Source: Vermamoeba vermiformis (lineage: Eukaryota). From it: a stretch of DNA of 20,000 bases. This document shows positions 1 to 20,000 of the stretch, one piece after another. The stretch lies in the NCBI GenBank assembly GCA_045837725.1, contig JBEWZL010000235.1, forward strand, positions 421,450-441,449. The letters are read 5' to 3'. Under the pieces are notes generated by a model. That model worked only from the letters and a program-made list of their open reading frames with translations. It was not told the DNA's origin and ran no database searches. Position 1 is the first letter of the stretch. Each line of letters starts with the position of its first letter. The translations under genes and the position numbers were made by a program.

Positions 1-2049
1 GGATTGAAGATGCAGATGATGAAAACACAACAACTACTCCTAAAATAACTGTAACAAATACAAACAACGCAGACGATTTAAGTGCACACGAGGTCCCAAG
101 CCCGCTTCTTGCGCCGCATGCAACGCTACCCGCGCAATCTCAAACGGATGCATCTGGAATCTTGCCCAAGGAGCGAATAAATAAAGAAACCGACGCAAAA
201 GCTGCGGCACCATCACTTCTTCCAACATCTATTACAATTCCGAGGCTAGAGGAAGATGAAGCAAACGAAAAGGATGCGTTTTTGAATAGGAGATCCGTTA
301 ATAAGCGAAAGAAACCTCATACGAAATTAAAAGAGTCACAAATGATTATAGAAGTACAAGAAGAAAACGTTCCGCGAAAGCATCGCTATATTGGACGTCA
401 TGAGCCACTTCCAGAGGATTACATTGATTCCAGATGTGGAAAGTACGTTTAAAAATTTTCCTTAATTATTCGGGTAATTATGATAGCAACGCTATCACTA
501 TTGATCTTATAATTCATGATTTACTTCGCAAATGAATTCATTTCAAATTTTCAAACGGTTGGAATTTTTGCCCAGTTCAATTTGCGTTACTTTTAACGTT
601 GTTTAATACGTATTTCCAATTCTTGATTGTTTGTTACTTTGAACGTTAAGGGCATAATATTGATCTACGTGTATTTATCTGATCATTTAAATTTCGAAAT
701 CGGAACACATCCGCTTACGCCCGCGTACTAACGAAATCCTTTTTATAGATACAACTGCTCCGAAAATTCATTCACCTTTTACACAACATTGTACCTGATA
801 CGGTCATTCTCAACACTAGTGTTTCACTCGATTATGTTGGTTGTATTATTATTGTCAATAGGCTCAACGGTACTGTTTTATCAATTTGAGTTGGTCTCTG
901 ATATGCCACTCACAATTATTGCTACTGGTTTATTCTTCCCTATCTCATTCGGGTACGTCATAATATACATTTGCAAGCTTTAAAAGGCTATTTAAAACCG
1001 AGAAATTGGATCCGTTGGTGACACGTGTAGATCCCGTACTTTTAATGATTTTTTGTCTCGATACATACTAACAATCTCATTATATAGCATTAACTGGACA
1101 TTCACTCGACGAGAAGCATTCATTAATAATATTGCGGACCTTAAATCATGCATTCTAGGCATGTACATGTGCGTCAAAGAATGGAAGCGACGCGACTCGG
1201 ACATTGTACGTGAAAGTCTAATACAATTGACTTGCAATTGAAGATTAATCGTGCGATACTATTCAGGACATCAGAATGAAAGCTGTGTGCGCTGCAATGT
1301 TGCAATCGATTCAATTGTATCTGATGCACAAAGGCTCGAGCGTCGCCGAGATGTACGCATTGTTCCAGAAAGCCTTTGAAGTATGAAATCATTTCTCGTA
1401 TATAATGTTGTTATAGGCCTTAAGAACACGTGTTAACATACCTTTACGTAGATTTTAGAAGAGCTGCGCACGCACGACGATTGGATCAAGAGCGTGATTT
1501 CACGTGCTTACCAATACCACCGATTTATCGTCATGGACTTCGAGAAGTTGCGCGTTGTGCACGATTACAGGTACACATATCCTTGTATTTTGAAATGGGC
1601 GGATCGCGAAGTTTCCATAATAGGAAACTTTTCATTATTAACATATATTAAATCATGAATATTAATCAACCTATCTTAGAACGCCATCCTCCCTACGTGC
1701 CTTCGGTTTGTTCTTCTTGTTGTGCTGCCCAGTGCTGTTTGGACCTCTGTTTGCCAAATATGGAAGGGATTACGGGTTGTGGTAAGATTTTTCGGGTAAT
1801 TACGTTCGGTTTATGCATAAACTGAATTATTTTGATTACAGGAGCGGCATCTACATCTCTATGCTTATTTCAATTATGTTAGTAAGCTTGTACAGAATTC
1901 AAAGCGACCAGGAAGATCCCTGCGATGGATCGGGCGTCGACGACCTCGATTTGGGCATCTTAGCCGAACCTCAAGACTATATGACCTTGAAGGCGCATAA
2001 GAAGGCAAAGGTGTTACTAATCAATAATCATAAGCCGAGAAACAACTAA
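1..2049 (+). CDS. Bestrophin-like (UPF0187/YneE-type) multi-pass membrane protein with a long low-complexity N-terminus; 5' partial, spliced
   Basis: The frame is open from base 3 to a donor at 443. Intron 443-748 (TACTAAC branch site) joins in phase to the hydrophobic exon 749-952. Further GT-AG exons give FPISFGINWTFTRREA, YRTPSSLRAF and IQSDQEDPCDG, which resemble bestrophin-like motifs (F..RR.A, RTP, EDPFD). Stop at 2049. Confidence 0.7.
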
Positions 2050-2280
2050 TCACTACGGATCGTAATCGATACAGACGTTGCAACCGATCTCATGTAAATA
2101 TTTTGAACACAAAATGTGAGGCCCGAAAGCGCGTTTGTGCACTTAGTATTATTTCACTAATAAGTGAGTCGTTTTTAGTCGTTACTTTCACGTGCCACAT
2201 TTCTGAGCTCGAAATTGCCAGGGTTAAAACGGTCTCGAAGTCGAATTCAGTTACATTGCGATTTTGAGACGAAGACAACG

Positions 2281-3962
2281 ATGGCTCGTCTTACCTTATT
2301 AATTTCTTTATTTTGTTTATGTTTCATAGCTTCCAATGCGTTGCTAGATCTGACGGTTTTTTCTGAGCAAGACGCTTTGGCATCTGGTGCCCGATGGTAT
2401 GAAATTAAACTAATTAAATACAAAATTAAATACATATTATGCAGCCTCGATGGAAGTCCTGCTGGTTATTATATCGAAGTTGGTGAGTTTAAGAAAAGAT
2501 CCACAAGGTTAAACAAATAAATTAAATCAAATATTTGACAGGATCGGTGCCCAATAAATGGGTCATTTCGTTAGAAGGCGGAGGTTTGTGCATCGGCGTC
2601 GATGCTTGTAAAGGCCGTTTGAATGTATGAGATTTTTTTTTGACAAGATCGATTGCTAACCACCCTTTTACAGAATTCGCTCGGTTCCTCGACTTACTTT
2701 GCTTCCACCTATGATGGCGTGGACCAGACTTACGGAGGAAGAAGCGATTACGCAGCAGAGATTAACCCGGTAATGCTTACCTTAGTTCGATCCACCCGCG
2801 AACTAATGCCAAATATTTAGGGCTTTTGGAACTGGACCCGAGTGCACGTACCTTATTGCAATGGAGATTTGTGGTCTGGTACTCGTACTACCGTCGAACC
2901 AACCTACGGAGTTTATTTCTCCGGACACTTGACGGTCAAAGCTGTCATTGAAGGTGAGTCCAACTGCTTCATTATACCGGGTCTATATTAACCAGGAACT
3001 GCATTTAGATTTAATTTCCAAGCACGGACTCGACAAGGCAGACGAATTAATTTTCTCTGGTGGAAGTGCTGGAGCCCTGGGTGCTACTGCTAACATCGAT
3101 TGGGTCAATCAAGTACGCACTACGATTGCCAATGGTATTGTTTTTCTAACTAATTATCTTGCAGAGATTACAAGGCGTAACAATCTCCGTGCTGTTGAAC
3201 GCAGGCTGGTTCATCCCTTACTACGAACCATTCATGAACAACGCAGTACCATTAGAGGACCTTATCCGCAACGCTACTACGTACTATCAAAGCCGTTTGA
3301 ACGGCGATTGTGTTGCTGATCACCCCGGCAACGCGAGCATCTGCACCTTCCCTCAAATCGCGTACAAATACATCTCCAACAGATTGTTCATCTTGCAATC
3401 GGTTATCGACAGCACGCTTGCAGGCTTCTTGGGCCTATACATCGACGGTCAAAACTATCAACAAGCAGGTCTCTGGACTATCGGACTGGGCGGTGTTGTT
3501 CAAGCCTCACTGCAGAACAATGTCGTGACTCGCTACGGCAGCGGTGGCGTTGTCACCACGTGTTTTATTCACGGTCTGCCCTGGACTGACGTGAAGTTCG
3601 TCGTTCAAGGCCACTACAGCGCGTACTACGCTATGAACTGGTACTACAACTTGCCCGAGCCACACTTCGCTTGGGATGGTTGTGACTTGACTTCGGCTGT
3701 CACTCTTCTCCTCACCAACAATTCACTGCTTACGGACTGCAACGGACTGATGCAGATGTGCTCTAAGGGCCAAGACGTATTTCCAGCCCCTCCTCTTTCA
3801 CCCCCCACGCCTGCCGTGCCTCAAAGTTCACCTGTCACAAGTCCATCGACCACTAGTCCTTCTTCAGTCTCCGCAGTCCCTCGCTCCAATCAAGCCTCCC
3901 AATTATTATTGAATGCCACTGTACTGCTTATCTCAGCAATATTTTTAATCTTGGCATATTAA
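2281..3962 (+). CDS. Pectin acetylesterase / Notum-family hydrolase, secreted, probably GPI-anchored; spliced
   Basis: Signal peptide MARLTLLISLFCLCFIASNA. Motifs LDGSPAGYYI, WVISLEGGGLC, VHVPYCNGDLWSG and the nucleophile elbow GGSAGA. Ser/Pro/Thr-rich linker followed by a hydrophobic C-terminal tail. Confidence 0.88.
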
Positions 3963-4070
3963 ATTAGTCAACGTAACATTCGAACGAAGATTCTCCGTCA
4001 AAGTTTCCTTTTTTTTTTTGATTGTTTGATTCATTTTATTTTGAATTAAAAGCCCACAAGCCGTGCATCA

Positions 4071-5698
4071 ATGAAGGTCGCTTTCATCTTATTGCTCGGA
4101 GCGCTTATCAGCTTGACACTCGCCGTCCAGAAAGGCGACGAATTTTTTACGCAACGCATCCGCGCCAAGTTTGATGACAATACCGTCATATGGACAACTA
4201 ACGCAGAGGCTCGTCAAAAAGGTGCGTTAAACATTTTTCTGATTTTTCTGTGTTGAAATTGAAAAAATTCGATCCGTCAGCTTGGGACCTTGGCCGCAAA
4301 GGAGTTGGATACATTGATGTCACGGATGTAACCTCTCAAAGAATCCCACAACGACAAACCCAATTTCCTACAAAGCCTGCTCATCAAAAATTGATTGATC
4401 CGTTGTTGGCCCAACTGTCTGACGAGAATTTATTGGCTTATTGCACCAAGCTTTCGTCTTTCCCGACTCGCGTAAGTTCATTTGACGTTTACGAGATTCG
4501 GAATCTTCTTGTTAAACTTCGATGGGATCCGGATGTGCTAATTTTTTATTTACTGCAGTATTATACGTCCAAGAGCGGTGTTGAAGCTGCCAATTGGATT
4601 AAAACTCAATTCGAAACATTTGCTGCAGGCAATAAAGACGTCACTGTTGAATTATTTGAGCACAAATGGGCTCAGCCTTCAGTTATTGCTACCATTAAAG
4701 GTAATTATCACAAGTCATGTTTCTAATAATTGCAACTGTTATTAATATCTTGGTTTTTTTGAAGGTTATGGCCCTCTTGCGGATGAAATTGTCATTATCG
4801 GAGCGCACGAGGACTCAATTTCTTTCAGCGGAGCCACTGCCCCTGGTGCTGATGACGATGGTATTAACGCGGTGCTAATATAATTCATGTAGTGTATTAA
4901 CCACCGAATATTTTGTGATCTGCAGGAAGTGGCACGTCGAATGTCCTTGAAATTTTCAGAGTACTTGTCAACTCCGGCATCAAATTCAACCGAACTATTC
5001 AATTCATGACTTATTCAGCTGAAGAGGGTAAGTACATTCAACAGTGATAGTGCTGTTATAATCAATATTGATGTCGGCTTTAGTTGGTTTGAAGGGCAGT
5101 GCCGCCATTGCCGACACTTACTACAAAGCCGATGCTAAAGTGTTCGCCGTGTTTCAAGCGGACATGACTGCGTACACCGCACCTGGCAAGCCGCAGCAGC
5201 TCAACATTATTGGCGACTATGTCAACAAAGATTTGACCAACTTCTTGAAGGTAAGGCACTACCTGTAGTGAGCAATAGGTCTCCATACTTGTCTATAATT
5301 CGGCTTTGTTATCGAATCTTCGTGATTACTTAGTTTTGCAAGTGCTTCGAAATTACATTTTCGATAATTTTGTAACGGATCAACGCATACTTAGCTAACA
5401 TCATTTTATTCTTTAGACGCTTGTTCCTGCCTATACTACACTTCCTTATGTTGTCTCAAACTGCGACTATGCCTGCAGCGACCACGCCTCTTGGTTCGAA
5501 TACGGCTACGCGGATGTGGCCGTTATCGAGGCAGATCCAGCGGGTGACATTGATCCTTACATTCATTCTAACCAAGATACAGTGGACAAGTTGGATTTCA
5601 AATACAGTCTTGAATACGCCAAGCTCGGATTGAGTTTTGTTACTGAGTTGGCTTTGTACACCGCTGAAAGTGCACCAACAGCAGATTATAAATACTAG
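4071..5698 (+). CDS. Secreted M28 family zinc aminopeptidase (leucyl aminopeptidase-like); spliced
   Basis: Signal peptide. After splicing, the M28 metal-ligand motifs appear: IIGAHEDS, PGADDDGSG, YSAEEVGLKGS, QADMTAY, YACSDHASW and PYIHSNQDT. Confidence 0.93.
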
Positions 5699-5834
5699 TT
5701 ATGAAAGTATAATAAATCGTGCACTTACAATTTCAAGAGGAATATTCCTTTCAAGATCCACCAGCATTAGTATTTTTTTTTGGGAACGGAATAAGTTTTG
5801 ATAACATTTAAATTGATAACACAACGGGCACAAA

Positions 5835-8429
5835 ATGGAAGTCGATGACCAAGCGAGCACGACATTGGCAATAGAAGCCATTGGTACGATCAATGCGTGG
5901 ATCGAGAATATTTGATTGACATTATTTGTTAAATTAATTATGAATAATTTTTTAGACAAAATCCCCGCCAATTTGGACAGTAATTTGACATCTTTGACCA
6001 TCACCGGTGGTTTATTTACTCAGATAAAAAAGTAAGAATTTCAAAAATATTAAATAATTCAGAATCGTCTCAATTAATTATGTTATCGTTCTATCATCTA
6101 GCTTAAGCCGTTTGACAAATTTGAGAAGCTTGTCTATCACAAACAGTGCAATTACAGAAGTGGATGGGCTAGATCACAATTACAACTTACAAACGTTGCT
6201 TTTAAACGGCAATTCAATACGCGCAATCAAAAAGAAAAATATAGGCAAGTGTGAAAATGAGCTTATTACAATTTTCCGTTATTTTCATTACTGACACCAT
6301 TTTTGAAAGGACATTTGACAAATCTTCAATACTTATCACTGAACGACACGCTAGTATCAAATTTATGGACCACAGTCGACGCGTTAAAGACATTGACTAA
6401 TCTCCGGCAATTAATTTTCGACTCGTCGTCATTGCCGTCAATAAGCGCGGAAGATTTTAACGACGAAGAAGGTCAAAGCGAACAAAATGACAGTCGAAGT
6501 TCAATGAGCGATATTAGCGATATTGAAAATATGTTGGAGACTAGTAGCAATAGCGATATGGATCAAGAAGGGTCTGATAGTGAAGAAGAAAACAGTTTCA
6601 GCGAGTTGGCACGGTGGATGCACCGCACTTTGGATTACGGATTAATTCACAAACAAAGATACTACAGAGAATTTATTATACACCATTTGCCTCAATTAGA
6701 ATCACTCGATGAAGTTAAAATTTCAGCACAAGAGCGCGTACAAAGCAGCGAAATTGTTGCAAAGCATTTTATCGTTAATCCGTTCAAAGAATTCATCAAA
6801 TTCAACGAAAAATCGATGCAAAGTATGCCCGATCTTCTTACGGATTGGCAATTAGGCAAGTTAAAGTCTTATTATAGCGAAATGTAGGCCTAATTTATAA
6901 TGAAAAAATTTAGGAACGGTGCCGTCAAGGTCAATGGCCACGCGCACTTATCGCAAACATTACGCACAATACGCACAACCAGCGTTCACGCGACTATGTG
7001 ACAAATACAAGCCTCGGCAAATAGAATACAACCCGACCTTGCCCGGACTCATGTTATTCGGCACAATCAACGGTGAGTGGCAGTAACATGCAGTTTGAAA
7101 TTGAGATTAAAAATTAATTTCGTTTTTTTTTAGCGGAGATTGGAGTGCTGAACTATGAAAAGAAAAAAGTGTTGGGCATGACTTCAGTTGAAGGGTACTT
7201 ACAACATTGACAGCGCACTACATCGTACTAATATGATTATAATTCGCTTATAGCAACAGAGGCACAGTTCTCGGGCTGTGTTGGCTCCGATCAAATCCGT
7301 TCAGATTTGTAGCTGGATGTGACTCAGGGCATATAAATATGTTCGACGTCAACGATTTGATTGGTAGGTTTTTCCATTCATTTTAACTTTATAAGCTAAC
7401 AGAGTGATTTTTTTGCAGCACAACGAGGTCCATTACATCAATACATGAAATTTCCGCGTCTGACGTCGATTAGCGTCAATGCCACTGACGAACTGCTGTT
7501 AACAAGTAGGAGTTCCATGTGATGTATTTCTTGGATGCAACTAACTCGGCATTCAGGCGGCTACTCTCGCAATGTATTCGTGCACGACTTGCAAACGAGT
7601 CGTGAAGTGCGCACGTATCAAGACTGTCACACAAATTACATCAATTCTGCAAAATTTGCAAATTCCGTGCCGTACTTGTTCACTACATCGTCGTTCGATC
7701 ATTCACTGAAATTGTTTGACATTCGAGACCGCTCTACGGTACGTTTGTTCATTACCAAATATGGAAGTTTTACTGACGAACAAATGCTGCAGCATCCAAT
7801 TTACACACGAGAAACTAAAAACGAGTGTCTCATGGTCACGTGGTCTCCCGATGACAGGTCAGCATTCTCCTGCTTTCTACGAATATTTCCTAATTTGGCA
7901 ATAGATTTTTGCTCTTATCCTGTGCAGACAACGAAGTAACACAATTCAATGCTGTAGACGGATCAATCAATTTAGCGTAAGAACAAACTTTATTCTTCGA
8001 ATTAGGTGTTAATAAAATCGATATAGGTACCCACTTAAGCCTATCAACAGCGAATACAACTACACGCGATCATATTACATCAATCGTGGCCAATACATTA
8101 TTGTCGGATCTTGCGAACAAGCAGCGATTAGAATCTGCTCGACCAAAGACGGAAGATTGTTACGCGAAGTGAATTTTGACGATGACGCTGGTGCCCTAAG
8201 ACTATGTAAGTGCATTTTAATGTGAAGCTCACGATTACCGATTTAACTGTGTTGATAATAGGCTGTCAATCTTTACGCGGAAATCCGCACGAAGACTTTA
8301 GATTTTCAATTCTCGTTGCAGAGTAAGTCATTCTATTTTAGGCGCATAAAATACTTACCTGTGCATATTAGGGTGCTGAATTACTCGGATTTAAAGTTGT
8401 ACGATGTCGATTTGCTGCATTGCGAATAA
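5835..8429 (+). CDS. LRR + acidic linker + WD40 protein resembling plant DHU1 (DWD hypersensitive to UV-B 1); many exons
   Basis: ATG at 5835. LRRs (LTNLRSLSITNSAI, LQTLLLNGNSI), an LRRcap-like YREFIIHHLPQLESLD, then WD40 segments PRQIEYNPT, VLGLCWL, HTNYINSAKF, FTTSSFDHSLKLFDIR (DWD-like box), NYTRSYYIN and QSLRGNP. TAA at 8427-8429. Confidence 0.8.
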
Positions 8430-8515
8430 ATACAGCTGTTTATTTCGAAAAGTTTGCAGCGATCGCTCCAAACGAACCCAGCAAGGATTTACATCTTGTA
8501 TAGAACTCGAATTTC

Positions 8516-9144
8516 TCAAGAACCAAAACCGTAGAGTGTTCTGCCTTGTCTCTTGAGCGAGTACACGACGTCCATTGCAGTCACGGTCTTGCGCTTTGCG
8601 TACTGATAAAACTGTTAGGGTACAATATTTCGTCACTTGGCTAAATTAAGATGTGCACGAATTTGAATTGAGAAGTGATTGTTTGGTGTTTTTTGCACCT
8701 TAACGCTCCGATTATTGTGCAATCTTAAACTTTCTTGTTTTGAATGAAAAGCTAAGTGTATTTTAGCGTACGCACGCGGTCACCATACTTCCTTCAAAAA
8801 ATTTGGCGTTCCATTCACAGTATTGTAATTTCCTGGTCTTAAATTGACAGAGGACACCTACTTCAGTGTAAGTCACGGCGTCACGCACAACCTTCTCCAA
8901 GAACACGTGCAACACGCCGCGCGTCTCTTCGTAGATCAAGCCGCTGATTCTCTTCACTCCTCCACGACGCGCAAGTCTTTTAATCGCGGGTTGGTAACAT
9001 GAGTGATTGATTCGCGGTATAGCTGTTAAACTCAGATTAGAGACGGAATTGCACTGGAAGGTTGCGTACTCTTCTTCTGCGCTTGACACCGCCTGTTCCG
9101 ATGCCTTTCAAGCCAAGACCTTTGCCTTTACCTATTCCTGACAT
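8516..9144 (-). CDS. H4: Histone H4, divergent variant, 3 exons; apparent 1-nt frameshift (possible pseudogene or sequence error)
   Basis: Exons 9144-9070 ([25 protein letters not shown]), 9022-8862 (...[43 protein letters not shown]) and 8602-8516 ([28 protein letters not shown]). Exon 2 is 161 nt between two phase-0 introns, one base short of staying in frame. Confidence 0.92.
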
Positions 9145-9267
9145 TATTGTTATGTGTGGTCGCTACTTCGTTTTGTTGTTTGGATTGACATTCGCTCCAA
9201 ATTTGGTAAATATGTTTTCAAAGTGATGTTCAACGTTCGTTATCTTCAAAAAAGTGAATATTGTGTT

Positions 9268-9277
9268 CTGATTGGTC
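9268..9277 (-). promoter_or_regulatory. CCAAT box (NF-Y-like) upstream of the histone H4 gene
   Basis: The minus strand reads GACCAATCAG about 125 bp upstream of the H4 ATG, matching the RRCCAATCAG consensus common in histone promoters. Confidence 0.4.
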
Positions 9278-9410
9278 AGAACTTGGAATTTTGCCTGGAT
9301 AAGGACCGACACGAATTTCTAGTCCGTTTTTCAGCAGATCTGCGCTAAATCAAGTAAACTTTATATATTACAATATTGCATTACCGCAACGGTAGGCACT
9401 TCGTGAATAT

Positions 9411-10643
9411 TTAAAAAGAGTCCCAATACGTCTTGCCACTCATTCGGTTAAACTTTCTGTACAAATAGATCTCGACAATGATCATGCCAGGAACGAACAT
9501 CAAATACGCAGCAATGTTGAGCCAAATGCCGGTGATCTCCCATTCACCAATATCGACTCCCGCAATGCCTGCGAACACCTGAAAAGCCAAAGTAAGCGTC
9601 AATACAAGCAAGAAATTATTGATCTAGATCGTGTTCACTGCACTTACGAAGGGAGAAGTTAATAACCGATAAATAGGACTGCCCATGCCAATATTGAATG
9701 TTCTAATAGCCCACGCTCGATGCACTTGCACCTATTCCACGTGTCATTACCAGATCCAAAGATGTAATCACTGAATTGTGATTGCAAGCACGTACCTTAT
9801 GTTGTCTGATGCGAATGTACGTCATCAGTCCTGAAATGAAAAATACCGCGCCATAGACCAAGAATGCGACGTCCATCACAAGGCCACCTGAAAAGCGTCG
9901 AATCAGACGACGATCATTCGACGAGGTATTAATGTCTTACCGACTGTGCCGTTGAGGATAATATACACAAGTCCTGCAACACTCGCTGGCAAACAACCGA
10001 GAGCAAGGTAAATGCGACCGGTCCAGCGATGAAATCGCGGCCATTTTGTTCTTACACTTTGCATTAATTGAAAAGGACCAGTCAAAATAACTATAATTCC
10101 ACCTAAACAATCATATTAAAATAATATTCCCGGTGAATCACAGAAAATCTGCGTAAGAGATCTGGAAGCCACCTTTTCATGAAATGACGTTCAATATTCT
10201 GGTGGTATCTCACGCAGTATTAAAATTAAATATGATATATCTTATAAACTCATACCGATCCAATGCATAGCAATGGGAGCAGTACGAGGCTCATATGAGT
10301 AATCGCTGATCGATTTCCAATCCTCGACTGGCTTGACAAAAAACCACGCAAAAATATAGCCAGTGAACCATATGGACCACAGTAATGCCAATATTAACGT
10401 GGCCGTAATACAACGTGACTTATGGGGTGATTTCTGAATAGAGCAGTTATTAGCCACTATCTCCAATATTATTAATTTAATAAAATTGGTATCTAGTCAT
10501 TAATTTATTGAGCGCTTCGCTGATGTTGCGCATTTGATTATTTGCGACTAAGCAACGGTCAAAATGAATTTAAATACCGATCAACATACGCGCTTTTCTG
10601 GGGATAATAATCCTGCTTCTTCCCACGTTACCGCGTTGTCCAT
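9411..10643 (-). CDS. DUF2306-like multi-pass membrane protein; spliced
   Basis: Hydrophobic exons carry GPFQLMQSVRTKWPRFHRWTGRIY and HRAWAIRTF, which resemble DUF2306 (H..W.GR.Y; HR.WM.RS). The start is uncertain; a probable micro-exon ATG GAC AAC GCG|gtaac lies at 10643-10632. Confidence 0.72.
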
Positions 10644-10892
10644 ATTGTTATATATTACAAACACCGTTAGGCTAAAAGGCTGTGAAGGTCTAAAATTTTA
10701 CAGAGCGTGATCACGTCTTTACACTCCTCTTTGAGTGGGTTAGTTATCGCCTGTAGCTGTACAATATCTTTGTCAAATGAGCTATTTTCTCTGCGTGTCG
10801 TCTCGTGTGCTTGACGGCCTGCGGACTAAATATTTATCCTGGCCAGTGATTTTTAGCGGCCCGCGATATTTTTTTTAACACTTACGTGCAAT

Positions 10893-13136
10893 ATGAATAA
10901 CACATTACGTTGTACTATATATTTAGTATTCTTTATTGTATTTTCCTTCGTTGCAGCGGTAAGCGATCGCGTAGATGTATTGCCACTCGTAAAAACTCAC
11001 TTACACGTTTTGTAGAATGAAATTGTAAATATAGAAGGCCTGGGAAAGGTCCGAGGCCATTTTATTTCGGATAAAACAATTGAATTCCTTGGGATCCCGT
11101 ACGTAACAACTTTTTACGACGATTAAATAATTTTAAACAATTATCCGAATGAAGCAATAGTATTCAAAAATCATGGAAAATAATCGCTTGGCATTAGAAA
11201 ATTAAATCTATTTTGCAAAGCTTTTCGGGGACTGACACGATCTATTTTTATAGCTACGCTGAACCCCCCGTTGGCGATCGTCGCTTGAGACCATCAACTC
11301 CCGTTCAGCCGTGGAAAAACACTATTGAAGCCACTCGTGGCGTGATTTGTCCTCAACATCCCCCTCGCTTCACTCCCCACCACTTGGAGCGATCCGAAGA
11401 CTGCTTAGTGGTCAATATTTGGACTCCCGCTGATACTACTCCTAAGAGCAAGCTGCCTGTCTTGGTATATATTCACGGTGGTGCTTTCTACGTCGGTAGT
11501 GGTCTCGATAATTATGCCAATCCGCACAACTTGACGCAGGTAAGGCGTTACCGAAAAGTGATCGATAATTTAACTAACGAACAATAGAACGACGTTATTT
11601 TTGTGAACGTTAACTATCGTCTTGGGTTTTTGGGATTTTTGGCGCATCCAGCATTGACTCGTGAAAATCCTACGAAGCCGTGCAATTTTGGTTTGCTCGA
11701 TCAACGTCTCGCACTCGATTGGGTCAGCAAACACATTGGCGCGTTTGGAGGCGATAGCAGCAACATTACTTTAATGGGAGAGTCCGCGGGTGCAATTAGT
11801 ATCATGGCTCACTTGGCCGCAGCTGACGTGTACAACCCGCCGGTGAGCAAGGCTGTTATCATGAGCAGTGTTCCTTGGTTCACACGTGCCAATCTCTCGC
11901 ATGCCGAGGAGCTCGGTGTTAACTTGGTGAAGAAGTTGGGCTGCAGCGGCACTGAGTAAGTGATGGTGAGCAGTTGGCAAACGATATTAACCCAATCAAA
12001 TAGCGACGAAGTTTTGAAGTGCTTGCGTGCTCTTCCGGCTGAAGATTTTATGATCGCGATGAGTCTTCGCTTGGTGTTCTTCTGGCATCTGTCAGAGACC
12101 GGCCCTGCCTTGATTCACGATGGTATCAACTTCAAGGAGCCCAACGTTGGTTCATTTATGGAGGTATTTCAAACACTGTGTACAAGAGTTAAGTAATAAC
12201 GCGTGCATTTGTAGGGCAAATTCAAGCACGACATTCCATTGATGATCGGTACCACCGCTGAAGAAGGCAATCTCTTCGTGTTCTTGTCCTTCTTGTTGCA
12301 CAAACCAACCGAAGATCTGTACAAAGACTTGGTTCATAAGGCATTTGGACGATTCTCCGAGTCTGTTCCTGGAATCGTGGACGAGATTTTTGAGCGTTAT
12401 TCGTTGACGACTCCTAAATACTGTAAGCCGTTCGTGATGCATTTTAATAACGCGTTATTAATGTCTGTCAGCCACTTTCCCTGCTTTCTATGCCCTTGGC
12501 GATATCATTACTGACGTCAGCTTCACTTGTCCGTCACAACAAATGTTGAAATCAGCGCACGAGTTCAGCACGAGCAAACACCCGAATGGCCATAAGAATG
12601 TCTACGGCTACCTGTGGAACTACAACCACGATCCCAGCGACGTCATGCGCGCTTATCACGGTAGCGAGTTGCCTTACTTCTTTGGCGGCGGTGACAGAAC
12701 TCAACCTGACTCCGTGACACTCGGCAAACAAGTCTTCGCGTACGTGCTGCAGTTCATCAGAACGGGATCGCCTTCCTTGCCCAATCAGCCTGCATGGCCA
12801 GCCTTCGGCAGTGAGCACAATGTGCTGGTGCTCCAACCGAATATCACCATGCAGACCCACTTCAAAGACGAGATCTGTCAGTGGTGGCAGAATAACTTCC
12901 CTAAGGGCATGCCGATGAGCACCGAGGACTTGCTCGCTGACGAACCATTCCTATCAGCGCTCTTTAACAAGTACGTCTTATTTGTCCTGATTATGTTCAA
13001 CAGAAAGCCTCGAATTGCCTATTCCATCACTGGCGTTGTCCTCTTGCTCTTCGGACTCGCCTTGTACAAAGTTGTAAAAGCCATTTGCTGCCGTCGTAAA
13101 AAGCCGGTTGCGACAAAGCAAAAGAAGCAGCAATAA
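10893..13136 (+). CDS. Type-B carboxylesterase/lipase with signal peptide and C-terminal transmembrane anchor; spliced
   Basis: Motifs FLGIPYAEPPVG, SEDCLVVNIWTP, YIHGGAF, VNYRLGFLGF and NFGLLDQRLALDWV. Catalytic triad in GESAG, GTTAEEG and YHGSELPYFFG. A TM helix is followed by a basic tail. Confidence 0.95.
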
Positions 13137-13239
13137 ACAGGTGTAGATCTCGCTTTTTTTGGCGGTAGATTTCTTTTCATGAAAAACACAATAACCTTTT
13201 TTTCTGGCACTTTCATAATAATCAGTTACAAATCCCAAA

Positions 13240-15216
13240 ATGACCACAAGCGAAATCGCCGAATTTGATGCCGCGTTGTGGCAGGATCTCAGCAATTATG
13301 ATTTCAAGCCAGGTATGTGACACGATCGTGATCGACGGGACCTAAAAAGCGCCCTTTGATATCTATAGAAGGATATAATTAATTGGATATTATTGAGCAC
13401 TTTTTTAATGTTCTTCGTACAACAGTTGAATTTTATTTCGTAAATTACGATAATTAATTTTATTAAGATCCCGCCGGTTACCGTGCTCTTATTGATTTAT
13501 AATTTAGGATTTGGATTTATGCGCGAAGCTCCACTAGAACGATTGCCAGAGTACTTCAATCCATGGGAGGATCTGCTTAACAAAATGCCGCAATTGTTAA
13601 AACGCGACGAAGATGAGCCCCAACGTACTAATTATATTGGAGAAGATTTTTACACCGAAGTTGCGAAAATGCCACTGCTGGATCCTGCTAAACTATCGGA
13701 TACGGTAATAGAAATTTAGCCGTTGTTTTATTCAGCTTATTAATACGATAATTTAGAAATTACTCTCGCGCGGAATGCTAGTTATTTCATTACTTGGTCA
13801 CGGTTTCATGTTTGGCGATTACCGAAGGTAGATCTAATTGACATTTTCAACCGATCTGTCATTTTTTCCCGAGTACTTGAAAACGATAACGAGTCTCCTT
13901 ATTATTGTGCGAATAATATCAGAACGATTTTATGAAATTTGATATTATTGTGCATTTTCAGACCTTTTGAACTGTCGTTTTACGATTCAGGCTCACATTT
14001 GACCGAAGCTTCTTTGAGTTCGGAACTAACAATCTCTGATAGAAAAATAGTGCACGCTGAAATACCACCTAATATTGCCATTCCATGGGTTCTCATTGCT
14101 GATCGTTTACAACGGCCGCCCATTATCAGCCACGATTCACTGAACCTGTCAAACTATAAATTTGCGCGACCAGACATCGATCCTACCAAAGAGAAAATAT
14201 TCACTGAGGATCTAATCAAGCTCGACGGATTTTTGGACGATTACTCGGAGGATTGGTTTTACCTGGTCACATCCGAACTCGAATTCAGAGGCTCAGCTTT
14301 GCCCTTCTTGTTCCGTAGAATTCACGAAGGAATTTTGCAAAAGAGTAAGCAAGACATCGATATTTGAGTCAAAAACTAATGACGTTGTAGAGTTGGATGC
14401 GAACGAAATCGTTGCCTCGTTGAACAAAGTGTACTTATTGCTGGAGGAGATCAACAGAGTTATCCTCAAAATGTTCGAGAAGTGCGACCCTACAATCTTT
14501 TATCACAAGCGTACGTACTTTTATTGAAAAACCAACGCATTCTGACACGTGCCAAACAGTTCGGCCATACCTGAATGGCAGCAAGAACAACTCGCTCGCA
14601 CCGCAAGGAGTACTTCTACAAATGAACATTACGTCTCAAGACGCTGAGGAGCAGCGCATTGCACGATCAGTCCCTCACGAATTGAAAGAGAAGTACTCAG
14701 CGCCGACTTTCTACCACGGTGGATCCGCTGGTCAATCTTCTTTGATTGCTGTACGTACAACACCTATTAGTTAGTATAGCGCTCATATTTATCACAGTCC
14801 ATCGACACATTCTTTGCCGTCGAGCACACTGGTCCTGAAAGCAAGCCATTCATGACTGCCATGCGGGAGGTACGTCTAACAAGATCAGCTCTTGTTGAAC
14901 GTTAATATTGATTACGGATGTTCTATAGTATATGCCCAAGCCACATCGTAGTCTTCTCGAAGTATTGGATCGCAATCGCAGTGTTTTGAAAGAATACATC
15001 AGCGAGAATCGTGACAAGCCCGAGTTAACTGAAATTTACAACAAATGCGTCGAACAGTTTGCTGAATTCCGTTCTAAGCACCTGCAAATCGTTGCGCGTT
15101 ATATCGTTAACCCTGCTCGCGCTACTGGCACGCCTGTCAGTGGCACTGGTGGATCCAGCGCCGTCCCATTTTTGAAATCTGTGCGTGACGAGACCCGTGA
15201 GTCAATGATCAAGTAA
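13240..15216 (+). CDS. IDO: Indoleamine 2,3-dioxygenase family heme dioxygenase; spliced
   Basis: Motifs IPPNIAIPW, SEDWFYLV, FYHKLRPYLNG, GGSAGQSS, MREYMPKPHR, FRSKHLQIVARYI (proximal His region) and GTGGS. All exons join in frame through GT-AG introns. Confidence 0.93.
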
Positions 15217-15415
15217 TTGCTGTACTACACGCTCGTCGTGTAATTGTAAATATTTACGCGAATAAACTTCACTTTTTTGAATGAAAACTCCTATTTTTCT
15301 GACCTTTTTCTGACGCTAATAAAGCACCACCGACAGATTCTGTTCTTTTCAGCTAAAACAAATACGTCTTCTCACACCAATACCTCAAACCTTATTATTT
15401 AGCAACTTTCATCTA

Positions 15416-16361
15416 ATGGGCAATACTCAACCTTCTACGTAAGTATTCGACGAGGGCAATGCCATCCCTTTTTTTTTTGCTTGTTGTTTCTTTTTCTGAT
15501 TCTGTTTTATAATATATTAGAGAAATTGCGCAAGCAAATTGTCCTCTCGTGCGTTTAGTTGAAGATGTTTTTGTTATCGTATTACGTAATATCCAATTGC
15601 GTGATTTTATTTCATTGATGTCAACGTGTAAATTATTTTATTACCACCGTCTAGGCTCTGTAAGTTACTTTTATATCATGATCACCCTTTTACAGACAGT
15701 TTTAATTTTAATTCGATTTTTTAGAACAATTATTTTTGGGCTCAATTCTGCACCCAAGTTGCGGGCAGTATTAATAACCTCTTAATGAACGTGCAACAAG
15801 GCCGTCGCTTCACTATGAACGGATCCCATCGACTTAAAAACGCCGATCCTGCCAACGGATAAAACGATTATCGAGCAATTCAATTTCCGTTCAGAGCTCG
15901 AAAAGTATTTCATCCTGATCGTCAATCGTCTGCGCCTTCAATCGCTGTTCAATCTCAAGCCGCCATATGCGTACCTTGCTCTTCCAGCAGTAACAGTTAA
16001 TGCAGTGTCCTCGAGGTGGCCCCGTCCTTGGACCAATCCCAACAAATCGCAACAACAATATGCGCTCGATTATTACTATTTCGTTGATTTCTTCGGAGGC
16101 AATCCGACCCTACTTTCGCCCTTTTTACTCAACCCTGTTCTCCCCGACCAGATCGGAGGCCGAGAAATCGTTTACAACAATGCTACTAATCAACCGCCAA
16201 TTTACAACCCTTTGCAAATTTCGCGATTGGGACCAAGTCCCTATCAGCCATCGCAAATAGCCCCTTCTCTAGTCGGTGCTCATCCGAAGAACTTCAATCC
16301 AAAGCCATGGAATGGTCGTTTTCACCCTTACAACGCGAAGAGAGATCACGATAAAAAGTAA
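15416..16361 (+). CDS. F-box protein with possible N-myristoylation site; 3' structure uncertain
   Basis: First exon MGNTQPST. F-box-like segment LVRLVEDVFVIVLRNIQLRDFISLMSTCKLFY...NNYFW. The downstream ORF 15819-16361 is in a different frame and needs a frameshift or an intron to join. Confidence 0.6.
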
Positions 16362-16967
16362 TATTGTAGTAGGTGAATTCAACGGAAATTGTTAAATGAT
16401 CAAGTATGTCGTTGCCAACAAAGCGCTAAAATAAAACAAAACGAACTTTCGTAACCACAAGATGCACCATTTTCATTACTGTGCAAGGAATGGACGACAG
16501 ATTATAAATATTTATTTCAAAATAATAACACGAGTATTGCAGAGGTATGGAAAGATTACGCTCGAAAAAAGTTGATTCGTTTGTGATATTTTAAAATTAA
16601 TTAATCGATGTTTTATCCGCTAATTATTTCGTATTACGTTGCTTGAATTTATTTTTATCAGAGAACAATTATTTCGTCTCTGATCTGTTGCGTTTTTAAT
16701 TTCGCTATTGAAGTAACGAAGATAATTTCTTCAAGGGTTGGCGTAATAGTCGGCAATTTATTTAGACATATGCATAGTTGCAATAAGTTACTCACCACTT
16801 TAATAGGTTGGACGAATTACATTTTGTGAATCGCTCGGGTGCATACAAATGACACGTTTCCGGGTCAATGTGAGTCTTTTAGTACCATTAAACTGATTTG
16901 ATTCATTTTAACAATATTCTCATTAGAAGTGCCACACAGCTCCGAATTAAAAGTGCGACCGAACAAA

Positions 16968-17300
16968 ATGCATCTGGCAACGAAGACGCAATTTCAGCTG
17001 CTCGTGCTCGCCTTCTATTGCGTAATTTTTGTAGACGCAACTCTTACTACAATAACCACTTTGGATAACCCAACTGGCATTGTGACTTTTGATGATCTTG
17101 GTTTCTCGACACCGACCGACATCCGTGGCAACGTTGTATTACTAAACACTCCAGACCAGAAGATTATTTTATCAAGCAACAATGCATCAATTACTGACTA
17201 CTCTGTTGGCGCGAACGGCAATTGGGACGGATCTAAAGCTTGGTTCAACAGCACCGGTGGGTTAGGGTTAGGGAAAACGGAGAGATCTGGCGGTAAGTAG
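16968..17300 (+). pseudogene. Secreted protein gene, probably truncated by the insertion starting at about 17259
   Basis: Signal peptide MHLATKTQFQLLVLAFYCVIFVDA, then a beta-rich segment ending NGNWDGSKAWFNSTGG. The frame then reads through the telomeric tract (LGLG) and stops 7 codons later inside the hairpin region. Confidence 0.5.
17259..17273 (+). repeat. Short interstitial telomeric repeat GGG(TTAGGG)2
   Basis: Exact sequence GGGTTAGGGTTAGGG, 2.5 units of TTAGGG with the G-rich strand on +. Confidence 0.8.
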
Positions 17301-17528
17301 ATCTCGTTTGAATGTATTATTTTATTTACAATTCAATAGTCATATAATAGATTATATGTATAAATATGAGATTTCCTTATTAATTATTTAGCAGGGTTCA
17401 CGGGCGAGCGGAGCGAGCCCGTGTAAAACGCGATCCAGCAGATTTTTCCGCTGGATTTTTGGCACGAGATTCTGCGCGAACTTTACTCGTGTCATTAATT
17501 GAACAAGTAACAACAACAACTCGTGTCA
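17275..17528 (+). repeat. Array of short inverted repeats (stem-loops) plus one direct repeat
   Basis: GAGATCT/AGATCTC (17282-88, 17299-305); CATATAAT/ATTATATG (17341-58); CACGGGC/GCCCGTG (17399-423); ATCCAGC/GCTGGAT (17433-56); TGGCACGAG/CTCGTGTCA (17460-94). Direct repeat ACTCGTGTCA at 17485 and 17519. Confidence 0.8.
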
Positions 17529-17535
17529 ATATTAG

Positions 17536-17637
17536 GTAAGTTAATTTTACCAATGCAGCTTAGAAACAAAATTACGCTCCGTTTCTATTTTAAATCCGAA
17601 TCCGATCAAAGACTAACTAGCTTCGCATTCATTATAG
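17536..17637 (+). other. Probable 5'-UTR intron of the recombinase transcript
   Basis: AG|GTAAGT donor at 17536, GACTAAC branch site at 17611-17617 and TAG acceptor ending at 17637, 60 nt before the ATG. Confidence 0.55.
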
Positions 17638-17696
17638 GGTTACATTTAAACCAAGGCTGAGTGATTAGTGTATTATTTAAAAGTGAAGCTATTCTT

Positions 17697-19972
17697 ATGG
17701 CTGGTAAGTTCCGTTCTTAATTAAATTCGAGTCAGATCTTTAAATTAATTTATTTTTACGCAGAATTCAGTTGCGAGCAATGCAACAAACAATTCTCGAA
17801 GCTATCGAAGCGTAATTATCACGTGAAAGACTGCCACCCTGCCGATATTGACAGTTTAAAGTGTAAATTATGTGCGAAACAATTCCAAGCTGTTTCTTCT
17901 CGTGTTCGACATGAAGATCAAGGCTGTCCTGCGGAAAAATCAGTTGTTTTAGTCCCAACAGCAGCAATAAACACAGAGCGTGTAAATCATCGCCACAAAA
18001 AGCAAAAAAATGTTTTGTCAGCAAAATCATTGCGCATTGTTCAAATGTATCGTGAATATTTACAGCACGGAGGAACATCAGTGTATTTGCTCAGCCAAGG
18101 CAAGAAAAATCTCCAAGGTGCTAGCATTGACACTTACTCAACGCACTTGACCGATTTCCTTGCTTATATTGAGGTAAGTCAATTTGCCTGTAAACGCAAT
18201 TATAACTCTTTCATGCACAGGAGTCGCTTCCAAATGCCGACATTATTGATCACTTCTTGCGCGTGAAGACAGTTAAGGATTACATTACGTATTTGGAGCA
18301 ATCAAAGTACACGCAAAAGACTATTCTTAATCGACTACTCTCACTGGAGCGATTGTGTGGCTTGCTTGATGAAAAGTTCGACTTAATCTTCAATGGCCAA
18401 ATATCTGATCGCAAGGGCTCAACTCAGACTCGTACTGCTATCAAGACTACCTTTGATTGGGTCAAAGCGCAGGCAAAGATGACAAGTCCTATAGCAAACA
18501 AGGAAACCAAAGTTCGCAACAGTAGAGAAGCTCTCGAATCTGATAGTCGTTGGATTGCAGTTGCAAAGTTGTTTGAAAAAGAAGCTGAGCTAAAACCTGT
18601 AATGGACACTTTACTTGATAACATTGCCGCCAGCTCAGAGCCGTAAGTCAACTTAAGCATTTATTTGATTGACTAACTCAGCAATAGACCTTCAAAGAGA
18701 GATTTGCAACAGATTCAACAGTATATAATGTATTTAATGGTTATTCAACAACCACCACTAAGAGCTCAAAACTTTGACTTGATTATTCTTGATAAACTTG
18801 AATCTCCTCAAGAAGCCTCTCATAATGGAATTGTGTTTGAAGAAAAGAGTGTTATTTTACAGTACAGCAAGTACAAAACGCATGCGTAAGTCAAATAACT
18901 TTATTTATTACAATTCTAATTGGTTATTTTCAGGTCATATGGTTTTGTTAAGTTTTACCTCTCAGACACATTAGCTGGCTATGTTCGACGCTTTTACAAT
19001 GATGTTCGTCCTTGGCTATTCAAGGATAAAGCAAATGCTCCCACTATTGGTTCTTACTTGTTTGTTAATCAATATGGAGAAAGGCTACAAAGCATTGGAG
19101 CTTATTTTAAAGCAGCTATGAAGAAGTACTTTAACCAAGAGATTACTATTGGCATCATTCGCAAAGTAATGGAAACAGCAGTGAGTGAATGCTCCTTGTT
19201 TAACTCAGCTATTCGCGATAACCTGTCAATGGCAATGCTTCATGATCCAGAAACGGCACGAAGATACTATGTGTGCAAGGACAGTGAAGAGGCCAGTAAA
19301 ACAATTAATGGACAGTGGCAACAGCTGCGTCAATTCTACTCAACTCCATCATTGACGACTCCTGCAGTTGAACAAGTAGTCGAACCTGAAGCTATTGAAG
19401 TGCCAATGCAAATAGAACAGCCTATAAGTCCTATACCTTCAAATAACAACATGCGCACAGACCAATCTCCAATTGCAACAAGCGCACTTGAGCTTGTGCC
19501 AACCAGCTCTTTGTCTCAACGTTTTTCTTGGGTATCTCCTACAAAACAACTAAGTGCAGTGCCAAGCCTTGTTGCCTCTCCTTCACATGATGATAATAGT
19601 GAACAAGCAGAGGATGTTCGAGAAATTGCTAATTCAATTGCGTCAAATTTGGTGCCTGCAGCTCAGCCAACAAAAAAGCCACAGTCCGACTTTAAAACTT
19701 TGCAACGACCTGGAGATTGGCCTTGTTCTTTTTGTGGATACATCAACTTCTCTTACCGTATGGTTTGTAACCGCTGTGGAAAAGCAAAGAACAAAAGAAG
19801 TGCTTATGAAGAACATGAACAAAAACAAAAGAAAGCAAGGTTTGGCTCTGATATCACTGAAGTCCTTAGCAAGTCTACAAATAAGCAAGGTGAAGTTATA
19901 TACAAAGTAAAGTCCAGCAAAAAAGGAGAACTCTGGGTAAGAGCCAAGCACGTGCCGCAGCACTTGTTGTAA
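17697..19972 (+). CDS. Multidomain tyrosine recombinase (2 zinc fingers - integrase core-binding-like - YR catalytic - RanBP2 zinc finger - chromo-like), 691 aa, 5 exons
   Basis: Exons 17697-17703, 17764-18173, 18221-18642, 18688-18885 and 18934-19972 sum to 2076 nt, in frame, all with GTAAGT donors. Catalytic-type residues: PPLR (R 18761), KYKTHASYG (K 18875), GIIRK (R 19160) and MLHDPETARRYY (H 19241, Y 19265/19268). Confidence 0.85.
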
Positions 19973-20000
19973 AGTTTAAATCTTTGTAGTTAGTTGTAAA

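Follow-up and report, generated by a model that had tools for sequence, protein, structure and literature searches.

Results

A telomeric tract between a truncated host gene and a recombinase unit

The window, by which we mean the whole stretch of DNA analyzed, is the final 20 kb of a 441-kb contig from the 43-Mb, intron-rich genome of Vermamoeba vermiformis, and the contig ends at window position 20000. Close to that end, a perfect telomeric tract of 15 nt at 17259–17273 joins a truncated host gene to a unit of 2.7 kb or more that carries a tyrosine recombinase (YR) gene (Table 1). The sequence quoted in the original prediction is present at 17253–17280. That prediction had described the tract as the only tandem TTAGGG in the window, with its G strand pointing into the element, and both statements are borne out: the tandem repeat occurs once and arose in none of 200 shuffles, and the G strand runs into the element and also toward the contig end. 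A telomere-capped linear element, in which the C strand would come first, is rejected by this orientation. Lone copies of TTAGGG are not enriched in the window (7 matches against a chance mean of 4.63, with 7 or more in 38 of 200 shuffles).

Table 1. Features of the window around the telomeric tract, with neighboring host genes.
Feature	Position (nt)	Strand	Remark
Other host genes: indoleamine 2,3-dioxygenase, carboxylesterase-like gene, histone H4-like piece	13936–15217; 11198–13136; 8763–9107	− for 8763–9107	Last two by eye; coordinates of the three given together
Host gene, 5' part, cut at the junction	16968–17258	+	ORF; signal-peptide-like start by eye
Telomeric tract, variable proximal part	17259–17264	+	Putative telomerase addition at break
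Invariant telomeric 9-mer opening the element	17265–17273	+	Putative crossover core / left att site
Family-A start, imperfect inverted repeat (arms ~17282–17288 and 17299–17305)	17274–17313	+	2 matches genome-wide
GC-rich hairpin	17399–17423	+	~125 nt from start; conserved in 4 of 5 aligned families
Intact five-exon YR gene	17697–19972	+	691 aa plus stop
YR exons	17697–17703, 17764–18173, 18221–18642, 18688–18885, 18934–19972	+	Exon model, single terminal stop
Start of 3' region	19973–20000	+	Contig stops; right end of window copy unassembled

The host ORF stays open through the tract as far as a stop at 17298–17300, and its alignment to a paralogue on contig C257 stops at query residue 97, the codon right before the tract, from where the paralogue extends for more than 100 aa in the same ORF. 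Intact homologues encoding GGLGLG and element copies lacking TTAGGG had been named as grounds for abandoning the prediction; the paralogue is without GGLGLG at the position of the tract, and other copies carry the tract. No second near-identical copy of the host gene was found in the assembly, and a search for its missing 3' half gave 12 family matches, none of them tied to the host gene.

The telomere unit of the genome, on which the prediction also depended, is TTAGGG, as tandem matches number 835 against 2 for the reversed control and, of the 16 contig ends listed, 15 bear telomere arrays of ~110–250 nt and one was scored from a partial run. The genome also has a TERT gene. In run X1, probably the source sample, coverage as roughly gauged from contig depth drops from 440 to 156 across 16332–17288 and an alternative continuation departs at 16378; therefore, the window's chromosome end is probably present in only about a third of the chromosome copies. 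The chromosome end looks polymorphic within this sample (window 15500–17288 in run X1), which suggests several chromosome copies and a recent terminal change.

The recombinase gene

The YR is the single gene in the window unit, and its product has, in order, C2H2 fingers, a SAM-like domain, a catalytic domain and a RanBP2-type finger. Pfam matched the RanBP finger in the window ORFs and Phage_int_SAM_1 above the cut-off in two of 36 full-length homologues, including P0022, and gave no match to PF00589 at these loci; the catalytic columns R/K/R/H/Y are conserved among the homologues. The best Atlas match was a YR cluster (0.97), and a telomere resolvase cluster (0.91) ranked 26th, below ordinary YR clusters. 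A predicted model of the catalytic domain of homologue P0020 (pLDDT 82.5) had XerH, Cre, XerA and Tn1549 Int as its top PDB rows, weak matches with a best E of 7.8e-3 (prob 1.0), and 11 matches to viral folds at E ≤ 0.001, the best of them giant-virus and virophage proteins. By its conserved catalytic residues, SAM-like domain and modeled fold, the product of the window gene is a member of the tyrosine recombinase superfamily. Other searches returned little: a single-sequence model of P0022 was of low confidence (pLDDT 38.8), PDB sequence matches were limited to the RanBP finger, the last exon retrieved nothing from longer proteins in the first homologue search, PHROGs gave nothing useful and none of 13 pattern matches in an IMG/VR scan was confirmed.

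Compared with the metagenomic relative L148, the intact gene has a dN/dS of 0.05 over 480 codons at a dS of 1.65, which indicates strong purifying selection. Two RNA runs with the same species label, 90–95% alike, contain no reads on the YR gene; both contain reads in both directions on a related 5' region, which are uninformative on strand and expression. Distant homologues of ~30–45% identity with the same domain order (P0014, P0018, P0020, P0022 and P0023) occur on contigs of 2–3 kb from other samples. No terminal inverted repeat is listed for the window unit, whose right end is unassembled. The GC-rich hairpin near its left end is a candidate recombinase-binding or promoter element. The copy of family A on C257 is cut directly after the imperfect inverted repeat, and on a contig of run X1 family A breaks off at 17642, at a telomere-like site within the unit, and telomere repeats heal the cut.

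The fixed left end and its junctions

The 52 nt at window 17262–17313 have a 100% match on C257 beside an unrelated flank, where the copy adjoins a broken gene of carboxylesterase-like appearance (by eye) and precedes another telomeric seed and a related YR unit. The original prediction had placed the tract exactly at the boundary of host and element, in agreement with the end of the paralogue homology at residue 97 and the start of the C257 match at 17262. Five divergent units were aligned, namely those of the window, of L148, which comes from an independent metagenome, and of three other families. In all five the telomeric 9-mer plus one base is invariant, the spacing to downstream motifs is conserved and the upstream DNA is unrelated. 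Window 17265–17279 is identical in L148 despite the dS of 1.65, and the left end does not shift by a single base between families with YRs of 46–86% identity. Of 34 seed-led starts, 32 have a perfect tract of 8–18 nt and two have one of 3 nt.

A third family-A junction was found in run X1, and its flank maps to C6:345193–345220. The corresponding empty site (C6:345193–345230), the one empty site that is readable, is an intact gene, histidine-kinase-like by eye, that lacks TTAGGG and overlaps the tract by two bases. By eye, and unscored, element–element junctions with a known intact continuation resemble those between terminal telomeres and truncated units, and in protein P0001, from another assembly, family A appears by eye to be cut and to run through translated telomere repeats into a family-B start. 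Since the repeats upstream are variable, the start is invariant and the junctions resemble healed ends, the proximal repeats of the tract look telomerase-made and the distal 9-mer seems to be the element's own. Variant repeats with G in the third place occur in terminal arrays (L062, L064, L084 and L093) and in the junction tract on C276, and their presence in both settings is supporting evidence for a telomerase origin of the filler.

Among 33 candidates judged by eye for upstream DNA resuming past the element, there were no insertions at a seed. Because upstream DNA never resumes beyond the element, the junctions represent end-capping and not insertion into a gene. The 18-mers upstream of the 34 seed-led starts include none common to different contigs, a count in which collapsed tails could hide sharing; two starts have a near-identical leader. 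Junction overlaps and unit lengths were read by eye and are unscored against a null. They include very short units followed by a restart, of ~50 nt on C257, 78 on C267, 218 on C276, 40 on C185 and 12 at L149, and in run X1 a 30-nt start (window 17260–17289) is followed by a restart of the same unit, forming a back-joint.

A second class of units has an AT-rich leader of ~15 nt before the telomeric seed and is joined directly by A/T overlaps with no added repeats. Twelve AT-leader starts were recorded at L078, L084, L087, L092, L094, L096, L100, L076, L098, L091 and L074, other families have such starts too, and at C44 the AT-rich leader continues straight into telomere. For the 12-start family of the catalogue, a tblastn search returned no YR.

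Polar arrays at chromosome ends

All 46 sites in the genome at which a tandem repeat is followed by a non-T base were inspected, and 22 seeds remained for a count of positions restricted to contigs of at least 100 kb and to sites outside terminal arrays. Nineteen of these lie less than 20 kb from the distal end, in the direction of the G strand (17 of 19 contigs), and none lies that close to the proximal end, with 1.5 expected at each. This one-sidedness is left unexplained by the repeat bias of contig ends. The exceptions are on C77 (215 kb), C152 (88 kb) and C260 (49 kb), at G000:C77:562802, C152:87621 and C260:48609. The C260 seed opens a known unit, in a long array or an internalized relic, and the far-from-end seeds on C77 and C152 look unrelated.

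Approximately 20 recurrent starts were catalogued, in a catalogue that was oriented by seeds and whose uniform polarity is, therefore, not independent of the count of seed positions. The points at which telomere or a following unit cuts off a unit vary, and no unit resumes beyond them. Seed-led units form polar, distally truncated head-to-tail arrays at chromosome ends. Matches to type-1 YRs were found on six contigs and to type-2 YRs on nine, all 15 within 20 kb of a contig end, several of these contigs being small and array-only. The type-2 genes are on the G strand on C16 and C231 and on the C strand on C117, C123, C183, C190, C205, C228 and C163, and introns are retained in YR genes on both strands.

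The 11-mer seed is not enriched genome-wide, with 22 occurrences against 19 for the reversed control; unit starts account for 13 of the 22, and the other nine fall outside the inspected set. The seed motif predicted unseen units on C118 (with a YR) and C152, both near contig ends and both unit starts. A shared distal module that ends in degenerate telomere-like repeats was found on seven contigs and precedes telomere or the next unit in five of six aligned cases, and C16 has, at a chromosome end, a 3.8-kb unit bounded on either side by telomeric DNA. Therefore, some units have two telomere-like ends. In addition, C231 and C16 have common 3' DNA, and P0005 looks like a B/A chimaera.

Other sequences were observed at chromosome ends. 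Cargo-like ORFs in the end arrays have a SET domain and DUF6939 (Pfam), and a glycosylase resembling Fpg/Nei by eye is without a Pfam match (cargo-like ORFs are at L091 3738–4500, at L085 5099–5620 and, on the C strand, at L086, L077, L083 and L091). A multi-exon protein family recurs beside chromosome ends at L066, L064, L082 and L087 (C21, C32, C185 and C221), and the pieces searched had no Pfam, PHROG or Atlas match (Atlas: the C21 ORF). DIRS/Ngaro-like retroelements, with gag, RT and YR by eye, are present at L117–L124 (C210, C182, C244, C22, C3, C267, C24 and C84), several of them at contig ends, and are unrelated to the seed-led units. GIY-YIG had four matches in the genome.

Discussion

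A proposed two-step origin of the junctions

We propose, with a probability of about 0.5, that the units are telomere-dwelling YR DNA transposons that insert themselves into telomere repeats at healed ends, then erode and receive a new cap. A chromosome would first break inside a host gene, which is found truncated at the junction, and its distal part would be lost. Telomerase, as suggested by the junction pattern and the presence of TERT, would then seed TTAGGG on zero to three bases of chance overlap. In a third step the YR would join the left end of the element, with its telomeric 9-mer as core, to these repeats by a crossover in the shared repeat, and the donor would most likely be an excised circle in which telomere-like DNA connects the two ends. 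From the fixed end and the intact YR, we infer that the YR makes the joint; catalysis and the circle are likewise postulated. Finally, distal parts may erode or break, often near the left-end hairpins, and the ends may be re-healed and accept the next unit; loss of long-tract junctions would then yield polar head-to-tail arrays such as those observed, with one to three repeats per joint. Survivorship could account for the short tracts, because interstitial tracts of more than three repeats break in MoTeR arrays, according to the available text of PMC7367193. Units that lack a YR may be non-autonomous or cargo-bearing members, or may belong to a second system.

The original prediction had offered two models, in one of which the element targets telomere-like sequence with the repeat as its crossover site, here within a gene, and in the other of which telomerase added repeats to a broken host end. 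From the first, the telomere as target and the crossover at the repeats are retained, but the telomere-like site in the gene is not, as the C6 empty site has no TTAGGG. From the second, the healing of a break by telomerase and the variable repeat number are retained, but the distal nine bases are a conserved terminus of the element and not filler. The data fit a two-step version, in which telomerase heals the end and the element then joins the new repeats, with the telomere as target, and the connection of a YR element with telomeric DNA, implied by both models, holds.

In favor of a YR-made joint are the fixed left end, the conserved and intact YR, the restriction of YR loci to ends and the seed rule, which holds in L148 and P0001 and led to the units on C118 and C152. 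The units with two telomere-like ends, the introns retained on both strands and the nimaviral precedent count for it as well. Against it, neither a circle nor an att junction was detected, random truncation accounts for most distal ends, and the assembly stops short of the right end in family A. Units that restart after a very short stretch resemble abortive priming more than all-or-none integration. In addition, the AT-leader class is joined without repeats, there are frequent families without a detectable YR, the 11-mer seed is unenriched genome-wide, and a sequence link to nimaviral YRs is absent from our results.

Alternative explanations

Retro-addition in trans, similar to that of Terminons, is one alternative, which we regard as unlikely. 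A C-strand transcript ending in reverse-complement telomere repeats would anneal to the G-rich 3' end and be copied by an RT (an undetected Penelope-type enzyme, telomerase itself or that of a DIRS or gypsy element), with the YR as cargo or helper. The layout fits, since Terminons form head-to-tail arrays truncated by short telomeric stretches in the available text of PMC6431247, and so do the fixed proximal and variable distal ends, the short abortive starts, the lack of upstream resumption and the unique junctions. However, a hammerhead core was found on the C strand in 0 of 17 family starts, with a G-strand look-alike in two of 17, and Rfam returned no ribozyme at E ≤ 1 for 10 loci. Three patterns found no RT motif in 574 kb, in a weak scan that also missed the DIRS RTs present. 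Inspection of ~15 of the weaker among 57 RVT_1 loci showed, wherever ORFs were long, elements that by eye resemble DIRS/Ngaro, gypsy or LINE, and the search with the TERT core retrieved TERT alone. No Penelope-type RT was found by searches that are insensitive to Penelope RTs and that an intron-split RT could escape. Retro-addition is also difficult to reconcile with C-strand YR2 genes that keep their introns, and cargo status would leave the conservation of the YR in many families unexplained.

Host repair on its own is likewise a doubtful explanation. Here, healed ends would invade a telomeric seed elsewhere and copy the unit by break-induced replication (BIR) or microhomology-mediated template copying, with the YR acting rarely or just resolving intermediates; the copying-based spread of yeast Y' elements is an analogue. 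The seeds would be a convenient source of homology, families share or have exchanged distal modules (C231 and C16; P0005), and small array-only contigs with high read depth suggest collapsed, shared tails. BIR from interstitial tracts is documented for MoTeRs in the available text of PMC7367193. Copying of whole tails should, however, duplicate junctions, and no upstream 18-mer is shared between contigs at the 34 starts, an argument that collapse in the assembly weakens. Host repair would also leave unexplained the selection on the YR and on family-specific left ends.

Considerably less probable is an end-joining of linear elements, in which a YR similar to topoisomerase IB or a resolvase would cut at the left boundary and, without a circle, pass the strand to a chromosome end that is free or has just been healed. 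The AT-leader class would be accounted for as well, and the mechanism would suit the single fixed end, the direct joins with overlaps of one to three bases (by eye) and the telomere resolvase cluster among the Atlas matches (0.91). Nevertheless, such a reaction is unprecedented, the resolvase match ranks 26th, below ordinary YR clusters, and the shared distal module points to a second defined end. Practically untenable is a chance origin of the tract as Gly-Leu-Gly-Leu-Gly coding sequence of the host gene, as, although the host ORF is open across it, the paralogue differs from the tract onward, the tract plus 40 nt stands on unrelated flanks and the start is invariant across families.

Comparison with known systems

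Polar arrays at chromosome ends are known from the HeT-A, TART and TAHRE elements of Drosophila (HTT), which erode distally, replace telomerase and use RT, and from the yeast Y' elements, which have short telomeric spacers, encode a helicase and spread by recombination. In contrast to both, TERT is present here and the units encode a YR. The combination of gag, RT/RNase H and YR that marks DIRS/Ngaro is absent from the units, with separate DIRS-like elements elsewhere in the genome. The Helitron Rep-helicase PF14214 had no match in the genome, and the control was likewise without a match.

Terminons (EN-deficient PLEs, Athena-Coprina) are similar in their head-to-tail end arrays and in a proximal end that is fixed and carries a short stretch of telomere, as well as in distal truncation, retained introns and varied accessory ORFs (available text of PMC6431247). 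Unlike in Terminons, no RT or hammerhead was found here and the conserved enzyme is the YR, which is absent from the Terminon accessory ORFs listed in that review text. MoTeRs are telomeric non-LTR retrotransposons whose interstitial tracts of more than three repeats are fragile (available text of PMC7367193). MoTeR and FoTeR are like the present units in residing in telomeres, in their short interstitial tracts, and in being broken, truncated and healed de novo. The enzyme here is instead a YR, and neither the window unit nor its relatives have an RT.

Cryptons are described as YR-only DNA elements with no terminal inverted repeats and a proposed circular intermediate (Kojima and Jurka 2011, PMC3212892, available text). 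The window unit is similar in having only a YR, no RT or DDE and no terminal inverted repeat, the right end being unassembled, but the present units differ in their strict localization to ends and their telomeric core, with no dispersed insertion with resuming flanks and none of the direct repeats of 4–6 bp with host DNA on both sides. Neither GCR1_C nor DUF3504 was among the Pfam matches of seven window ORFs or 36 homologues.

The closest enzymatic counterpart is found in endogenous nimaviruses, which have telomere-repeat-specific YRs with a C2H2 and SAM-like architecture (Kawato et al. 2023, PMC10871703). In the available text of that paper, nimaviral genomes of 280–580 kb from crustaceans, including shrimp, are flanked by repeat tracts, reads suggest episomes or concatemers, and the YR family is described as distinct from giant-virus and virophage YRs. 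The architecture of C2H2 fingers, SAM-like domain and YR and the junction in a telomere motif are alike, whereas the units here are of 3–5 kb or more, form polar, eroding end arrays in a protist and have no viral core genes that we saw. The likeness lies in architecture and junction; by fold, giant-virus and virophage YRs come closest. No nimavirus was among the named top 50 viral folds or in the sequence searches, whose libraries may hold no nimavirus. No pPolB exceeded the cut-off in the genome, and no viral core gene was found by Pfam among 72 end-region ORFs, capsids being outside this profile search.

Defining features of Cryptons (host DNA continuing on both flanks, a Crypton-type domain), Terminons (a hammerhead), DIRS elements and MoTeRs were not found in the units. 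By analogy, the layout seems to be that of a MoTeR or Terminon array and the enzyme to resemble the telomere-targeting YRs of nimaviruses. A small, non-viral YR element that builds end arrays was not found in our searches of the open-access literature, and no such element is described in the available text of the Starship paper (PMC9156397), of a virophage preprint or of a PLE preprint.

Implications

A small element with a YR only would, if the proposal is correct, represent a DNA-based route to the colonization and healing of chromosome ends. The telomere-specialized transposons that we found described (HTT, Terminons and MoTeR/FoTeR) copy through RNA, and the YR precedent found is in giant crustacean viruses, whose telomere targeting was inferred from association in the available text of PMC10871703. 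The YR elements of the end arrays are possibly a new class. We tentatively suggest, as a conjecture that could well prove wrong, a class of eukaryotic DNA elements for chromosome ends in which a YR of the giant-virus and virophage type would add units singly to telomerase-healed or naked ends, building RT-free arrays like those of HeT-A or Terminons, both causing and repairing terminal gene loss and moving cargo genes between ends. The compact, intact recombinase and its defined left end make telomere targeting by a YR testable in vitro. If true, the proposal would explain the rapid, polymorphic loss of subtelomeric host genes in Vermamoeba vermiformis.

Follow-up and report, generated by a model that had tools for sequence, protein, structure and literature searches.

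The window, by which we mean the whole 20-kb stretch of Vermamoeba vermiformis DNA analysed here (20,000 nucleotides), is eukaryotic in character, with short GTAAGT...AG introns and without long bacterial-type ORFs. Toward its end lies a predicted five-exon gene, whose product is probably a tyrosine recombinase (YR), in an element that continues beyond the window. The left end of the element adjoins TTAGGG-type telomere repeats, and between this end and the gene there is a 25-nt hairpin, which is the subject of this study. The coordinates of these features, together with those of the segments defined by comparison with other sequences, are collected in Table 1.

Relatives of the element were sought by scanning with a YR alignment. 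The metagenome scan gave 44 pattern matches and three confirmed loci (L001, L002, and L003), of which only L001 includes the hairpin; L002 is cut short at either end, and the sequence of L003 begins 63 nt ahead of the ATG. The 30 pattern matches in viral contigs and the 66 in genome contigs gave no confirmed YR relative. Sequencing runs were also compared to positions 16500-20000 at 80% likeness. These comprise X1 and X3 (DNA contigs), X10 (spliced contigs, hence RNA), and X21 (raw RNA reads).

Table 1. Features at the left part of the element, with positions counted from the first nucleotide of the window. L001 is the related metagenome locus that holds the hairpin region.
Feature	Position	Strand	Description
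TTAGGG-type telomere repeats	17259-17273	+	GGGTTAGGGTTAGGG, between the unique flank and the element, then AAAACG
Left sub-terminal non-coding segment	17274-17398	+	125 nt, starts AAAACG; gapless alignment to L001 128-252
Best-conserved non-coding block	17367-17436	+	holds all the best 25-column windows against L001 (22-23 of 25 identical)
43-nt module	17392-17434	+	common to other contexts in the same and related genomes; found in RNA reads
Hairpin	17399-17423	+	CACGGGC-GA-GC-GGA-GC-GA-GCCCGTG; 25 nt; 7-bp stem, tandem G.A/A.G, 2-bp stem, GGA triloop
Second hairpin	17433-17456		ATCCAGC...GCTGGAT, then a T run; most stable local hairpin in the window
Putative leader intron	17536-17637	+	GTAAGT...AG; from the sequence and matching GTAAGT...YAG signals in L001
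YR gene, five exons (predicted model)	17697-19972 including stop	+	17697-17703, 17764-18173, 18221-18642, 18688-18885, 18934-19972

The recombinase gene and the left end of its element

The order of domains in the predicted YR is C2H2 fingers, a SAM-like domain, the catalytic domain, a RanBP2-type zinc finger, and a conserved C-terminal tail. Exons 2, 3, and 5 are collinear with a full-length relative of 710 residues, P0019, and X10 contigs show the joins of exons 1-2 and 2-3, with loose ends at 17763 and 18174. The same contigs, which come from a related organism, represent a 95-99% similar copy of the gene that is expressed and spliced. When single exons of the gene were compared with Pfam, the RanBP2 finger was the only match. 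Ten relatives were scanned in the same database: the catalytic domain was matched in none of them, and the SAM-like integrase N-domain scored above the cut-off in two, P0019 and P0020, both of which carry C2H2 fingers and a RanBP2-type finger besides. A sequence search of the PDB gave no YR match with another relative, P0017, and only RanBP2 fingers with the alignment of the relatives. The AlphaFold (AF2) model of P0017, made from a 60-row alignment (pLDDT 92.7), has its best Foldseek matches in Cre (E 1.1e-4), XerA, Tn1549 Int, XerD, and lambda Int; only one match has E <= 0.001, and the recombinase matches listed have a probability of 0.85-1.00. Candidate R, K, R, H, and Y residues can be read by eye in the translations of exons 4-5. 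Homology to the relatives, these conserved residues, and the P0017 model together indicate that the window gene encodes a tyrosine recombinase.

Neither reverse transcriptase nor long terminal repeats were found in the visible 2.7 kb of the element, the window ending 28 nt after the stop, or in L001. What can be seen of the element also lacks a Rep/HUH or helicase gene. The contigs of many relatives are about 2.8-2.9 kb long, and from this size we guess that the element measures about 3 kb. In X1, contig word depths sum to 455-760 across the element versus 155.7 across the flank, depth not being the same as copy number. The sequence-only reading, which preceded this analysis, had linked the hairpin to a YR-encoding repeated element. 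This is borne out: the evidence supports the hairpin, 125 nt inside the left end, as part of an intron-containing, Crypton-like YR element that appears to be multi-copy.

The window and L001 have the same left junction, TTAGGG|AAAACG. Two overlapping matches to GGGTTAGGG make up the repeat tract in the window, versus 0.03 expected. L001 has an unrelated left flank, followed by GGGTTAGGG and then AAAACG, with the junction at 119-127. A third junction comes from P0012, a YR truncated in the C-terminal tail, which appears from its translated C-terminus to read through into a repeat-plus-AAAACG junction. Telomere repeats are thus present on the left side at three junctions (window, L001, and the P0012 tail). 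The unique X1 contig stops at 17288, past which the summed depth is higher, and in one X1 contig position 17642 is followed by telomere repeat for 20 nt or more. Among the X10 transcripts, a contig that belongs to the flanking gene departs from the window at 17256 and continues in sequence unmatched in the window; positions 17257-17258 are GT, a possible splice site. The visible 3' tails of L001 and L003 enter another repeat and are free of telomere repeats, and the right end of the window's own element lies beyond the window.

At the level of sequence, these junctions show units that meet TTAGGG repeats by their left end, and that may be truncated distally and then be followed by telomere repeats or by the next unit. 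They fit site-specific insertion into telomere repeats, and they also fit a subtelomeric repeat copied among chromosome ends. The junctions do not choose between these two, because the right end is outside the window.

The hairpin and its counterparts in related elements

The 25-nt sequence described in the sequence-only reading is present letter for letter, and its description there as a GC-rich island in AT-rich DNA is also correct, the 500-nt bins around the hairpin having 33-42% GC. It is a single-copy sequence: the 20-kb window has no further match with up to three mismatches. With DNA parameters, both strands are predicted to fold alike: an outer stem of 7 bp is separated by a 2x2 loop from an inner stem of 2 bp, which a triloop caps. 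The predicted fold has nine base pairs in total, its 2x2 loop is symmetric, and bulges are absent. The + strand reaches -8.4 kcal/mol (z -3.2, with 1 of 200 shuffles as good) and the - strand -8.0 kcal/mol. Among the 39,952 25-nt windows of both strands, the hairpin ranks third, or second when counted as a locus; the best locus is its neighbour at 17433-17457 (-8.9 kcal/mol, - strand). Perfect 7-bp inverted repeats whose loops are 3-11 nt long number 16 in the window, and among them only the hairpin has at least five G/C per arm. The full design runs from an outer stem (5 bp or more) through GA to an inner stem of 2-4 bp with a G..A loop, and back through GA to the outer stem. Mononucleotide shuffling produced it in 8 of 300 trials, an expectation of 0.027 per 20 kb with both strands counted. 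The fold ranking, the uniqueness of the GC-rich arms, and the rarity of the design within the window show that the hairpin is real and not a chance feature.

As a duplex, the hairpin consists of two inverted arms with seven perfect positions (or nine with two mismatches) and a centre of 7-11 nt. No partner site or half-site was found at up to one mismatch in 17200-20000 or near the L001 junction. A search for a second copy or a half-site of the hairpin was likewise negative, both around the junction and in such 3' tails of the relatives as are visible. Rfam gave no gathering-score match in the whole window, and within 17200-17760 it gave only three chance-level matches (E 1.5-8.6), none of them centred on the hairpin.

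The sequence-only reading had further claimed that the fold is strand specific. This part is chemically plausible, and computation does not show it. By its sequence, the inner GCGGAGC (17408-17414) is an instance of the GCGNAGC mini-hairpin motif, as is GCGTAGC in L001. The strand asymmetry in the DNA nearest-neighbour model is small, 0.4 kcal/mol, in a model that does not carry the special stability of the GCGNAGC mini-hairpin.

Several other features are found nearby. The second hairpin at 17433-17456 is not conserved, equivalent pairing being absent at that place in L001. A 20-nt inverted match between 17436-17455 and 17927-17946 looks like chance, since its 11-nt seed is expected many times per 20 kb. 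The 5-nt direct repeat AGCAG that flanks the 43-nt module on both sides is absent in L001, and the left-end inverted repeat 17282-17288 / 17299-17305 is not conserved there; both also look like chance.

The hairpin of L001, CATGGGCGAGCGTAGCGAGCCCATG, differs from that of the window at 3 of 25 positions. The third outer-stem pair is changed from C-G to T-A on both sides, and the middle base of the loop is changed from GGA to GTA. No change affects the two G.A mismatches, the inner GC pairs, or the first and last bases of the loop, G and A. Eight of the nine pairs are thus invariant and one is changed on both sides (a shuffle control, at 238/500, is uninformative at two rows). Random triple substitutions retain the whole design in 0.12-0.15% of cases when only Watson-Crick pairs are counted, and in 0.9-1.7% when wobble is allowed. 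The whole 5' non-coding region has 56% identity to L001 (237/421 columns), and the best-conserved block within it covers the hairpin (Table 1). The distance from the junction to the hairpin is 125 nt in both elements, and it is gapless across a much less similar stretch. The check for conservation and compensatory change that the sequence-only reading had proposed gave, in this one related element, a retained hairpin with one compensatory pair and with the G.A and G-N-A features kept. The comparison with one diverged relative indicates that the hairpin is maintained by selection, probably in a base-pair-dependent way. The symmetric change in the arms argues against a fixed host factor that reads the arms of the duplex palindrome, a candidate we rejected, and fits base pairing or a co-evolving protein encoded by the element. 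Outside L001 the search for the hairpin itself gave nothing: the exact 25-mer has no match in metagenome contigs, and a degenerate pattern covering the L001 variant has none in genome contigs and none in viral contigs.

A second hairpin of the same design is found in L003. Behind the YR element of L001, L002, and L003 comes another repeat, which begins TATACAACACGAAC and sets in at three different positions. The L003 copy of that repeat contains, 21 nt from its start, the sequence GGCTGTCC-GA-GGCC-GTTA-GGCT-GA-GGGCAGCC. This hairpin has an outer stem of 8 bp and an inner stem of 4 bp, with tandem G.A between them and a loop of the G..A type, and is non-homologous to the window hairpin. Its fold needs two G-T/U pairs and so can form on the + strand only. 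The design is expected about 0.003 times in the 2.5 kb of L003 (scaled from the shuffles). There are three instances of the design in 29.1 kb of both strands, in the window, in its L001 homologue, and in L003, and all are on the + strand. The uniform orientation, L003 included, is the best sign we have that + strand features might matter, and we take it as a hint.

The sequencing runs place the hairpin within a 43-nt module that is shared with other contexts. Loose ends before 17387-17398 and behind 17434 mark sharp homology breaks in all four runs. The left flanks of the module copies are in some cases window-like and in others unrelated and palindromic, and the right flank elsewhere is a different short hairpin. 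Left flanks related to that of the window also occur with an unrelated right flank. The variants among the best-supported differences listed are at 17396, 17397, 17424, and 17427, none of them inside the hairpin; among 131 further differences beyond those listed, there may be low-depth variants inside it. In X21, all 97 RNA reads lie only partly on the window, 93 of them on the module by loose-end counts and 4 in 19761-19818. Because the X21 reads cover the module and extend beyond both of its edges, by 50-100 nt, the module is transcribed somewhere, on one strand or the other. The first mates (14.5 on + versus 19.1 on -) are uninformative on the strand. No X21 read covers the YR gene stretch 17436-19658 or the unique flank, and the strain may lack the locus.

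Candidate roles of the hairpin

We tentatively favour, at a little less than even confidence, the reading that the element's own recombination machinery recognises the hairpin in a structure-dependent way. This reading is drawn from the fixed 125-bp spacing and from the sub-terminal non-coding position in a recombinase element. The hairpin would be recognised by a dimer of the recombinase and/or by its N-terminal C2H2/SAM-like part, and it may be read either as duplex DNA or as an extruded + strand hairpin. Placed exactly 125 bp from the end, it could help assemble a complex whose site of action is the TTAGGG|AAAACG junction or the module. Counting for such a site are the rarity of the hairpin, the conserved block, the pair-keeping change, the spacing, the reuse of the module, the YR gene beside the hairpin, and the precedent of the nimaviruses, as far as the available portion of that account goes (PMC10871703). 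Counting against it, covariation comes from one pair only, and the second copy or half-site that one might look for in a recombinase site is missing from the junction region and from the 3' tails as far as they are visible. A hairpin free of variants amid differing flanks could also mean a host-dependent or RNA function, or recent copying. If the site were purely duplex, the features specific to the + strand (G.A, G-N-A, and the G.T wobbles of L003) would be unnecessary.

A function at the level of RNA is possible but rather unlikely in our estimate. The hairpin could act in the 5' leader of the YR gene or in another + transcript, in translation control, stability, or protein binding, or it could be a promoter-proximal structure. 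Its location agrees with this, being upstream of the ATG, in sense orientation, and before the putative leader intron, but a conserved ATTTTTGGCACGA motif 3' of the hairpin could mark the start of transcription and leave the hairpin outside the mRNA. RNA parameters favour the + strand by 2.1 kcal/mol in both the window and L001 hairpins, and by about 10 kcal/mol in the L003 hairpin with its two G-U pairs. However, the available text of a review gives the mini-hairpin as far less stable in RNA, at 39 C versus 76.5 C in DNA for a related octamer (PMC13037366). Transcripts do contain the module elsewhere, at least 50 nt from their ends, both in X21 reads (93/97) and in a contig of the spliced run X10, and the YR gene is expressed and spliced in its 95-99% similar X10 copy. 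Against this, X21 has no reads on the gene of the window copy, and the strand of its reads is uninformative. Moreover, an mRNA has no obvious need for a fixed 125-nt distance to a DNA end.

The sequence-only reading had proposed that the + strand folds as single-stranded DNA and so becomes a substrate for recombination or for the priming of replication, after the models of attC, CTX attP, and single-stranded phage origins. We consider this unlikely. It draws on the fit of GCGGAGC (window) and GCGTAGC (L001) to GCGNAGC, a sequence that the accessible part of the review describes as extraordinarily stable in DNA (PMC13037366). It also draws on the retention of the tandem G.A and of the loop G and A while N varies, and on the finding that 3 of 3 instances of the design in the 29.1 kb of both strands are on the + strand. 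However, the DNA nearest-neighbour model is almost without strand asymmetry. The likeness claimed to attC and CTX attP fails on size, since nine base pairs cannot rebuild a two-arm YR site, on bulged bases, of which there are none to provide strand choice, and on the crossover point, the host junction being 125 nt upstream. The alignments indicate that the hairpin is not the joining point of element and host, because the junction lies 125 nt upstream and homology to L001 continues on either side. Genes for Rep/HUH and for reverse transcriptase are absent from the visible part of the element, and we know of no single-stranded stage in Cryptons.

It is decidedly unlikely, in our judgement, that the hairpin has no function of its own and was carried along when a segment was recently copied or gene-converted, or is part of a tiny repeat that recombination has spread among subtelomeric arrays. 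Recombination homogenises subtelomeric repeats, identity among copies within a genome can mean recent copying rather than selection, and the case for selection comes from one diverged relative only. Yet L001 differs at 44% of nearby non-coding positions and still keeps the block, the spacing, and the pairing, and in L003 an independent, non-homologous hairpin of the same rare design (expected about 0.003) adjoins the YR element of a relative.

A broader proposal, which we regard as a long shot, is that the hairpins form a class of + strand "G.A-bracketed mini-hairpins" that mark the chromosome-proximal ends of head-to-tail, telomere-linked units, and that would serve as a single-stranded DNA signal for priming, capping, or recombinase loading. 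The strand with the hairpin is continuous with the G-rich telomere strand; it would be single after resection of the C-strand, or would be made first if the unit were copied onto an end. If this were true, a eukaryotic tyrosine recombinase would act on, or beside, folded single-stranded DNA.

Very improbable, finally, is a hairpin that is the crossover site itself, similar to a duplex lox or att core. Units would then be exchanged between modules, and TTAGGG with the 125 nt that follow would form the end portion of a unit that is circularly permuted. In favour of this, homology ends abruptly at both edges of the module, left flanks akin to that of the window are found together with a right flank of unrelated sequence, and the 9-bp imperfect arms with a 7-bp centre are within the size range of YR core sites such as those of Cre, Xer, and lambda. 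In a duplex core site of this kind, inverted arms for binding flank 6-8 bp of centre, and a partner lies elsewhere. In the window as in L001, however, it is at the TTAGGG tract, and not at the module, that unique flank gives way to element.

Four other candidates were rejected. The hairpin is not the last exon of an upstream ORF (acceptor 17391/17394, frame end 17424-17426), whose frame is not conserved in L001 and is without RNA support. A bacterial-type terminator was rejected, as was a Pol III gene, whose box-B-like letters are not conserved in L001. The 3' end of a Helitron is a hairpin about 10 nt before a CTRR terminus, in an element with a Rep/helicase gene; here there is no CTRR terminus after the hairpin, L001 homology continues past it, and there is no Rep/helicase ORF.

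Comparison with known systems

Crypton DNA transposons were reportedly described by Goodwin, Butler and Poulter in 2003. The present element is like them in being small, in having one intron-containing YR gene, in lacking a reverse transcriptase and long terminal repeats in its visible part, and in appearing multi-copy. Crypton-type elements are further marked by direct repeats of 4-6 bp that match the target at either terminus, and by presence/absence polymorphism among copies; of the element here, only the left terminus lies within the window, and no right end could be placed in L001 or L003. It is unlike Cryptons in that its left end adjoins TTAGGG repeats. In the available part of the main Crypton account, these elements are described without recognisable terminal structures, and the model for them is recombination at a short terminal sequence (PMC3212892). 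The YR of the window has C2H2 fingers, a RanBP2-type finger, and a C-terminal tail, whereas GCR1_C or other domains are given for Cryptons in the same portion of that account (PMC3212892). The conserved sub-terminal hairpin is a further difference, not appearing in the accessible text on Cryptons, that of Kojima and Jurka 2011 included (PMC3212892). Active Crypton copies are known from Chlamydomonas, according to the accessible section of another paper (PMC9977147). Within a partial library of titles and abstract beginnings, without supplements, no paper was found about a Crypton hairpin or about a telomere-linked Crypton of fungi or protists. Knowledge of cis sites in eukaryotic tyrosine-recombinase transposons is almost non-existent, and a short conserved hairpin that keeps both its pairing and its distance to the element end is a concrete candidate site for work on binding and recombination.

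The inner part of the hairpin resembles the DNA mini-hairpins studied by Hirao and co-workers, in which two G-C pairs close a G-N-A loop, as summarised in the portion of the review at hand (PMC13037366). The inner 7 nt fit the motif given there (GCGNAGC / GCGNNAGC) in both the window and L001, and the L003 loop, C-GTTA-G, is a variant counted as acceptable in that text (PMC13037366). The natural roles it gives for GCGNAGC are in single-stranded DNA, at phage priming sites and in the promoter hairpin of the N4 virion RNA polymerase, which has the same GCGGAGC (PMC13037366). The present case differs in that the motif, in the predicted fold, is nested in a longer stem by way of two G.A mismatches, and in that it belongs to a eukaryotic mobile element. 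The sequence being that of a textbook DNA mini-hairpin, the choice among duplex, DNA hairpin, and RNA hairpin is open to simple work with oligonucleotides.

Two groups of hairpins in mobile DNA offer a partial likeness. The integron attC and CTX attP sites are several-fold longer, have two binding boxes with a spacer and extrahelical bases, and are the crossover point. They share with the present locus a tyrosine recombinase beside an imperfect palindrome with strand-specific features; the length, the two boxes and spacer, the extrahelical bases, and the crossover role are all missing here. The sub-terminal palindromes of IS200/IS605 and the 3' hairpins of Helitrons are read on single-stranded DNA by HUH (Rep-type) enzymes. 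They are short hairpins of similar size at a fixed short distance inside the end of an element, as is the hairpin of the window. Unlike them, the element here has no HUH gene in its visible part, and the hairpin marks no terminus, homology to L001 being found on both sides.

The arrangement of the units recalls subtelomeric repeats of the yeast Y' type, which are helicase-encoding repeats separated by short telomere tracts. The likeness lies in the head-to-tail end units, in the telomere tracts between them, and in a variable distal loss, for which the P0012 tail and the X1 contig with telomere repeat after 17642 are the examples here. The difference is that the present unit encodes a tyrosine recombinase and not a helicase. 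The TTAGGG junctions and the head-to-tail, distally truncated copies suggest a telomere-associated lifestyle for a recombinase element.

In the literature searched, such a lifestyle is otherwise found only in giant viruses of crustaceans, as given in the available portion of the report on them (PMC10871703). These endogenous nimaviruses have YRs that insert into telomere repeats and that carry C2H2 and SAM-like domains, some of the genes having several exons (PMC10871703). The likeness to the window is in the position beside telomere-type repeats, in the C2H2 plus SAM-like YR, and in the multi-exon gene. The differences are in scale and setting: theirs, in the same part of the report, are viral genomes of 200-360 kb in crustaceans with the arthropod pentamer on both sides, whereas here the element may be about 3 kb and has a hexamer on the one side that is seen (PMC10871703). 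Likened by description, the nimavirus family would be the closest precedent for a C2H2 plus SAM-like YR that is tied to telomere repeats.

Telomere-type repeats and the left end of the YR element

At three independent junctions (see the table of features), TTAGGG-type repeats of 1.5-2.5 units lie immediately 5' of the AAAACG start of the Crypton-like tyrosine-recombinase (YR) element. In the related database protein P0012, a truncated YR, the reading frame crosses the repeat/AAAACG junction into the start of the next unit. Taken together, the sequences of the three junctions and this read-through suggest that YR units form head-to-tail arrays at chromosome ends.

One contig of X1, a source-like run of DNA contigs, leaves the window behind 17642, directly after a GGGTTA in the element leader (window 17637-17642), and goes on with at least 20 nt of telomere repeat. 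It has the appearance of a truncated copy that was healed by the addition of telomere repeat.

The ORF adjoining the YR element on its left (window 16969-17256, + strand) has a signal-peptide-like start. Its frame enters the telomere-type repeat and reaches a stop at 17300. Because a spliced transcript contig of X10, from a related organism, diverges from the window past 17256, the flanking gene may be truncated or interrupted near this position.

Features of the YR element and its relatives
Feature	Location	Remark
TTAGGG-type repeat/AAAACG junction	window 17259-17273	
TTAGGG-type repeat/AAAACG junction	L001 119-127	
TTAGGG-type repeat/AAAACG junction	C-terminus of P0012	
7-bp inverted repeat GAGATCT/AGATCTC	window 17282-17288/17299-17305	at left end of YR element
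RanBP2-type zinc finger, then conserved tail	window 19690-19972	C-terminal part of YR gene; finger by Pfam
TATACAACACGAAC repeat	L001 end, 2906-2940	behind 3' tail of YR element
TATACAACACGAAC repeat	L002 end, 3673-3695	within YR ORF
TATACAACACGAAC repeat	L003 2390-2497	behind 3' tail of YR element

Inverted repeats near the G.A-paired hairpin

The most stable 25-nt hairpin locus in the entire window is at 17433-17456, 10 nt 3' of the GC-rich, G.A-paired hairpin; a T run stands behind this locus. In a comparison with one relative, the metagenome locus L001, neither this hairpin nor the 7-bp inverted repeat at the left end was conserved. Where copies of the 43-nt module occur elsewhere, the short hairpin behind them differs from that of 17433-17456.

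The YR gene tail and sequencing runs

The conserved tail of the YR gene, ...GEVIYKV..KG..WVR.KHVP..LL, is found in most relatives and, judged by eye, is presumably chromo-like. Over window 19659-20000, contig depth in X1, a sum and not a copy number, is 3-4-fold higher. The run-based comparisons cover X1, X3, X10, and X21, out of runs from 14 studies. Parts of the 3.1-kb stretch were found in runs of these 14 studies. Several of the runs are environmental metagenomes, and three other labelled organisms are represented as well. Elsewhere in the window, ORF 8763-9107 (- strand) contains what we take, by eye, to be a histone H4-like stretch.

A second repeat downstream of related YR elements

In the related metagenome loci L001, L002, and L003, a different repeat, beginning TATACAACACGAAC, follows the YR element, each time at another position. 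The repeat has a + strand hairpin of its own (L003 2421-2452), which contains tandem G.A pairs and has a GTTA loop, and the junction of the YR element with the repeat in L003 carries a 12-nt duplication. In L002, the YR fragment is truncated at both sides, and 5' of it (1-1710) is what we take, from inspecting the translation by eye, to be the end of an LTR-retrotransposon pol gene, with integrase and a chromodomain-like part. L002 looks like a nested, repeat-rich region.

Follow-up and report, generated by a model that had tools for sequence, protein, structure and literature searches.

The window (i.e., the whole 20,000-nt stretch of Vermamoeba vermiformis DNA analyzed here) is eukaryotic sequence with short GT-AG introns, and its 3′ limit is the end of contig C235. 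Toward this limit, the 5′ part of a host gene (positions 16968 to 17258) is cut at a telomere seed (17259 to 17273), which is followed by an element of subfamily C (17274 to 20000) carrying a five-exon tyrosine recombinase gene of 691 codons (17697 to 19972; all on the plus strand). Farther upstream lie an intron-rich indoleamine 2,3-dioxygenase gene (PF01231; 13240 to 15216), with RNA joints at several introns, and another transcribed gene (15418 to 16361; RNA reads at 15341 to 15808), whose 180-codon frame has no Pfam match. On the minus strand, a frame at 8763 to 9190 contains a stretch that resembles histone H4 by eye; the piece scanned had no Pfam match at E ≤ 0.01, and the frame is possibly a divergent or split H4 gene.

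When the five exons of the recombinase gene (i.e., 17697 to 17703, 17764 to 18173, 18221 to 18642, 18688 to 18885, and 18934 to 19972) were spliced in silico, they formed a 691-codon frame without an internal stop. The four coding introns are 60, 47, 45, and 48 nt long, and each of them reads GTAAGT..AG. An acceptor at 18681 was dropped, though it also keeps the frame, and homologues use the acceptor matching 18687. The intron sites are common to copies on C127, C118, C219, L093, and L094 wherever these copies cover them; the proteins of C127 and C118 are 47 to 48% identical to the window protein, and even copies at about 45% identity share the intron positions. The initial annotation had joined the exons into one gene, and the open frame, the four GT-AG introns, and the recurrence of their sites in homologues bear this out. 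The closest diverged copy is that of the metagenome contig L094 (74% identical), and comparison of the window with it (dN, 0.19; dS, 1.76) indicates that the gene is under purifying selection across copies. The window frame is the only complete one among the six assembled copies.

Two full-length, intron-free metagenome proteins (P0043 and P0054; 46 to 47% identical) run in a single frame through all of the junctions. They appear to derive from spliced transcripts; an alternative source of these intron-less relatives would be retro-copies in the genome. Two RNA runs labeled as the same species (X21 and X23; 126 and 174 reads placed, respectively) come from a diverged strain. None of their reads was ≥99% identical to the window and none lay over 17447 to 19786, a gap that, in a diverged strain, is uninformative on the expression of the window copy. 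At 17398 to 17434, 19 reads of X21 and 33 reads of X23 were placed, and their loose ends resemble the 5′ region of subfamily A. Thus, a related element appears to be transcribed in the diverged strain.

The protein opens with two zinc fingers (17772 to 17837 and 17862 to 17927), the first probably of the C2H2 type and the second of the C2HC type. The ligand pattern of this previously proposed pair is present and conserved in relatives, while the Pfam matches (C2H2 type) all scored below the cut-off. A predicted integrase core-binding (SAM-like) helical domain (18009 to 18523; about residues 85 to 240) was placed from Pfam matches of relatives and from the structural model of P0043. The catalytic domain (18524 to 19336) was assigned from motif order and an alignment of relatives (A3); R305, K343, R422, H449, and Y458 are present, conserved, and in the expected order, which suggests their catalytic roles, and the columns of R422, H449, and Y458 are invariant in A3. 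The histidine of the H-x-x-R motif is replaced by glycine (G419) in the window protein and by serine in P0043. A Pro/Ser-rich linker (19337 to 19696) follows; it is the least conserved part of the protein and is predicted to be mostly disordered (pLDDT, <50 over most of its length in the P0043 model).

Since no single window exon matched a recombinase family in Pfam, the recombinase call rests on relatives of the window protein. Phage_int_SAM_1 scored above its cut-off in 2 of the 10 relatives scanned (P0009 and P0011). The fold evidence comes from an AlphaFold model of P0043 (47% identical to the window protein over 694 residues; mean pLDDT, 78.5), not from the spliced window protein itself. 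Residues 91 to 458 of this model align to Cre, its best match (Foldseek E, 2.6e-4; Z, 13.0; rmsd, 4.3; 270 aligned), and the next matches are Xer, integron integrases, and transposon integrases. Among viral models (BFVD), giant-virus and virophage recombinases matched best (best E, 1.7e-7; 12 to 20% identity). The modeled core-binding and catalytic fold, together with the Phage_int_SAM_1 matches, supports the earlier assignment of the window protein as a tyrosine recombinase. A profile of alignment A1 found no match among PDB sequences, PHROGs gave no support for the three YR1 proteins searched, a profile search of phage records and viral contigs returned no relative, and a word-based search among longer proteins had no match. 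Matches in the ESM Atlas were mainly to unnamed clusters, one of which has Phage_integrase on 15% of its members.

The RanBP2-type zinc finger recognized in the initial annotation (19706 to 19789) follows the consensus W-x-C-x2-C-x3-N-x6-C-x2-C and also passes the Pfam threshold (PF00641; 30.3 bits versus a cut-off of 27). It aligns to the fingers of ZRANB2 and FUS, its PDB matches are ZRANB2, FUS, and RBM10, and it keeps the FUS-type pattern of an aromatic residue followed by arginine. According to the available text of one report, the fingers of FUS and EWS retain only the second arginine and yet bind GGU and GGG RNA (PMC6384913). By analogy, telomeric RNA is a possible ligand of the window finger; the initial annotation had speculatively proposed telomeric RNA or ssDNA. 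Splice donors, among other sequences, contain GGU as well. The final part of the protein is a three-strand module (19850 to 19969), which is kept in relatives, is preceded by a basic patch, and is weakly chromo-like. Chromodomains were its top Foldseek rows (E, 0.08 to 0.2), while a wide structure search gave a best Z of 4.0 to unrelated folds and about 3.1 to 3.5 to chromodomain rows (VIA). The tail had no chromodomain match in Pfam, and methyl-lysine cage residues were not evident by eye.

The observation of an unusual architecture in the initial annotation holds, but other proteins share this arrangement. P0043 and P0054 carry every part, and P0009 and P0011 carry all except the tail; these two proteins, as well as P0007 and P0012, end at the finger. 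More distant relatives, including P0038, as well as P0024, P0025, and P0040, have no RanBP2 finger. As a separate observation, the segment around this finger (19709 to 19822) is 88% identical at the DNA level to subfamily A, although the overall identity of the subfamily A protein is only about 47%, and the protein sequence of the segment is only 60% identical to that of L094, the closest overall relative. This mismatch suggests a recent exchange of the finger between subfamilies.

The coding region is preceded by a noncoding 5′ region (17274 to 17696) with two predicted intron donors (GTAAGT; 17293 and 17536). An inverted repeat at 17399 to 17423 is built around the motif GAGCG-N-AGCGAGC, which lies 131 to 132 nt from the junction in subfamilies A, C, C′, and D and in the C264 element. 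This spacing is constant despite predicted introns that differ in place and length among the five subfamilies, and the repeat is a candidate binding site of the recombinase. In a second inverted repeat (17432 to 17457), pairing is kept and sequence is not: 7 of the 10 pairs change on both sides across six sequences, few in number and drawn from the same alignment from which the structure was derived. An Rfam search returned only three sub-threshold microRNA hairpins.

The element starts at 17274, directly after GGGTTAGGGTTAGGG. The preceding seed comprises 2.5 repeats of TTAGGG and ends in GGG. TTAGGG is the telomere repeat, and its arrays form contig ends in the genome assembly (835 matches, versus 2 for the reversed control). 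The same left end follows a seed on C257 and, in diverged form, on L094. The window stops 28 nt past the recombinase stop codon and the right end of the element is unassembled; the last 200 nt of the window have no other match in the assembly, and no tandem repeats were found in the window. The frame of the host gene continues through the seed into the first exon of the element, and its N terminus looks like a putative signal peptide. A paralogue on C257 aligns to this gene up to the cut and then extends for about 120 further residues. A host frame stops at the seed in three cases: the window, C257 (a carboxylesterase), and C276 (an LRR-like gene). For these three truncated genes, the assembly holds neither an intact allele nor an empty site, and it holds no second DNA copy of the truncated window gene. 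In the contigs of run X1, summed depth is about 375 before 16378 and 156 after it, and another contig diverges at this point; the segment flanking the element (16378 to 17288) may thus be present on only some homologues.

A search with the first coding exon identified at least six copies in the genome (six candidates scored). All six copies are oriented outward, with the junction 1.7 to 6.8 kb from the end of a contig; sequence within 7 kb of a contig end makes up no more than 10% of the assembly. Because repeats break assemblies, this nearness is biased, and no telomere is assembled on C235 itself. Contigs C127 and C231 end in telomere repeats. The left ends group into subfamilies A to D, and all 10 of those in the fetched stretches follow GGGTTAGGG, with a perfect repeat of 9 to 15 nt at the junction. 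The left end of L094, the only one of three metagenome loci that includes a left end, also follows GGGTTAGGG, and a related end on C264 starts after TTTAGGG alone. Left ends are base-exact within subfamilies, and their register is fixed across subfamilies that are about 45 to 50% identical in protein. A loose version of the subfamily C start pattern gave seven matches, four of which were chance words not followed by an element and were rejected.

On C276, C257, C231, and C219, truncated copies are arranged head to tail, with short telomere repeats between them. The order on C276 is the LRR-like host frame, a seed, 222 nt of B, a seed, 207 nt of A, a seed, and a long A copy; on C257, it is the carboxylesterase fragment, a seed, 40 nt of C, a seed, and B. 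Five of the six assembled copies are cut or unassembled distally, and the cut copies share 1 to 8 nt with the telomere repeat at the cut. X1 contigs contain a second flank at 17261, a tandem restart from 17289 to 17260, and a copy cut at an internal TAGGGTTA at 17642 and followed by telomere repeats. Summed X1 depth is about 455 to 620 over the gene and 156 over the host flank; X1 is possibly the source sample, and these depths do not equal copy numbers. The element is also present in a water metagenome (X2) at about 99% identity. Two proteins from other records (P0001 and P0051) end in translated telomere repeats, and in P0001 a subfamily A start comes next. Past the stop codon, L093 and L094 run for 80 to 130 nt of noncoding sequence and then into a different element. 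The junctions and positions of these copies support a telomere link far more strongly than the initial annotation had argued, and on a different basis, since that proposal relied on the RanBP2 finger.

Further families at chromosome ends (E to J) also show the fixed-left-end pattern. Family E carries a putative recombinase gene on the opposite strand, which also has GT-AG introns. It belongs to a second protein family (found on C231, on C16, and in E elements) that has recombinase-like motifs, an hhalign probability of 3.7% against YR1, and no Pfam or Atlas match, so that its recombinase identity is putative. The open reading frame of the J element had no match.

The elements encode a single gene (i.e., the tyrosine recombinase); a gag-like frame and an RT/RNase H are absent from them. 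None of 55 RT matches in the genome lies within the elements. No telomere seed was found near the 29 of these 55 RT places that were scanned for one, and their frames are of the LTR, non-LTR, or DIRS type by eye; an intron-rich Penelope-like RT could escape detection. The hammerhead core CUGANGA is absent from the first 400 nt of all five left ends checked, and Rfam reported no ribozyme in seven loci. Pfam detected no viral family among 40 contig-end frames, and no capsid, packaging, or replication gene was seen in these frames or in the elements, although Pfam often misses such genes.

We consider it probable, though far from settled, that this is an RT-less, intron-keeping tyrosine recombinase DNA element specialized for telomeric repeats. 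The recombinase would bind the left end at the junction and at the inverted repeats about 130 nt inside it, possibly through its N-terminal fingers, and would join this end to telomere-type sequence at GGG|TTA, the target being a freshly healed break or the innermost repeats. We saw no fixed right end, circle junction, excision footprint, empty site, or resuming host flank; mobility by means of the recombinase is therefore what we infer. The lack of a right end, a circle junction, and an empty site suggests a one-ended replacement of the chromosome tip. Given that neither a fixed right end nor a host flank that resumes was seen, the simplest form would be one crossover by which all distal sequence is replaced. 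The arrays would then be built as ends break, are healed by telomerase, and are invaded again; speculatively, the RanBP2 finger and the tail might help to direct the enzyme to subtelomeric chromatin or telomeric RNA. The seeds (1.5 to 2.5 repeats) are a poor fit to random insertion into long arrays; they fit capture after telomerase healing, or a donor-borne seed. The full combination, in which one-ended elements replace tips, truncate host genes, and build chromosome ends in repeated rounds driven by several recombinase families, with a finger that guides the enzyme through telomeric RNA, is a tentative proposal and less likely than not. Further points against the preferred reading of a recombinase-driven DNA element are the missing histidine of H-x-x-R; the fixed proximal end, distal truncations, and repeats between copies, which also match RT-made Terminon arrays as these are described in the available text (PMC6431247); and the introns and the 132-nt spacing, which antisense RNA would likewise keep.

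The main rival is RT-driven end addition of the Terminon/Athena type, in which an RT acting in trans, either an unseen Penelope-like RT or telomerase, would copy antisense RNA whose 3′ end bears CCCUAA repeats onto chromosome ends, with the recombinase as cargo. The fixed proximal ends, distal truncations, short seeds, and tandem restarts all match the Terminon description in the accessible part of that source (PMC6431247), the 1 to 8 nt shared with the telomere repeat at cuts suits end addition, and the base-paired stems next to the junction may reflect an RNA structure. No RT was found in the elements or linked to a seed (29 of 55 places), no hammerhead core or Rfam ribozyme was detected, and the putative recombinase gene of family E, although on the opposite strand, still has GT-AG introns. 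The element, moreover, has no gene other than that of the recombinase, and the purifying selection on this gene would be left unexplained if the recombinase were cargo. The absence of an RT and a ribozyme and this selection weaken the rival, and we regard it as unlikely.

An intact, intron-rich, selected gene with nuclear-protein modules would also be expected of a domesticated subtelomeric host gene family (e.g., one encoding a telomere-processing recombinase) that spreads passively by ectopic recombination or break-induced replication, with breaks healed by telomerase. Subtelomeres exchange blocks, and some variant repeats at the junctions resemble those of terminal arrays. Such a family is hard to reconcile with copies of which five of six are distally cut or unassembled, with left ends that are base-exact within subfamilies and in a fixed register across them, and with host genes cut at unrelated sites; we judge it quite improbable. 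The least probable reading, with only a slim chance of being correct, takes the element for the terminal module of a larger virus or Polinton-like element that integrates at telomeres, its remaining genes being either eroded or located past the end of the contig. The window does end 28 nt after the stop codon, giant-virus and virophage recombinases are the closest predicted structures, and nimaviruses, according to the portion of the source available, enter telomere repeats with proteins that combine C2H2, SAM-like, and tyrosine recombinase domains (PMC10871703). On L093 and L094, however, the 80 to 130 nt past the stop codon are noncoding and lead into a different element; viral contigs and phage records contain no relative, no viral family was found among the 40 frames, and the recombinase gene carries host-type introns.

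The recombinase-driven reading can be set beside several known systems, as far as the accessible portions of the cited papers describe them. Crypton DNA transposons have a tyrosine recombinase as their sole enzyme and, in the text available, neither an RT nor terminal inverted repeats (PMC3212892), all of which the present element resembles. In that account, Cryptons have 4- to 6-bp direct repeats at both termini, whereas here there is one fixed end, located after telomere repeats. DUF3504, the recombinase type of animal Cryptons and the only Crypton type compared, was absent at E ≤ 0.5 from all 10 proteins scanned, and the finger, RanBP2, and tail modules are additional here; as long as a right end is missing, the element cannot be classified as a Crypton. 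TATE retrotransposons of trypanosomatids (DIRS order) likewise encode a tyrosine recombinase, form tandem clusters, and occupy one phase of the telomere hexamer, GGG|TTA, in the parts of the reports at hand (PMC6681497, PMC12278014). The left side of this phase is found at all 10 A to D junctions, and the right side lies beyond assembled sequence. TATEs are described there with gag-like and RT/RNase H proteins and split direct repeats, none of which is present here, while spliceosomal introns are; membership in TATE fails, as the element has no RT or gag.

Nimaviruses share the tyrosine recombinase, a C2H2 finger, an N-terminal SAM-like domain, an incomplete catalytic set, and insertion at telomere motifs, compared here by description and from partial text (PMC10871703); they have large genomes and repeats on both sides, whereas the element is about 3 kb long with one gene. 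Terminons (i.e., endonuclease-less Penelope-like elements) share head-to-tail arrays at chromosome ends, truncation at short telomere repeats, and a fixed proximal end, but the text available places an RT and hammerhead ribozymes beside the repeats (PMC6431247), neither of which was found here; the distal end of this copy is unassembled, so a distal RT could lie there. Recombinases of giant viruses, virophages, and Polinton-like viruses, a group that includes the OLV11-like family defined, in the accessible text, by PMC4642659, supply the nearest predicted structures in BFVD (only 12 to 20% identity); no viral context exists here. Other viral recombinases have other targets, as the available text has it (PMC13236599, PMC11296320). 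Tyrosine recombinases that target telomeres thus have precedents in TATE (PMC6681497) and nimaviruses (PMC10871703), insofar as these partial sources describe them. We found no comparable 3-kb, single-gene, intron-keeping element in the literature covered, which excludes most subscription papers and Repbase.

The element would offer a minimal, testable substrate for studying how a tyrosine recombinase selects telomeric repeats, as well as a way for chromosome ends to be truncated and rebuilt in a eukaryotic microbe. RT-driven arrays of mobile elements at chromosome tips are already known, and the one-ended reading, if true, would make recombinases the drivers of chromosome-end arrays comparable to the retrotransposon telomere arrays of Drosophila and bdelloids. 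The fusion of an RNA-binding finger to an integrase would be an unusual targeting device, if functional.

Several minor observations concern neighboring repeats. The starts of family I on L005 (5828 to 5900) and L032 (5758 to 5820) contain a minimal hammerhead-like core on the top strand. On L092 (1 to 2190), the 5′ part of a recombinase gene resembling that of subfamily D is replaced by sequence that, by eye, resembles a retroviral-type integrase element. Eight loci (L073 to L080; on C244, C3, C24, C182, C200, C267, C22, and C210) hold retroelements with overlapping gag-like, RT, and further frames in a DIRS/Ngaro-like layout; one third frame matches an integrase family, and no seeds are nearby. 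The whole 9.3-kb contig C228 (L050, 1 to 9300) is a single E-family element with TTAGGG at both ends in the same direction, left-end tandem repeats, a minus-strand gene for a putative recombinase, and other genes that belong to no known family; its homologue on C117 has no repeats after the same point. Another fixed-start element (GTATACAA) adjoins a large variety of truncated sequences, in most cases with no telomere seed (L021, 8099; L032, 6023; C177; C300; L092, 3676; L093, 2389; and L094, 2908), and on C300 it is followed by a 453-codon frame of no known family. Finally, the long 5′ regions on C231 (L021, 1 to 4300), C285, C162, and C177 have 23 to 36 GTAAG donors on one strand versus 1 to 3 on the other. 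These regions are chains of apparently noncoding mini-exons, and that of C231 lies upstream of the second putative recombinase gene.
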